Positions 1 to 64,000 of a stretch of DNA of 64,000 nucleotides are shown here, piece after piece. How positions within the stretch are numbered: the stretch's first letter is position 1; each line of letters starts with the position of its first letter. Origin of the DNA: a virus; the IMG/VR virus record IMGVR_UViG_3300022538_000472, positions 35,139 through 99,138 of that record; one strand, given 5' to 3'. The position numbers and the translations under genes were made by a program. The notes under the pieces are model-generated. The model had not been told where the DNA came from and did not search any database. It saw nothing but the letters and a program-made list of their open reading frames with translations.

Positions 1-3000
1 CGCACTCCGTAGATTTCCAACCCAGGTATCCCACGTCGACTCAATCCTGCTACTGATAGTCTCAATAGCAGTTTCAATACTACCGAAAGTCGTGTTTACA
101 AACGTCTCAATTGCACCCCAGGCAGTCTCCCAAACAGATTGAATTAGCCCGGTGAAAATGCCCCATGCCGTTTCAATTGAGCCACTTATAGTCCCAATTA
201 GAGTCTCAATGCCGTTGAATGTAGTATCAACAAAAGTCTCAATAGCGGCCCAGACTGTCTCCCAAGTGGACTGTACAGAACTAGTGAAAGTCTCCCATGC
301 TGTCTCAATATTGCCAGAGACTGTGCCAATGAAGGTCTCAATGTTGCCGAAAGTTGTGTCAACGAAAGTTTCGATTGCGCCCCATACTGTCTCCCAGGCT
401 TCTTGCACTGCCCCTGTAAATGTCTCCCAAGCCTCCTGAATGTTGCCAGATACAGTGTTAATCAGAGTCTCAATATTGCTGAAAGTCGTATCCACGAAAG
501 TTTCAATTGCACCCCAGACATTTTCCCAGACTTCCTCTAGAGCACCAGTGAAGGATACCCACAGAGATTCAATATCACCTGCAATCCGGTCAATCAGTGC
601 CTCAATTGCATTGAAAACTGTGTCCACAAAGTCCCGAATGTCGTCCCAGGTATCCTCCCAGAGTTCAAATAGCAGGTCAACAAAGTCCTCCCAGTCGCCA
701 CCGATTGCGGTCGTGATGGTATCGATTATCTTCTCAATTGCACTCATCACGCGGTCAACGATGCGCTCTATGGACTCGAACACTTTCTCGGTCGTGTCAA
801 GGATTTTCTCAAAAATCTTCTCCCAGATTTTCAGGATGACTTCTAGGACAACGACGATGACCTTCTCAATCTTGTCCATCATGTCGGGAATAATGGAGCC
901 ACCAACCAACTTCTTTTTGAGATCCTTGAAGAAGCCTAGGACACCCTTGACGAATCCCTCTATGAGTTTATAGAGTCCCTCAAATGGCTTTGTGATGTAT
1001 TTAATCATCAACTTGACTGTCTTTCTGAACATCACGCCCGCGTTCGTGAAGACCTTGCCGAATCCCTTGATGACCTTCTGCCAGTCGCCCTCGAAGACGC
1101 CAGTGAAGATGTCCTTGAAGCCCTGGATTTGTTCCTTCCACGCTGCAATGTACTCACGGATATCTCCGAGGACACTACCGAATGTCTCTGCAAAGAATTT
1201 GATTACGCTCGTTGCCGCTCCCAAGACACCAGAGATTACTGCTCCTAGTATCTCAATTGCGACTACGATTATGCCCACGACGGTCTCGATGCCGCTACCA
1301 GATTCGTCAAACTCGACTCCAAACTCCTCTAAGATTCCTTTGACTGCCTCCCAGATTTCCCCAAAAGAGGCCCCTATGTCCTTGAAGGCTGGAATGACAG
1401 TGTCTTGGATAACCTTCCAGATTGAACCGAAGACTGCCTCAAAGACCTGGCCTATCTGACTTAGCGCAGACCGAATTGCGGGGCCATTGTCCACAAACCA
1501 TTGCTGAATTTCACCAACTACTTCTATGACAGTTCCCACCGCCTCTATGATGGGATCTACAAAATTCACCATTATGTTTCTCGAGATTTCATCACCAAAC
1601 AGGTTCTGGAGAGTATGACCGACACCTTCCATTAACCCCATGATGTCTCCACCTAAAGCGAAAACAATGGCATTGTAAAGCGGCTCGAATGCCTTGCCCA
1701 ATTCGGTAACTGTCTTAATTATTGACTGAAACGCTCCCGGTAGATTAGCAAGAAAGTCATTGAGCGGGTCACCCTCCTCAAGGAGAACAATAAACCAGTT
1801 TACCAAGTCGCCCAGTACTGCTCCGATCTCCTCAAAGGCTGCTGAGACCATCGGACCATACTTTTCAACCAGTCCAGAGAATGCTGTAGTGATGCTAGTC
1901 AATGCTGGAAGCAGTGCCGTACCGATCCTAATCTTCAGCGTCTCCATGACGCCGTCTAGCGCTTCCTGTTGTGCCGCATAGGTTTCGGCCCTGGCTTCAC
2001 CCTGCTCCATCATACTGGCCGCGCCCTCGATTGCCTCCTCCATCCCAACCCAGCCATCAATGCCCTCGCCCATCAGCACATTCATTGACCGCATGCCCTG
2101 AGCAGTAAAGATAGCCTGAAGAGCCGCGTCACGTTCGGCATCGGTCGCATCGCCCAGGGCGATCTCGAACTGCCCGATTATGTCAACCAAGGGAAGCATT
2201 GCACCTTGTTCGTCATAGGTAACAATACCAAGTTCCTCCATCGCCGCTGTTGCCTTGGGAGTTGTCTTGCCAAGATCAAGAAGCATACGGTTGAGAGAAG
2301 TACCAGCCATAGACCCCTGTATGCCTCTGGTGCTCAGGAGCGCGAGGGCATTGTTCGTGTCTTGAATGCTAATGCTCATTGCACCCGCCGTCGGGCCGAC
2401 CATCTTAAGTGCCTCAGCAAGTCCCTCAACCTCAGCAACGGATGCATCAGCCGCCCTGACCAAATTGTCCATCGCCACGACCACGAACTCGTCTGCGGTC
2501 ATGCCCGCTTCCTCGGCCTGCCCGCCGAAAGTAGAGAGCGCGATGGCCGCCAGGTCAGACGCTTGCGCCATGTCGAGCGTCGTTGCCGCAGCGAGGTCTA
2601 TCGAGGCGCGCAGCGCGCCACCGAGATCCGCTGTGCCTGCCATGTAGCCCTGGAGATCTCCGAAGACATCCTGGGCCGTGAGACCAGCCTTGAATAGCCC
2701 CGTTATGGCTTCCGCCGACCCGCTGGCCGAGACGCCAAGAAGCCGCGTGTCGCCGCCGACCGCGAGCGTGATCTCTGAGAGGTCTTCCATCCCAAATCCC
2801 AGATTCACCAATTCTTCTTCGACGCCGGATGCCGAGATTGTAAGCACGGCCATCGAGGACTCGAAGTCAGTGGCAAGTCCGATGCTGTCCTGGGCTAATC
2901 CAACGAGCGCCTGACCCATCTTTGCCACAGCCTGAATAGCAAACGTGGTCATAGCCGTAGCCACGCCAGTGACAATGCTGCCAAGCATTGAAAACGACTG

Positions 3001-3252
3001 GCCGAATTTCCCTACTGCCCCTTCGGCCTGCCCCATCTGCCTACCAGCAACCTCTGCACTATCTCCAGTCTTTACAAACTTACCACTGACATCACGCAAC
3101 CGACCACTGGCGTCTCTGTACGTCCAATCAAGTTCCTTGGTAGACTTGACAAGTTCGTCCTGAGCTTCATCTGCCTTACCCAAGTCTCGGACAAAGCCAT
3201 CTATATTCTCAGCGACAAAAGCCACGCCTGCCGGTTCAAGTCCACGCGCCAC
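1..3252 (-). CDS. Tail tape measure protein (3' end runs off the window)
   Basis: Manual translation from GTG at 3252 (overlaps the upstream TAG) gives MARGLEPAGVAFVAENIDGFVRDLGKA, then an Ala/Gly-rich helical region. The distal part has Trp/Phe-periodic repeats of ~132 bp (44 aa, 4x11). It is missing from the ORF track, apparently because there is no stop in the window. It lies downstream of the tail chaperone. Confidence 0.9.
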   Translation of the reverse strand, partial: MARGLEPAGVAFVAENIDGFVRDLGKADEAQDELVKSTKELDWTYRDASGRLRDVSGKFVKTGDSAEVAGRQMGQAEGAVGKFGQSFSMLGSIVTGVATAMTTFAIQAVAKMGQALVGLAQDSIGLATDFESSMAVLTISASGVEEELVNLGFGMEDLSEITLAVGGDTRLLGVSASGSAEAITGLFKAGLTAQDVFGDLQGYMAGTADLGGALRASIDLAAATTLDMAQASDLAAIALSTFGGQAEEAGMTADEFVVVAMDNLVRAADASVAEVEGLAEALKMVGPTAGAMSISIQDTNNALALLSTRGIQGSMAGTSLNRMLLDLGKTTPKATAAMEELGIVTYDEQGAMLPLVDIIGQFEIALGDATDAERDAALQAIFTAQGMRSMNVLMGEGIDGWVGMEEAIEGAASMMEQGEARAETYAAQQEALDGVMETLKIRIGTALLPALTSITTAFSGLVEKYGPMVSAAFEEIGAVLGDLVNWFIVLLEEGDPLNDFLANLPGAFQSIIKTVTELGKAFEPLYNAIVFALGGDIMGLMEGVGHTLQNLFGDEISRNIMVNFVDPIIEAVGTVIEVVGEIQQWFVDNGPAIRSALSQIGQVFEAVFGSIWKVIQDTVIPAFKDIGASFGEIWEAVKGILEEFGVEFDESGSGIETVVGIIVVAIEILGAVISGVLGAATSVIKFFAETFGSVLGDIREYIAAWKEQIQGFKDIFTGVFEGDWQKVIKGFGKVFTNAGVMFRKTVKLMIKYITKPFEGLYKLIEGFVKGVLGFFKDLKKKLVGGSIIPDMMDKIEKVIVVVLEVILKIWEKIFEKILDTTEKVFESIERIVDRVMSAIEKIIDTITTAIGGDWEDFVDLLFELWEDTWDDIRDFVDTVFNAIEALIDRIAGDIESLWVSFTGALEEVWENVWGAIETFVDTTFSNIETLINTVSGNIQEAWETFTGAVQEAWETVWGAIETFVDTTFGNIETFIGTVSGNIETAWETFTSSVQSTWETVWAAIETFVDTTFNGIETLIGTISGSIETAWGIFTGLIQSVWETAWGAIETFVNTTFGSIETAIETISSRIESTWDTWVGNLRSA

Positions 3253-3491
3253 TACCTCTTACCTCGCTTTGCCTTTCGCTTTGCAGCCCGTGCCACGGCA
3301 TCCTCAGAATGGATTCTCACTAGATCTCTCGATTGCTTCCACGCCAGGAGTTTGACCAGGAATCGCTTGGAGTACTTGCCGTCGTCCAGTCCACAGAGTT
3401 CATCCAACGTCGCACCTGCCGCAATAGCGGCCTCCCACATTGGGAATGACAGAGAACCATACTCAATGCCAGTCGAGACCGCATCGCGCAA
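3252..3491 (-). CDS. Tail assembly chaperone C-terminal extension (GT-like ORF)
   Basis: Short ORF between the chaperone and tape measure with a weak TTG start. Its frame stays open back into the end of the chaperone gene (+1 frame). Confidence 0.6.
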   Translation of the reverse strand: MRDAVSTGIEYGSLSFPMWEAAIAAGATLDELCGLDDGKYSKRFLVKLLAWKQSRDLVRIHSEDAVARAAKRKAKRGKR

Positions 3492-3516
3492 CCCAACTGT
3501 TTCAATCGGAAATTCA

Positions 3517-4050
3517 TCACGCGTTATCTGGAAAGTTAGCGGCTGCCTCTGCCACCTCCGTTCGGCTGATTCCAGACAGGACGCCGAGCCTAATCAAATC
3601 GGCTGACGCAACGGCGATGAAGGACTTGTACAGAAACTCACGCTCAATTGGGTCGTCAAAGTCGAATTTACCCAAGTCCAGATAGCCCATCTTCTCCATT
3701 AGTTGCAGCCGCTTGACCCATTCGTTGTCTTCTGGCACACCATCCGTCAGTTCAACGCCAAACATAATCATCACATCAAGGCCAGCACGAACGCGCTTTC
3801 GCTGTGCATCCTTGACCGCATCACAATAATCTGGGTCAAGTGGATTCTCTTCGTCCCGGCCTTTCTTCTCATTATAGGACACCGGCACTTGCGGATCACG
3901 AATTCGTGCCACAGCCTCATCGATCAACGACGCTGCAACTGGCACTATGCGTGCGCGAATGCCGGTGCTCAATACCTCAGTACCGTCCTCGTCCATGCCG
4001 CGTCTAGCCTTCGCCACTTCCACGGCTGGATTGAGTTTTTGCTCTGTCAT
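3517..4050 (-). CDS. Tail assembly chaperone
   Basis: Lies between tail tube and tape measure. GGAGG RBS before ATG 4050 (MTEQKLNP), so the track start at 4149 is probably too long. Confidence 0.7.
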   Translation of the reverse strand: MTEQKLNPAVEVAKARRGMDEDGTEVLSTGIRARIVPVAASLIDEAVARIRDPQVPVSYNEKKGRDEENPLDPDYCDAVKDAQRKRVRAGLDVMIMFGVELTDGVPEDNEWVKRLQLMEKMGYLDLGKFDFDDPIEREFLYKSFIAVASADLIRLGVLSGISRTEVAEAAANFPDNA

Positions 4051-4087
4051 TTGACCTCCCAGGTCCGAGAGTTGTTTGTTCGTCTGA

Positions 4088-5581
4088 TTAGTCTTCGCCG
4101 ACCACCAGGATACCATCGTCGGCAACTGAACCTTCACCGACGAGGACATTAAAGTTCACATCATCTTCGCAGGCTGCCAGCGCATTGAAATCTCGCGCCG
4201 TGGGCAGATTGCCGACGCCTTCTGGCAATGCCACGAGGGAATAACCACCGTCGTAACTGCGCCATGCCTTACCGACGTTGCCCAGGTGTCCGGCGACGTA
4301 CATCACACTATCCGATGCGAACTGAACGTCGTGCAGGACTGTTGCCAGTCCAGGGAGTGCTTTCGCCGTCCAGGTCACGCCACCGTCCAAAGTGTAGTAC
4401 AACAGGCCGGTATCTGTAGTGACCCACCACTCATTCTCATCTTTGATCCAGATGGCAGTGAGGTTCGCGCCAGTGCCAGTGTCGCCTTCGGCAACCTGCC
4501 AGCCGGTGCGGTTCTTCGTCCAGATGATGGTATCGTTGTCACCGACTGCGACTGCAAACTCATCTGAGATTGCATGCACCGCGTTCAGATGATCGGTGTC
4601 GGCAACTCCAGCATCAAGCTCAGAGACACCAGCGGTTGGGTCTGTCGTCCAGTAGACATAACCGCCGTCACCGACGATGAACGCGCCTGTGCCAACTGAC
4701 CAGACGTCACTCGGTTCTTTGGTTGCGACGAAGCCAGTGTCGACCTCTGTCCAGCCCAGGGCTACACCTGCATCTACATCAGCACGCAGTTTCCAGTGCA
4801 GGCTACCAGAGTCATTGCTCACGACGAAGAGATAGTCACCTAAGCAGGCCAGGGCGTTTGCCGTCTCCAGCGCCACGAGAGTGTTGATCTCGTCCTCAGC
4901 CCAGGTTGAGCCCTTGTCGAGGCTATAGTAGATGTCTGGTGCTGTGCCTTCGGAGCCCAGAATACCACCAGCGAGAGCGTAGATTTTCTCGCAGCCCCAG
5001 GATTCGTCTTCGCACTCACCGCAGGTTACCTGGTCGCAGATTACTACATCCACAACCTCGTTGAGCGCCACGTCTTTGCCACGCTCGGCAAATGTCAACT
5101 GGAGCACCTCGTAGATTGTACCAATGCTCAGGTCTACATTCTCATTGACGGTTGAATTCTCCCCGCTTTCCAATGCACCCAAGTCATCCACACTCCACGA
5201 GGGCAGGAAAACATTCTCCAGGATTACCGCCTTGGTGAAACTGTTGAAAGCTCTGGGATCGGTGCATTCACCGAAGTGGTACTGTACATCGGCGGCACAA
5301 CGCCGCTTGGCAATTGCCAAAAGCAAACTGGCGAGATCAGCTGCATAGCGGCCTGTGAGCGAAGACGAAGCGCGGTCAACGCTGCCCTGGACCTGGCCTA
5401 TCTCGACGAACTCTCCATATCGCGTGGGGTCAGGGCATTCGATCTTCTCAATATCCCCGAACGACTGGTCTAGCGGGCCGGCCTTCATACAAGACTGAAA
5501 ATCCGGCTCGTGATTGGGTCGTGCCCGACCGTCTATGAGAAACACTCTGCTGTAAGCAGTCTTGGCGGGATTGAACGACAT
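4088..5581 (-). CDS. Major tail (tube) protein fused to a BNR/Asp-box beta-propeller
   Basis: Immediately upstream of the chaperone and tape measure. C-terminal S/TxDxGxTW Asp-box repeats (YSLDKGSTW, YTLDGGVTW, RSYDGGYS). Confidence 0.65.
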   Translation of the reverse strand: MSFNPAKTAYSRVFLIDGRARPNHEPDFQSCMKAGPLDQSFGDIEKIECPDPTRYGEFVEIGQVQGSVDRASSSLTGRYAADLASLLLAIAKRRCAADVQYHFGECTDPRAFNSFTKAVILENVFLPSWSVDDLGALESGENSTVNENVDLSIGTIYEVLQLTFAERGKDVALNEVVDVVICDQVTCGECEDESWGCEKIYALAGGILGSEGTAPDIYYSLDKGSTWAEDEINTLVALETANALACLGDYLFVVSNDSGSLHWKLRADVDAGVALGWTEVDTGFVATKEPSDVWSVGTGAFIVGDGGYVYWTTDPTAGVSELDAGVADTDHLNAVHAISDEFAVAVGDNDTIIWTKNRTGWQVAEGDTGTGANLTAIWIKDENEWWVTTDTGLLYYTLDGGVTWTAKALPGLATVLHDVQFASDSVMYVAGHLGNVGKAWRSYDGGYSLVALPEGVGNLPTARDFNALAACEDDVNFNVLVGEGSVADDGILVVGED

Positions 5582-5583
5582 AA

Positions 5584-5871
5584 CTAACCTCCATCTTTGG
5601 CACTGCGATAGAGAGCAATGACTCGCTGTCTAAGCGCAGTCGATATTGCGGCAGTGAGTCCACTCTGTGACCCAGTGACGTCCTTCAGTGTGATCAACCG
5701 CCGCACGACTAACTCGTTGTGTAAGTTCCGCCTGACCGCTTCCCAGTCTATAGCTGAGAGATCAGGTGGATCTTGTGGGAGTCCCTGCGGTGCGTCAGAG
5801 TTAGGGTCATCTCTGCGCAGCAGCGACAGGTGAAAGTATCCTCTGGCATCCTTCCATTGGACAAGTTTCAT
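5584..5871 (-). CDS. Hypothetical protein in the tail/neck region
   Basis: 95-aa ORF tightly packed in the structural operon. Confidence 0.6.
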   Translation of the reverse strand: MKLVQWKDARGYFHLSLLRRDDPNSDAPQGLPQDPPDLSAIDWEAVRRNLHNELVVRRLITLKDVTGSQSGLTAAISTALRQRVIALYRSAKDGG

Positions 5872-5880
5872 AAGTACCTC

Positions 5881-7200
5881 CTAAGCTACACCACCGCCAG
5901 GTAGACGGTCTTTGGCACGTCGCACTCTGCGCCAGGCCATAACTTCACCCAGTCGGGAACCGAATGGATTACTTAGCACATCTGGTGCATTCTGGTAAGA
6001 CTGCGCCTGCTGCTGAGTCGAACTGACGGCGGCGAGGTCATTCTGCCACTTTTGACTGAGTGCCAGCACGTTGCCACAGGAGCAAAACGGGCGCTCCAAT
6101 CGCGCCGTTGCGAGCCAAGCTATGGCATTGGCCCATTCCTGCGGAAGTGGGTCAAGAGTGTGACCTGCCAAGTATCCCTGGTCGAAGTCGCCAGAATAGT
6201 ACCAGACTTTGACGAAGTCAGGATCACGACATTTGGTGAAGCAATCCCCTGTCCAGGCCCCTGTGTCCTCATCATAGGTTGCGGGTCGCGGTACTATAAC
6301 GCCACGATTAGCATCGCGAACGTGTAGACAACCATCCTGAGTAGTGAGAGTACAAGCCTCGCACCCTGCGCCGCCACAGAATCCACAGAGGCCATCTACG
6401 AGCGATTCACTTGGCGTTGGTTCCCAGTAGAATATTGTGGAGACTCCAGTGGTTGGAGTATATTCCCTGTAGACCTCGACTGTTTGCACTAGATTGTTAA
6501 GATCAGTGAGGTCTATTGCCACTGGCCCATCCAGCGTGGCTGTGGTGGGATAGGTCTCCCACAGGTCAGGGTCTACCATCTGCCAGACGTAAAAGCGAAT
6601 CTCCACACTGCCACCACTGATTACTTTGTAGAATGGGTCGCGAATCTCCCAGGTTGGAGCACCACCATAGCCAGTGATGAAGACCTTAATTTCACTTGCG
6701 TCTGTTAGAGTAGTAGGTAGCGTGACAGTTGCGCGTTCTGTGAAACCGTCGCCATCAGCGTCAGAGTAGACCAGCGTACTGCCTGCAACCGTGGCTGCTC
6801 CGACCAGGGTTACAGTACGTTGGCCCGCCTGGATGATCTTGCCATATTCAGCCACGATGCTAAGCATCTGACCTCTCACGTTTCGACCGCCAGAGCGGTA
6901 CACATCACGCCGGTGATGGCGGGGATACTGTCTGATTTCCTGTACGGTCCAAGTAGGAGCAGGCCAGAAGCCAAGTCCGTTGGCTATGTCAAGTTCAGCA
7001 TCACGGATGGCAAGGGCCAGGTCTTCACGGGATACCGCCGAAGCGAATTGCCAGCCATGCTGCAAAAAGATGTCTGAGCAGCGATTTCTTAATGGAAAGA
7101 ACTCGCCTGCTGTCGCCCCCGCAAAATGAACTGGATTGATCCCAAGGATGCGAGAAAACCTATCTAAGCTTAAAAGTGTATGGATACTTGCTCTAGCCAT
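5881..7200 (-). CDS. Putative head-tail joining/adaptor structural protein
   Basis: 439-aa ORF upstream of the tail tube. Function inferred from position only. Confidence 0.5.
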   Translation of the reverse strand: MARASIHTLLSLDRFSRILGINPVHFAGATAGEFFPLRNRCSDIFLQHGWQFASAVSREDLALAIRDAELDIANGLGFWPAPTWTVQEIRQYPRHHRRDVYRSGGRNVRGQMLSIVAEYGKIIQAGQRTVTLVGAATVAGSTLVYSDADGDGFTERATVTLPTTLTDASEIKVFITGYGGAPTWEIRDPFYKVISGGSVEIRFYVWQMVDPDLWETYPTTATLDGPVAIDLTDLNNLVQTVEVYREYTPTTGVSTIFYWEPTPSESLVDGLCGFCGGAGCEACTLTTQDGCLHVRDANRGVIVPRPATYDEDTGAWTGDCFTKCRDPDFVKVWYYSGDFDQGYLAGHTLDPLPQEWANAIAWLATARLERPFCSCGNVLALSQKWQNDLAAVSSTQQQAQSYQNAPDVLSNPFGSRLGEVMAWRRVRRAKDRLPGGGVA

Positions 7201-7228
7201 GGACAGAATCCCCTATCCGTGGTAGAAT
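7200..7228 (+). promoter_or_regulatory. sigma70-like promoter of the HNH gene
   Basis: TGGACA(7200-7205)-17 nt-TAGAAT(7223-7228) with a TG extended -10. ATG follows 9 nt later with no SD. Confidence 0.7.
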
Positions 7229-7237
7229 ACAGATACT

Positions 7238-8137
7238 ATGAGCAAAAGGAAAAATACACACACCTCTAAAACCTGTCGCGCGTGCCATAAGCCAAAACCA
7301 GAGACATCGGGTGGAAATACGAGGGAAAATCACCTCTGCGAGACATGCTATAACATAACTAGCACATGCGCTTGCGGCTGCGGTGAGACCTTTCCCTTGT
7401 TTCAAAGCACGGGAAAAAAGCGGAAGTATGTATCCCAAGAACATTGGTGGAGAGTGCCTGAGAATAGAAAAAAACGAAGCAAAATGGTTAGCAAGCAAAT
7501 AACCGAACGATGGAGGAGACCAGGATACAAAGAGACTCATAAACCGCCAGGTGGCAGAAAGCCAACCTGCTTGGCGTGTGGTAAGCGAGTAGAGAAACGC
7601 AATCCAAGAATGGCTGACAGAAGCAGAGAAAACAGCCTGTGTGACGACTGTTATAATGTAGTTGGCATCTGTGCTTGTGGCTGCGGAAGAACATTTCCTC
7701 TCTTTAGCAGTCGAGGCAAGCGCAGAAAATACTTTTCGAGTGCCTGCTATTGGAGAGTTCCTGAGCACCGAGAATCGCTCCGTGAGGAAAAGAGCAAAGG
7801 AATGAAAGAAGTTTGGAAGAGACCTGAATACCGGGATTCCCGCACTGGCTCCAATCATCACAGTTGGAAAGGTGGCGTATCGTACTACTATTCTTGCGGC
7901 TTCACAGATGAGATTAAACAGCAAGTCAAAGAACGCGACATTTTTGAATGCCAAAATCCAAACTGTCCGAACAAAGGCAATGACGAAGTTCTCCTGCATG
8001 TTCATCACATTGATGGCAATAAACATAACAATGACCTCTCTAATCTCATAACTTTATGCGCCAACTGTCACCACGCGATGCACCCACATAAATCGGGGCC
8101 ACCTCTACCTATTGAAACACTCCAAGAATCCAAGTAA
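7238..8137 (+). CDS. Free-standing HNH homing endonuclease with duplicated Zn/NUMOD-like modules
   Basis: C-terminal VHHIDGNKHNNDLSNLITLCANCHHAMH, a GSNHHSWKGG motif, and two CxxC...CxxCY...CACGCG..FPLF repeats. Antisense to flanking genes. Confidence 0.9.
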   Translation: MSKRKNTHTSKTCRACHKPKPETSGGNTRENHLCETCYNITSTCACGCGETFPLFQSTGKKRKYVSQEHWWRVPENRKKRSKMVSKQITERWRRPGYKETHKPPGGRKPTCLACGKRVEKRNPRMADRSRENSLCDDCYNVVGICACGCGRTFPLFSSRGKRRKYFSSACYWRVPEHRESLREEKSKGMKEVWKRPEYRDSRTGSNHHSWKGGVSYYYSCGFTDEIKQQVKERDIFECQNPNCPNKGNDEVLLHVHHIDGNKHNNDLSNLITLCANCHHAMHPHKSGPPLPIETLQESK

Positions 8138-8144
8138 ACTTTCA

Positions 8145-8477
8145 TCAACCCATTCTCTTGCGGTGTCTAACACCCCGCGCATTGACGGCTATTGCCACTG
8201 TCCCCATTGCGAACGGCAACGCGCACCAGAACGTCACCTGTGGGGCCAACAGCCAGAACACAACCCATGCTGCGCCAATCCAGCCAGAGATACACCAGAT
8301 GCACACAAGGCGGTTAGCAAACTCATTCTTACCATAAGCATAGCCCTCTGAGTCATAGCGCACTCCCAATTTGTGACGGGCCAGGTCGAGCAGTCCCCAA
8401 GGACCTTCCTCCTCCGCCATCAGAGAGGAGATCCGCCACGTTGCCAGTGCCAACACTACAAATTCGAGAATAGTCAT
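8145..8477 (-). CDS. DUF1360-like membrane protein
   Basis: LATWRISSL...LVCIWCISGW pattern with hydrophobic helices. Likely start is ATG 8477. Confidence 0.7.
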   Translation of the reverse strand: MTILEFVVLALATWRISSLMAEEEGPWGLLDLARHKLGVRYDSEGYAYGKNEFANRLVCIWCISGWIGAAWVVFWLLAPQVTFWCALPFAMGTVAIAVNARGVRHRKRMG

Positions 8478-8485
8478 AGAACACA

Positions 8486-8517
8486 CAAAACCGCACCTGG
8501 CTTCCACCAGGTGCGGT
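8486..8517 (-). terminator. Intrinsic terminator
   Basis: 11-bp perfect stem ACCGCACCTGG/CCAGGTGCGGT with a 6-nt loop, followed by TTTTGT on the minus strand. Confidence 0.7.
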
Positions 8518-8589
8518 GAATTCTGAACGGTTATTCAGTTCAGCAATCAGTTAGTTGTAAGTCTAGATACTATAGCTTAAAGATTTTAA

Positions 8590-8772
8590 TCATTGAATTC
8601 CATTCTTATCGTTCCTACGCTGAAGGTCTAACACTTTTCCGTCCTTGAACAAACCATGCCGCCTAAGCATATCAACTGTCAAGTCAGCACAGACGAGGAA
8701 TCCAACTACCAATCCTACAAGAAAGACTAAAATCATTATATCTATACCCACCTTTATATCTATACACTCCAT
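8590..8772 (-). CDS. Small single-TM protein
   Basis: 60 aa with hydrophobic ILVFLVGLVVGFLV and a GGAG RBS. AT-rich patch. Confidence 0.5.
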   Translation of the reverse strand: MECIDIKVGIDIMILVFLVGLVVGFLVCADLTVDMLRRHGLFKDGKVLDLQRRNDKNGIQ

Positions 8773-8813
8773 TATGATACTTCCTCAGTGTTTTGGATTT
8801 ATAGATTCAAATC

Positions 8814-11150
8814 TTACGCCTCTGCCTCCATTGCCTCCATCTCAGTGACGGCTGCTATAATGATCTCAGCCTTAGTCTGTCCTACACCTCGGTAGACAGT
8901 GAGGCCCTCGACGCCTTTTGCCAGCACGTCTTGGGCGGACTGAATATTGTCAGCTCTCATTTGTTCTGCAATCTTGGGTGTTACACCAGGGAGTAACTGA
9001 GGGTCGAACGGCGGAGGGGTGAATTCCGTTGCATCCTCTATGAGACTATCTGTGAGACCAGGGACTACGAGACCAGGGACTACGAGACCAGGAACATCAT
9101 GCCTCGGCTGTCTATTCACTGTCGGCACTGCCACCGACTCAACCACCCTGGGCGGTGGCGGCGGCGCTTCCCGCTGTGGCAACGGCGCAATCACACGCGC
9201 TACCTGTTGCGCTGTTTTAATCGGCCTGAACAGATTCGGCGCAAGCTCAACATCGCGTTTATGGACGAGGAACCTATCCCCACCTTTCCCGCGCCCACCG
9301 CCTGTGCCATAGCGGAACATCCATCCACCACTGGCTGATCGGCGAACCATATTGGGCGCAATGCGTTGAGCAAACTCTGCTACACCGATGATGGCATGCT
9401 CGCCCTTATTCCTGCTCATGTACTCCACCATTATGAAGTCACTGTCGTTCATCTCTCCCTCCCTCTCCAATTCTTGTGCTGTATTTGACAATACTGGCAG
9501 AACAGACCGCCTGCGCTGTCCACATCCTTTGCATGGCACTTTGGCAACTCCCTTGTACTTCTCCTGTAGATAGTATAGCAGATTTTCCCTGTTTTGTCCA
9601 GCCCATTCGCGGCGCTTTCCTCGGAGGAAGCCATAGACCAACAGTGGCTCTTCGAGATGTACAAAGCACTTGCCAAGATGAGAGAGTCGCAAATAATAGT
9701 CCCAATCTTCCAACGCCTCCATGCTTTCGTCAAAGCCGCCAATCTCATGATGCCAGGAGGTCGGCATTAGCATAGTGATGTTGCACCAATTGTAGGGACG
9801 CGCAGGATCAGGCTGGCGTGCTGCGAGTGTCCAGTCATAGTCGGCAGCACGCATGTAAAGAACCGCATCGCCGGTCTCGGGATTGTAGTCAAGGAGCCGG
9901 TCACGGTACTGGGTCTGTCTTGCGAGTTCTTTGTCTATGTTAGTGATGTTGACGTAATCAGAGTAGACGCCCACTGGCTGATCTTCCTCGCTGTAGGCAA
10001 CAAGCATCTTTTCCATCGCTTTGGGATAGAGCCAGTCGTCGGCGTCAAGGAATAGGAGGAAGGGAGCACGGGCTAGTTCTACACCACGATTGCGGGCATA
10101 ACCAGCACCTTCCTTGCCTCTCGTTCCCGTGAATTGGACAAAGGGATATGCTTTGGTGAGATCTAGCATATCATAAGTGATTGAAACAGGCCAACCATTA
10201 TCAACCCAGGCACTCGTTCCGCCAGTATCATCAATCACAATCGCTTCCCAATTTCTGAACGTTTGTGCCTCTAGCGAATCGAGCGCATTGATTATATCCT
10301 TCTCATGTCCTGGCCCCACTGGAATGACTACACTTACCAGCGGTTCATCGTAAGCCCTCACAGGATGGCTCAGGAACTTCGGCGTCGCAATGGACGCGAA
10401 TGGATGCTGATTATCCTGACAGTAGGGATGCCAGTCCGTAAACTGAACTTCTTGGAAACCCCTCTCGCGATTCGTGCGACCTCCAAGATAGTAGCGGAAC
10501 AATGGTTCATTAGTGACTTGTCGAATACCCCATCCTGCCGCCCCAATGCGCAGCCAGAACTCGGCATCCTCGGTTCCACAGCCCTTCGGTGCGAATCGTT
10601 GACGGTAACCTCCCAGTCGTTGCCATGCCTCACGGCGGAAGACATTGCAGGTGGGAACTTGGTTATTGTGGATGCCCTTGAGTTGCTGGTCGAAGTTGCA
10701 CTCGCCGGGCCACCCACCCTGCCTGCCCTTTTTGCGGCCCATCAGCAGCAGGCCACTATAGACCAGCCCGAGACTCCTGTCGGCCTCCAGCGATGGCACC
10801 AGGGTCTCTAGGAAACTGGGCTCAATCCGGTCGTCGGCGTCCAAACAACAGATGTAAGGTGCAGAACCCAAAGAAATGCCAAGATTTCTTGCTTCCGCCA
10901 CACCCCGATTTGAAGTATGGACATACATGAATCTGCGATCATTGGCGATTGCCTCTAAGATAGCCTCTCTGGAATTGTCTGTGCTTCCATCATCCACTAC
11001 AATACATTCCAGATTGTTAGCACTTTGTTGCATAACACTTGAGATTGCGGCTCCTACCTTGTCATCATAGCAGTAGCATGGTATCACGACCGTCACAAGA
11101 GGTGAAGGGAGATTTTTACGGCGATCTAATTCAATTTGACATTTCTGCAT
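8814..11150 (-). CDS. Double GT2 glycosyltransferase with C-terminal helix-hairpin-helix domain
   Basis: Two GT-A domains (VTVVIPCY...CLDADD; VSVVIPVG...FLDADD; GGFDESM..EDWD), CKGCG, a Pro-rich linker, and HhH-like LPGVTPK...YRGVGQTKAE. Confidence 0.9.
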   Translation of the reverse strand: MQKCQIELDRRKNLPSPLVTVVIPCYCYDDKVGAAISSVMQQSANNLECIVVDDGSTDNSREAILEAIANDRRFMYVHTSNRGVAEARNLGISLGSAPYICCLDADDRIEPSFLETLVPSLEADRSLGLVYSGLLLMGRKKGRQGGWPGECNFDQQLKGIHNNQVPTCNVFRREAWQRLGGYRQRFAPKGCGTEDAEFWLRIGAAGWGIRQVTNEPLFRYYLGGRTNRERGFQEVQFTDWHPYCQDNQHPFASIATPKFLSHPVRAYDEPLVSVVIPVGPGHEKDIINALDSLEAQTFRNWEAIVIDDTGGTSAWVDNGWPVSITYDMLDLTKAYPFVQFTGTRGKEGAGYARNRGVELARAPFLLFLDADDWLYPKAMEKMLVAYSEEDQPVGVYSDYVNITNIDKELARQTQYRDRLLDYNPETGDAVLYMRAADYDWTLAARQPDPARPYNWCNITMLMPTSWHHEIGGFDESMEALEDWDYYLRLSHLGKCFVHLEEPLLVYGFLRGKRREWAGQNRENLLYYLQEKYKGVAKVPCKGCGQRRRSVLPVLSNTAQELEREGEMNDSDFIMVEYMSRNKGEHAIIGVAEFAQRIAPNMVRRSASGGWMFRYGTGGGRGKGGDRFLVHKRDVELAPNLFRPIKTAQQVARVIAPLPQREAPPPPPRVVESVAVPTVNRQPRHDVPGLVVPGLVVPGLTDSLIEDATEFTPPPFDPQLLPGVTPKIAEQMRADNIQSAQDVLAKGVEGLTVYRGVGQTKAEIIIAAVTEMEAMEAEA

Positions 11151-11164
11151 AGTTGTAGTACACT
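11136..11164 (+). promoter_or_regulatory. sigma70 promoter of the LAGLIDADG gene (leaderless)
   Basis: TTGACA(11136-11141)-17 nt-TACACT(11159-11164), then 6 nt to ATG 11171. Confidence 0.8.
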
Positions 11165-11170
11165 CCCTCT

Positions 11171-11983
11171 ATGACAAACCTGATCTATTCTGAAACCGAG
11201 ATTGACAAAATCGTTGAACTTTATATGTCTGGTTTTGGTACTACAAGAATTGCCCGTCAGATAGGGAAAGGCAAACGTCACCAAGTTGAATACGTCTTGA
11301 AGCTCAGACAAGTAGAAATGCGACCAGCAGGGCGTGGGAGACCGGTTAACTCTTTCCCTGGAGTGTCTGAGCTCAGGAACTTTATTGATGGCATCCTTCT
11401 TGGTGATGGATGCCTTTTTCCTGTCGCTGGCAAACATAAAAACTCCGGTCTTATTGTTAATCAGAAATCAGCTCACAAAGACTTTCTATCTTGGATTCAA
11501 GATGTCCTTATCAGTGAAGGCATACCGTCCAGAATCCATCCGATGTCAAAACGAGACGCTCACTCGCTTTACACTCCTCGGTCAATTGAATTCACTGAAC
11601 TTCGAGAACGCTGGTATCCAGACAGTAAGCAAGTTCCCAAGGATATTCATCTTACACCAAAGTCTTTCACTGCTTGGTACCTTGGAGATGGAACAAAGCA
11701 TCCCAGTGATGCCATGACAATATACACAAACTCTTTCTCCTTTCTTAAGGTCGAGTTTCTCACTAGTTGTATTTTACGTGATTTTGGTGTAAAGGCAACT
11801 GTGCACGAACATATTCCAGGGAAAAACTCTTGGGCGAAGCACCCCAATCGCGCCAGACCAATTATATACATCAAGGCAAATCAGGCACGATGGCTATTTG
11901 GCCTATTAGGGCCATGCCCCGTTAAATCCCAGTCTTATAAATGGCCGGATCAATTCTCATTGGCCTTCCCTCTTCAACCATAG
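11171..11983 (+). CDS. Free-standing LAGLIDADG homing endonuclease with N-terminal HTH
   Basis: Motifs FIDGILLGDGCL and FTAWYLGDGT plus TNSFS. N-terminal HTH-like IVELYMSGFGTTRIARQIG. Antisense orientation. Confidence 0.9.
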   Translation: MTNLIYSETEIDKIVELYMSGFGTTRIARQIGKGKRHQVEYVLKLRQVEMRPAGRGRPVNSFPGVSELRNFIDGILLGDGCLFPVAGKHKNSGLIVNQKSAHKDFLSWIQDVLISEGIPSRIHPMSKRDAHSLYTPRSIEFTELRERWYPDSKQVPKDIHLTPKSFTAWYLGDGTKHPSDAMTIYTNSFSFLKVEFLTSCILRDFGVKATVHEHIPGKNSWAKHPNRARPIIYIKANQARWLFGLLGPCPVKSQSYKWPDQFSLAFPLQP

Positions 11984-12860
11984 CCAGTCTATAGACTTCT
12001 GCCACGCGCTGGCAAGCGGACTCCCAAGTCCACCTCTTGGCGGCTTCTCTGGCATTTGCGCCAAGAGTGACACTATGCTTCTGGCAATAAGCGAGGCCCT
12101 CTGCCAAGTCCTCGGCGTCCCCTGGTCGTGCCAGGTAGCCAGCGATGCCATGTTCTACCAGGTCAAGAGCACCACCATAGCCATAAGCCAGCACTGGCGT
12201 ACCAGCAGCCATTGCCTCCAAGATGCCAATGCCGAAAGTTTCCTGCGTCGCTGCTAGATAGACTCCTGCTCGCTGTACAAGTTGCTTCATCTCGGCATGC
12301 GGCACTACGCCGGTGATGGTTACATTCTCACCTGCGCCATCCAGCGCAAAGGTGGAGACAAAGCGGACTAAGGGAAACTGCCGAGCCAGCACATTGACGG
12401 CTTCTGGTGAACACACATCGCCAGCGCGATTTTTGTTGAATAGCACAAATCCTTCGTGCTCAAAGTCGTGTTGCCATTCCTGCCATTCTATGCCGTGGGG
12501 AATGATGTGAGGTGTAAAATGCATATCACGCTGGAATGCCTTCGCAACCCAGGGGGAAGGAACTGTCACTTCCTTAGCGTGGCGAATTGCCCCAATGACC
12601 TTTGCATTGACTTTGTACTGCCATTTGGAGCATGGATAATCTGAAGTCCAATGGAGCCCGTGGCAATGGCAAATGTCACAGTTTGCGCCAGTCGCTCCGG
12701 CGTGCGCTGTCAGGAGGTCATAGGAAGTAGCATCTCTGTCTACTAGTTCAACACCGAATGCTGGCAAGTAGTGGAAGTATGCTTCAATCACGCGCCTGAT
12801 GCCACTTTCACCTTTAGTGCTGCTATAATCAGAGAGATGGGGGATCATCAAAACTTTCAT
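11922..12860 (-). CDS. GT4 (GT-B) glycosyltransferase
   Basis: ETFGIGILEAMAAGTPVLAY signature. Confidence 0.9.
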   Translation of the reverse strand: MKVLMIPHLSDYSSTKGESGIRRVIEAYFHYLPAFGVELVDRDATSYDLLTAHAGATGANCDICHCHGLHWTSDYPCSKWQYKVNAKVIGAIRHAKEVTVPSPWVAKAFQRDMHFTPHIIPHGIEWQEWQHDFEHEGFVLFNKNRAGDVCSPEAVNVLARQFPLVRFVSTFALDGAGENVTITGVVPHAEMKQLVQRAGVYLAATQETFGIGILEAMAAGTPVLAYGYGGALDLVEHGIAGYLARPGDAEDLAEGLAYCQKHSVTLGANAREAAKRWTWESACQRVAEVYRLAMVEEGRPMRIDPAIYKTGI

Positions 12861-13471
12861 ACTATGATAACCTCAATTGCCTTGTCAACCCCATCGGCAC
12901 AGCCCACAAACTCAGCCAACCGTAGCGCCTCACTTCGCTTGGTTCTCAGTTTCTCAAAGTCCAGTCTCAGCGCAGAGACAACCACAAACTTCAGGAATGT
13001 CTCAATCCGTTCGTAGTAAGTTGCGGCTAGTAGTGCCCAGTATGCCTCGTCTTTTCCCGACGGCCCGCGTGACACGATGGATTGTACCACGCCCTTGATT
13101 TCCCGCTTGATGTAGATGTACTGTGGATCAGGAAGCCAGGGATGATAGAGTTCCACTGTCAAGGCAGTACGCGGGTCTTTGAATCCCCACAACTTGCTGT
13201 CACTTCGTTCTATTATGAGGTCCTTTATCTGTACCTTGAAGTCATATCGTACCGATTGGACATCCGTTCGTGAAGGAGGATAATCCCACTTGCCCCCAGC
13301 CGCCGCCAGTATCTGCGCGTTGAGTGTGACGAACTTAGTGTCCTCGTAGTTCAGATAATGCTTGACTTTGGCCTCTGGGTTGTAGTGCATATTGACGCCA
13401 AGAGCATCGAGCATGCCCGCTACCAGGGATGTCCCTCCGCCATGCATTCCCATCACACAAAAGCAAGTCAT
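12857..13471 (-). CDS. Sulfotransferase-family (P-loop) protein
   Basis: VMGMHGGGTSLV and WGFKDPRT motifs. Confidence 0.75.
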   Translation of the reverse strand: MTCFCVMGMHGGGTSLVAGMLDALGVNMHYNPEAKVKHYLNYEDTKFVTLNAQILAAAGGKWDYPPSRTDVQSVRYDFKVQIKDLIIERSDSKLWGFKDPRTALTVELYHPWLPDPQYIYIKREIKGVVQSIVSRGPSGKDEAYWALLAATYYERIETFLKFVVVSALRLDFEKLRTKRSEALRLAEFVGCADGVDKAIEVIIV

Positions 13472-13764
13472 TCTATTGTTTCTCTTTTGCGTGACTGGCT
13501 ATAATGAATGCGAGCACGGCGTAGACTCCGGCGCAGACCAGAGGCATAGTCACGCAAATTGCCCCAGATATTGGACCAGATAGCCGCTGGGATTGACATC
13601 GTAGGTTCAATTCTATACTCAGATGGTGGATGAGACTTAACACCAATTGACCAAGCATACCAGATGAACCAGTGCTTGTACACTGCGCCATACGTTGGAT
13701 CAAAACCGGCTATAACGAAAGCGTGCTCAAACCAACGACGCAGTCTATCGGTTCTGCTCTTCAT
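13468..13764 (-). CDS. Hypothetical protein
   Basis: 98-aa ORF translationally coupled to both neighbours. Confidence 0.5.
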   Translation of the reverse strand: MKSRTDRLRRWFEHAFVIAGFDPTYGAVYKHWFIWYAWSIGVKSHPPSEYRIEPTMSIPAAIWSNIWGNLRDYASGLRRSLRRARIHYSQSRKRETIE

Positions 13765-14621
13765 GTTCTCCTCCTACTCAACAGGCTATGCGCTGGCACA
13801 GGTAGCACTGGCTCTGGCACACGAGTCACAATAGTTACCTGCGGCGGCACGTATTTAGACCTTGGTGTACGCCTGGAAACTGGCATAGGCCTATCTATCT
13901 TTGGCGACTGCTTGATTGCCTCTCGTAACTTCACTTCTTTTACCTTCTTTGGTCTAGGTTCTACCTTTGGCCTTCGCGGACTCGCATGAGGCAAGAGTCG
14001 CCAATCATTGGGAGCAATCTCTGCCAGTTCAAACTCCTGTGCCGCCTTTCGGAACCAATCCCTGCCACACTCCTCAAATAACCTACCACGACCCAACTGC
14101 TGCGTCTCTGCTACAATCTCGTCGAGCCACGCAAAAGACGCGCCGCTATCCCGCACTGCCTTCAGGAAGTGCCAGTCTCCAGCAGCAGACTCGCCAAATG
14201 CCTCTATGTGCTCTAGCCATACCTGGCGCTTCACGATATAGCATAGACAATTCGTGGAGGTCAGTGCCAGCCGCTCAGGGCAATTCCAGACGAATGGCTT
14301 GGGCAGGATGTGAGGCGAGAACTGAGGGCGTCGGGACTTGACCATAATCACGTCAGGGTCTGTCTCTGCACTGCATCTGATTTTAGCGACGAAGCCTTTG
14401 TCCTCCAGTCTAGTGTCGTCGTCCAGGATGTACACATAATCACCACTGACTCTATTCTTGTTCTGCGCAAGACTGGCATTGGCTCTTGGTACTCCAGCCT
14501 GGTCATAGTCTACGATGAATATTTGTTCTACATCCTGGTCAGTCTGGGATAGCACCGACTCAATATTGGACGTGAGCATGCGGGGGCGCTTGCAGCAGCG
14601 AGTTACTATCGTGAGAAACAT
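13761..14621 (-). CDS. GT2-like glycosyltransferase with basic Pro-rich tail
   Basis: TIVTRCCKRP, YVYILDDD and GDWHF motifs. AAGGAG RBS before ATG 14621. Confidence 0.75.
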   Translation of the reverse strand: MFLTIVTRCCKRPRMLTSNIESVLSQTDQDVEQIFIVDYDQAGVPRANASLAQNKNRVSGDYVYILDDDTRLEDKGFVAKIRCSAETDPDVIMVKSRRPQFSPHILPKPFVWNCPERLALTSTNCLCYIVKRQVWLEHIEAFGESAAGDWHFLKAVRDSGASFAWLDEIVAETQQLGRGRLFEECGRDWFRKAAQEFELAEIAPNDWRLLPHASPRRPKVEPRPKKVKEVKLREAIKQSPKIDRPMPVSRRTPRSKYVPPQVTIVTRVPEPVLPVPAHSLLSRRRT

Positions 14622-15247
14622 TCTGGGTACTCCTTCAGGAACCTCTGAGCCACTACCCCTGTCGACCCACTCCACTTCTCACGAAATGCCAGCACGTCAT
14701 GATTCTTCCACTTGCGAATGTTCGGCGATTTCCTGTGCTCAACCCAGACGTGCTGAGCGTAGACTGGTCTAAAGCCAGCCTGAAGTGCCCGCAGGCAGTA
14801 GTCATTATCGCAGCCATAGTGGATGAATAGTTCATCCAGTAGACCAATCTTGTCCAGCAGTTCACGTCGGAATACTGCGCAGAACAGAGACAGATAGACA
14901 ACTAGTCTCACACCATAAGGCATACCTGGCTTACCTCTACATTGAGGCGCAATCCCGCAGCCACCGGAAGGCCCTACGACTCCATTGCGGGGGTCAAGTT
15001 TTAGAGCCTCTATGAGTTGCGCGAGCCAGTCTTTGTGAGGGAATGATACATCGTCGTTGATGTAGCAGACGAAGGGAGTGTCCACAGCAGCGGTCAATGC
15101 TCTATTGGCTGTCCTGACACCACCCTCGCGTTTGTGGTCAACAGCGACGAAGGTATGAACGGGAATGCCAGCAGTGGCGATGGCCTGCTCTATGGTTCGC
15201 TCGCCGACTGCGCGGTCAAGCGTTGGAGTTACTATCCAGCAATTCAT
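14606..15247 (-). CDS. GT2 glycosyltransferase (paralog of 24701-25318)
   Basis: VTPTL, PFVCYINDDV and IGLLDELFIHYGCDNDY motifs. Likely start is ATG 15247. Confidence 0.85.
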   Translation of the reverse strand: MNCWIVTPTLDRAVGERTIEQAIATAGIPVHTFVAVDHKREGGVRTANRALTAAVDTPFVCYINDDVSFPHKDWLAQLIEALKLDPRNGVVGPSGGCGIAPQCRGKPGMPYGVRLVVYLSLFCAVFRRELLDKIGLLDELFIHYGCDNDYCLRALQAGFRPVYAQHVWVEHRKSPNIRKWKNHDVLAFREKWSGSTGVVAQRFLKEYPECFSR

Positions 15248-15503
15248 CCAGGTAGGTTCCTTCCACGAACTCAGAAGACAGAATATTAGCAAGTAACTTC
15301 TCTGCTGCTTCTGTGGCGGTGTCTGCGTAGACCTTGGCATGTCTTCCTGCTACCCCTTCGACCGGCCCGTCAAGGAAAGCCCATGCCTCCCATCCATTCG
15401 CGTCATATCCAATGGCGGGGAATAAGCCAACTGCGCACAACTTCTCTAGTACTTCACCAACCTTCTGCCAGTTCTCTCCAGATTCCATCATTATCTCCTC
15501 CAA
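15216..15503 (-). CDS. Hypothetical protein
   Basis: 95-aa ORF with a GGAG RBS. Confidence 0.5.
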   Translation of the reverse strand: MEEIMMESGENWQKVGEVLEKLCAVGLFPAIGYDANGWEAWAFLDGPVEGVAGRHAKVYADTATEAAEKLLANILSSEFVEGTYLDELLDSNSNA

Positions 15504-15540
15504 TAGTCAAGCGTTGGGGCAACTATCCAGCAGGTTGGTC

Positions 15541-16092
15541 TCATTTTTGTGATTCCCACGTATCTGTCAAGACGGCAACTCTAGTCACATTCCAAAATTG
15601 ACCCTCCTTGAAAACATGGTCAACTAGATACCCTGCTCGATGAAAACCTAGAGATTCACAGAGGTCAAATGCCTCTGAGTTCCTGGTCAGTATCTCACCG
15701 TAGACCTTATGCAATCCCAACATAGTGAAAGCAAAGTTGAGCAACGTCAGGAGCGCATCCTTGCCGTAGCCTTTTCCTCTGTACTCCTCTGCGATTAGGA
15801 ACCGGCCATACTCTGCGCGCCGGTGGCGGAAGTCTATGTTCTGGAGTCCTATCGTGCCAATGGGAGGAGGAAAGGAGCTATCTTGGTGTAGATGATATGT
15901 ACCTCTGAATTCTATCACAAAGAACCTCTGACTTGCATCGTGGCTCACTCGCTCATACCAGTCCAGGTGACTCTCCAGCGACACTGGCTCATCACTGAAA
16001 AAGTATCGTAGGTTGTCATTGCGCCACTTGACCAATTGGAGATGGTCGCCTGGCTCTGGAAAGCGCAATCTGACCAATTTACCCTCAATCAT
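15541..16092 (-). CDS. GNAT N-acetyltransferase (PseH/RimJ-like)
   Basis: YRGKGYGKDAL acetyl-CoA motif, LHKVYGEIL...N, and LGFHRAG. Confidence 0.85.
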   Translation of the reverse strand: MIEGKLVRLRFPEPGDHLQLVKWRNDNLRYFFSDEPVSLESHLDWYERVSHDASQRFFVIEFRGTYHLHQDSSFPPPIGTIGLQNIDFRHRRAEYGRFLIAEEYRGKGYGKDALLTLLNFAFTMLGLHKVYGEILTRNSEAFDLCESLGFHRAGYLVDHVFKEGQFWNVTRVAVLTDTWESQK

Positions 16093-16475
16093 AGTCCAAA
16101 CTCCTTAACTACAGTCAGACAGGTGGACAGAAACAGAACCAATTGCCCACGATCAATCTCATCCCACGAATCATAGCTGGTCAGGAAATACTCATTGACT
16201 AAATCGAGAGGCTTATCATAGCCGACGGCGTGCGTCTCTGCCCGTTTATAAGTTGCACGAAACACAGCATCATTACATGGATACAGTTCTTCCAGTGCAC
16301 CCTCAATCAACCAATCCCCTGACCGTCCCTGCGACCAACCCTCTAGTGTTTCAACCATAAAGGGAACATCCATTTGTGCGGCACTTACGACAACCGGGCA
16401 CTTTCGATATTTATTCCACTCTAGTTCATCAGTAGGAATTACATCGTGCTCCAACGTCGTGACATTTCTAGTCAT
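16089..16475 (-). CDS. PGDYG-like domain protein
   Basis: YRKCPVVVSAAQ...VETLEG...GDWLIEG..ELYPC...FRATY pattern. GGAGG RBS before ATG 16475. Confidence 0.6.
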   Translation of the reverse strand: MTRNVTTLEHDVIPTDELEWNKYRKCPVVVSAAQMDVPFMVETLEGWSQGRSGDWLIEGALEELYPCNDAVFRATYKRAETHAVGYDKPLDLVNEYFLTSYDSWDEIDRGQLVLFLSTCLTVVKEFGL

Positions 16476-16690
16476 TCCAAGTCCTCCTTCAATCTGTACC
16501 AGATCACAGACGGCCAGAACAAATACCAAAGAAATGATGCTGTCCAACACCAAAAATCGCTATCAGCAACGACCAATATCCAGAACCTTGGAAAATGGGT
16601 GACTTTCTTTTTAAGCCACTGCCGAGTCAGCACAATTCCCCCAATGTAGATCAACCAACCTAGCAAGTCAAGCCACTGGAGAATTGTCAT
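16472..16690 (-). CDS. Small membrane protein
   Basis: Two hydrophobic, Trp-rich segments. GGAG RBS. Confidence 0.5.
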   Translation of the reverse strand: MTILQWLDLLGWLIYIGGIVLTRQWLKKKVTHFPRFWILVVADSDFWCWTASFLWYLFWPSVIWYRLKEDLE

Positions 16691-16709
16691 AGCGTTCTCC
16701 CAAACCCCC

Positions 16710-16991
16710 TCATGTCTGAAATTGTCGGCCTTCCTCAGAGTTACCTGTAATGAGATATGCCAAATAGTCACTTGGTGGACGGGATAGAGTCAGATCAGAC
16801 TTGTACGTACTCCCTCTTGGCATCGTGATCGTCAATGACATCTCCCCATCCCGAAATTCGCGAGTACCAACCAAGACACTCAGAATGGCTTGTGGGTTCT
16901 CCGTCTTGGGACAAAAGATAATCTCCACCGTCTCCCCAAGTTCCAATTCTAGCCGTGTAATCTCACCTGTATTGATTTGCATCTTGCTCAA
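16710..16991 (-). CDS. Hypothetical protein
   Basis: 93-aa ORF with an AGGAGG RBS. Confidence 0.55.
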   Translation of the reverse strand: MSKMQINTGEITRLELELGETVEIIFCPKTENPQAILSVLVGTREFRDGEMSLTITMPRGSTYKSDLTLSRPPSDYLAYLITGNSEEGRQFQT

Positions 16992-17008
16992 TCCTCCTTT
17001 TCAGAAAA

Positions 17009-17248
17009 CTACAAAGTCCTCTCAAACTCCCTCACATTCTCATCATAGAAACTTGGATCCTCCCCATTCTCCTGGTCAAGATACTTCTTGGCAAACGCAA
17101 GAAGAACCCGTCCAAGAATTCTTTCATCCATCGTAAAAACAGATGTCACTATCTCCCGACCCTGATGAAGGAAATATTGACGGAGTATTTGTAACCGGGA
17201 TTCCAGATACTTCAGTTCAGACAATTCCAAACTTACTAATGCTTCCAC
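17009..17248 (-). CDS. Hypothetical protein, paralog of 24005-24247
   Basis: Shares MEALVSLxLSELKxLESR...ILGxVLLAFxKKYLD with the 24-kb ORF. Confidence 0.75.
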   Translation of the reverse strand: MEALVSLELSELKYLESRLQILRQYFLHQGREIVTSVFTMDERILGRVLLAFAKKYLDQENGEDPSFYDENVREFERTL

Positions 17249-17262
17249 TCTATCCTCCCAAG

Positions 17263-17553
17263 CTACAGCCAGTCCCCAAACTTTCTCACATTCTCTATAT
17301 CATATCTTTCCAAGATGTCGGCCAAAATGCTCCCAATTTCTCTGCCCTGACTAGCCAAACGCCCAAAAACTTCCAAGATTGCTCGTGCTTCTCGTGGAGC
17401 AAGAGGAGACTGTATTATAGGCTTTGTTACCCAAGCCATCCACTTATCAGCATCAGTCTCAACAGGAAGTGAATAAGGAAAACGCGCCAAAGCAACCCAA
17501 AAAACAGACCAATAGTCTAAAAGAACTCCACCAGGTGGTTCTTTCTCTTCCAT
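17263..17553 (-). CDS. Hypothetical protein
   Basis: 96-aa ORF with a GGAGAG RBS. Confidence 0.55.
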   Translation of the reverse strand: MEEKEPPGGVLLDYWSVFWVALARFPYSLPVETDADKWMAWVTKPIIQSPLAPREARAILEVFGRLASQGREIGSILADILERYDIENVRKFGDWL

Positions 17554-17578
17554 TTATTCTTCTCCCTCTGTTGTAATC

Positions 17579-18742
17579 TCAGAGAGTCTTCCCAAACTCC
17601 CTCACACCCTCCACGACTTGCCCTATCTCATCCGTCGTCAGTCCAGGATACAATGGCAGTGTCAATATACGCTGCCATACATCCTCGGCAACCGGTAGAC
17701 TTGGCTGGCCCTGGTCACGGTAGTAAGGCTGTAAGTGAATAGGCATATAGTGAACGCCTGTGGCAATGTCTCTGTCACGCAGGAACAGGTTAAGCCTATC
17801 TCTATACTCTGGCTTCTCCAATTTAATGTGGTACAGATGCCAGGAACTCTTGCAGTAGTCCCTCTTGACTGGCCGCTCTAGCCATCCCAGGTCAGCAAAG
17901 GCATCCTGGTAGAAGTCAACTATTGACCGCCTCATAATGTTAGAGACTTCTAACTTCTCCAATTGAACTAGGCCAATGGCAGCGTTGAGGTCGCTCATGT
18001 GACACTTGTACCCTAGTCTGTCAATCTCGTAGTACCAGCCATACTTACCATACTGCCCGCGCGTGCCAGCCTTAACTTCCTCAGTACGCCCCCAGGTGGA
18101 TTTGTCTATGCCGCACCAGCGGAGGCGGCAGAGGCTTTCGGCAATGGCAGCGTCAGAGGTAGTGACCATGCCACCTTCGCCACAGGTTAGATTCTTGACC
18201 GCGTGATGTGAGAAACACACTAGTGGAGAGAATAGATTAGAACCAATGCGCGTGCCACAATATTCAGCGCCACAAGCGTGTGCAGCATCCTCAACAACAG
18301 CAACTGGAATCTGCCTGCTAAGGACACCTTCAAGCATCAAGAGGTCACAGGGATGTCCAGCATAGTGGACTGGCAACACTGCTTTCGTCTTGTTAGTAAC
18401 CTTCCAGTTGGCATCCGCATAATCCATGCAGAGAGTATCAGCGAACACATCCACGAACACCGGCTTAGCGCCGCAATACTCCACCGCGTGCGCCGTGGAC
18501 ACGAATGTGATGGTAGGCACTAGCACCTCATCCCCAGGCCCAATGCCAAGCACCAACAGAGCCAAATGTAGCGCCGCTGTGCCACTGTTCACAGCAACTG
18601 CGTGCTCAGCGCCGACGTACTCGGCAAACTTCTGCTCAAACTCCGCCACCTTTGGCCCCAGGCCAAGCCAGCCGGATTCGAGCACCTTGGTTACGGCTTT
18701 GATTTCGCGTTCATCTATCCACGGTTTGAACACTTGTATCAT
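17579..18742 (-). CDS. DegT/DnrJ/EryC1/StrS PLP-dependent sugar aminotransferase
   Basis: VNSGTAALHLAL, VEDAAHA, SHHAVKNLTCGEGGM (PLP lysine) and GVHYMPIHLQPYY. Confidence 0.95.
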   Translation of the reverse strand: MIQVFKPWIDEREIKAVTKVLESGWLGLGPKVAEFEQKFAEYVGAEHAVAVNSGTAALHLALLVLGIGPGDEVLVPTITFVSTAHAVEYCGAKPVFVDVFADTLCMDYADANWKVTNKTKAVLPVHYAGHPCDLLMLEGVLSRQIPVAVVEDAAHACGAEYCGTRIGSNLFSPLVCFSHHAVKNLTCGEGGMVTTSDAAIAESLCRLRWCGIDKSTWGRTEEVKAGTRGQYGKYGWYYEIDRLGYKCHMSDLNAAIGLVQLEKLEVSNIMRRSIVDFYQDAFADLGWLERPVKRDYCKSSWHLYHIKLEKPEYRDRLNLFLRDRDIATGVHYMPIHLQPYYRDQGQPSLPVAEDVWQRILTLPLYPGLTTDEIGQVVEGVREFGKTL

Positions 18743-18753
18743 GGCAAATCACC

Positions 18754-19107
18754 TCACTCGCCTTGTATCGTGCCTACAATCTCGAACTCCCCAACATGTG
18801 AATGTGGCTCAGTTCTACCGATTGCTTGGCACTCTTCACACCACTTGTATCCCAGGTGTGTCTCACCACAGATTTTACCACCGAAGGATTTGCCACATCC
18901 GTGTATTGAGATAGGAAAATCAAGCCAAGACTGTTCCTCTAGGTGTTCTTTAGTGCAATCACAGCAGTACCAAAAGCCCAAATCTCGCGGGCAGGCTCTC
19001 TTTGGCGCTCTGATATGTGTGACGTCTGGGAAAGTCTCTGTGACTACTTCCTCTTCACGTTCGTCAATCCACGGTCCGAATACTTGTATCATCTTCATCT
19101 TCCTCAC
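18754..19107 (-). CDS. Cys-rich hypothetical protein whose N-terminus copies the DegT N-terminus
   Basis: MIQVFGPWIDERE versus MIQVFKPWIDERE in DegT. Several CxxC motifs. Confidence 0.5.
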   Translation of the reverse strand: MRKMKMIQVFGPWIDEREEEVVTETFPDVTHIRAPKRACPRDLGFWYCCDCTKEHLEEQSWLDFPISIHGCGKSFGGKICGETHLGYKWCEECQAIGRTEPHSHVGEFEIVGTIQGE

Positions 19108-19303
19108 TTCTCAGAATTGCAAAGGTAGTATACTCACTATCATTCCAAGCAAGCATCTTGCCACTGTAAAGTGCCTCAATATGTTCATGCGTCAGTTGCA
19201 CGACATCTGACCCACATCTATGTCCATACTTGTCAGCGGCTTCCTTAGTTGCCTCGATCACCTTGACACTATCGTTCGGGTCTGTCCAGAATGGAATCTT
19301 CAT
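19064..19303 (-). CDS. Hypothetical protein
   Basis: 79-aa ORF coupled in the operon. Confidence 0.5.
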   Translation of the reverse strand: MKIPFWTDPNDSVKVIEATKEAADKYGHRCGSDVVQLTHEHIEALYSGKMLAWNDSEYTTFAILRSEEDEDDTSIRTVD

Positions 19304-19306
19304 ACC

Positions 19307-20143
19307 TCATCTCCCTATCAGATAATAATGCGCCCTCAGATGCTTTACACGCCATTTAGTCCAGTCACGGTCGTATCTTCGCGCAAACTCATCGAAGTAG
19401 GCAATGTTATCAATACCTAGCATGCTCCGATGGTACGCCAAGAGAAACGTTGGGAATTCTGCCACTAGTCGTTCAATCTCCCTTCTCAAAGGCATGTCAA
19501 CTTCACACAGTGACCAAATGGCAATGAACAATGATTCGCGTGGGACTTGCTCCAGGAGAACTTTCAATGAGGGAATATCTGTAGCCAATTTGACAGCGCC
19601 TAGTCCCACAGTCCCAAGGTAGTACTCCTGTAAAAGCGAGAGAACTGGTAAGTCATAGATAACATACTGCCCCTGAAAACCCAGTTCGTGAGCAATCCGA
19701 CATAGACACCCATACCCGCCGCCGAACTCAAAGATGAACTGGAGGTCATGTATCCGTTTCCTGGTGACCAATTCAAATTGCAGCAGATGGTACGCCTGGT
19801 GGATTGCGTTTGGACTGGTCTCTCCATGGTGGACGTAGGGTACTGGCTTCCCAACTGGGACTTCATGAATCGCAGGACGCCAGCGGGATTGCCAGTCGGA
19901 GCGCTCTTGTAGTGCGGTGAATTCATGATGGAACCGTGGCGCATTTCGTGGGGCCATCGTGCCCTCAATTCTAGTGCCTTGCAGAAACTCATCCAGGTTA
20001 CAATCCAAGAGTTCTTGACGGATTTGATTCTGGTAATGATACCAGTATGCTGCCTCATCTGAGAGACCGTCTAGGTCAGAATGAGGGAGCCGCCTCAGTG
20101 CCTCCAGAGTTGTTTCACGGAAGTCGCCTTTCACCATGCCCAC
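19307..20143 (-). CDS. Putative sugar O-methyltransferase
   Basis: FEFGGGYGCLCR SAM motif, YVIYDLP and FIAIWSLCE. Confidence 0.8.
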   Translation of the reverse strand: MGMVKGDFRETTLEALRRLPHSDLDGLSDEAAYWYHYQNQIRQELLDCNLDEFLQGTRIEGTMAPRNAPRFHHEFTALQERSDWQSRWRPAIHEVPVGKPVPYVHHGETSPNAIHQAYHLLQFELVTRKRIHDLQFIFEFGGGYGCLCRIAHELGFQGQYVIYDLPVLSLLQEYYLGTVGLGAVKLATDIPSLKVLLEQVPRESLFIAIWSLCEVDMPLRREIERLVAEFPTFLLAYHRSMLGIDNIAYFDEFARRYDRDWTKWRVKHLRAHYYLIGR

Positions 20144-20880
20144 TCCTCTGGCGGTCTAAGTGTCTTCCAATCCACCGGCATCAAAATCGTCTCCGTTGGT
20201 TTATCTGCTCTCACTGGCACGTCGCCACAGTGGAAGCAGAACGTATCAGTCAGGTAACCGATCTTGAGTCCCACTTCACGCGCCCGTCCGCATCGCTGCG
20301 AGTCAGGGAAATAACCACCACCTCTGATGTTCTGCCCCTTGTGCGTTTTATGCTGCCAGCCTGTCAATACGCGGCGCTGTACACACTGAAAGTGACCTGG
20401 CAATGCCTTGCACTCTGTGATCGGCCCGACCCTGCGAATTGCACCCCGCGCCCCGCCTTGGTCTACCCGCTCATAATTCTTGCCAGGGCTGTTGAGCGCC
20501 ACGATGCCAAATTCTCTGTGGCTGCGCATTGCGTCAAGAAGCCGCCGTAGCCAGTCGGGGTTTACATCAGGACACAATATGTCGTCGTCGGTAAACACGA
20601 TTGGATCAGAACGCGACATCTCAAAGCCAAGATTGAGATTCGCTCGCTGGCCCCAGCGTTCATTTCTGAAGACAAGTTTGTGGATTTTACCACTTGCCTC
20701 GAGTCCTTGCAGAAGTCCACGCACACCAGTTCCTGGCTCTGAGGCATCGTCAATCACAATTAAGTGATATGGCGTGCGGGTGCGCTCGTTTAGGAACTTG
20801 ATGCATTTCTCTACATAGTCACGCCGCACCTGGCGGTCTCTGGTCGTGCGAGTGGTCACGATGATGTCAATCGGTCTCAC
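20131..20880 (-). CDS. GT2 glycosyltransferase
   Basis: IDIIVTT, LIVIDDASE and IVFTDDDILCP. Confidence 0.85.
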   Translation of the reverse strand: MRPIDIIVTTRTTRDRQVRRDYVEKCIKFLNERTRTPYHLIVIDDASEPGTGVRGLLQGLEASGKIHKLVFRNERWGQRANLNLGFEMSRSDPIVFTDDDILCPDVNPDWLRRLLDAMRSHREFGIVALNSPGKNYERVDQGGARGAIRRVGPITECKALPGHFQCVQRRVLTGWQHKTHKGQNIRGGGYFPDSQRCGRAREVGLKIGYLTDTFCFHCGDVPVRADKPTETILMPVDWKTLRPPEEWAW

Positions 20881-21920
20881 TGTCCCGCCTCTCTGAGACT
20901 CAGAATCTCAGACACCCGCACATCCCAGGTGTGCTTTTGTCTTACGATCTCTGAGCCACGTTGAGCAATCTCATTCCTCTGATCCTCATTTTCCAGATAA
21001 TATCGCACTTTCTCGACCGCTTCACTCCTAGTCGTGAACCACTGTAGGTGCTCACACCGGGTAAAGACAGTTTCAAGACCAGGGAAATAGCGTATCAACA
21101 GGAATGCGCCACTCGCCATCGTGTTGAATATGCGCCGCCAGGAGGCATACATCCTGACATTTGCATTCAGGCTGAGTGCAATCTTAGCGCGTGAACAGGC
21201 CCAGGCAAGACCGTCGCCATCGGTGAATCTGTGAAAATGCACTTGCTTCAATCCACGCATCTTTGTCCAGTTTCCACCGAAGACATGGACGTTCAGGTCA
21301 ATTTGAGCGAGAGTACTGAGCAATTCCGCCCGCTCGCAGCCTCCCTCTCGGATGGGACGACCCATGAAGACTATGTCAAAGTCTCGCTTTTCAACCTTGC
21401 GTGGATAGTACACTGAAGGATCAGTCCCAGTCCACCAGAAGCCAACACGCTGACAGCCTGCCTCTTTGTGCATCGTTACTATGTCGAGGTCTTGGTGACA
21501 TAGCAGTGTCCAGTCTGCTATCCCGCCAATATCCACAACCCAGGGCTTAGGTTTGCGTGAGAAGTCGCCATAGTAATGCACGACAAATGCGTCAGTCTTT
21601 GCCTTGATGCGCTTCACTGTTTCGCCATCCAGATACTCACACTTGCCAAGATGTACTAAGTCAGGCTTGTACCAAGCCGCAACCTTCACCAAGTCGTCGC
21701 GCATGGATTGTAAGCCACACGCGACCAGTTCCTTCCATTCTGGACACTCCCAGATTTCGGGCCTCGACCAGGGCGCTTTAGTCTCGTGCGTCTTGGCACG
21801 GTAGTCATAAGTGTACAACTCACCGGCGCGGCGATAGGCGGCTGCCAGGCCCTGGGTATTGGCCCAGGCTGCTAGGGTGGAGAAGGCATCCACATAAAGA
21901 ATTCTAAGAGAATCCGGCAT
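20877..21920 (-). CDS. CgeB/YkvP-like GT-B glycosyltransferase
   Basis: FDIVFMG, SRAKIALSLN, RIFNTMASGAFLL and IAQRGSEIVRQKHTW. Confidence 0.8.
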   Translation of the reverse strand: MPDSLRILYVDAFSTLAAWANTQGLAAAYRRAGELYTYDYRAKTHETKAPWSRPEIWECPEWKELVACGLQSMRDDLVKVAAWYKPDLVHLGKCEYLDGETVKRIKAKTDAFVVHYYGDFSRKPKPWVVDIGGIADWTLLCHQDLDIVTMHKEAGCQRVGFWWTGTDPSVYYPRKVEKRDFDIVFMGRPIREGGCERAELLSTLAQIDLNVHVFGGNWTKMRGLKQVHFHRFTDGDGLAWACSRAKIALSLNANVRMYASWRRIFNTMASGAFLLIRYFPGLETVFTRCEHLQWFTTRSEAVEKVRYYLENEDQRNEIAQRGSEIVRQKHTWDVRVSEILSLREAGQ

Positions 21921-22881
21921 ATTCCAGCATCTTCCTTATTCTGCAATCCCAGGTGTGATTCCTGAGCACTTCCTCACGTCCCTGTCTACCAATCTTATCT
22001 CGTTCACCAGGATGGTTCTGATAGTAGTGCACCTTGTCCACTGCCTCTGGAATGGACTTAAACCAATCCAAGTGAACACCTCGCTTGAATATCTTCTCTA
22101 ATCCAGTGAAGTACCGTGTCAGAAAAAAGACACCACATACCATAGAGTTGAGCATGCGGGGCCAGGAGGTGTAACCTGGCACATTATGCGCACCATAACC
22201 CAGCGCAATCTCGGCACGGGAGCACGCCATTGAGAAACCCTCACTGCCAACATAGCGATGGTGAAAGACCCGTGCATGTTTGACCTTGTCCCAGCCTCTG
22301 CCAAAGACATTGACTCGATATCGCCTTGCTAATGCCTCCACCAACTCTTTGCGCCCAGCATACCACTCAAATTGTGCCGGGTTTCCCAACGTGCCCATGA
22401 AGACTACTGACAGATCGCGGCTCTTGACTTTGTGTGACCTATAGATCTCGGAGTCGGTTCCGGCGGGCCAGTAGCCGATGCTTTTACAACCCGCTTTCTT
22501 GTAGGCTTTGACCAATGGCCCGCCGTCAATTTGCATCACAGTGCGATCACAGGCGCGGCCTATATCCACGACCCAGGGGATGACATTGGGACGGTAGTCA
22601 CCGAAGAAGTGAATGATCTTGACTTTAGGGACGGCATTCCTTATGCCTATAATTGACCACCCCTTGATACTCTCACACTTGCCAAGGTGAACAAAGTCGG
22701 GCTTGAACTCAGCAGCAGTCTGCATAAGACTGCGGTTCATTCGTTCACCACCATGCTGCTTTGCCAGGGTTCTGTAGTCGAAGGTGCGAACTTGGGCCAC
22801 CTTGCTGTAGGCTTTTGTCATGCCTGCGACGTTGGCTATGGCGTTTGGTGCTTTGAGCGCGTCTACGTAGAGAACTTTCAC
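21904..22881 (-). CDS. CgeB/YkvP-like GT-B glycosyltransferase (tandem paralog)
   Basis: Shares HLGKCE, PWVVDIG, VFMG and HTWD with the adjacent gene. Confidence 0.8.
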   Translation of the reverse strand: MKVLYVDALKAPNAIANVAGMTKAYSKVAQVRTFDYRTLAKQHGGERMNRSLMQTAAEFKPDFVHLGKCESIKGWSIIGIRNAVPKVKIIHFFGDYRPNVIPWVVDIGRACDRTVMQIDGGPLVKAYKKAGCKSIGYWPAGTDSEIYRSHKVKSRDLSVVFMGTLGNPAQFEWYAGRKELVEALARRYRVNVFGRGWDKVKHARVFHHRYVGSEGFSMACSRAEIALGYGAHNVPGYTSWPRMLNSMVCGVFFLTRYFTGLEKIFKRGVHLDWFKSIPEAVDKVHYYQNHPGERDKIGRQGREEVLRNHTWDCRIRKMLEYAGFS

Positions 22882-23408
22882 TTTTTCACTGCCTCACAGA
22901 CGATATCACCGTTCGGTCTATACTCAATACCTTTATTCTGCCTGGTCTTGGTCACTTCACACTGTACAATTCTAAACCCAAACCGAGGAAGGATGCGCCG
23001 AAGCCGTTCTACTGAAAAGCCAGTGCGGGTGAGGAAGCCGGGGCCACCAGTCTGGTGTCCGAAGATATTCAGCAGGCCCCAAGCGCCCTTACCGCTGCCG
23101 TCCTTGCCGTAGCGATAGTCGTCGCCACGCTCGACAAACTCACGGGCATAGATCTCGAAATTGGGACAGCGGATGACCAGCTTGCCGCCGGGCTTTAGGA
23201 CTCTGTGCCATTCGCGCAGTGCTGCCTCAAACTCGTGTGGCGGAAGGTGCTCGACCATGTGGGAGGAGAATACTTCCTCTATGCTGTTATTGGCGTACAT
23301 TGGGAGTTCGTGCGCCGCTGCTTTTACGTCAGCTTTTGATTCGTACTTATCCACTGAGACATAGCCAGGCTTGCGAACTACGCCGCTTCCGATGTTGAGT
23401 TTGGTCAT
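22878..23408 (-). CDS. Class I SAM methyltransferase (type 11)
   Basis: LNIGSG, SSHMVEHL and EWHRVLKPGG. Confidence 0.85.
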   Translation of the reverse strand: MTKLNIGSGVVRKPGYVSVDKYESKADVKAAAHELPMYANNSIEEVFSSHMVEHLPPHEFEAALREWHRVLKPGGKLVIRCPNFEIYAREFVERGDDYRYGKDGSGKGAWGLLNIFGHQTGGPGFLTRTGFSVERLRRILPRFGFRIVQCEVTKTRQNKGIEYRPNGDIVCEAVKK

Positions 23409-23411
23409 TGT

Positions 23412-24011
23412 CTAACTCCATTGGTCCTCCACATACTTCCTGGCCTCCCTCCTCATGTGACCAGGAATTCTTACACCTGAAGCTATATATCCAATGAAGT
23501 TGGTGGCTTTCTCCGCTGGGTAAATGTTGACAGGTCCAGCAACGTAACCTAGAACAGATATATTTCTGGCAGTTATTTCCTCGTCCCCATTCTCGTAAAC
23601 ACACACCAGACACACCTCGGTCAAGGCAAATGCCACAAGGGGTTCGACGCGAGCATATCTACGATCATCTTCGTGATACTCGGCATATACAGACTGCCAA
23701 CCACTGGCCGGAATCATACTCAGTGGCTTGTAGGTTCTGTCAAAACGACTTACCTTTGTGGGAATTCCCTTTCGTTCACTCTTGGCATAATCATCGTATA
23801 CTCTTGCAGTGATATAATAATCCAAGATGTCCTTATTCATGTCAATATCTATTCGTAGCGGAAATCCAGCATCGAGACTAACTTCCTTAAAGACATAATA
23901 AGCTAGATCCGTAAAGAGTTTCGCGAAACTCTGCTCGAATCGCTGTCTGCCCTCATCTACAGAACAGGCAGTGTCAAAGTTCTCTTGACGTACAACTATG
24001 GGTTTCACCAT
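23412..24011 (-). CDS. Hypothetical protein
   Basis: 199-aa ORF coupled to its neighbours. Confidence 0.55.
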   Translation of the reverse strand: MVKPIVVRQENFDTACSVDEGRQRFEQSFAKLFTDLAYYVFKEVSLDAGFPLRIDIDMNKDILDYYITARVYDDYAKSERKGIPTKVSRFDRTYKPLSMIPASGWQSVYAEYHEDDRRYARVEPLVAFALTEVCLVCVYENGDEEITARNISVLGYVAGPVNIYPAEKATNFIGYIASGVRIPGHMRREARKYVEDQWS

Positions 24012-24247
24012 GGTGCCTCCTCATTGAACACTTCCTCATCCAGCGCCAAGAAACTTGGTTCTTTCTCTTTCTCCCAATCAAGATACTTTTTGAAGAATGC
24101 AAGGAGAACCTCTCCAAGAATCTCTTCCTCTATCGTAAAAGCAGGCGGAACCAATCTCTTACAGTGGAGAAAGCTCTGACGAAGCGACCGCATCCGAGAT
24201 TCTAGCCACTTCAGTTCGGACAATTTTAGACTTACTAATGCTTCCAC
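24005..24247 (-). CDS. Hypothetical protein, paralog of 17009-17248
   Basis: Clear similarity to the 17-kb ORF. AAGGAGG RBS. Confidence 0.75.
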   Translation of the reverse strand: MEALVSLKLSELKWLESRMRSLRQSFLHCKRLVPPAFTIEEEILGEVLLAFFKKYLDWEKEKEPSFLALDEEVFNEEAPW

Positions 24248-24324
24248 TTTACCTCCTTATAATGGGCTTGAATTAACAAGCCTCCACCTACCACGGCTAT
24301 CGAGTTACTTATGGCCAAGTTAAC

Positions 24325-24423
24325 GGCGCGGGGCTGGATTTGAACCAGCCTCTTTTACCCCATACCTGGGAATCGAACCCAGTGGTAAATGAGCTCATCT
24401 ACCAGTGCCCAGACGCCCGCGCC
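24325..24423 (-). ncRNA. Double-T-loop structured RNA, copy 1
   Basis: 8-bp closing stem GGCGCGGG/CCCGCGCC, a 22-nt hairpin, CTGGG-TTCGATT-CCCAG, linker GTATGGGGTAAAAGAG, and GCTGG-TTCAAAT-CCAGC. Architecture is identical to 38893-38991. Confidence 0.75.
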
Positions 24424-24435
24424 ATGTTGGATATT

Positions 24436-24507
24436 TGATTCGTACTTATCCACTGAGACGTAGCCGGGCTTGCGGACTATGCCGCTGCCGATGTTTAGTT
24501 TGGCCAT
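24436..24507 (-). pseudogene. Duplicated 5' fragment of the methyltransferase at 22878-23408
   Basis: MAKLNIGSGIVRKPGYVSVDKYES versus MTKLNIGSGVVRKPGYVSVDKYES (22/24 aa). Homology stops about 12 nt before the ncRNA. Confidence 0.8.
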
Positions 24508-24704
24508 GTAATCTTTGCTCCATTGAGCTTCAAGAAGATTAGACACGAGCCCCAGCCCAACAACATCGTGATTGCATTATGAACTACCCTAGTTCCTATG
24601 CTGCCAGATGTCTCAATCCCTAAAACACTGGCTGAGACTGCATAAACAATAGCAAAAATCAACGCGGCAGCAACATAGACTATGACCTTGAGTAGCCGAT
24701 TCAT
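24495..24704 (-). CDS. Small two-TM membrane protein
   Basis: Hydrophobic 69 aa with a GGGAGG RBS before ATG 24704. Confidence 0.55.
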   Translation of the reverse strand: MNRLLKVIVYVAAALIFAIVYAVSASVLGIETSGSIGTRVVHNAITMLLGWGSCLIFLKLNGAKITWPN

Positions 24705-25318
24705 CGGTAGTATCCCTCCCCTAATCGTTTCTTGTACAGTGCCTGGTCGTGCTTCATCCAGTCTACCATTCTGCGCCCAGGATGGCAACCCCAGTGATTG
24801 ATCCACACATCACGCACCCAGACCAATTTCCATCCCTTTTGTGCTGCTCTCAAATTCCAATCATTATCACAGCCATAGTGGAAAAAGGCTTCGTCAAATA
24901 TGCCAATGTCCAGCAGTGCCTCTCGTTTGTGCACAACGCAGAAATGCGAGAGATGTTTCACAACTCGACGACCTCTTGGTGCTCCCTTGACTGCCTTATT
25001 CTGCGGAGCCGTCGCGCAGTGACCGCCAGGAGCAACGCAGCAATAGCGCGGGTCACTATCGAGTACCTCTATGAGCCGTTCAAGCCAGCCATGTTGCTCT
25101 ATGTCCACGTCGTCGTTGATATAGCAGATATATGGTGTGTCCTGCGCCAGTGCCCAGCGCAGGCCAACGTTGGCTGAACGCGCACCACCGACCTTCTTCG
25201 TGTCATGTATCACTTTGTGGACACATTGAATCTTAGTATGTCTCATTGCCAATTGACAGGCGCGTTCAGCAACCTTCGGCTCTAGTGTGGGCGTTGTGAG
25301 AGCGACTTTTGGGGTCAT
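24701..25318 (-). CDS. GT2 glycosyltransferase
   Basis: PYICYINDDV and IGIFDEAFFHYGCDNDW. Confidence 0.85.
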   Translation of the reverse strand: MTPKVALTTPTLEPKVAERACQLAMRHTKIQCVHKVIHDTKKVGGARSANVGLRWALAQDTPYICYINDDVDIEQHGWLERLIEVLDSDPRYCCVAPGGHCATAPQNKAVKGAPRGRRVVKHLSHFCVVHKREALLDIGIFDEAFFHYGCDNDWNLRAAQKGWKLVWVRDVWINHWGCHPGRRMVDWMKHDQALYKKRLGEGYYR

Positions 25319-26085
25319 TGCTTCTCCTTCACTTCCTCGGCAATCTCGCTCAGGAACTTAAACTCGACCTTCTCGAAAGACCTAACTGTTCTAACGATAT
25401 TATCAAATGTGTCTTGTGTCAAGTTATTCCTGCACAGGCTGACCAGGTGTCCCCTGTGCAGATAGTACCTCCGAGAGTCCAACAAGAGCCGCTTGAATGG
25501 CTTGACCAGATGATACTCCTCATTTTCTCTGATGTCGCTGTTCGGGAACAGTCTTGGAATCTCAATACCTCTATGCGCCTCGTAAAACTCTGGATTGTCT
25601 GAGAGATATAGGTAGTCTAGCTCTTCCAACGCTTGTGCAGTGCCTCGGCTCATCTCCCATCGTGGCGGGCGGAAGCCCTTCGTGCATCGAATCCCAGCTT
25701 TCCCAAACGCCTCTTCGCACTTCAGAAGCAACTCAATCGCTCCGCTCTGCGTCAGATGCTTGAACTCGGGCGTGCCTGCCGCATCGTCATGATGATGATA
25801 ATATCCATGAACGGAGAACTCAAAATTCTCTGCTGGAAGTTGTGCAACTTCCTGGCACCACTCTGGATGGTCGAGAATGTTGTTTTTGCCCTCGCCCCGG
25901 TCCCTGCTGTCGACGGGCATAAACACCGTGATCCTAATCTCTGGGAGAATCTGAGTCAAATCCTCCAAAAGCGCAAAATCTCGATAGCACGGCAAGAGAT
26001 CGTCAAGACTCAGGTTATAGCGGCGGATGGCTCCGCTCATAATGGACATGCCCCCAACTCTGAGCCTTTGCGGAGGGAACTTCAA
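25315..26085 (-). CDS. Polysaccharide deacetylase-like (NodB/DUF2334) protein
   Basis: LSLDD, ITVFMP, FSVHGYYH and GFRPPRW. Confidence 0.75.
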   Translation of the reverse strand: MKFPPQRLRVGGMSIMSGAIRRYNLSLDDLLPCYRDFALLEDLTQILPEIRITVFMPVDSRDRGEGKNNILDHPEWCQEVAQLPAENFEFSVHGYYHHHDDAAGTPEFKHLTQSGAIELLLKCEEAFGKAGIRCTKGFRPPRWEMSRGTAQALEELDYLYLSDNPEFYEAHRGIEIPRLFPNSDIRENEEYHLVKPFKRLLLDSRRYYLHRGHLVSLCRNNLTQDTFDNIVRTVRSFEKVEFKFLSEIAEEVKEKQ

Positions 26086-26611
26086 TCCCTATCAGGTCTT
26101 GCTCTGTGAACAGCTCAGGCTTCCGAGCAACAAGGTAAACCAATGACCGCCCTGGCGAATCTGTATGCAGGGCTTCAATCTTGAAGTCAGAGAAAATGGT
26201 CGCCAGGTCCGCTTTCGTGTACCGCCAGTAGTCGCGATAGTTGTTGCCATAGGTTCGATACTGCCAACGTGCACTGGTAGTAATGAAGATGATTCCTCCG
26301 CGTTTGCACACACACTTCAAGTTTGAGATTGCCTGACGCCAGTCTCTGACGTGAGATAGAGTACTGCAAGTGACAACAAAGTCAAAGGACTCTTCACCGT
26401 ACTTCTGAACGAGTTCGCAGACATCACAGAGTTCGTCCACGCAAGGTCCCTGCCTGATGTCCACTCCTGTATACTCCATTGGCCCCATTGGTTCAATCAC
26501 ATCACGGATCGTACCATTGATATTATAGGAACCAACCTCAAGGACACACTTGTCCCTGATGTCTGCACTATTGAGACATCTACGCGCAAAATCAAGGACA
26601 TTCTGATTCAT
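26015..26611 (-). CDS. Class I SAM methyltransferase
   Basis: VLEVGSYNING, YTGVDI and FDFVVTCSTLSHV. Confidence 0.85.
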   Translation of the reverse strand: MNQNVLDFARRCLNSADIRDKCVLEVGSYNINGTIRDVIEPMGPMEYTGVDIRQGPCVDELCDVCELVQKYGEESFDFVVTCSTLSHVRDWRQAISNLKCVCKRGGIIFITTSARWQYRTYGNNYRDYWRYTKADLATIFSDFKIEALHTDSPGRSLVYLVARKPELFTEQDLIGIEVPSAKAQSWGHVHYERSHPPL

Positions 26612-27309
26612 TTGTCATTGCCCCCCCAGACGAACTCTCCGACTAGTATTTCCAGGTCTAGTCCTTCACGCGAGACATACCTTTTGGCTGAACTAGTCCA
26701 CCTGCGTTTAACAACCGGGCCTTGCATCCAGTCAAGTGTTCCAGTCTGCACGTATTGGAAATGTCTGTTCTCCCTAACGCCAAGAAATCTATTGACCAAC
26801 GCCTCGCTTCGTTTGCTACCGGCATTCTCAAACTGCCAACAGTTCTCGCCATTCCTGAGCAGGCTAACGAGTGTCTCCACATGCCAGAAACTTGCCTGCA
26901 ATGCGGTGCGATATCTTGAGTCGTCTGCGAAGACATAGAGCCGGTCATCGCCAGTGAAAATGCCCTTGCTCGCCGTCGAGCCCACATTGAGCAGAATGTA
27001 GTCGGCTCCACCTCGCTGAATAATCGATGCAAATTCAATCAGCGCCGCAGTGTCGACTGGTCCCACGAGCCAATAGTCTTCCAGTAAAAAAAGGATGATC
27101 GGCGACTCTGTCTTCTCGAGACCCTTGCGGATAGTTTTCGTCCATCCCTCATCTTGGCCCACCTTTATCGTTTTTCCACACGGCGCGTCGAGAGAGTTGG
27201 TCACGAATTGCAGTGGCCACGGGCAATCCGGCCAATATCGGGACATTCCATGGCAAAAAGGCACCCAGACCTCGCTGTATCTGTCGCAAGAGGACACCAA
27301 CACCGTCAC
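26608..27309 (-). CDS. Putative GT-A glycosyltransferase
   Basis: VLVSSCDRYS..W.PF and ILFLLEDYW (EDY in place of DxD). Confidence 0.6.
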   Translation of the reverse strand: MTVLVSSCDRYSEVWVPFCHGMSRYWPDCPWPLQFVTNSLDAPCGKTIKVGQDEGWTKTIRKGLEKTESPIILFLLEDYWLVGPVDTAALIEFASIIQRGGADYILLNVGSTASKGIFTGDDRLYVFADDSRYRTALQASFWHVETLVSLLRNGENCWQFENAGSKRSEALVNRFLGVRENRHFQYVQTGTLDWMQGPVVKRRWTSSAKRYVSREGLDLEILVGEFVWGGNDK

Positions 27310-27310
27310 A

Positions 27311-27925
27311 TCAATCGTCCTTGATCTTCCAGCCCTCCCAGATGAATAGGAATCGAAAGATCAGATCGTGAGTCTTTTCCAGTCCCTGCTGAATTCTCGC
27401 CAGTTGCCACTCAGCATTTGGCATAAAGTCATGAAACTGAATCTGGATGTTCTTGATTCGTGGCATAAGTCCCGATTCAATCAGATGATCAAGAAGGTCA
27501 TATTCACCGCCTTCGATGTTGATTCCTAATAGGTCTATCATCTCGATTTGGCTCTCAAGGATAAAGTCAGACGCACACACCTCACGCGCATCCTTGGAGT
27601 CACCCGCCTTCCTGTAAAACGACGAACTATCCCGCATCACTGAGATTAGTCGCGTCTGGCTCACACGCCCCAGCCCGAAACTGTGGACGTGAATCTTCTC
27701 AATCCCGGCAAACCTTTGCTTCATCTCATCCGCAAACTCTAGCACAGGTTCAAAGACATGAATCGTACAGCCATATCGCGAAAAGATTCTGCCTGTCCAC
27801 TTTCCCAGATAGCCGCCGATCTCAAAGACTATGGAGTCAGCACTGAGGTCGTGATTGACTCTGAGCGAATCATCACCTTTGATCTCAGACCAGCGTTTTG
27901 CTGCTTTCTCCTTTTGAGCAATCAT
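27311..27925 (-). CDS. FkbM-family methyltransferase
   Basis: VFEIGGYLG, IHVFEPV, IDLLGINIEGGEY and IQIQFH. Confidence 0.85.
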   Translation of the reverse strand: MIAQKEKAAKRWSEIKGDDSLRVNHDLSADSIVFEIGGYLGKWTGRIFSRYGCTIHVFEPVLEFADEMKQRFAGIEKIHVHSFGLGRVSQTRLISVMRDSSSFYRKAGDSKDAREVCASDFILESQIEMIDLLGINIEGGEYDLLDHLIESGLMPRIKNIQIQFHDFMPNAEWQLARIQQGLEKTHDLIFRFLFIWEGWKIKDD

Positions 27926-27953
27926 CGTTCTCTGGTCCGAAATTGACAGCCTC

Positions 27954-34555: not shown

Positions 34556-36022
34556 CTAGGTGATCAGACCACCAGCTCCTTGACCCCAAATCGCATACGA
34601 ACTCCTAGCAGGCGGTGGTCCGCTGGATCCCCCGTCTAAGAAATAATCGCTCGCGGGGAATGGGCTTCTCAGGTGCTGTTGTGGCGTATAGGCGACGTGG
34701 TCAATGCGACCGGCGAGTTGTGGTGCTCTCAGGATGATACGCTGCTCGGTCAGGAGACCCAGCAGGTAGCACCACAACTGCCCGTCGTAAGCCCAACTGA
34801 AGATTCCATTGTCGCTCCAGAAGTCGGGGCGACGCATGTTCATGAAGGGCTTGATATTGGCCTGTGCCACAGACGAGCGGTAGTCAAGGTATTCGCGGTA
34901 GGTGACGGGGAAGTTGCCTAAGACAGTCAAAGGCACAAAGTAAACGGTGGACGCGAATTGACCTTGGACAAGATTGGCGTTGTTGGCGGCGTCGTGCTCG
35001 AAGATACCGTCGTCGATTACGACCGGGTAGTTGACGCCGTTGATGGGCAGGTACATACCGTCGCGCAGTTTATCGCGCAGGTTGACGTTAGACTCGTCGT
35101 TGATGATGCCAACCTGCGTTCCTGCGAAGTCCTGGCAGCGGTTGGTCAGATAGCGGCATGGCCAGCATGCGCTGAGCTCATACCAGAGGTTGGCAGTCAT
35201 TGCGATGACCCACTTGACCGGCTTGAGTTTCATCTTGCGTGCATTGTAGTCCAGATACCATGCCATCATGGACATGTACTCCACAATGTCATTGACTGTA
35301 CCGCAGACATCGGCGTAGTTGAAGTCTTTCACGTCGGAATCGAGGGCCGGGCAGAGGACGCCAGGTCGGTCGGCATCTACTTGTCCGGTTGCGATTTGGA
35401 CGTCAAGACCGGGGAACTCATTGACTACAGCGGTCGTTCCCTGCCAGTACTGGTGGGTCAACTCGCGCTGCATCTGGACGCCAGCGACGAGCATCTCGGA
35501 CAGTGTGACAACGTTCAGAAGATCGCCACCGGTCAGATTAGCGGGGACGAGTCCCATGGCCGCCTGGTCGTTGCCCAGCAAACTGCCGAGCAACTGCAAG
35601 TCCATGAAGTCGCCACGGTTGAGACGCGTGATGACTTTGTTGAACTCGATGGTGTTGGTATCGAAGCGTAGTTGCCCGAAGCGAGCGGTGAGATTACAGC
35701 CTTTCAAGTAAGCGTGAGGCGCGGCCTCGCACTTATTCTCAGGCTGGTGGCCATAACTGCCCGTGATGCCAGTGATGGTAGCATAGCGCGGATCAGTGTC
35801 CATTGATGGGTTGATTGGAAGAACAGAAGCGATGCCTTCGGGCTGGACGTGTGCGGTTAGAATCTCGCGATTCAGGCCGAAGGTGCTGAAGATTCCACCG
35901 GGGCCGTGCAAGGTAAAGCCGGTTCCAGTGTGGGCGTAAGCGCCTTTCTTGTCGGTGCCGAGTCCCTTGACCGCGTCGGCCAAGTTGCTAAGCACCTGGA
36001 TTTGTTCTTGTGACAGTTTCAT
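34556..36022 (-). CDS. Major capsid protein
   Basis: 488 aa directly downstream of the protease/scaffold, with a strong GGAGG RBS and a terminator after it. EFPGLD.QI.TG..D motif. Confidence 0.75.
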   Translation of the reverse strand: MKLSQEQIQVLSNLADAVKGLGTDKKGAYAHTGTGFTLHGPGGIFSTFGLNREILTAHVQPEGIASVLPINPSMDTDPRYATITGITGSYGHQPENKCEAAPHAYLKGCNLTARFGQLRFDTNTIEFNKVITRLNRGDFMDLQLLGSLLGNDQAAMGLVPANLTGGDLLNVVTLSEMLVAGVQMQRELTHQYWQGTTAVVNEFPGLDVQIATGQVDADRPGVLCPALDSDVKDFNYADVCGTVNDIVEYMSMMAWYLDYNARKMKLKPVKWVIAMTANLWYELSACWPCRYLTNRCQDFAGTQVGIINDESNVNLRDKLRDGMYLPINGVNYPVVIDDGIFEHDAANNANLVQGQFASTVYFVPLTVLGNFPVTYREYLDYRSSVAQANIKPFMNMRRPDFWSDNGIFSWAYDGQLWCYLLGLLTEQRIILRAPQLAGRIDHVAYTPQQHLRSPFPASDYFLDGGSSGPPPARSSYAIWGQGAGGLIT

Positions 36023-36024
36023 GG

Positions 36025-38811
36025 TTAGTTACCTCCTACTGCTGATTGATCCGTTTCACCGATGAAGGCGTCTACGAAGGGGATGCCAGTGATGGCATCA
36101 GCGAGGGATGCTGTTTCCTCGGGGCCAGACTTGGCCAGTTCGGAGTCGGCCTTCACGAAGGTCGCCTTACTGCCAATGACAGACTGGAGTAAGGAACTCA
36201 GAGAAGCGGCGGGAGTCTCGGCGGCCTTCTCGGCGACTTTGACGTCGTCGGCCTCTTTGAGCGACTTGACTTCGGCCACTAGCGGCTTGAGTGCCTCGGT
36301 GATTTCAGCCACGACTGTCTCAGTAGTCTCCTTGATTTCACCTCGGAGCACTTCGACCATAGCCTTCATCGCGTCGGCCACCTCCTCACGGGTGAGGACG
36401 TTGACCTCTGGCTTTGGCTCTACTGCCTTCTCTGCCTCTACCTTGGTTGTGGTCTCAGCATCTTCCTTCCTGCCAGATGCCGTTGCCATTTCCTCGGCAA
36501 TGGCGGAGAGTTTCTCGCCAGCGTCGCCACCGACTTTGCCTGCCAGCATGCGGAGTTGGCCCGCCAGTGATGCCACGTCGGTCTTCGCCTTCTCGGCTTC
36601 GTCGGTCTTCATCTTCTCGGCTGTCGGAATTGCTTTCTCCAACTTGGTGCAGAAGACCTCGACTTGGCCCTTTAGGCCCTCATCTTCGATGGACTCGGCG
36701 ATTTCCTTGATGCGTGCTACGTAGTTACCGCCAGCCTTTTCATCTTCGGGTGGGGCTTCCTTGAAGTCAACCTCACCCTCCAGTCTTTTGGTGCTTTCCT
36801 CACCGACTTTCACGATGGAGTCAACTAATTCCTGACCACCAACAATCATGAAAGCCTTGCGTTGCTGCTCGTTCATTTGTTTTACCTCCTGGAGTATCTG
36901 TGGCATTGGACTATATGGATTGGACGCATAGCGAGCCGGAAGAACCGTGCTCTCATTTATGTCAAACCAGTTATATACACCGTCTACTGCGCGATCCGTT
37001 GACTTGTAGGAATACTTGTGGGAGGTTCCCCAACCTTCGGGTGCGATGTCGGGATGCGAGTGTGGATGTGCGGAGAAGAACTCCTTGAACGCTCGTCCAA
37101 TTGTCGTGTCGTCGAATGGCCCAGCTTGGGCCAGAAAGCGGCCCACCATAGCCTGTAATCGGACAGTGCCGAACTTAGAGCCTGGCGTATGCCAGAACCA
37201 GAATTCCCCCTTGATGTCGTCGTTCTCTTTGCGGTCTACGAAGTCGCTGATTGATTGAGTAGTGAATATCTCGCCTTCTCTGTCCTTGAAGGCGTTGGTG
37301 GTCCATTGGAACCACCAGGTAGTGCCATCTAGTGCTTTAAATGCGAAGGCGGTTGAGCCTTGGTCGAGGGCCTTTTTGCCTGCGATTGACAGAAGTGTGC
37401 CAAGGTCGAATTCGTCCGAGTCAGTGTCATCGTTGTCGTTGTCGTTCGGCTTGTCGTCGTAGGTGGCCCACCCTATGAACTCACCGAGGGAGACAAGGAA
37501 TTCATTTAGTTCATCCTTGAGTTTCTGGAGGAGGCCGACTTTATCTTGGCGGACGCGGCGGCCTTCCTTCTCACCCTCGGCTTTTATTGCTGTACCCACG
37601 CCAGATGCGACCGCCGCAGTAACGGCGCGACCTGCCTGAACACCGGCTGCTTCAACTTCGGCCTGGGTTGCGTCCTTCATCATTCCATCGCATTCCTCGC
37701 ACTCGATCTCAGCGCAGGGAGCATCATCCTTGCGCTCAGTGACGTGATTGCATTTCTCACAGATGCAATAGTCGCTGCGTACCTTTTTGCTCTCAGCAAG
37801 TAACTCCTGTGCCTTTTTACGCAGTCTCTCTACAGTGGCAGCAGGGAACCGTTTGCCTTCTTTGTCCTTCATCTGGGACATACGAGCCAGTGCATTGCGG
37901 AGGTGACCTAAGTCTATCTCGCCATCTTTGCCGCGCACAGGAAGGTGGCGAAGGGAAAGCGGGCGTGTGATGTCATCCTTCTTCTCACCGCCAGATTCAA
38001 TGAGCAAGAATGCGGTGTCAGGAAGTTTACCGATATACGCGCCCGACCACTTCGCCTTGTCACCGGTCTTGGCTCGCTTCACCCATGCATCTCCCTCAAT
38101 TTCGTAGAGTTCCTTGAATTGCGCGATAGCAGCGCCCCAGGGTGACTCGGGGCCGTCCTCGGCGGCTTCCATTGCGTCGGCCCAACTAGCCACTAGGTTT
38201 GCCTGTGTCAAGTCAATTGGCGGCTTGATTCCCCTAAGCGCAGGATTCGCCTCACTTAGTTTGCCGTACACCTTTTCGCCTTCCAATTCCACTTGCTCAT
38301 CGTCTAGCAGAACTGTGATCTCCTGCATGTCAGTAGTCTCCTTTGTTCCCTCTACCTCTGGCTCTGGTTGCGCCTTGTCAGCCATGTCAGCGGTCGCAGG
38401 ACTGCCAGGGTCTACACTTGGACGCACTACGCTTGACATAACCGTCTGGACGCCAGCGGGAACGTCTACAGCCAATGGCTCAGCGTACTCCTTGAACCCC
38501 TCAATAGGGTACTCCCATAATGTCTCATATTCGGGCCACCAGCGCATCCGGTCAACCCGACTCACTCGATGCCTTGATTCCTTCGTGTCAAAGTCTTCCA
38601 GCGACCTTTCTACTGGCTCTCCCAGTGTCATATCCCCCAAGCCCAATCCAACCCCGTCCACCTTCGACACCAGCATCCAGTCGCCGCGCAGGTCGAACAG
38701 CTTGTGACCAGGGACATACTTTGACTTGACAATAGCAGACTTCGCGCCGGTTGCAATCAACTCACCGTGGGGGGGAACTAAGTATAGACCTCTGGTTTGC
38801 TTAAGACTCAT
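36025..38811 (-). CDS. Multidomain prohead protease/scaffold protein
   Basis: Protease-like core (TTNAFKDREGEIF...FWFWHTPG) and an acidic Ala/Glu/Lys scaffold tail. Extra N-terminal modules include a CxxC Zn finger and a ChaB-like helix pair. Likely start is ATG 38811. Confidence 0.7.
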   Translation of the reverse strand: MSLKQTRGLYLVPPHGELIATGAKSAIVKSKYVPGHKLFDLRGDWMLVSKVDGVGLGLGDMTLGEPVERSLEDFDTKESRHRVSRVDRMRWWPEYETLWEYPIEGFKEYAEPLAVDVPAGVQTVMSSVVRPSVDPGSPATADMADKAQPEPEVEGTKETTDMQEITVLLDDEQVELEGEKVYGKLSEANPALRGIKPPIDLTQANLVASWADAMEAAEDGPESPWGAAIAQFKELYEIEGDAWVKRAKTGDKAKWSGAYIGKLPDTAFLLIESGGEKKDDITRPLSLRHLPVRGKDGEIDLGHLRNALARMSQMKDKEGKRFPAATVERLRKKAQELLAESKKVRSDYCICEKCNHVTERKDDAPCAEIECEECDGMMKDATQAEVEAAGVQAGRAVTAAVASGVGTAIKAEGEKEGRRVRQDKVGLLQKLKDELNEFLVSLGEFIGWATYDDKPNDNDNDDTDSDEFDLGTLLSIAGKKALDQGSTAFAFKALDGTTWWFQWTTNAFKDREGEIFTTQSISDFVDRKENDDIKGEFWFWHTPGSKFGTVRLQAMVGRFLAQAGPFDDTTIGRAFKEFFSAHPHSHPDIAPEGWGTSHKYSYKSTDRAVDGVYNWFDINESTVLPARYASNPYSPMPQILQEVKQMNEQQRKAFMIVGGQELVDSIVKVGEESTKRLEGEVDFKEAPPEDEKAGGNYVARIKEIAESIEDEGLKGQVEVFCTKLEKAIPTAEKMKTDEAEKAKTDVASLAGQLRMLAGKVGGDAGEKLSAIAEEMATASGRKEDAETTTKVEAEKAVEPKPEVNVLTREEVADAMKAMVEVLRGEIKETTETVVAEITEALKPLVAEVKSLKEADDVKVAEKAAETPAASLSSLLQSVIGSKATFVKADSELAKSGPEETASLADAITGIPFVDAFIGETDQSAVGGN

Positions 38812-38830
38812 CTCTGTATGTCCATAACGC

Positions 38831-38858
38831 AAAAACCGGGAGCACAATGGCTCCCGGT
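38831..38858 (-). terminator. Intrinsic terminator downstream of the ncRNA
   Basis: ACCGGGAGC/GCTCCCGGT stem followed by TTTTT on the minus strand. Confidence 0.75.
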
Positions 38859-38888
38859 CTGAAGCAATTCTATTAGATTATTCTATTT

Positions 38889-38994
38889 TGGTCTGACAGG
38901 ACGGGAGTTGAACCCGTCTCTTTTGTCCCGTACCTCAGAGTTGAACTGAGCCGAAGGCAGTACTACCTTCGGGTTCCGCAACGCCTGCCAGACC
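38889..38994 (-). ncRNA. Double-T-loop tRNA-like structured RNA, copy 2
   Basis: Closing stem GGTCTGGCAGG/CCTGTCAGACC ending ...ACCA, a 22-nt hairpin, CTCAG-TTCAACT-CTGAG, linker GTACGGGACAAAAGAG, and ACGGG-TTCAACT-CCCGT. Has its own promoter and terminator. Confidence 0.85.
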
Positions 38995-39005
38995 TCTATA
39001 TTGCC

Positions 39006-39034
39006 AGTATACTATAACTCCAATCTTATGTCAA
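39006..39034 (-). promoter_or_regulatory. sigma70 promoter for the ncRNA
   Basis: TTGACA-17 nt-TATACT, 11 nt upstream of the RNA stem. Confidence 0.85.
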
Positions 39035-39038
39035 TATC

Positions 39039-39296
39039 TCAACTACTCAGTTTATCCAATATCTCGAGCACGTTTGCCTTCTTCGGCTCCAGCCGCTTCA
39101 CTATTGGCCTTGTCCAAATCAATGGGTCACCAAACTCAATGGACGCCGGATTCCCGTCAGCATTGACCAGTATACTGATAGTCAGCACTGCGTAGCCACC
39201 CTCAGCGTGAATCTTGCCACGTGCCATAGATTGCAGGCGTCGTGCTACACTCAGCCAAGGTGGTCTCAGATCGCTGATGGTCAATGGACGTGTCAT
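39039..39296 (-). CDS. Hypothetical protein
   Basis: 85-aa ORF with a GGAG RBS. Confidence 0.55.
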   Translation of the reverse strand: MTRPLTISDLRPPWLSVARRLQSMARGKIHAEGGYAVLTISILVNADGNPASIEFGDPLIWTRPIVKRLEPKKANVLEILDKLSS

Positions 39297-39393
39297 ATTG
39301 TCTCCAGGCGCGGGGCTACAATTGGTTACTCACTCTCGGTGCTATTTGGCTATTTTAGTGTCGCTCCTGAGCCAAAATGGGCCAGGAGCAGGG

Positions 39394-40335
39394 TCAGAAG
39401 GGTATCGGAACCCCAGATTCATCAAATAATTGCTCTGCGTAGACACTCGACCGATGCTTTGCCTTTACTATATTGAGCCATATACGAGAAATTTTCGTCC
39501 GTCGTTTGGTTGACCGAGCACCCCAGTCCAAGAGTTTCCCGCCCCCCTCAACAATGAAGGTAGCAATCGTGGCTGTAAGTTCCTCCACAAACTGCTGCGC
39601 CGACTCATTGTCTTCGATTCTGAGATCATCGGGAATCAATTTGAGCGCACGCGAGATAGCCACTGCTTCAATGCCAGGATTGGCAGGATTGGGGGCAATG
39701 TAGATTCTTGGATAGGCAATTTCCACTTCGCCATCTTCCAGAGGAGCAGGCTCTGACTTTCCAAAGTTGCCGCTGAGATTCTTTCCTGGAGGGGTATTGG
39801 CAAATTCCTTCCAGTCCAATCCATCTAGTTGTTCAAGGTCCTCAATCAATTGTCGTTCCTCAACATCAAAAGAGGAAACCTTGTCTGCCTCTGCCAGAAG
39901 CACTACTTTGCCAGATTTGAGTGGCATGCGCTGATAGTTGTCCTTGCCAATCCTTCGACAAATCTCAGTGATGGTTTCAGCATCATCTTTAAGAAGCATA
40001 AGTCCCGATTCTTCCTCAATGGTCTTTTCTAGTGCATTCTTCGCACGCCATTTCACGTATTTTTGCTGACGCTTCTCGCAGCGGAAACAGAAGCCGTCAT
40101 GATAGAGACCACAAAAGCACGGTGTATGCTTCCATTGAAAACTGCCTTCTATCTCAACATGACGCCCAAACCATCCACCGCACATTTCCCGACGTTCTAA
40201 CCATCGCTCTTGCTCTCCAGAAGATAGTGTATCAAAGATAGCAACGTCCAGTGAGATAATTGGGATAGGTCGTGGGCCAATCCAAGGTTCCTCATCACTC
40301 AAAAAGTCAGATAGTCCATCTGGGTCGCGGTTCAT
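39394..40335 (-). CDS. Hypothetical Cys/His-containing protein
   Basis: 313 aa with an AAGGAGG RBS and a CG...HTPCFCG..H..FCFRC cluster. Function unknown. Confidence 0.6.
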   Translation of the reverse strand: MNRDPDGLSDFLSDEEPWIGPRPIPIISLDVAIFDTLSSGEQERWLERREMCGGWFGRHVEIEGSFQWKHTPCFCGLYHDGFCFRCEKRQQKYVKWRAKNALEKTIEEESGLMLLKDDAETITEICRRIGKDNYQRMPLKSGKVVLLAEADKVSSFDVEERQLIEDLEQLDGLDWKEFANTPPGKNLSGNFGKSEPAPLEDGEVEIAYPRIYIAPNPANPGIEAVAISRALKLIPDDLRIEDNESAQQFVEELTATIATFIVEGGGKLLDWGARSTKRRTKISRIWLNIVKAKHRSSVYAEQLFDESGVPIPF

Positions 40336-40363
40336 AGTTCGTCCTCCTTAGTAATATGTATCC

Positions 40364-40888
40364 TTAGCCATAAGCCTTCTTCATCCCCACTTTCACTGCC
40401 GTATTCATGCGCTTTACGAACGGCTTCTTTCTGCGCTTCTGAACCAGTTCAGACCAGCCACGTGCTTGGATACCAGGGTGCATCACCGACTTTGCAGAGC
40501 GCCAGTGAACGCCGACATAATAGGAACCTCTAGTAGTCAGAGTGCCGGGGCGCGTGCCAGGATTATACCCCAATCTAAATTTTAGCAAAGGCGCACGACG
40601 TGCGGTGATGGGATAGGGGCCTCTGGTTCCTTCATCAAGCCACTTCCACTTCTGCACTGCTTTGAGCGTACCAGTCGGCCCCGTCAGCACTGTCGCTTCC
40701 TTAGTAGTCAAACCGATGAGCGTCTCGAACCCAGGCCGTGCGCCTCGGAAGTTGCGAACTGTCTTCTCCAGTTCCTTCTTTACAACGCGGCCTTCGGCTC
40801 GTAGCGCGTTAAGGATTTCCAGGCGGACCTTGTCGACCCGAAGACGCCTTGGGCGAATGGCCTTGACCTCGAAAACTACGCTAGCCAT
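40364..40888 (-). CDS. Putative neck/tail-completion (gp10-like) protein
   Basis: Basic protein with WLDEGTR...V.HPGIQAR motif in the structural region. Confidence 0.55.
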   Translation of the reverse strand: MASVVFEVKAIRPRRLRVDKVRLEILNALRAEGRVVKKELEKTVRNFRGARPGFETLIGLTTKEATVLTGPTGTLKAVQKWKWLDEGTRGPYPITARRAPLLKFRLGYNPGTRPGTLTTRGSYYVGVHWRSAKSVMHPGIQARGWSELVQKRRKKPFVKRMNTAVKVGMKKAYG

Positions 40889-40897
40889 AGAATTGCC

Positions 40898-41488
40898 TCA
40901 CCCCACTGTCTCCTCATACCACTGCGCAACGAGCGAGAACTGTTGTGCATTTCCCGCTCTATTCGTGACTCGAACAAGGTACGATGTATTGGGCCGCAAG
41001 ATGTCCTCAGTGTTGTCTCTGATCGCACCACCGGCTGACCTGCCAGTAGTCCCTCCGCCAACAAACTCGCCGTGAATCTCCGTCCCGACGTTGTTGATGG
41101 TCGGACCCCACCTCGCAGCCACGGTGGAGGTTCCTATACTGTAATCCTTCAGATTGTGCGGTGTCTGGGTCGTCCCGTCCAAGTCAAAGTCTGGGCCGCG
41201 ATAGATATTGAACTCACAGTCACCACCGAATCCAAGCGCGAAGACAACATGCGCATGCTTGCTGCCAGTGATCAATACCAAGTCCACGAATCCATTATCT
41301 GCCACAAGTGATCCATGCGGCGAGATGTACCAAGCGCGAAATGTCTCGCCTTCATGTACCTCATGGTGAACGGTCGAGATTGTAGCAAGAGCGTCTGTGA
41401 TTTCATCCGTGAGCAAAACCTGCGCCTCGCTAGACGCAGGCAGGGCGAGAGTAACACGCCCACTTCCACCTGAGAATCCTAAGGCCAT
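40898..41488 (-). CDS. Hypothetical beta-rich structural protein
   Basis: AGGAGG RBS; beta-strand-rich composition. Confidence 0.55.
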   Translation of the reverse strand: MALGFSGGSGRVTLALPASSEAQVLLTDEITDALATISTVHHEVHEGETFRAWYISPHGSLVADNGFVDLVLITGSKHAHVVFALGFGGDCEFNIYRGPDFDLDGTTQTPHNLKDYSIGTSTVAARWGPTINNVGTEIHGEFVGGGTTGRSAGGAIRDNTEDILRPNTSYLVRVTNRAGNAQQFSLVAQWYEETVG

Positions 41489-41497
41489 AATGTCCTC

Positions 41498-41803
41498 CTA
41501 TGTCATCGCCAGCCAGTTGACGCGCTGAGTGCCAGACACCGCGCGGGCCATTATCTTTTCCACGTCGTTGATTGGAATTGTAATGGCGGAACCTGCTGTC
41601 AGTCTAATGGTGCAGCCCTGCGTGTTGTTTCCAATTAGCACATTGGCATCGTTGTCTGGGTCTGATTGCACCAGTACCTCGAAGCAACCCACGGTCACGG
41701 CAGAGATTGCAACCGCGTTTACACCAACCAGTATTGTGCCAGTATGCATTGCGTCGTAAGTCTGGCCTCCGAGTTGGGCTTTGCCACCTATTAGTTTGGT
41801 CAT
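41498..41803 (-). CDS. Hypothetical small beta-sandwich protein
   Basis: GGAG RBS; V.IGN...G..L.AG..ITIPI pattern. Confidence 0.55.
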   Translation of the reverse strand: MTKLIGGKAQLGGQTYDAMHTGTILVGVNAVAISAVTVGCFEVLVQSDPDNDANVLIGNNTQGCTIRLTAGSAITIPINDVEKIMARAVSGTQRVNWLAMT

Positions 41804-41812
41804 GATTATCTC

Positions 41813-42127
41813 CTATTTGAGTCGTGCCTCAATCCGTGAGTGTTCTTGGCTCAGCCTTCCTAGTGCTCCATTGATTTCCCTGAGTGACTGCGTGAATTCT
41901 GCGTGAGTTTTCAGCATCGCACGGGTCATCTCACGCCACTGTTCTAGATGCTCATCCTGAGATGCCAGCGCACGCTCTGCCAGTCTGCGGACGAAGTCCT
42001 GCTGCTCGCAGGCTATCTCCTGCTGTTTCTTGGAGTAGTCCCTGAACCAGACACCGACGGCTATCAGCACCAGAGTTAACAGACCAAATGCACCGTATTG
42101 CAAGAAACTGGACACGTCGGAGCTCAT
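41813..42127 (-). CDS. Putative holin (one N-terminal TM plus coiled coil)
   Basis: FLQYGAFGLLTLVLIAVGVWF followed by a coiled-coil tail (BhlA-like layout). Confidence 0.55.
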   Translation of the reverse strand: MSSDVSSFLQYGAFGLLTLVLIAVGVWFRDYSKKQQEIACEQQDFVRRLAERALASQDEHLEQWREMTRAMLKTHAEFTQSLREINGALGRLSQEHSRIEARLK

Positions 42128-42360
42128 TCTCGACTCCCTGACGTTGCAATCACGCCACTCACCATAATTGACAGTACCAGGCCAAATCCCAGCAGCAGAG
42201 CAGATGACATTGTCCATCCATTGTAACTGAAAGTGACCCGCCATGCCACAGCAAGAGTGAATGTCCATAGTGACGCCGCCAGGCACTTCGAACCACTGTG
42301 CCACCAGGGGCGGTTGTCAATCTTGGATTTCCTACTCGTCTTTGAGCCATTGCCGTTCAT
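42124..42360 (-). CDS. Small membrane protein
   Basis: Two hydrophobic segments; coupled to neighbours. Confidence 0.5.
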   Translation of the reverse strand: MNGNGSKTSRKSKIDNRPWWHSGSKCLAASLWTFTLAVAWRVTFSYNGWTMSSALLLGFGLVLSIMVSGVIATSGSRE

Positions 42361-42572
42361 GATTGACTCCTCCTGTACTCATCGTATGCTCTGTGTGCTT
42401 CTCCAGCCCAGGCTGCAAGGAGCCAGACACTCACGACTGCCATGATGACACCAAGTACCCACATCTCCCCTTGCTCAAATGTATGCCCTGTTGTCGAGCG
42501 ACACATTATCCACATATAAGCCAAAAAACAAATTAGTCCCATCCACCCGTTCATCGTTGTCCTCCCCGTCAT
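42357..42572 (-). CDS. Small membrane protein
   Basis: Two hydrophobic segments. Confidence 0.5.
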   Translation of the reverse strand: MTGRTTMNGWMGLICFLAYMWIMCRSTTGHTFEQGEMWVLGVIMAVVSVWLLAAWAGEAHRAYDEYRRSQS

Positions 42573-42581
42573 AATCTACTC

Positions 42582-42848
42582 TCAATCAAACTTCAATTCA
42601 GGCAGCCATCGCTCGGGCCACTTGTCAGCAAGCCACCGCGCAAATTGCTCTGGGACTTTCCACTTCGTCAACGACCAGTATAACTGCTCCCGGCGAACCC
42701 AGATGATGAAGACCCTAATCTGCACCACCATCTTCTCCCAGGCCGGGACAACAAATTTGGCTATTGTTTCTCTCAAGTCCAGAAGGCTCTGGCGCAGTGC
42801 TTCCCACTGTTCCATAGCCTCATTGAGATTTGTCAAGTCTCTGTCCAT
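42582..42848 (-). CDS. Hypothetical protein
   Basis: 88-aa helical ORF. Confidence 0.5.
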   Translation of the reverse strand: MDRDLTNLNEAMEQWEALRQSLLDLRETIAKFVVPAWEKMVVQIRVFIIWVRREQLYWSLTKWKVPEQFARWLADKWPERWLPELKFD

Positions 42849-42858
42849 TTGGCTACCT

Positions 42859-43515
42859 CTAACTTCCCATCCACAACAACTTACACTCTGATCGCGCCAC
42901 TTTCTCTGGCCTCGTAGACCAGACGTGTGGACAGTTAACGTGATATGGTGGCGGATTGTTCTCCGCTACTCTCAATGGTACTTCACCGCGCGCAACCCAG
43001 CCTATGCAAACTGGGCACACTGCTGTCTTCGGGTCCAATTTCGCTGTACCCATTACCTGACTATTGAATCTGTAGAAGTCCTGTTGTGCCTTTGCACGTG
43101 CTGAGACCTCAGTGTGCTGCGCTATCTGCGGCTGCTTCCACTCGTTCCTTCTTGCTTCCCAACCAGCAAGCCGACTAGCATAGACCCAGCGGTTGGCTGT
43201 CGGTGTCTCCTCATAGATGTGCCGTATGGCAAGTGCCACATCATAGTTAAACGTATTGACAATAGATACTGCATCCCGCCGACTCGCCTCATTCAACTCT
43301 GTGAGAGAAGGTCCTTCCCTCAAATTCCCACGGCGACTGGGACAACCCGCTCTTGATGCCTGTTCAGTCAGTTCATCCTCGTAGAAAGTGCGCCTGCTCC
43401 TAAGCAGGGTTACTCTAATTTCCTCTTCGTCCACTGGCGTCATGCGAAACATCAGATGAACCAGTTTTTGAACATTTGTCATTTGGTCTACTAGTGATCT
43501 CCAATCACGTGGCAC
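42859..43515 (-). CDS. Head morphogenesis (Mu F/SPP1 gp7-like) protein
   Basis: C-terminal CPVC...PPPYHVNCPH motif, downstream of the portal. GGAG RBS before GTG 43515. Confidence 0.7.
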   Translation of the reverse strand: MPRDWRSLVDQMTNVQKLVHLMFRMTPVDEEEIRVTLLRSRRTFYEDELTEQASRAGCPSRRGNLREGPSLTELNEASRRDAVSIVNTFNYDVALAIRHIYEETPTANRWVYASRLAGWEARRNEWKQPQIAQHTEVSARAKAQQDFYRFNSQVMGTAKLDPKTAVCPVCIGWVARGEVPLRVAENNPPPYHVNCPHVWSTRPEKVARSECKLLWMGS

Positions 43516-43671
43516 TGATGGACTCCTGTGTGTCCTGAGCAATTGCTCCTTGCCACGCCTCGTCAGAAATTCCCCTCAGTTTCCGCAGCCGCTCGGAGTT
43601 GTCAAGCATCTTAGCAATGTCGGCGAGCAATTGCTTTCGCAACTTTCTTAATCTGCGCTTCTGTTTTTCAC

Positions 43672-46600
43672 TCATAATTCAATCGATGGATCAAAGGTGC
43701 TACCGCAGTTCCCGCAGACACAGAGACCCTTGTGGTCGCGATACTGTTTCGCGCCATGCTCGTTGCAAACTGGGCAGGGGAAGGCGACTATCCCAAAGGT
43801 GTGTTGTGCTTGCTTTGATTCTACAGTGGCGGCGTCAATGTCCTCATCGGAGATGGGAACTTCATCCTTGGTAAATGGTTTCAATGGCTCCCCCCTTGGC
43901 TCAACCTTCTGCTTCTCTCCACGTCCCAAGAGTGCACCCATCGCACCCTGAACCATTGCCTTGACTCTCCCGCTCAGGCCATGCTCAATAGTCTCACTCT
44001 CACCACTGGATTCTGGCACTCTACTGATTGCCTTCTCCTCTGGCTCAGGCGCTTCCCCCCCAGGCCCCACCTTACTCTGTGGCCTCGTCTCCGTCCACGC
44101 ACCACCGCCGACCTTATCCACCAGATCCCTGGCATCTTCGTCGTAGCTGACAGCATCTGCATCTTTGTCAGTGGCAGATTTCCGCTTATCAGCAGCGCGC
44201 TCCAACTTCTTGCTGGCTTGCTCGCGTTTTGCTTCAGCTTGCTCTCGCTTCTTTTCAGCGCGTTCACGAGCCTTGGTAGCATTTGCTTCTGCCTTCTCAA
44301 TGTCCACTGAATCAGCACCAGCGGCCACCAGCTCGGCTACCTCAGCATCGAATCCATCAGCCTCAGTGTCGAACTCATCTGCCTCTGTCTCATAGCCATC
44401 AGCCTTCGTCTCATAAGCATCCGCATCGGCGTCCAACTTCTCAGCATCGGCGCGATAGTCGGCAGCCTTATCCCGTGCATCGCTGGCCTTTTCCCGCGTA
44501 ACTTCCGCCTTGTCCAATGTACCGACAACCCTCTCCCGCGCCTGGCTCATCTCATCCAGCACTCTGCGAGTATCACCGCTATCAGCGGCGCTCATCACTG
44601 CCCTACCATCTGTGGTCAGTCGCGGGTTCCCTTCAGGATCCAACTCTACCAGGCCAGAAGCCGCCAGCCTCTGCGCTGACGCGGCGTCAAGACTCGCGCC
44701 ATCCCTGAATGTCATCAACCCATTGAAGTCCTCTTCCCTAACTCCCCTTGAACCAAGCGCCTGCGCTGCCTCGCTGTGGTTGCTCTCTAATTCCAGCATC
44801 CGCTCAATGTCCCGTGTCGCTGCTTCCGTCTCGCGTTGTAGTTCACGCTCCTGCTTCTCGCGTTCGCGCGCGGCTTCCTTCTCCAGTCGCTTGCGTTCAC
44901 GCTCGGCCTCTCGTTCGCGCTTCTTGGCAGCACTGACTGCCTGCTTGGCCTGACGGTCGCGTTCCTTTCCCTCAGCACGGGTCTTCTTCTCAGCATCCTT
45001 GTCAATGGCGGCTCGTGCTTTGTCCACGTCACCGCTATTGCCTGCCGAGAGCATAGAGCGACCGAGCGTGGTCATGATCGGCTGGCCATCCATTCCTAAC
45101 TTGACAAACCCACGTCCAACGAGGTCACTCACATCACCTGCATCCCCACCAGACCTCAACACAGTCAACGCATCCAGTGACCCTGGAGGCATTCCAAGTG
45201 CCTCGGCCACTGCCGCAGTGTTGGCCGCCTTCGCCGCCGCTGCTGCGCTAGGTTTACTCTCTGCTGCTTCTCCCGCGCGTGCACGACGCGCCAGCATCCC
45301 TGCTCTTAATTGCTCCTTGAGTTGCGCGACGTTGACGAACCTGCCACCAGCACCGCGTGCTAGTTCTCCGGTGATGACCTCGCCAACCGGCACACTGAAG
45401 TCAAAGCCCGACGCGAAGCCTTTCTCTCCCTCGGCTACTTCCTCTTCTCCCTCCTGTACCTCGGCAGTGACTTCGGCCTGCATCTCCTGCTCAGTCTCAC
45501 GTTGAGCTTCTGGCGCATAAATGGTCTTCAGCTTACCCAACGCCGCCAGTGCTTCACGTGCTTTCTGTCGTTCACCCGCAGTGCGTCCACTGCCAATGAT
45601 GTTTTGCGCATTGAGCGCGGCGAGGTCAACTTCCTCCAGTATGATGAAGGGGTCATTGGCGTGCAACGCCAGCGGCTCCCTGACTCCCAGGTCAAGCAAG
45701 CGCAGGTAGATGTCATCTACGCTGGTAAACAGCGAGAGTACATCTGAGCCATCCGGCAGCCGCCCATCATCCAGTTCCAGTTGATTGAACTGAGACTGAG
45801 ATAAGTCACCGGACTCCAATGCTTGCTCACGCGCCACGCGTGAGTTGATGACGCCGTCTGCCAGTGACTTGCTGCGAGCCTCAGTTCGCACCTTGCTGAT
45901 GTCAGCCTTCATGCGATCCTGCTCATCGTCCTGGAAGTCAAACACTAACTTAAGATGAGGCGGCAGGAACTTGCCAGCCGAATGCCGGGAGCCTCGTGGA
46001 TCACCGCCGAGCAGCATCGTGATGATGCTCAGCACCTTGCCAATGCCACCGCCCAAGCCCGCAATGTGTTGATACATCGCATCGGCCTTGGTTGCGCCCG
46101 AAGTTGCAGCCGGCCATATCCACCTAATCGGAACCCCAAACGCCAGCGCAATAGCGAACATCCCCAGACGCGTGGAGGTCTCCTCATCAAACCCATCAGG
46201 TAAACCAGAGAGACTAAGCAGAGACAGGTCAGCGTCAGTTGCGATGTCACCAATGATGGGGAGTTTGGCGAGACGCGCAAGACCCTGGTTGTCCATGATC
46301 TCATCAGCTACCTCTAAGGAACCGGTCACTACGCTGGTGTGGATGCCTTTGCCAAGCAGTATCCCACGCACAGGTCGGGAGCCCAGCTTTTCTTGCTTGA
46401 AAATCGAGATGTCCTGGAGGTTCTGGCTGACATTGATTGCTCTCGACAAAGCGCAGAACCCTACACCCCTCATCTCCACCCGCGACGACGGCATGTCAGA
46501 CGCAAACGCTACACGAGTTCGGTGCAGTTTGGAGGGTTTGCCACTGGTGTCGCGGTAGAGTACCGGAAACTCAATGTCGCCAGTCCTAACACAATGGAAC

Positions 46601-48249
46601 GAGTCGAGGCACGAGAGACCTTGCGCTGGTCCAACTATAGGGCCATCCTGCTTGCCCTCGCCGATGACCTCCCAGAATCCACCGTTGTCGCTGCAATTAT
46701 GAACAACAGTCTGAGCGGCAACAAATGTTTCTGTTCCCTCAACAGATAGATTGTAAGTCGTCTCTGCGGGTCTCTTGTCGTAGTAAGAACTCCCAGTCCT
46801 GAAATCACGCTGCTTGCTAACTGCAACCCGATCCCAGTACACTCTCGCTGACCCCAACTCCCAAAACCCAAGGTCATAATCCGGTGCATCCTCAGTGACT
46901 TTATAACGCATAGATGGAGGAACAAAAGAACCAATCAGTTCCATCAACTTACGGGAACCTTCAGCCCCAATTGCTATCACAGGATAGGACTTTCCTCCAT
47001 CCCTGGGACGGCGGTTGATTCGCATCTTGCTTGGAATCTCCTGAGATGTAAGCAGATCGGCCAACCATTGAACATCAGACTCTGAAAAACTGTTCGTGTA
47101 AAGCGTAACTTGAGGAATCAAATTGCCGGTTGTAGTTTCAACTTGATGTAGACTTCCATCATCAAGATACCAGGCTGCTAGCATGAGAGATGAGAAATTT
47201 TCCTTCACCAGGTCACGAGGCACTATCTTCTTGCCATCAGGGTAAAATGCCTCATGCCAACTATTCAAGCCAAGTGAAGCGCGAGAGTTTATTCCAATAA
47301 CTTCACTTTCGTTCAATCCAATCTTGGACACTCTATGATTCCGCCCTGTCCAGTGAAAACCTTGGAGCGCCAAGAGTTTCAGGTCTAACCATTTTTCCTG
47401 CTTCACACTATGCCCAAACCTAAGCATTGCCCGCTTGCGCACAAAGGACATGCTCGCATCACCTAATAATGTACCCACCAAGAGTTGGGACTGCAACTCA
47501 TTGGGAACAGGATCACCAGTTGCCACCATCATATCTGACTCAACTTCCCGTGCGGGTAGCCAACCGTTCTCAGTGAGAATAGGATGATCCTCTGTTACAA
47601 AGATTCCCCCTCTTTGGTCCCGACTATGAAAGGATGCTTCCTCAAGTGAAAGCCACCACCACCTGCGATTGCCAAGAGGATTCTTGAACCATTCAGTGAC
47701 TTGACGTTCTACGAGATAACCTTCTTTGGTCACCGAAAGTACAGGGCCAGTATCTTTATCCTTGACCATCTTCGCAATGGCCTTAGTCTGCCCTCTTCGC
47801 TCTCCCCCCAAATGAATCCTGGTGGGACCTGCAAGACACCAGTAATCTGCAAGCCATTTGCAGATGGTATCTGTCCACGCTTGACCAAACTCTGATTCCT
47901 CAGTTAGCCTGATAGTGAAGTCCTCAGCCTGACGCAAGTGGGCTTTGACAGTGGAGTCACGAGGGAGCACTCGGAGGGGAACTGTGGCAACCCGTGCAGC
48001 GAGCAATGCCAGCGCGCCAGAGAGGTGATCAGACTTCTTCCAGAAGGCATCCAGGTCGGCATCGCGACGCGGCGACCACCAGGGAGCGATAAGTTGTCCG
48101 GCCTGGGTGAGATAGGTCAGTAACCCACCCGAACCCCAACTGCCCTCCTGGGTTGCGCGGGCTTGCACACTGAGTTCACGTGCCGTCTTGACGCTTTTCT
48201 GGTCGGATGTGCTTTTGGGGGAGCGGGTTCGTTTGCGGGTTCGGGCCAT
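43672..48249 (-). CDS. Portal protein with intein and long C-terminal extension
   Basis: Downstream of the terminase. Portal-like core flanks an intein. The ~600-aa tail has coiled coils, acidic heptads and a terminal CxxC...CxxC ribbon. Confidence 0.8.
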   Translation of the reverse strand: MARTRKRTRSPKSTSDQKSVKTARELSVQARATQEGSWGSGGLLTYLTQAGQLIAPWWSPRRDADLDAFWKKSDHLSGALALLAARVATVPLRVLPRDSTVKAHLRQAEDFTIRLTEESEFGQAWTDTICKWLADYWCLAGPTRIHLGGERRGQTKAIAKMVKDKDTGPVLSVTKEGYLVERQVTEWFKNPLGNRRWWWLSLEEASFHSRDQRGGIFVTEDHPILTENGWLPAREVESDMMVATGDPVPNELQSQLLVGTLLGDASMSFVRKRAMLRFGHSVKQEKWLDLKLLALQGFHWTGRNHRVSKIGLNESEVIGINSRASLGLNSWHEAFYPDGKKIVPRDLVKENFSSLMLAAWYLDDGSLHQVETTTGNLIPQVTLYTNSFSESDVQWLADLLTSQEIPSKMRINRRPRDGGKSYPVIAIGAEGSRKLMELIGSFVPPSMRYKVTEDAPDYDLGFWELGSARVYWDRVAVSKQRDFRTGSSYYDKRPAETTYNLSVEGTETFVAAQTVVHNCSDNGGFWEVIGEGKQDGPIVGPAQGLSCLDSFHCVRTGDIEFPVLYRDTSGKPSKLHRTRVAFASDMPSSRVEMRGVGFCALSRAINVSQNLQDISIFKQEKLGSRPVRGILLGKGIHTSVVTGSLEVADEIMDNQGLARLAKLPIIGDIATDADLSLLSLSGLPDGFDEETSTRLGMFAIALAFGVPIRWIWPAATSGATKADAMYQHIAGLGGGIGKVLSIITMLLGGDPRGSRHSAGKFLPPHLKLVFDFQDDEQDRMKADISKVRTEARSKSLADGVINSRVAREQALESGDLSQSQFNQLELDDGRLPDGSDVLSLFTSVDDIYLRLLDLGVREPLALHANDPFIILEEVDLAALNAQNIIGSGRTAGERQKAREALAALGKLKTIYAPEAQRETEQEMQAEVTAEVQEGEEEVAEGEKGFASGFDFSVPVGEVITGELARGAGGRFVNVAQLKEQLRAGMLARRARAGEAAESKPSAAAAAKAANTAAVAEALGMPPGSLDALTVLRSGGDAGDVSDLVGRGFVKLGMDGQPIMTTLGRSMLSAGNSGDVDKARAAIDKDAEKKTRAEGKERDRQAKQAVSAAKKREREAERERKRLEKEAAREREKQERELQRETEAATRDIERMLELESNHSEAAQALGSRGVREEDFNGLMTFRDGASLDAASAQRLAASGLVELDPEGNPRLTTDGRAVMSAADSGDTRRVLDEMSQARERVVGTLDKAEVTREKASDARDKAADYRADAEKLDADADAYETKADGYETEADEFDTEADGFDAEVAELVAAGADSVDIEKAEANATKARERAEKKREQAEAKREQASKKLERAADKRKSATDKDADAVSYDEDARDLVDKVGGGAWTETRPQSKVGPGGEAPEPEEKAISRVPESSGESETIEHGLSGRVKAMVQGAMGALLGRGEKQKVEPRGEPLKPFTKDEVPISDEDIDAATVESKQAQHTFGIVAFPCPVCNEHGAKQYRDHKGLCVCGNCGSTFDPSIEL
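46696..47838 (-). mobile_element. Intein (381 aa) with LAGLIDADG endonuclease
   Basis: Junctions DYW|CLAGPT and VVHN|CSD, block B VTEDHPI, block F TYNLSVEGTETF, and endonuclease motifs GTLLGDAS and AWYLDDG. Confidence 0.92.
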
Positions 48250-48252
48250 AGT

Positions 48253-48450
48253 TTAGTCCTGGTTACTAAGCACCTGCTTATACTTTGGACAAGCAATAGG
48301 TTCCTTTGTCCAATCATCATCGCCCCAGATGTGCGCTGAGATTTTGGACATCCCACAGTTTACACACCAGGGAAGCTCTACACTTTTAACCCAGTCATGT
48401 GTCCGGTCAGCCTGTCTCAGAGAATGAGTTTGCCTACAAATTCGTGGCAT
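48253..48450 (-). CDS. Small Zn-finger-like protein
   Basis: CxxC and CPK motifs; start uncertain. Confidence 0.4.
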   Translation of the reverse strand: MPRICRQTHSLRQADRTHDWVKSVELPWCVNCGMSKISAHIWGDDDWTKEPIACPKYKQVLSNQD

Positions 48451-48453
48451 AGG

Positions 48454-48705
48454 CTAGTCCAAGGTGGAGGTAGTAGGATCTGTTGGGCGCATCTCACCTT
48501 TCGGCATCGTCATAATAGACATCATCACCACTATGCAACCGAACATCGGCATGGCGGCTGGCCAGATGCCCGCCCAGCGGATGCATGTGCCAGGAAGTAC
48601 CTCTTCTGGATGGGTATCCAAGAGGCGATACATACCGAGAAAGCCCAGACAATATATGACTATTCCACCAACTATCGCTATTCCCAGATTATCAACCACC
48701 GTCAA
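48454..48705 (-). CDS. Small membrane protein
   Basis: Two hydrophobic segments. Confidence 0.45.
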   Translation of the reverse strand: MTVVDNLGIAIVGGIVIYCLGFLGMYRLLDTHPEEVLPGTCIRWAGIWPAAMPMFGCIVVMMSIMTMPKGEMRPTDPTTSTLD

Positions 48706-48907
48706 TTTCCATGATTGTCGTTTCGGTCACCTCTTCCGCAGTATCAACGTTGACCGCTACGTCATGTCCGCTGAACTGACAGTCAGTCACCACCACTTGT
48801 GTGGCAATTTTCAATGCATCAGCCAGTTTGTTGATTGCTTGCGCAAGTTCCGTGATTGCGCGTAGTCGTTTCTCGGTTTGCACTGTGACTTGGATTTTGC
48901 CCGTCAT
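48692..48907 (-). CDS. Hypothetical protein
   Basis: GGGAG RBS, 71 aa. Confidence 0.55.
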   Translation of the reverse strand: MTGKIQVTVQTEKRLRAITELAQAINKLADALKIATQVVVTDCQFSGHDVAVNVDTAEEVTETTIMEIDGG

Positions 48908-48961
48908 TTTGCTCTCCCTATTTTGTCATCGGACGGATTTTCGGACGCTTCACCAAGTTTC

Positions 48962-49405
48962 TCAACAGGAAATCTCCTCACTCCGTTTATCCCAGAAGGC
49001 ATAGCCGCCATCACCGACGGGAAAGATATCATCAGCAGAAACAAGTAACGCATCTTCCGTCGTCGTGGTGGGGTCTATCGGGTGCATCCTTTGGCGCAGC
49101 GCCAGTTGGGTCTTGTGGCGTGCATGACATACCTGAGACCCGATGAAGACCATAGCGAAGAACACCCAGAAGTTCAACCTATCGCTCGTCACAATGTAGA
49201 CTGCCAGAGAGACAATAGCAGATAGTGCTACAGCTAGATACCGCGTGACTTCTGGCGGTTCTAAGCCAAAGTAACCAAGCCAAGCAGCAAGTCTATCTCG
49301 TAGTCGCTGGCCTACTGCTGACTCGATGAACCACCAATTGGCAGCAACGGCAGCGCCGCCAATGATGCCCAAGAACAATGCTCTGAGCAGTCCGCTTTCA
49401 ATCAT
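48962..49405 (-). CDS. Membrane protein (three TM)
   Basis: Three hydrophobic helices with a GGAGG RBS. Confidence 0.55.
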   Translation of the reverse strand: MIESGLLRALFLGIIGGAAVAANWWFIESAVGQRLRDRLAAWLGYFGLEPPEVTRYLAVALSAIVSLAVYIVTSDRLNFWVFFAMVFIGSQVCHARHKTQLALRQRMHPIDPTTTTEDALLVSADDIFPVGDGGYAFWDKRSEEISC

Positions 49406-49417
49406 TGCCCTGCCTCC

Positions 49418-49699
49418 TCAAACCCTTCCTCGCCGCCACCACGCCAATATCCCAGCGCAAGGCTGCCGTGGCCATTTCAGTGCTGTCACTAGCCATCTTG
49501 GAGGCCACCGGGGATTAGTGAATCCCGCAATTGTATGCTGGCATCCTGGGCAGACGGGGTCAAATTGTAGCCAGCCTTTCTTCTTGATGACTCCACCAAA
49601 TTCTATCAGGCAAGTGGGGCAGGTCAATGCCCAGCGATAGTGCTGGCTATCTACTGACCCTAATGACCCTAACCTAGATGCCATCAAACACTCCTTCAC
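49418..49699 (-). CDS. Small Zn-ribbon protein
   Basis: CPTC...CPGC motif. Confidence 0.45.
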   Translation of the reverse strand: MKECLMASRLGSLGSVDSQHYRWALTCPTCLIEFGGVIKKKGWLQFDPVCPGCQHTIAGFTNPRWPPRWLVTALKWPRQPCAGILAWWRRGRV

Positions 49700-49743
49700 T
49701 CAATGCAATGATAGCTATCTGCTTCTTCAAGCGTCATTGATAT

Positions 49744-50001
49744 TCATCCCAAAACCAAGCGCAACAGCCACTCAATCACTGCTATCAGTGCAGGAACGTC
49801 CTCGCGAGCATGTGCTGTGAACTCCGCATCGGCCTCCTCAAAGACCCCATAGTCCTGACCACGAGCAACTGGAGTGACTTCCCAGAGGTCATCATACGGC
49901 TGGCTTGTCCAAGGCGGAGGAGTCGCAGCATTGCATCGGCTCTTAGCAGCATTGCATCGGTCTCTAATTGCATCAAGGTCAGCCTTACTCATCTTACCCA
50001 T
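49744..50001 (-). CDS. Hypothetical phage protein
   Basis: AATPPPW...DAEFTAHAREDVPALI pattern common in small phage ORFs. AGGAG RBS. Confidence 0.6.
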   Translation of the reverse strand: MGKMSKADLDAIRDRCNAAKSRCNAATPPPWTSQPYDDLWEVTPVARGQDYGVFEEADAEFTAHAREDVPALIAVIEWLLRLVLG

Positions 50002-50021
50002 TGGCTATCTCCTCATTGTAA

Positions 50022-50393
50022 CTACGCCGACGCTACTGCTGGCCATTCTCGAATTGCCCCATAGGTACATTCAAATTCAGGCGTTGGGATTGTTACCTCA
50101 CCAGTAGCTCGATTCTTTAGCAGCACAAGCGGCGTACCTTTAACAATACGAAAGCAACTGAACGTTATCAACTTCCCCAATTGGCGCTCATCAAAGAACA
50201 TCCGAGGGTCATCTGATTCCTGGAAGACAAGATGAAGCGTCTGGGGAGAAGCCAAGTTCAAATCCCTTGGCAGGTGCCCAGTCAAGGTGAACTTTCCCTG
50301 CTGCCATTCGTCCAGAGTGATGCCCTCTAGTAAGCACGGCTGTCCAGCCCGCTCGACAAATATCCTCTGGTGCATGGCTCTCACCGGTTGCAT
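50022..50393 (-). CDS. Hypothetical protein
   Basis: 123 aa directly after the terminase, GAGGAG RBS. Confidence 0.55.
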   Translation of the reverse strand: MQPVRAMHQRIFVERAGQPCLLEGITLDEWQQGKFTLTGHLPRDLNLASPQTLHLVFQESDDPRMFFDERQLGKLITFSCFRIVKGTPLVLLKNRATGEVTIPTPEFECTYGAIREWPAVASA

Positions 50394-50394
50394 C

Positions 50395-52116
50395 TCATCT
50401 CCTCATCATTACTACACCAACGCTGCCCCCCGCCATCAGCGACCCACTCGCCGCCACGTTCTCGTAGTTCTCAGCGTGCGCATAGTGGTCAGCGCCAGTC
50501 TCGACGTACCGCGCCACACTCTCGCCACTACGAGGTCTCTCCACTACTCGCACTGATGCCTGCATCTGCTTATAATACTCTGATACCGTCTTTATGTCAA
50601 GCGGAAGCGTGCGAGTGCTGGCATAGACTTGGGCAAACATTTCATCCAGGGTGCGCGTCCGGTCGAGGTTCACTACGCCTTCACTAATGTTAGGTTCAAT
50701 TGGTTTGAGCTTCTTGGAGCCGGTGCGCTGGGTAGAGTAGTAGGCCAGCCAGACCACGCCAAGGGGGAAGGCTGATTGCAGTTCACGCGCCTTGCGAGTT
50801 TCGGGCAGAGCGTCGATGACGCACGTCTTGACTTTGAACTTGGTGAGGACTGTAGCCAGTTCATCGAAGGTTGCAACGCCAGCAGCGTAGCGTAGTGGCC
50901 GTTCGCCAGACTCAGTATCGGCTGGGCCTCGGATGATCACATTGAGCACTGAGCCAACGTCCACGCCAGCGGTTGTGAGTTCGTCCGACTTGGGGCCTAG
51001 TCCGTAGTCTCTAATGCAGGCATCAAGTACTTCACTAGTCAACTTGCCACCGCGTGGGATGTAGGGCAATCCCAGGTCCTGATTGAATGCCTCCTTGCGA
51101 ACCGTCTCATCCACGGTACTCAGCGCCTCAACGATGGCCAGCAGATCAACCACTGGAGAGAACAGCCGCGTGAGGTGAAAGCCAATCACCTTAACGCCTA
51201 GTCTGGCTGCAACCCACTCGCCCTGCGCCAGGTGATTTAACTCCCTGCCACACTTTCGACATGCAGTCCATGCGCGGTTCTCTTGCCGGCCATGCCAAGC
51301 AGCGGGTCGCTCCAGTTCATCCCACTCGGTCACTATCGAATCAATAGTGAGCGGCTGCCGCTCGCCACAGCGCCAGCATCGGACGTGCCATTCGCGCTGA
51401 TCACTGAGTTGCCAGGCGGCGTGAATGCCAAGGTCGTGGTAGGTGGGAGTGGAGACTAAGCGCACCTCGGCAATCCTGGAAGCGCCGAGCCTCTTCTCTG
51501 CAATGGTAGGAGCACGGCGGTCCATTTCGTCCACTTCGTCGAGGATGAGAACATCGGCATCCACGGCCTTGAGTTGAGGTGCACTGCCATCGGGTGCGAC
51601 CTTGCCACCGCGCAGATAGAGAAAGCGATTGCGAACTCGCTTGAGAGTGGTTCGGTCAGCGCCTTTGCCGTGGGCGGGGACTACGATGGAGGTGAGATAG
51701 TCAGAGGCAGCGATAGCAGGCCCAATGCGGCCAGCAGAGAAGTCACGAAGGTGAACGTCAGTGGGGAATACATAGAGGACGGTGGCTTGGCGTTGGTCGG
51801 CGGCGTGGAAGGCGTAGGAGATGAGATACTCAGAAGCGCCCATTTGGCTGGCTTTGTAGATGACCAGGCGCTTGGCGTTGGCGGTGTAGATGTCGGTGAG
51901 GTAGGAATGCGCGGTGAAGTCGACTGGCTTGTCGGGGCCAAGTAGAGGGCGCTTGGATTGTGTCCAGGCCAGGAGTGATAATTGGTTAGGTCGTTCCCTC
52001 AGCCGTCTTTTGGCTTCCTGCCACACTTCCGACATCAGGCTGTCCATTGCCTGTGGCGACAGCGACAGTTTCGACGGCCTCTTGGACGAGTCTTTCAAAA
52101 GCGGCTGCAGGGTCAA
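50395..52116 (-). CDS. terL: Terminase large subunit (lambda GpA family)
   Basis: YKASQMGASE (Walker A variant), ILDEVD (Walker B), STPT, CWRCG Zn knuckle, and nuclease AGVDVG...VIDALPE...DHYAHA. Alternative start at 52047. Confidence 0.93.
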   Translation of the reverse strand: MTLQPLLKDSSKRPSKLSLSPQAMDSLMSEVWQEAKRRLRERPNQLSLLAWTQSKRPLLGPDKPVDFTAHSYLTDIYTANAKRLVIYKASQMGASEYLISYAFHAADQRQATVLYVFPTDVHLRDFSAGRIGPAIAASDYLTSIVVPAHGKGADRTTLKRVRNRFLYLRGGKVAPDGSAPQLKAVDADVLILDEVDEMDRRAPTIAEKRLGASRIAEVRLVSTPTYHDLGIHAAWQLSDQREWHVRCWRCGERQPLTIDSIVTEWDELERPAAWHGRQENRAWTACRKCGRELNHLAQGEWVAARLGVKVIGFHLTRLFSPVVDLLAIVEALSTVDETVRKEAFNQDLGLPYIPRGGKLTSEVLDACIRDYGLGPKSDELTTAGVDVGSVLNVIIRGPADTESGERPLRYAAGVATFDELATVLTKFKVKTCVIDALPETRKARELQSAFPLGVVWLAYYSTQRTGSKKLKPIEPNISEGVVNLDRTRTLDEMFAQVYASTRTLPLDIKTVSEYYKQMQASVRVVERPRSGESVARYVETGADHYAHAENYENVAASGSLMAGGSVGVVMMRR

Positions 52117-52576
52117 AGCCTGCCTCCCGTGTTTCCCTGCGCCAGTCTACAATGACATGGCGCTCAATGAACAGCCCAAAGTGCTTAGCAAGAGTCTCTA
52201 ACGCCCGCTGAGCGTCATAGAATTCAACCTGCTTGCCATACTTGGTTTCCTTGATGGACTTGACAAGGAACCCCTGACTATCAGCGAGCAGATTAGCAAA
52301 GTCAACAGTTGCATCTTCTTTGAGGTATCTACTGTAGTCACTGCGAGCAATGGCGGCCAGTCGAGCCAGGACTTCATTAGCAGTCATCGCTGACTCGTTG
52401 AGGCGTATCTTAACCAGAGCCTGAATCTTAGGATTTCTTACTAACTCATACCCCCGGACAGCAAGCGAGTTATCATCGCCTGCATAGCCTGCTCGTTCGG
52501 CTGCACGGGTGGCGTTGAAATCTTGGAGGTATTCCTCAACAAATCGCGCTTGTTTGCCAGTTAGTTGACTGCCCAT
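51986..52576 (-). CDS. terS: Terminase small subunit
   Basis: LTGKQARFVEEYLQDFNATRAAERAGY signature. Likely start is ATG 52576. Confidence 0.9.
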   Translation of the reverse strand: MGSQLTGKQARFVEEYLQDFNATRAAERAGYAGDDNSLAVRGYELVRNPKIQALVKIRLNESAMTANEVLARLAAIARSDYSRYLKEDATVDFANLLADSQGFLVKSIKETKYGKQVEFYDAQRALETLAKHFGLFIERHVIVDWRRETREAGFDPAAAFERLVQEAVETVAVATGNGQPDVGSVAGSQKTAEGTT

Positions 52577-52781
52577 TGGCTTGAGTTTGGTTGCCTGCGG
52601 AGTTTGGGCGGGGGGCTCCGCAGGCAACCCAGAGAAAAGGAGGAGCGCAAGAGATGCAGATGCGCCTCGCACCGCTCCTGGGTGCGGCTATTATGTTAAG
52701 TTAGACAGCCAAGTGAGATGAGGTCTCAGCAAGCCACTTGGTAACTGAGTAGCCCTCCCAGCTGCCTTGCACTTGGTACAG

Positions 52782-52871
52782 TAGCGGGGCCAGGAATCGA
52801 ACCTGGGTCTCCGGATTAGACCTGGTGTCTCTGGATTAGTGCCCGGCTTGACGCCACTCCACTACCCCGCA
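52782..52871 (-). tRNA. tRNA-like gene with duplicated anticodon arm (possible CTA anticodon; possibly a pseudogene)
   Basis: Acceptor GCGGGG/CCCCGC and T arm CCAGG-TTCGATT-CCTGG. The anticodon region has two imperfect ~20-nt copies (CCGGGCACTAATCCAGAGAC and CCAGGTCTAATCCGGAGAC). No CCA encoded at the canonical position. Confidence 0.55.
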
Positions 52872-53285
52872 TTATGTCGATGATTACGCTAAAATAGACA
52901 AGGACACTCAATACAATAACACGCGACAGCCAGCAGCAAAAGTGTGCCAAAGACAGCCACTGCAGCCACGAATTGCAAAAACCTGCGCCTTAACATTCTA
53001 TACTCCTCCTATTTCTCTAATCATGGTAACAGCATAGCAGAAATGCAGTCTCCAGAACAGCAGGACAAGGCCAGGTTCCCCTACTGGCTCCCTACTCTTC
53101 ATTTGTTGCGTCTCTCCCCTCAGGGGTGTCAGTTTTGGAGTACCGCGATCATCGTTTAGAAGTGATGCATCACCTCCGACTCGTCGGCCTCCTCCTGTTT
53201 GGTACTGGCCTCATAGCAGTTGCCAGTCCCCGCAACGCAAACAACCCTAGCGCTACCATGCCACTTATCCTACCGTCTTACAGAC

Positions 53286-53314
53286 AGTATAGCAGATTTG
53301 AGCGGGATTGTCAA
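53286..53314 (-). promoter_or_regulatory. Leftward sigma70 promoter
   Basis: TTGACA-17 nt (TGC)-TATACT. Confidence 0.8.
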
Positions 53315-53364
53315 GGGGGGATAAAAGGGGGAAAGGTTAGAAGGGAGTTAGAGCCAGACTGAGC

Positions 53365-53447
53365 AAAGCAAATGCCCTGGTTTTCACCAGGGCATAGGGG
53401 GCCGAGTAGTAGGCTACTCTGTGCCATCCACCAGCGTCTTTCGACGC
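53365..53447 (-). ncRNA. Candidate ~80-nt sRNA
   Basis: Starts just after a consensus promoter. Hairpins GCGTC-GAAA-GACGC and GAGTAG-CCTA-CTACTC, then terminator-like ATGCCCTGG/CCAGGGCAT followed by TTGCTTTG. Confidence 0.5.
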
Positions 53448-53453
53448 AACTAT

Positions 53454-53482
53454 ATTATACCAGAGTTTATCGAATCTGTCAA
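53454..53482 (-). promoter_or_regulatory. Leftward sigma70 promoter
   Basis: TTGACA-17 nt (TGG)-TATAAT. Confidence 0.85.
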
Positions 53483-53581
53483 GAAAAGACAGTGGTAGAA
53501 AAAACTAGGGACGCGCGGGTGTGGGGCCGGTCTGACCCTGGTACTTGCCATGGTAGGTTGACTCAGGGGGAGCCTCTAGAC

Positions 53582-53896
53582 TCAAATCCGAGGGTCATTG
53601 TCATGGAGCCACTTAAAGTAAGGCTCAATCCCAAGACGATTGCACAATGCCAGAAGATAAGTAATGCAATCGCCTACTTCATGAGCAACGATGCGCCGCC
53701 CAGGGTCACGGGCATCTGCCCAGATCAAAGGCATCTTCTTAGCCGACGGCTTGAAATCTTCACACTCCGTCAAAAGAATCGCCTGAGCCAATTCGCCCAT
53801 TTCCTCCATTGCGCCAAGGAGGAGAGTCTGCACCTTTGCATCATAGCCGCGTTCGGCATACAAGTGTTTCACTTGGGATTGAAGTTCTCGTATCAT
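53582..53896 (-). CDS. MazG-like nucleotide pyrophosphohydrolase
   Basis: EEMGELAQAI...HEVGDCITYLLALCNRLGI. Confidence 0.85.
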   Translation of the reverse strand: MIRELQSQVKHLYAERGYDAKVQTLLLGAMEEMGELAQAILLTECEDFKPSAKKMPLIWADARDPGRRIVAHEVGDCITYLLALCNRLGIEPYFKWLHDNDPRI

Positions 53897-53914
53897 TACA
53901 GAATCCTTACATTA

Positions 53915-54511
53915 TCAAAGCAGCGGTCCATCATCGTCTGACTGCTGCAGGAAGCCAATATCTCTGAGATAGCGCAGACTAGAAGTCCTGCTCGGCAGCC
54001 AGAGCCGCCACCGCTTACGTCTCTGTCTCAATGGTTCGCGCTTGATGTGTGCTGTGGCGGCAGAGAACTTACCGCCAGTGATAGAACCCGCGAGAGCCAG
54101 GGTCATCACTACGACGGCATTGGAATCAAAGACTTCCGATTTGAGCGATTCGTAGTAGATGTGTTCAGCGTGAGCCAGACGGTCGCGGAGTGTCACCGTG
54201 ATGATGCGCGGGACGAGTTTCTTGCGAATGACCTTGCGGCGATTCCCGGCTTTAGTGTAGAAATAGCCGCCAGGCTTGATCCACAGCCAGCGCAGGTCAT
54301 ATTGACGCTCTAGTAGCAAGCAGAGTGCTGTCCATGCCGTGGGGCTGAGAATGGACTGCATGAAGGCTTCCCAAGCCCCGCGTAGTCCCTCGCCACTGCG
54401 TCTCCATGCCTCTGCGCCGGGGTGGAGGCGCTTGACCTCAGCATAGCCAGACCAGGCTTGTCTGAATAGCCAGGGACCGGGAGTGCGGAGGCGGCGTAAG
54501 CATTCCTTCAT
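53915..54511 (-). CDS. Hypothetical basic protein
   Basis: 198-aa ORF coupled in the leftward array. Confidence 0.5.
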   Translation of the reverse strand: MKECLRRLRTPGPWLFRQAWSGYAEVKRLHPGAEAWRRSGEGLRGAWEAFMQSILSPTAWTALCLLLERQYDLRWLWIKPGGYFYTKAGNRRKVIRKKLVPRIITVTLRDRLAHAEHIYYESLKSEVFDSNAVVVMTLALAGSITGGKFSAATAHIKREPLRQRRKRWRLWLPSRTSSLRYLRDIGFLQQSDDDGPLL

Positions 54512-54529
54512 TGCTCACCCATTAGAGAA

Positions 54530-54913
54530 TTACTCACCCAATATATCCACAGGAACCCAGACGCCATCAATCGGGATTGCTTGCTTTTCTAGCATTCGTT
54601 CTTTGAAGCTCTCCAGCATCTCGTCGTTCAATGATAATGACAACAATGGCGGCATTCTCCTCTTTCTGGCAAAGAATCGCCTCAGCCAAAACCAAATATC
54701 CTTATCACGAGTCTTCACAACAGGGCCTTCCAGGTAAAATCGGGGCCAGTAATCGATCAGTCTCTCAAAGTCAGAACGTGATAGAACCAAATCGGGTTCC
54801 AAGCTCTGTCGGCGTGCATATCTAACAGCGAACATCAGCGACTCCCCCAGTCTTGGAGAGAGAACATCGACATCAGTGATTACGATCTGCCGAGCAACCT
54901 CAACCAATTTCAT
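54530..54913 (-). CDS. Hypothetical protein, paralog of 30809-31180
   Basis: Shared motifs as listed for the paralog. Confidence 0.7.
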   Translation of the reverse strand: MKLVEVARQIVITDVDVLSPRLGESLMFAVRYARRQSLEPDLVLSRSDFERLIDYWPRFYLEGPVVKTRDKDIWFWLRRFFARKRRMPPLLSLSLNDEMLESFKERMLEKQAIPIDGVWVPVDILGE

Positions 54914-55251
54914 CCGTGTGTCAACTCCTCGATCAACTTCCGCATTCGTTTCAGCGTCGCGCGAAGGTGAAACTGTGCTTCTTCTGGCTCGACGCCAGTC
55001 AGGATGAGCAGTAGTCGTTCAAATGCTCGGAACATCCGACACAACCACGTCACCGTATAGAACCCAAGCACCATCAGCACCGCCGACATCGCGGCCACGA
55101 TCCAGGTGGGATCAGTGTAATGACCTGGCACATCGGGAACTCTGGCCATGAGCAGCACGGCAATGCAAGCAGTGGCGCTGAGGATGAGCATCATGATGAT
55201 GTCAGAAGCCATCATTCTTTCCTTTTGCGTACCGCAACTAGCCCAACTCAA
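54910..55251 (-). CDS. Two-TM membrane protein
   Basis: Two hydrophobic helices; likely start near MMASD. Confidence 0.5.
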   Translation of the reverse strand: MSWASCGTQKERMMASDIIMMLILSATACIAVLLMARVPDVPGHYTDPTWIVAAMSAVLMVLGFYTVTWLCRMFRAFERLLLILTGVEPEEAQFHLRATLKRMRKLIEELTHG

Positions 55252-55262
55252 CGATACTATTA

Positions 55263-55646
55263 TTAGGCAACGATCAGGCTTACCTCAATTTCTTCTCTGT
55301 GCATTGCCTCAATTAAAAGTCGCACAAATGCCCTGCGGACATGATACTTAATGGGGCCAGCAGTTGATGCTAATTGCATAATTTGACGATCGCCTTCACC
55401 TCGGTTGATTATTGAGATAGGATGTCCATAGGTCTCAAAGGACTCTGCATAATTATCGGCATAGGTATCCAAACTGCAACACCCTTTTGAGCAAGCTTCT
55501 GGCGCGCCAAGTCTGCGGGCCTCGGCAATTATAACTCGCGGCTGGTCGCAGATTTCACGCACCTTCTGTTTAAGGATTTCCCACATATCATCGTAGTCAA
55601 TGCACGCTACGCCGTTGTATCCCAATGTGATATGATAACCTGTCAT
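55263..55646 (-). CDS. Hypothetical protein
   Basis: GGAGG RBS, 127 aa. Confidence 0.55.
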   Translation of the reverse strand: MTGYHITLGYNGVACIDYDDMWEILKQKVREICDQPRVIIAEARRLGAPEACSKGCCSLDTYADNYAESFETYGHPISIINRGEGDRQIMQLASTAGPIKYHVRRAFVRLLIEAMHREEIEVSLIVA

Positions 55647-55680
55647 TCTAAACCGCCTCCATCTGTGTGCCAGGATAGCC

Positions 55681-55986
55681 TTAACTCATATAGATTCTCA
55701 GCGCCTCAGTCCCTGGCGGCAAGTCGGCAATCTTAATAATCATGCCACCACTATGTCTGGCATCGCCCGCACCCCCAACACTGATAGCTATCATCTCAGT
55801 GTCGGGTGATATAGTAATTTTCTCATCCGGGAAAAAGTTGTTGTTACCCAAGGCTCCCTGTAGATGTTTGACTACTGCCGCTGGCGGCTTGATTCCCTTG
55901 GAAACAAGACTGTTGTAAATAGCCACGTATTCCATGTCGGCCTCACTGATTCTACGATGTGCCTCCACGCAAATACTGACCGACAT
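55681..55986 (-). CDS. Hypothetical protein
   Basis: AAGGAG RBS, 101 aa. Confidence 0.55.
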   Translation of the reverse strand: MSVSICVEAHRRISEADMEYVAIYNSLVSKGIKPPAAVVKHLQGALGNNNFFPDEKITISPDTEMIAISVGGAGDARHSGGMIIKIADLPPGTEALRIYMS

Positions 55987-56226
55987 TTAGTTCTCCTTCA
56001 CAGACTTCGCTTCCCGCAACTCGATCTGCAATAGCGCCTCGTCAATCCAGGTGAGATGCTTGCGCACATCACGTTGAATTGCCCGTATCCCTACCATGCT
56101 GTGTTCCTGATAACACCTATGCGAGACCATATTCGCGACACCATCAAGCCACGTCTCAGCCTCTTGCCAGAATTCCTCGGTAGTTATTTTTTTCACATTG
56201 GCAGCAGTCATTTGCACACCTCCCAT
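55987..56226 (-). CDS. Hypothetical protein
   Basis: Coupled ORF; likely start at MTAAN. Confidence 0.5.
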   Translation of the reverse strand: MGGVQMTAANVKKITTEEFWQEAETWLDGVANMVSHRCYQEHSMVGIRAIQRDVRKHLTWIDEALLQIELREAKSVKEN

Positions 56227-56657
56227 CTCTCACGCGGCACACGCTTGACCCAGTATTCTGAGCCAGGCTTCTCGTAGTAACCCGTCGTTATCTCATCGCC
56301 GATCTGTAGTATAGCGCCAACAATGCCGGTCACTGGGTCTACGCAAAAGTACGCGAACTCCTGCTCAGACCCACCGCAGAACTTGGCAACCTCAGCGCAT
56401 TTGCCTTGCAGGAGATTTGCGTATATTTGCTCAGTGTCTCCGTGATGCTTGGCGGCATGTGCACTGATAATCAGATTGTTCGGCACAGGTACCTGGTCAG
56501 GTCGCAGCCAGTCTATTGCAGCGGCCTGGTGAACTGTAGCACCGGTGGCTGGCAAAGTGATACTGGCGCTGCTGAGCATAGTGAGAGCAAAAGCACTTAT
56601 GATCAACGTCATAACGAACAACAGTACCATAGTCCCTAATGAACTTGTCCTCGTCAT
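56208..56657 (-). CDS. Secreted/membrane-anchored protein with possible small nuclease-like C-terminal domain
   Basis: N-terminal TM (MTRTSSLG...), then HAAKHHG...ITTGYY. Confidence 0.55.
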   Translation of the reverse strand: MTRTSSLGTMVLLFVMTLIISAFALTMLSSASITLPATGATVHQAAAIDWLRPDQVPVPNNLIISAHAAKHHGDTEQIYANLLQGKCAEVAKFCGGSEQEFAYFCVDPVTGIVGAILQIGDEITTGYYEKPGSEYWVKRVPRERWEVCK

Positions 56658-56658
56658 T

Positions 56659-57048
56659 CTATTTACCTCCTATATGGATATCGGGATAATGTTCCTCGAA
56701 CCAATCCTTCAATTCCGTGATTTTTTCCCCGTCGCTTAACTTGAACGCCTCAACGTACTCCCTCAATCTTTTGTGGTATTCCGTGGCAGGATCATATACA
56801 TCTATTTGCTGCTGTGCGACTGAATCACCTTCGTATTCTCTCCGTAACTCGTCATATCTGGCAGTAGGTATGCCTATCCTATTTAACTCGCCATGATGCT
56901 CTGGCTTTAAGCCAAACACAACAGTTGGCACTGGATATGGCAGTTCCAAATCTTGGACTTGACCAAGCATCACCAGCGCGATGACGCCAAACAAAATGAG
57001 CATCCCGAATAACATAATGGGCAATCCTAAATTGCTGGTTCTAGTCAT
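56659..57048 (-). CDS. Membrane-anchored protein sharing the MTRTSxLG leader
   Basis: AGGAGG RBS before ATG 57048; N-terminal TM. Confidence 0.6.
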   Translation of the reverse strand: MTRTSNLGLPIMLFGMLILFGVIALVMLGQVQDLELPYPVPTVVFGLKPEHHGELNRIGIPTARYDELRREYEGDSVAQQQIDVYDPATEYHKRLREYVEAFKLSDGEKITELKDWFEEHYPDIHIGGK

Positions 57049-57296
57049 TATGCCGTACCTCCTGTACCTAACCATTCAAACAATCCTTTGCCACAACACG
57101 CGAGAAGAATCAGTGAGGCGTGTTCCTGTGGAGTGACTCCCGCCTGCCATTGATCACCGAGCACCTTTGCTAGATGCGCAATGTGGAAGATGCGTATCTG
57201 GTCGCCCTCGATTGCCAGATATTCACTGTGATTCTGGCAGAAGATCGTTGGACCGCCAGTCTGCTCAGGACTCAAAAACTTTTTGTTTGTATTCAT
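57048..57296 (-). CDS. Hypothetical protein
   Basis: AAGGAG RBS before ATG 57296 (MNTNKK). Confidence 0.5.
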   Translation of the reverse strand: MNTNKKFLSPEQTGGPTIFCQNHSEYLAIEGDQIRIFHIAHLAKVLGDQWQAGVTPQEHASLILLACCGKGLFEWLGTGGTA

Positions 57297-57643
57297 CCTC
57301 ACTCCTTTATATCCATTTCCCACCCTCCGCCAGGATGAGAACGGACGTCGGTCACTCTGCCACGAAACCATAGAGCGACTACTACCAGTGCCGCCACGAC
57401 GGTTGGTGCAATCACGATGATCGTGAAGGTATCCATTATGCTCCTCTCTTGAATTCTGCATCGTCTGGATGCATTGGTGGCGGCTCGCGTCCCTCTCGCT
57501 CTTGCCTAGCAGCCTTGAAGTTGGCTATCATCACGGTCGCTAGCAGCGTCAAGCCAAAGGCGACGACGACAGCCACGATGATGAATCCAGCTGATGTAAC
57601 TATGTGTGTCATTTTACTGACCTCCTAAAACTTAGACTTAGTG

Positions 57644-57716
57644 TCGGGGCCAAGCGGAAACCCCGCTTTCGCGAGTAAAGGAGAACGGGTATGCAAGACC
57701 CGCCGCCTGGCCCCGA
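57644..57716 (-). ncRNA. Candidate three-way-junction RNA element
   Basis: 14-bp stem TCGGGGCCAGGCGG/CCGCTTGGCCCCGA enclosing CGGGT-CTTGCAT-ACCCG and CTCGC-GAAA-GCGGG. Intergenic. Confidence 0.5.
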
Positions 57717-57724
57717 ACCACATC

Positions 57725-58045
57725 TCAGAGAACTATTTTCCCCTTCCGCGTTTCACCACAGAACCGACAAATGCTATGTGGCACTCCCCAAGCATCTGTT
57801 CGCCATGCTTTCCATTGGTGCGGGCATTCATCCAGAACAACTAATTCTGTAATCCTGCTACACTCTGGGCAGTGGCTTTCCACAATGTCCTCCAATGGAA
57901 TACTTATTCCCTCCGGTAGTGAGGCATCGTCACTTACTCGTAGTTTGCCACGCCGGGGTTCCAAAGTAGCGCCGATATATAGCCTCACAGTTGCATCAAG
58001 AGAATAGGTATTGCAGTGTGGACAGCAGAATAGTGTAATAGACAT
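57725..58045 (-). CDS. Zn-ribbon hypothetical protein
   Basis: CPHC, CPEC and CRFC motifs. Confidence 0.6.
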   Translation of the reverse strand: MSITLFCCPHCNTYSLDATVRLYIGATLEPRRGKLRVSDDASLPEGISIPLEDIVESHCPECSRITELVVLDECPHQWKAWRTDAWGVPHSICRFCGETRKGKIVL

Positions 58046-58048
58046 CCT

Positions 58049-58429
58049 CTAGTCCTCCAAAAGTGCCAAATATCTCTGTGCTATGTCCTCACGCTCGGCC
58101 TCGTCCTGCGGATACCGCGACAGAATTGCCACCGGCTCAGCAGCCCGCAGCCAGACAGTGCGAAATTGGCCGTCAGCGAGAGATGCGAGGACTTCTGTTT
58201 TGAGTCCACCATACTGCTGGACATTTTGCATCGTGCGACAGTCCTCGGCGGCGAGTTCGGCGATCCTGATGGACCACGGCCAGGGGAGTAACAGTGCCGC
58301 TGACTTGCGTGCTGACGTGAGAACGGCAAGACAGCCGCGCGCCATTTCCAAGATGACCGCCGTGTCTACGCCGCCTATGGCGGAGAGATTGATGCTTTTC
58401 AATTTGCTCGTTTCCATCTGTTCCCCCAT
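58049..58429 (-). CDS. Hypothetical protein, first gene after the leftward promoter
   Basis: 126 aa directly under the 58438-58466 promoter. Confidence 0.6.
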   Translation of the reverse strand: MGEQMETSKLKSINLSAIGGVDTAVILEMARGCLAVLTSARKSAALLLPWPWSIRIAELAAEDCRTMQNVQQYGGLKTEVLASLADGQFRTVWLRAAEPVAILSRYPQDEAEREDIAQRYLALLED

Positions 58430-58437
58430 TTGTACCG

Positions 58438-58466
58438 ATTATAGCACACTTTAGCAGATGTGTCAA
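58438..58466 (-). promoter_or_regulatory. Leftward consensus sigma70 promoter
   Basis: TTGACA-17 nt (TGC)-TATAAT. Confidence 0.9.
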
Positions 58467-58527
58467 CGAGAGGCAATTCTTGAAAATCAAACAAGTCAAT
58501 AGATTCTCACCACTTTTCATCCCCAAG

Positions 58528-58582
58528 AACCTTGCAAAAGTGCGCAAAAACCCTGCAAAATCACGTCGGAAACCTTGCAGAA
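58528..58582. repeat. Three phased direct repeats AACC(T/C)TGCA(A/G)AA
   Basis: Copies start at 58528, 58549 and 58571 (21-22 bp period), between divergent promoters. Confidence 0.6.
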
Positions 58583-58614
58583 ACAACCATCCGTGACCAA
58601 TTTGCCCAAAAGAC

Positions 58615-58643
58615 TTGACTTCCGGTAAGTTATATGATATTAT
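58615..58643 (+). promoter_or_regulatory. Rightward sigma70 promoter
   Basis: TTGACT-17 nt (TGA)-TATTAT. Confidence 0.75.
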
Positions 58644-58846
58644 TATAGCGTAGTAAACGAAGGAAACGAACCAAAGGAACATTAACAACCGAAACCCCGG
58701 AAGGCGAACAGGAAGGCACAATCGGAAGGCCAAATAAAGACCGGCCACCGAGGCGGTAAGTCGCAGAGACTGAATAGTAACTGGTAAACTGAAAGGGGAG
58801 ACGGCGAAATAGCCCAGGCGCTGGAGGAGGCGGGTGGGCAGGGAAC

Positions 58847-58875
58847 TTGCTTTATTTCCAATCATGCAGTATAAT
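58847..58875 (+). promoter_or_regulatory. Rightward sigma70 promoter
   Basis: TTGCTT-17 nt-TATAAT. Predicted TSS ~58882. Confidence 0.7.
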
Positions 58876-58881
58876 AAGACC

Positions 58882-58979
58882 GTCTAGCCAAACGCTCAAT
58901 AGGGCGTTTTCAATTGCATACTTGGAGGTAAAGCTCCCCTCTTGTGTAGGCTTAGCGCCCTACGTTTGGCTAGACACCA
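58882..58979 (+). ncRNA. Candidate rod-shaped sRNA ending in ACCA
   Basis: 13-bp perfect terminal stem GTCTAGCCAAACG/CGTTTGGCTAGAC starting at the predicted TSS. Inner GGGCG/CGCCC and GGAG/CTCC pairs, followed by ACCA. Confidence 0.55.
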
Positions 58980-59160
58980 ACGTACACAAGCGGGGAGTTT
59001 TGCGTAAAAAGCGAGGTTTTCAATGGCACTAAAACAATGACAAGCCCGCATAGGAACCGAACGAAACTCGATTGAGCAGCAGGGAAACGAAATAGGAACT
59101 GGCAATGGTTGGGTCGGTTAAATCTGAATGAGCAAGAGAGAAACCCTAAGGAGGAGTGAA

Positions 59161-59286
59161 ATGTTAAAGTGTAAACTTTGTGGTGAATGGGCAGTTCGCA
59201 CCCTCAAACGGGTGTGGTGTAAGGTGACCAAACGGTACGTTACCGTTGTCGTGTACAGGTGCGTCAAGTGTGGTGAGGAGGCGTGA
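59161..59286 (+). CDS. Tiny Zn-ribbon protein
   Basis: AGGAGGAG RBS; MLKCKLCG...YRCVKCGEEA (manual translation). Confidence 0.55.
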   Translation: MLKCKLCGEWAVRTLKRVWCKVTKRYVTVVVYRCVKCGEEA

Positions 59287-59287
59287 A

Positions 59288-59545
59288 ATGACATGTCCTT
59301 GCTGTGGCGGAAAGATGGTACAAGAAACAAGGAGTAATAAAATGTCAAAAGGTACAGTAGTCATCAAGGAAACAATGGAAGCAGGATTGACGAAGTTCAA
59401 GGCTACCTGGCCTAGCGGCAAGGTTTTTGAAAAGTACGTTGATATGGGCGATGACGTGAATGAGCGAAGGCGTCAAGAGGACTTCGCCGAAAGCAGGGGT
59501 TACACCGTCGAGTGGGACGAGGAAGGCTTGGTCTTTGGAGACTAA
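59288..59545 (+). CDS. Hypothetical protein
   Basis: GAGGAGG RBS and a CPCCG start; alternative start near 59342. Confidence 0.5.
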   Translation: MTCPCCGGKMVQETRSNKMSKGTVVIKETMEAGLTKFKATWPSGKVFEKYVDMGDDVNERRRQEDFAESRGYTVEWDEEGLVFGD

Positions 59546-59769
59546 TATCTCCCAGGGGGCGCGACCTGGACAAAAACGCGTCGGCAGCAAGATGATTAGC
59601 AAGGGGGCTGGTAAAATCCAGCACGCAGGCAAATGTGAGCGCCTGCGGGGAACTTGCGCCGGAGCCGTGAGGCAAACGGGGAACGCCACCGCGAGTACTC
59701 GTGGCGGGCTGAGGAGGCCGGGAAGGGGGAACCGGCATTGCTAATCATCGGAACGAAAACGCGCAGGCA

Positions 59770-60054
59770 GCGGCTCTTTGACAGATAGATGACAGATTGG
59801 TGAGGTCCAACCGGTAGACGTTCTGGCCAAACTCATCCCGCTTTAGGCCAAGCCACGGGAGGCCTGGGATTGGCGCATACCGCCTAGACAGGGCCTGGTT
59901 GCGGCAGATTACGAAGTCGCAATTTGAGCACCGCAGGAATGGACGCGCTGAAACCCAAGCCGGAATGAACGTGAAGCCTGGGAGTAACGCCCCAGCGTAT
60001 GGGTAGGAAGTGGTAGCGGAAGGCAACGCAGTCATCTATCTGTCAAAGAGTCGC
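59770..60054. repeat. 24-bp inverted repeat flanked by 14-bp direct repeats (MITE-like or structured RNA)
   Basis: GCGGCTCTTTGACAGATAGATGAC(59770-93) and GTCATCTATCTGTCAAAGAGTCGC(60031-54). CGCGCAGGCAGCGG occurs at 59760 and 60052. Confidence 0.7.
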
Positions 60055-60251
60055 GCAGGCAGCGGGCTTCGGCCCCTGCTGGCCGCTGGCCCAACTGGCT
60101 CACGCTTATCTTGGCGTCCATCGGTTGTCCGGGACGCACGGACGTGCCGGAGTAATGCTCGGCGAATAACACCGACCGGGTCGCCGCCGACTGGTGGCCG
60201 GTGGATGGCAAGATGCGCATGAGCATCTACTTACTCAAAAAGGAGAAAAAG

Positions 60252-60437
60252 ATGTTATTCGTTCAATGTGATATAGTACATCCTGAAAGCGGCGAGGTCA
60301 TTGCCGAGCCAGGCAAAGCGCTCAATGTATCATCTCCGCGAGCGCAGCATGTGCTGGCTGTGTGTGAGGAATACAGTCAATTCTATTCTATTTGTCAGGA
60401 CGATGATAGCGACATGATTATCATAAAGCCAGTTTGA
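60252..60437 (+). CDS. Small early-type ORF
   Basis: AAGGAG RBS before ATG 60252. Confidence 0.55.
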   Translation: MLFVQCDIVHPESGEVIAEPGKALNVSSPRAQHVLAVCEEYSQFYSICQDDDSDMIIIKPV

Positions 60438-60485
60438 TCAGCACGGCCCATGCGACCGCGCCAGCGCAGAATAAGGAGAAGAGTA

Positions 60486-60782
60486 ATGAGATACAAATTT
60501 GAAGGGAAACATAAGAGCGCCATCCACGTTATAGATAGCGTCGCAGAGAACGTGGAGCGCGTAAACAAGGGCGTGGAAGCTTTCGGGATAAAATTCCCGG
60601 CCTGCCACTGCAACGATATGGCAGATCTAATCATTATAGTACCAGATGACTGGGCTTACCAATACCTCGTCGTGCCATCGTGGTTCAAATGCACTTCGCA
60701 TCCGCACTTACGTGTGGAAAGGATGCGGGGCAAGGACCACCGTATCTACAAAAAAGTATTTATCAATCAGGTAGAGAAATAG
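60486..60782 (+). CDS. Small early-type ORF
   Basis: AAGGAG RBS before ATG 60486. Confidence 0.55.
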   Translation: MRYKFEGKHKSAIHVIDSVAENVERVNKGVEAFGIKFPACHCNDMADLIIIVPDDWAYQYLVVPSWFKCTSHPHLRVERMRGKDHRIYKKVFINQVEK

Positions 60783-60844
60783 CCCGGTATCCTTCCCGGC
60801 AATCAGGAGTGGCCGACGGTAAACTAAGTCAAAAGGAGCAAGCA

Positions 60845-61078
60845 ATGTCTTGGATTAATAAGTTCGTAGGAGAGAAGGAATTAGATACTGACCACGTCTT
60901 TGAGGTTGAGGGCGCAAGCGGCTTCAACCTCATCCCGCTAGCGGTCGTGGTTGAATACATCACGATCGCCACCAAGCAAGAGCAGGCAGCAATCAAGAAA
61001 ATGCTAATCAAGATTGACTTCGTCAACGGTGACGTGATGCACTTTTTCAATCATCTGGCGAAGGCAATAGCAATCTAG
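60845..61078 (+). CDS. Small early-type ORF
   Basis: AAGGAG RBS before ATG 60845. Confidence 0.6.
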   Translation: MSWINKFVGEKELDTDHVFEVEGASGFNLIPLAVVVEYITIATKQEQAAIKKMLIKIDFVNGDVMHFFNHLAKAIAI

Positions 61079-61136
61079 CATCTCAGCCACTGCGCCCCCG
61101 TGCGACCGCGTTGGCGCAGAAACAGAGGAGGAGAAG

Positions 61137-61337
61137 ATGAACAAGAAGCCAACCAAGTGGCAGCGAGACGCGGAGAATGTCGAAACCTCCAGAGTGCAAT
61201 TCTGGCGGGACGGCGTCATGATAACTGCGCAGATGACACAGGCACGGGCGCAGGCGATGATCAGGAATAAAACAGCATACGTCATCTCAGCGCAGGCTGT
61301 CGGTGTTCTTAGCACTGACGGGACGCGGAGGGGGTAA
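61137..61337 (+). CDS. Small early-type ORF
   Basis: GAGGAGG RBS. Confidence 0.55.
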   Translation: MNKKPTKWQRDAENVETSRVQFWRDGVMITAQMTQARAQAMIRNKTAYVISAQAVGVLSTDGTRRG

Positions 61338-61346
61338 AGGAGAAGA

Positions 61347-61784
61347 ATGGTATACAAAGACACAACCGAAAGTGCAAAGGCTGTTCGCAGGGTGCTCAAA
61401 GCAGAGTATCCCAATACCAAGTTCTCAGTCCGCGTCAAGCGGTTCAGCATGGGCTCATCTGTCAATATCATCTGGATAGACGGCCCTACAGAGACGGAAG
61501 TAGCCGACAAAACAGCACACTTGAAGGGCGGCGAATACCTGAACGAGTATATTGGAACTCGCCGCACTATCACCCGCGCCGTAATGGTAGCAGCGGCGGA
61601 AGCCTTCACCAGGCATTACGGCGTGGGCGTGCTAGAGGTAAGAGGCGGCGAATTTGATCCATATCTCACCAGTACAGTGAGGGTGGGCAATGTGGCGATT
61701 TGCGACCGGGTACACCAGGCGGTGTGGGCCACCAGCGTTTACAACACGACGCCAGAAGAGGCATTCAGGAAAGTATTTCCATAG
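61347..61784 (+). CDS. LPD29-like (large polyvalent protein domain 29) protein
   Basis: AKAVRRVLKAEYPNTKFSVR....S.GSSVNI.W.DGP pattern. Confidence 0.7.
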   Translation: MVYKDTTESAKAVRRVLKAEYPNTKFSVRVKRFSMGSSVNIIWIDGPTETEVADKTAHLKGGEYLNEYIGTRRTITRAVMVAAAEAFTRHYGVGVLEVRGGEFDPYLTSTVRVGNVAICDRVHQAVWATSVYNTTPEEAFRKVFP

Positions 61785-61833
61785 AGTAGCAGCCCCCCTG
61801 CTGCTGCTAGCGCAGGAGATAGAGAAGGAGGCA

Positions 61834-62064
61834 ATGGACAACAAAACGAAACTGCTGGAGGCACTAATTTCCGAACACGAGCGATTTGGCGTGGGGAGCC
61901 GCTCATTGACGAGGCTGGCTAATGGAATCGGTATATCTGTTTCGAGGAAGGAACTGGAGCAATGGTTTGCATATGAGCGGCCATTGCGATACAAAGGCTT
62001 CGCTTTTACATATCAATTTCCGAGAGCAGGCATTTCGCCCACATTGGTGATAGTCAAAGAATAA
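61834..62064 (+). CDS. Small early-type ORF
   Basis: AAGGAGG RBS before ATG 61834. Confidence 0.55.
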   Translation: MDNKTKLLEALISEHERFGVGSRSLTRLANGIGISVSRKELEQWFAYERPLRYKGFAFTYQFPRAGISPTLVIVKE

Positions 62065-62124
62065 GCATCATCCGCCGTCTTGAGTTCGCAGGGCGGCGGC
62101 AAGAGAACGGAAAAGGAGAGAGCA

Positions 62125-62340
62125 ATGTCTGAGAAAACATTCGTAGTAACTGAGGGCACGCTGCAAGCTGCTCTGTCCGACGCCAGAGCGAGAGTGGCGG
62201 CAGCCAACGAAGAGATTGACGACCTGGCCGAGAAGGGTTGCACTCGTAGCAATAGCAGCCAGATGTGTTCTGCCATAATGGTCGTGGAATACGGCCAGCA
62301 GCATATTGCACGACTGCTAGGACTGCTATATGGAAAGTAG
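62125..62340 (+). CDS. Small early-type ORF
   Basis: AAGGAG RBS before ATG 62125. Confidence 0.55.
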   Translation: MSEKTFVVTEGTLQAALSDARARVAAANEEIDDLAEKGCTRSNSSQMCSAIMVVEYGQQHIARLLGLLYGK

Positions 62341-62404
62341 CCCCCTCTCCCCCCGCCACCGGGCTATCGACGCCCGGCAGCCGAACCGAAAGAAAAGGAG
62401 AGCA

Positions 62405-62608
62405 ATGAACGCAAGTGAAGCATATATAGAATACGCCAACGCGCGGGCAACAGCATGGGCAATCCACGACGCGCTGGTAGCTGACGGCAAGGTGTCTTGT
62501 GTTGAGGACCTGGATATATGTGAAGGATACCAAGCGGCAGTTGAAAAGGAACATATCGCCTGGGTACGCTACTTGGAAATATGCAAGGCTTCACTACAAG
62601 GGAAGTAG
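62405..62608 (+). CDS. Small early-type ORF
   Basis: AAGGAG RBS before ATG 62405. Confidence 0.55.
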   Translation: MNASEAYIEYANARATAWAIHDALVADGKVSCVEDLDICEGYQAAVEKEHIAWVRYLEICKASLQGK

Positions 62609-62723
62609 CCAGCCCTCAACCGGGCCGCAATACCCGGCAGCCGAACCGACGGCAGCCCGCCCGGCGACTTGCGCCGGGTACGCGAGAGCGACCGGGGAAG
62701 CTGGAGGGACTAAGGGGGTAAAA

Positions 62724-62936
62724 ATGGAAAGGCAAGATTGTAGTTTTTGCGGATGGACTGATGGCGAACATGCACCTGGGTGCCCGTACAATCCAAAGTA
62801 CAACACAGACTACGCATATACCCAAGGTGGAGGAGTAGTCCGCTGGGATAGTATTAATGCCCGTTGGGTCTTTACAGAGCCCCCGGAAGGATTCAGGCCA
62901 GGTGACTTTATGCCTGAAGAATGGGGAATAGTCTAG
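62724..62936 (+). CDS. Small early-type ORF with CxxC
   Basis: AAGGGGG RBS before ATG 62724. Confidence 0.55.
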   Translation: MERQDCSFCGWTDGEHAPGCPYNPKYNTDYAYTQGGGVVRWDSINARWVFTEPPEGFRPGDFMPEEWGIV

Positions 62937-62991
62937 AGCCACCGGGGAGGCTGGAGGGAGGCTATCAGTTTATACTCATAAGGAGGTTAAC

Positions 62992-63195
62992 ATGTTAGAC
63001 ATGAGCAAATTCTGGGAATCGCTACAACAGGCAGCGCAGGAGTTGGGCGGAGAGATTACCCAGACCTCTACCCAGATAGCAGATGGGCGCAAGCGGTGGC
63101 CTGGCGCTATCCGCACCGCCATAATTGAGACACCAGAGGGGCTAGTGAATCTTCACAGAGTAGATTGCTATGGCTGGTGCAAAAGTATCACTTGA
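62992..63195 (+). CDS. Small early-type ORF
   Basis: AAGGAGG RBS. Confidence 0.6.
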   Translation: MLDMSKFWESLQQAAQELGGEITQTSTQIADGRKRWPGAIRTAIIETPEGLVNLHRVDCYGWCKSIT

Positions 63196-63358
63196 CAAAA
63201 CGACGCAGGGCCTCGGCCCTCGTCACGTCGGCGCGAGAGTCAAGCCAGTGGTAAGAAGCGGAAACGGTAGATATTAGAGATTGGCTTTTTATCGCCCACT
63301 CACCCGTTCCGACGTGACGGCGACCGAGACGGTAGCCAATTCAAAGGAGGTAACGTAA

Positions 63359-63625
63359 ATGGACGAAGCGTACTTTTTAACTGTAAATTGGTGCAACAAA
63401 GGACAGCGTGGCATATTCTGTGATACCGAGGGACATTGTTTTCGCAAGGACAATGAACCCCACACGGCGTTGGAAATGCAAGAGATTCTTGGACCATTCT
63501 GGATAATCCTTGAGCCGGAATCAGCAGCGTTCAATACACAACAGGTGTCAGAATACTGCCAATGGATACCGCTAGCAGAGTATTCCAATCAATTTGGCAT
63601 TGCATTGCTGTTCGCAGAGGAGTAA
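63359..63625 (+). CDS. Small early-type ORF
   Basis: AAGGAGG RBS. Confidence 0.6.
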   Translation: MDEAYFLTVNWCNKGQRGIFCDTEGHCFRKDNEPHTALEMQEILGPFWIILEPESAAFNTQQVSEYCQWIPLAEYSNQFGIALLFAEE

Positions 63626-63688
63626 TCCACGCATCCCGTTCCGGCCCCGGCGCTGAGACAGGAGCGCCCTACCCTACACGAGGAGGAA

Positions 63689-63919
63689 ATGATGAGCAAC
63701 TATTGGCAGGCGAGGACGCATACAGAAAAACACGTTTGTCCAAAGTGCAAGCAGGAAATCGCCGCCCTCGTCACAGTGCCGCAAACCGGCTTCGGCGACA
63801 CAGGGATTATGGTGAACTTTGAGAATCGCTGTGAGCACCTGGGTATTGACGGCATGTCATACTCATATGAAGTTTACGAGTGCTCACTGGAACTGGCTAT
63901 CAAAGACTGCTTTGATTAA
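63689..63919 (+). CDS. Small early-type Zn-ribbon ORF
   Basis: GAGGAGG RBS; CPKC motif. Confidence 0.6.
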   Translation: MMSNYWQARTHTEKHVCPKCKQEIAALVTVPQTGFGDTGIMVNFENRCEHLGIDGMSYSYEVYECSLELAIKDCFD

Positions 63920-64000
63920 CCCGCGCATCCCGTTCCGGCCCCGGCGCTGGGACGGGAGCACCCCACCCTAACGAGGAGATAGCGATGAGTTTCGACCAAT

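What the first reader, a model, noticed from the sequence alone, without database searches (positions are those of the whole stretch)
38889..39034. Unrecognised 99-nt double-T-loop, tRNA-like RNA with its own promoter and terminator
Seen on the minus strand: TTGACA-17-TATACT promoter, then an 8-11-bp closing stem ending ...GACCA. Inside are an 11-nt linker, a 22-nt near-palindromic hairpin, a 5-bp hairpin with a TTCAACT T-loop, the 16-nt linker GTACGGGACAAAAGAG and a second 5-bp T-loop hairpin. An intrinsic terminator follows at 38831-58. The 8-bp acceptor-like stem stacked on a 5-bp T arm with a CCA end mimics a tRNA, but the D and anticodon arms are non-canonical. I do not recognise the family. 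Inference: a phage tRNA mimic or decoy (for example against anticodon nucleases or CCA/T-loop-recognising enzymes), or a new ribonucleoprotein RNA.
Basis: partly seen in the sequence, partly recalled or inferred. Interest (0 to 1): 0.85.

Follow-up and report, generated by a model that had tools for sequence, protein, structure and literature searches.

The report
Two-T-arm tRNA-like phage RNA
A marine-sediment phage carries two diverged copies of a real, uncatalogued, roughly 100-base tRNA-shaped RNA with two T arms and no usable anticodon; it sits as a swappable insert in the leader of the head genes, and what it does is still unknown.

Summary
On the minus strand at 38994-38889 lies a ~100-106-nt RNA with a 8-11-bp closing stem, a 22-nt fully palindromic hairpin, two 5-bp hairpins with T-loops (UUCAACU) and two conserved purine-rich linkers. 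A paralog at 24423-24325 has identical segment lengths. An ortholog lies in a related 110-kb phage contig. Across the three sequences 99% of 32 proposed pairs form, 13 with compensatory double changes (slid controls 0-3).

Rfam has no family for it; the best match is tRNA-Sec at 17-20 bits against a threshold of 47. ARAGORN reads a T-arm-like hairpin as an anticodon arm.

The promoter and terminator are real but do not belong to the RNA. Three close relatives keep the same promoter and terminator ahead of the same head gene and lack the RNA, so it is a ~109-nt insertion. Copy 2 lies in an operon with no promoter or terminator of its own.

No further members turned up in IMG/VR, JGI metagenomes or 185,000 prokaryote genomes. 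No expression data exist.

Best reading (about 45%): a non-decoding tRNA mimic, cut out by tRNA-processing enzymes and acting in trans, possibly as a homodimer.

Earlier notes of this scan describe analogous five-armed tRNA-like RNAs in lambdoid late leaders. My one check, a model search of an E. coli O157 Sakai chromosome, matched nothing; I never retrieved one to compare.

The parts
39006..39034 (-). Sigma-70-type promoter TTGACA-17-TATACT. It is shared with relatives that lack the RNA, so it belongs to the landing site rather than to the RNA family.
   Evidence: 11 of 12 matches. TTGAC and most -10 positions are invariant in five phages.
38889..38994 (-). Copy 1 of the tRNA-like RNA, about 100-106 nt: GGU, an 8-bp stem, the internal arms, the 8-bp stem return, then ACCA. 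The mature ends are unknown.
38984..38991 (-). 5' strand of the closing (acceptor-like) stem. It pairs with 38893-38900. The stem extends outward by GGU (38992-38994) pairing with ACC (38890-38892).
   Evidence: Four of 8 pairs show compensatory change. The outer pairs also form in copy 2.
38973..38983 (-). Linker 1 (CGU...GG.AC). It holds a conserved GG and may form a 2-3-bp mini hairpin resembling a D arm.
   Evidence: Invariant positions. RNAalifold pairs G13-C22 and U14-A21. No covariation, so this is inference.
38951..38972 (-). Hairpin 1: 9-bp stem with a 4-nt loop. The whole 22 nt is self-complementary (loop GUAC; AGCU in copy 2).
   Evidence: Five compensatory pairs. A homodimer through this arm is predicted about 16 kcal/mol more stable than two monomers, and the heterodimer shows no gain.
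38934..38950 (-). Hairpin 2: 5-bp stem and 7-nt loop UUCAACU closed by G-C, which is a full T-arm signature. It occupies the place of an anticodon or variable arm.
   Evidence: Two compensatory pairs. ARAGORN reads this arm as an anticodon arm (CAA here in relaxed mode, CGA in copy 2).
38918..38933 (-). Linker 2, GUAYGGGRYAAAAGAG: 16 nt, 13 of them invariant in all three sequences, and predicted unpaired.
38901..38917 (-). Hairpin 3: a true T arm (5 bp, perhaps 6, with loop UUCAACU). Its 3' strand runs straight into the closing stem, as in a tRNA.
   Evidence: Two compensatory pairs; one position has three pair types (G-C, A-U, U-A). A contig of run X4 carries the same paired change as the ortholog.
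38861..38888 (-). A/U-rich spacer with AUAGAAU-type repeats. It is also present in relatives without the RNA.
38828..38860 (-). Intrinsic terminator hairpin plus U run, about 17 nt ahead of the start codon of the 928-aa head-morphogenesis gene (ATG at 38811).
   Evidence: The stem keeps pairing in all five phages despite sequence changes.
24321..24426 (-). Copy 2 (core 24423-24325), with the same 8+11+22+17+16+17+8 layout. The next base is G and no CCA is encoded. It lies inside an operon, after a duplicated 24-codon methyltransferase fragment and before 80-aa and 199-aa ORFs.

Best explanation
This is a genuine gene for a small structured RNA of an uncatalogued, narrowly distributed family.

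The RNA has five helices:
- a closing stem that runs straight into a canonical T arm, as in a tRNA or the tRNA-like domain of tmRNA;
- a short GG-bearing segment where the D arm would be;
- a long hairpin whose 22 nt are fully palindromic;
- a second hairpin that is a complete T-arm copy where an anticodon or variable arm would sit;
- a conserved 16-nt purine-rich linker.

It has no plausible anticodon.

Inferred mechanism:
1. Copy 1 is transcribed at high level from the near-consensus promoter of the head-gene leader and ends at the leader terminator. Copy 2 is transcribed as part of an operon.
2. Host tRNA-end enzymes (RNase P, 3' trimming, CCA addition) probably cut the tRNA-like module out.
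3. It then acts in trans as a non-decoding tRNA mimic. It would offer one or two tRNA 'elbows' to a host or phage factor that recognises T arms or elbows, for example as a decoy or sponge for a tRNA-targeting enzyme.
4. It may act as a homodimer joined through the palindromic arm.

Shown: the structure, the covariation, the paralogy, the insertion polymorphism and the absence from known families. Inferred: transcription, processing, trans action, the partner and dimerisation.
For: Structure:
- 32 pairs, 99-100% formed, 13 with changes on both sides, against 0-3 in slid controls.
- MFE z-score -4.35.

tRNA-likeness:
- The T-arm signature (G-C closing pair, UUCRA) is present in both hairpins 2 and 3 of both paralogs, although their stems have diverged.
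- The only Rfam similarity is to the tRNA clan.
- The model R1 weakly hits ordinary tRNAs.
- ARAGORN calls copy 2 a tRNA-Ser, and in relaxed mode calls copy 1 a tRNA-Leu.

Not decoding:
- The 'anticodon' loop has a pyrimidine at position 37 and is a T-loop. CAA and CGA are exactly what UUCRA yields when read as an anticodon.
- There is no canonical D arm and no 7-nt loop on hairpin 1.

Trans-acting rather than a simple processing site:
- Linkers of 11 and 16 nt are conserved between paralogs whose helices have diverged by 13 double changes. That is more than a cleavage signal needs.

Expression context:
- Near-consensus promoter and a terminator.
- U at the position before the 8-bp stem in all three sequences. 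A U at -1 is, from my own knowledge and not checked here, the preferred bacterial RNase P context.

Accessory, swappable nature, as with phage tRNAs:
- Present in two related phages and absent in three.
- Both alleles co-occur in an independent run.
- The copy 2 cassette is absent at the orthologous site in four relatives.

Dimer:
- Both independent hairpin-1 loops are Watson-Crick palindromes (chance 1/16 each).
- Predicted homodimer gain is about 16 kcal/mol, and the heterodimer gains none.
Against: - No RNA data exist for this uncultured phage, so transcription, ends and abundance are unknown.
- Only three sequences from two independent lineages are available, so the linkers and outer stem cannot be tested by covariation.
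- In copy 1 the ACC of ACCA is paired with GGU, and the stem seems to be 10-11 bp. With a 5-6-bp T stem that makes a 15-16-bp stack, longer than the 12-13 bp measured by tRNA enzymes.
- No partner protein is evident. The phage has no Ro60, SmpB or CCA-adding enzyme. The neighbouring ORFs have no recognisable domains and are not consistently linked to the RNA.
- The family is very rare, which fits a recent or dispensable element.
Confidence: 0.45

Rival explanations
1. Cis-acting processing or stability module. The tRNA-like fold only recruits RNase P, RNase Z or RNase E to cut the transcript ('tRNA punctuation'), or gives it a stable 5' end. The excised RNA has no function of its own.
For: - Copy 2 lies inside an operon, directly after a dead 24-codon gene fragment and before the ribosome-binding site of the next ORF.
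- Copy 1 sits at the extreme 5' end of the head-gene leader, within a few bases of the predicted start.
- Its 3' flank plus terminator would be released like a tRNA 3' external spacer.
Against: - A cleavage signal needs only the acceptor/T minihelix. Here a second T arm, a palindromic arm and 27 nt of linkers are conserved between diverged paralogs.
- Relatives express the same head genes from the same leader without it.
Confidence: 0.2
2. Aberrant but working class-II-like tRNAs. Copy 1 would be tRNA-Leu(CAA) and copy 2 tRNA-Ser(CGA). LeuRS and SerRS ignore the anticodon and could charge them.
For: - The base after the 8-bp stem is A in copy 1 (with 'anticodon' CAA) and G in copy 2 (with CGA). 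From my own knowledge, not checked here, these match the bacterial discriminator rules for Leu (A73) and Ser (G73).
- ARAGORN makes these calls.
- An 8+5 stack occurs in tRNA-Sec, and the weak Rfam match is to tRNA-Sec.
- The phage has no ordinary tRNA set.
Against: - Position 37 is a pyrimidine in both copies.
- Loop and closing pair match the T-loop consensus, and that consensus alone forces CAA or CGA.
- There is no canonical D stem, an 11-nt stretch replaces the usual 2-nt connector, and the 16-nt 'variable region' is unpaired.
- Scores are far below the tRNA thresholds.
- UUG and UCG are not favoured codons in the phage: 18% of Leu and 12% of Ser, the latter the rarest Ser codon.
Confidence: 0.12
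3. Selfish or passenger cassette. The RNA is kept because it helps its own spread, or it came along with DNA acquired by recombination, and it does nothing for the phage.
For: - Precise presence/absence polymorphism at the leader.
- A second copy arrived with two ORFs and a 72-nt target duplication.
- Very narrow distribution.
Against: - No recombinase, reverse transcriptase or nuclease travels with it.
- Thirteen compensatory changes between paralogs show long purifying selection on the fold in both copies.
Confidence: 0.1
4. Cis-regulatory leader, riboswitch- or attenuator-like. The folded domain senses a ligand or protein and controls the terminator 26 nt downstream.
For: A structured domain lies directly upstream of an intrinsic terminator in a 5' leader.
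Against: - Copy 2 has no terminator.
- Relatives have the same terminator without the domain.
- No conserved alternative pairing exists between the domain and the terminator. The shared CAGACC in this window is absent from the ortholog.
Confidence: 0.05

Closest known systems
tRNA clan, especially bacterial tRNA-Sec (Rfam RF01852) and long-stem 'allo-tRNAs'
   Same: - The closing stem is continuous with a 5-bp T arm bearing a canonical T-loop.
- A possible 8+5 stack.
- A long stem with a 4-nt loop where tRNA-Sec has its 6-bp, 4-nt D arm.
- Length close to 100 nt.
- This is the best Rfam match.
   Different: - Scores of 17-20 bits against a threshold of 47.
- No UCA or any credible anticodon; the 'anticodon arm' is a second T arm.
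- An 11-nt connector instead of 2 nt.
- No variable-arm hairpin.
- The stem is probably longer than 8 bp.
tRNA-like domain of tmRNA
   Same: - Acceptor stem plus T arm.
- A stemless or nearly stemless GG-containing D-loop analogue.
- The body of the RNA emerges where the anticodon stem would be.
   Different: - No tag reading frame, no pseudoknots and no G3-U70 pair.
- ARAGORN's standard tmRNA search finds none in the genome.
- No SmpB gene in the phage.
YrlA-type bacterial and phage Y RNAs (Rfam RF02553; Chen et al. 2014, PMC4201824)
   Same: A non-decoding RNA with a tRNA-mimicking module that includes a T arm, and it occurs in phages.
   Different: - In Y RNAs the acceptor-like stem is loop-closed and the terminal stem binds Ro60. 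Here the terminal stem is the acceptor-like stem and the arm order differs.
- No Rfam hit.
- No Ro60 (TROVE) gene in the phage.
tRNA genes in the late-gene leaders of lambdoid phages (for example 933W ileZ-argN-argO; from my own knowledge), and the 'five-armed' tRNA-like RNAs with a self-pairing arm that earlier notes of this scan report there
   Same: - A swappable RNA cassette just downstream of a late promoter and ahead of structural or lysis genes.
- An extra arm with a palindromic loop and a suggested self-dimer.
- Not in Rfam.
   Different: - Different phage group and habitat.
- The extra element here is a second T arm.
- The model R1 finds nothing in an E. coli O157 Sakai chromosome. 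I did not confirm that this chromosome carries one of those RNAs.
- I did not retrieve an enterobacterial example to compare arm by arm.
Phage T4 stable RNAs C and D (from my own knowledge, not tested)
   Same: Small stable phage RNAs of unknown function that are associated with tRNA genes and processed with them.

Membership tests
tRNA (RF00005 / tRNA clan) | Score at or above the Rfam gathering threshold | tested here: not met
   No hit at gathering score. The best clan hit is tRNA-Sec at 16.9 bits for copy 1 and 20.4 bits for copy 2, against a threshold of 47.
tRNA (RF00005 / tRNA clan) | T arm: 5-bp stem and 7-nt loop UUCRANY closed by G-C, continuous with the acceptor 3' strand | tested here: met
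   Hairpin 3 in all three sequences, with compensatory changes.
tRNA (RF00005 / tRNA clan) | Anticodon arm with U33 and a purine at position 37 | tested here: not met
   The only 7-nt-loop candidate (hairpin 2) has C or U at position 37 and is a T-loop copy. Hairpin 1 has a 4-nt loop.
tRNA (RF00005 / tRNA clan) | D arm (3-4-bp stem, loop with GG) two bases after a 7-bp acceptor stem | tested here: inconclusive
   An 11-nt segment with an invariant GG could form a 2-3-bp mini hairpin. There is no covariation, and the acceptor-like stem is 8-11 bp.
tRNA (RF00005 / tRNA clan) | Aminoacylation and decoding | not testable with these tools
   Needs biochemistry.
tRNA-Sec (RF01852) | 13-bp acceptor/T stack (8+5), 6-bp D stem with 4-nt loop, long variable arm, UCA anticodon | tested here: not met
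   An 8+5 stack is possible, and a long stem with a 4-nt loop is present. There is no UCA, no variable-arm hairpin and the score is below threshold.
tmRNA | tRNA-like domain plus tag reading frame and pseudoknots; works with SmpB | tested here: not met
   ARAGORN's standard search finds no tmRNA in the genome. No tmRNA family appears in Rfam at E up to 10. No SmpB gene.
YrlA / bacterial Y RNA | Ro60-binding terminal stem, loop-closed acceptor mimic, linkage to an rsr (TROVE) gene | tested here: not met
   No Rfam hit. No TROVE domain in the phage genome, while the control genomes gave hits. The arm order differs.
Lambdoid late-leader five-armed tRNA-like RNAs (earlier scan notes, not published) | tRNA-Arg-like cloverleaf plus one extra arm with a self-pairing loop, in the Q-to-lysis leader | tested here: inconclusive
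   Shared traits are a late-leader position, five helices and a palindromic arm. R1 matches nothing in an E. coli O157 Sakai chromosome, which I did not confirm holds such an RNA. No example was retrieved for direct comparison.

The most novel reading that the evidence does not exclude
A new class of phage RNA: a self-dimerising tRNA mimic with two T arms. It would present tRNA elbows without an anticodon to trap a host factor that recognises T arms or elbows, for instance a tRNA-cleaving or tRNA-modifying defence enzyme. The two paralogs would have diverged into two non-cross-pairing dimers with different acceptor-end identities (A versus G after the stem).
Probability: 0.2. Interest if true: 0.8.

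Novelty: new variant of a known kind. Interest (0 to 1): 0.6.

Why it matters
Phage tRNA genes are increasingly seen as counter-measures against host enzymes that cut or modify tRNA. Non-decoding tRNA look-alikes are a much less explored part of that picture.

This RNA keeps two full T arms and two conserved linkers, and it has discarded the anticodon. That points to a job based on being recognised as a tRNA rather than on reading codons.

It also comes with natural controls. Sister phages have the identical promoter, terminator and head genes but lack the RNA, and both alleles co-occur in one environmental sample. The presence/absence pair would make a clean comparison once the sequences are synthesised.

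It also shows that standard finders either miss such genes (Rfam) or mislabel them as tRNA-Ser or tRNA-Leu (ARAGORN).

Tried and rejected
Searches for further members, all negative:
- Exact-pattern scan of IMG/VR for two UUCAACU T-loops gave 20 loci. Most looked like coding repeats, and the few tRNA-like ones differ in layout. R1's best hits there were ordinary tRNAs or a tandem repeat.
- Three patterns built on the conserved linkers and T-loops found nothing in IMG/VR. They gave 4 chance hits in JGI metagenomes and 26 chance hits in 185,000 prokaryote genomes, all rejected by R1.
- BLAST of the locus against GenBank phages found no match.
- 32 IMG/VR relatives found through the capsid protein (39-54% identity) had no R1 hit, either in whole records or in the fetched loci.
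- More distant relatives of the 928-aa protein had none.

Expression: only the source sample holds the phage and there are no RNA runs.

Partner proteins:
- Pfam, PHROGs and the protein atlas gave nothing for the 85-, 80-, 199-, 313- and 928-aa neighbours.
- The 80-aa ORF has a paralog at 17009-17248 with no RNA beside it, so it is not an obligate partner.
- The phage has no Ro60, SmpB or CCA-adding enzyme.

Attenuator idea: rejected, because the CAGACC repeat shared by the RNA's 3' end and the terminator is not conserved in the ortholog.

Codon-supply idea: UUG and UCG are not enriched.

Homology to the enterobacterial late-leader RNAs: R1 found nothing in E. coli Sakai.

Full report
**What is there.** Read on the minus strand, the region holds the following elements in order:
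- a near-consensus sigma-70 promoter, TTGACA-17-TATACT, at 39034-39006 (11 of 12 matches);
- about 11 nt later, an RNA whose ends pair (GGU + CUGGCAGG ... CCUGUCAG + ACC, then A);
- an 11-nt linker (CGUUGCGGAAC);
- a 22-nt hairpin that is self-complementary through its centre;
- directly abutting it, a 5-bp hairpin with loop UUCAACU;
- a 16-nt linker (GUACGGGACAAAAGAG);
- a second 5-bp hairpin with the same loop, whose 3' strand continues straight into the closing stem.

An A/U-rich spacer of 26-28 nt and an 11-bp hairpin with a U run follow at about 38860-38828. The start codon of a 928-aa gene lies about 17 nt further on. The RNA folds far better than shuffled versions, with z = -4.35 alone and -4.78 with the terminator.

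**Is it real?** A note from the first stage pointed to a second copy at 24423-24325, and I checked it.
- The two copies align without a single gap over 106 columns at 77% identity.
- On a structure of 32 pairs, all cells pair and 13 pairs have changes on both sides. Sliding the 3' partners by 1-3 columns leaves 0-2.
- A covariance model of the two copies (R1) finds exactly these two places in the 109.6-kb phage genome, at 120 and 118 bits.
- R1 also finds one ortholog at 106 bits in a related 110-kb metagenomic phage contig, L024:4847-4952.
- The ortholog adds a further compensatory G-C to A-U change in the T stem and a G-C/G-U swap in the closing stem.
- With three sequences, 99% of cells pair and 13 pairs show double changes.
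- A contig from an independent study (run X4) carries the RNA with the same paired T-stem change as the ortholog.

This is a real structured RNA under purifying selection.

**What the fold looks like.**
- RNAalifold on the three sequences agrees with the four main helices and refines three points.
  - The two base pairs outside the 8-bp stem also form in copy 2 (G-C becomes A-U, U-A becomes U-G). The terminal stem is therefore probably 10-11 bp.
  - The innermost pair of the 8-bp stem is broken in the ortholog, whereas an invariant G-C could extend the T stem to 6 bp.
  - Linker 1 may form a 2-3-bp mini hairpin with an invariant GG in its loop, which recalls a reduced D arm.
- Both 7-nt loops and their G-C closing pairs fit the T-loop consensus UUCRANY in both paralogs, even though the stems have diverged.
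- Hairpin 2 is therefore a second T arm, not an anticodon arm. Its position 37 is a pyrimidine, and CAA and CGA are simply what UUCRA spells when read as an anticodon.
- Hairpin 1 has a 4-nt loop that is a Watson-Crick palindrome in both independent lineages (GUAC and AGCU; chance 1/16 each).
- ViennaRNA predicts that each copy gains about 16 kcal/mol by forming a homodimer through a 22-bp intermolecular duplex. The copy 1/copy 2 heterodimer gains nothing. This is a computed possibility, not evidence of dimers.

**Known families.**
- Rfam 15 gives no hit at gathering score in the whole window.
- In permissive mode the best hit is tRNA-Sec, at 16.9 bits for copy 1 and 20.4 bits for copy 2, against a threshold of 47.
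- ARAGORN at default settings misses copy 1. It calls copy 2 tRNA-Ser(cga) with a mismatched acceptor stem, by reading hairpin 2 as the anticodon arm.
- At a relaxed threshold ARAGORN calls copy 1 tRNA-Leu(caa), among about 100 other calls.
- R1 gives weak hits to ordinary tRNAs, which confirms that the acceptor/T half is tRNA-like.
- The phage has no Ro60, SmpB or CCA-adding enzyme. ARAGORN's standard search finds no tmRNA.
- The RNA fails the defining tests for tRNA, tRNA-Sec, tmRNA and Y RNA. It shares the acceptor/T minihelix with all of them.

**Context: the promoter and terminator are not its own.**
- Homologs of the downstream 928-aa protein led to four related contigs.
- Some distant relatives of this protein carry prohead-protease domains. 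The next gene is the 488-aa protein that first-stage notes call the capsid gene. So this is the head-gene block.
- L025, L026 and L027 (74-78% protein identity) have the same TTGAC-17-TATACT-type promoter, the same A/U-rich spacer and the same terminator ahead of the ortholog, with stem changes that keep it paired. They have no tRNA-like RNA (R1 negative).
- The alignment shows a clean insertion of about 109-112 nt immediately after the -10 box, between two ATARC repeats, in this phage and in L024.
- In run X4 an RNA-less contig that skips 38874 to 39025 co-occurs with an RNA-bearing one.
- The ancestral unit looks like a strong promoter followed closely by a terminator in front of late genes. 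From my own knowledge, this recalls the lambda late promoter with its short terminated transcript. The RNA has landed inside that unit.
- In L024 an ADP-ribosyltransferase gene and a 120-aa ORF have also been inserted after the terminator.

**Copy 2 context.**
- Copy 2 has no nearby promoter or terminator.
- It follows a duplicated 24-codon fragment of a methyltransferase gene (22 of 24 residues identical) and precedes 80-aa and 199-aa ORFs.
- At the orthologous glycosyltransferase-methyltransferase junction, four relatives lack the whole cassette.
- The 80-aa ORF has a paralog elsewhere in the genome without an RNA.

**Distribution.** Pattern scans built on the conserved core found no further members in IMG/VR, JGI metagenome contigs or 185,000 prokaryote genomes. 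Thirty-two more distant relatives found through the capsid protein have none. The phage comes from a marine-sediment metagenome and no RNA data exist. The family appears confined to a narrow phage clade, within the limits of exact-pattern searching.

**How it most likely works.**
- Shown: a conserved five-helix, tRNA-like fold with two T arms and conserved linkers. It has two diverged paralogs in one genome, an accessory and swappable distribution, and placement behind a strong promoter.
- Inferred: it is excised by tRNA-processing enzymes. All three sequences have U just before the 8-bp stem, and copy 1 encodes ACCA.
- Inferred: it then acts in trans as a non-decoding tRNA mimic, offering T-arm/elbow surfaces to some tRNA-binding factor, possibly as a homodimer. 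I put this at about 45%.
- The main rival (about 20%) is a purely cis-acting processing or stability module.
- The tRNA rival (about 12%) gains some support from one coincidence. The base after the stem is A where the loop reads CAA (Leu) and G where it reads CGA (Ser). Leu and Ser synthetases ignore the anticodon. However, the pyrimidine at position 37, the missing canonical D arm, the low scores and unremarkable UUG/UCG usage argue against it.
- A selfish passenger cassette (about 10%) and a leader attenuator (about 5%) are less likely.

**Relation to earlier notes of this scan.** Several unpublished notes describe five-armed tRNA-like RNAs with a self-pairing arm in the late-gene leaders of enterobacterial lambdoid phages. 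The parallels are a late leader, an extra arm, a palindromic loop and cassette behaviour. They are striking but unproven. R1 finds nothing in an E. coli O157 Sakai chromosome. I did not confirm that this chromosome holds such an RNA, and I did not retrieve an example to compare.

**Verdict.** It is a new architectural variant of the phage tRNA-like RNA theme, well supported as a structure, rare, and of unknown function.

Noticed in passing
window 52782-52871 (-), with 52706-52764 (-) and 51986-52672 (-): A tRNA that Rfam detects only in permissive mode (RF00005, 36.5 bits against a threshold of 29; missed by the filtered gathering run). A 26-nt stretch replaces the 7-nt anticodon loop and holds CUAAUCC twice. 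ARAGORN calls it tRNA-Pyl(cta). It could be an intron-bearing or expanded-loop amber suppressor. It is followed by a near-threshold DUF3800-VI RNA motif hit (33.1 bits against 35) and then by the small terminase gene.
   Followed up: partly
L025:2385-2495, L026:2284-2385, L027:3570-3670; window 38828-38888 and 39006-39034: A conserved strong promoter, an A/U-rich spacer of about 35 nt and a terminator, directly ahead of the head-morphogenesis gene in all five related phages. This may be a lambda-like late promoter with a short terminated transcript that needs antitermination, or a small RNA of about 75 nt.
   Followed up: partly
L024:5034-6004: In the related 110-kb phage, a 203-aa ADP-ribosyltransferase (PF03496, E 2e-18) and a 120-aa ORF are inserted between the leader terminator and the head gene, just downstream of the RNA ortholog.
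   Followed up: no
L025:2469-5837 and L027:3683-7540 (proteins P0003, P0005): Two orthologs of the 928-aa head protein carry an internal insertion of 200-350 aa with weak or faint matches to the 2H phosphoesterase / 2'-5' RNA ligase family (PF13563).
   Followed up: no
L014:5745-5838 (-), L005:4559-4614 (-), L015:11203-11279 (-): Unrelated IMG/VR contigs hold other tRNA-like elements with two UUCAACU T-loops. L014 and L005 were not called by ARAGORN; L015 was called tRNA-Leu(caa). L014 folds as a cloverleaf with a GG-loop hairpin and a T-loop-like sequence inside its 'anticodon' loop. L015 has two tandem identical T-arm repeats inside a closing stem. Their layouts differ from the present family.
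   Followed up: partly
window 23337-24507: The first 24 codons of the methyltransferase gene are duplicated (92% identical) around the cassette of copy 2, the 80-aa ORF and the 199-aa ORF. Relatives have the undisrupted junction. This fits acquisition by one illegitimate and one homologous crossover.
   Followed up: yes
window 38874-39025, run X4: One environmental run from a different study holds both an RNA-bearing and an RNA-less version of this leader. The RNA-less contig has the higher depth (14.9 against 3.4).
   Followed up: partly
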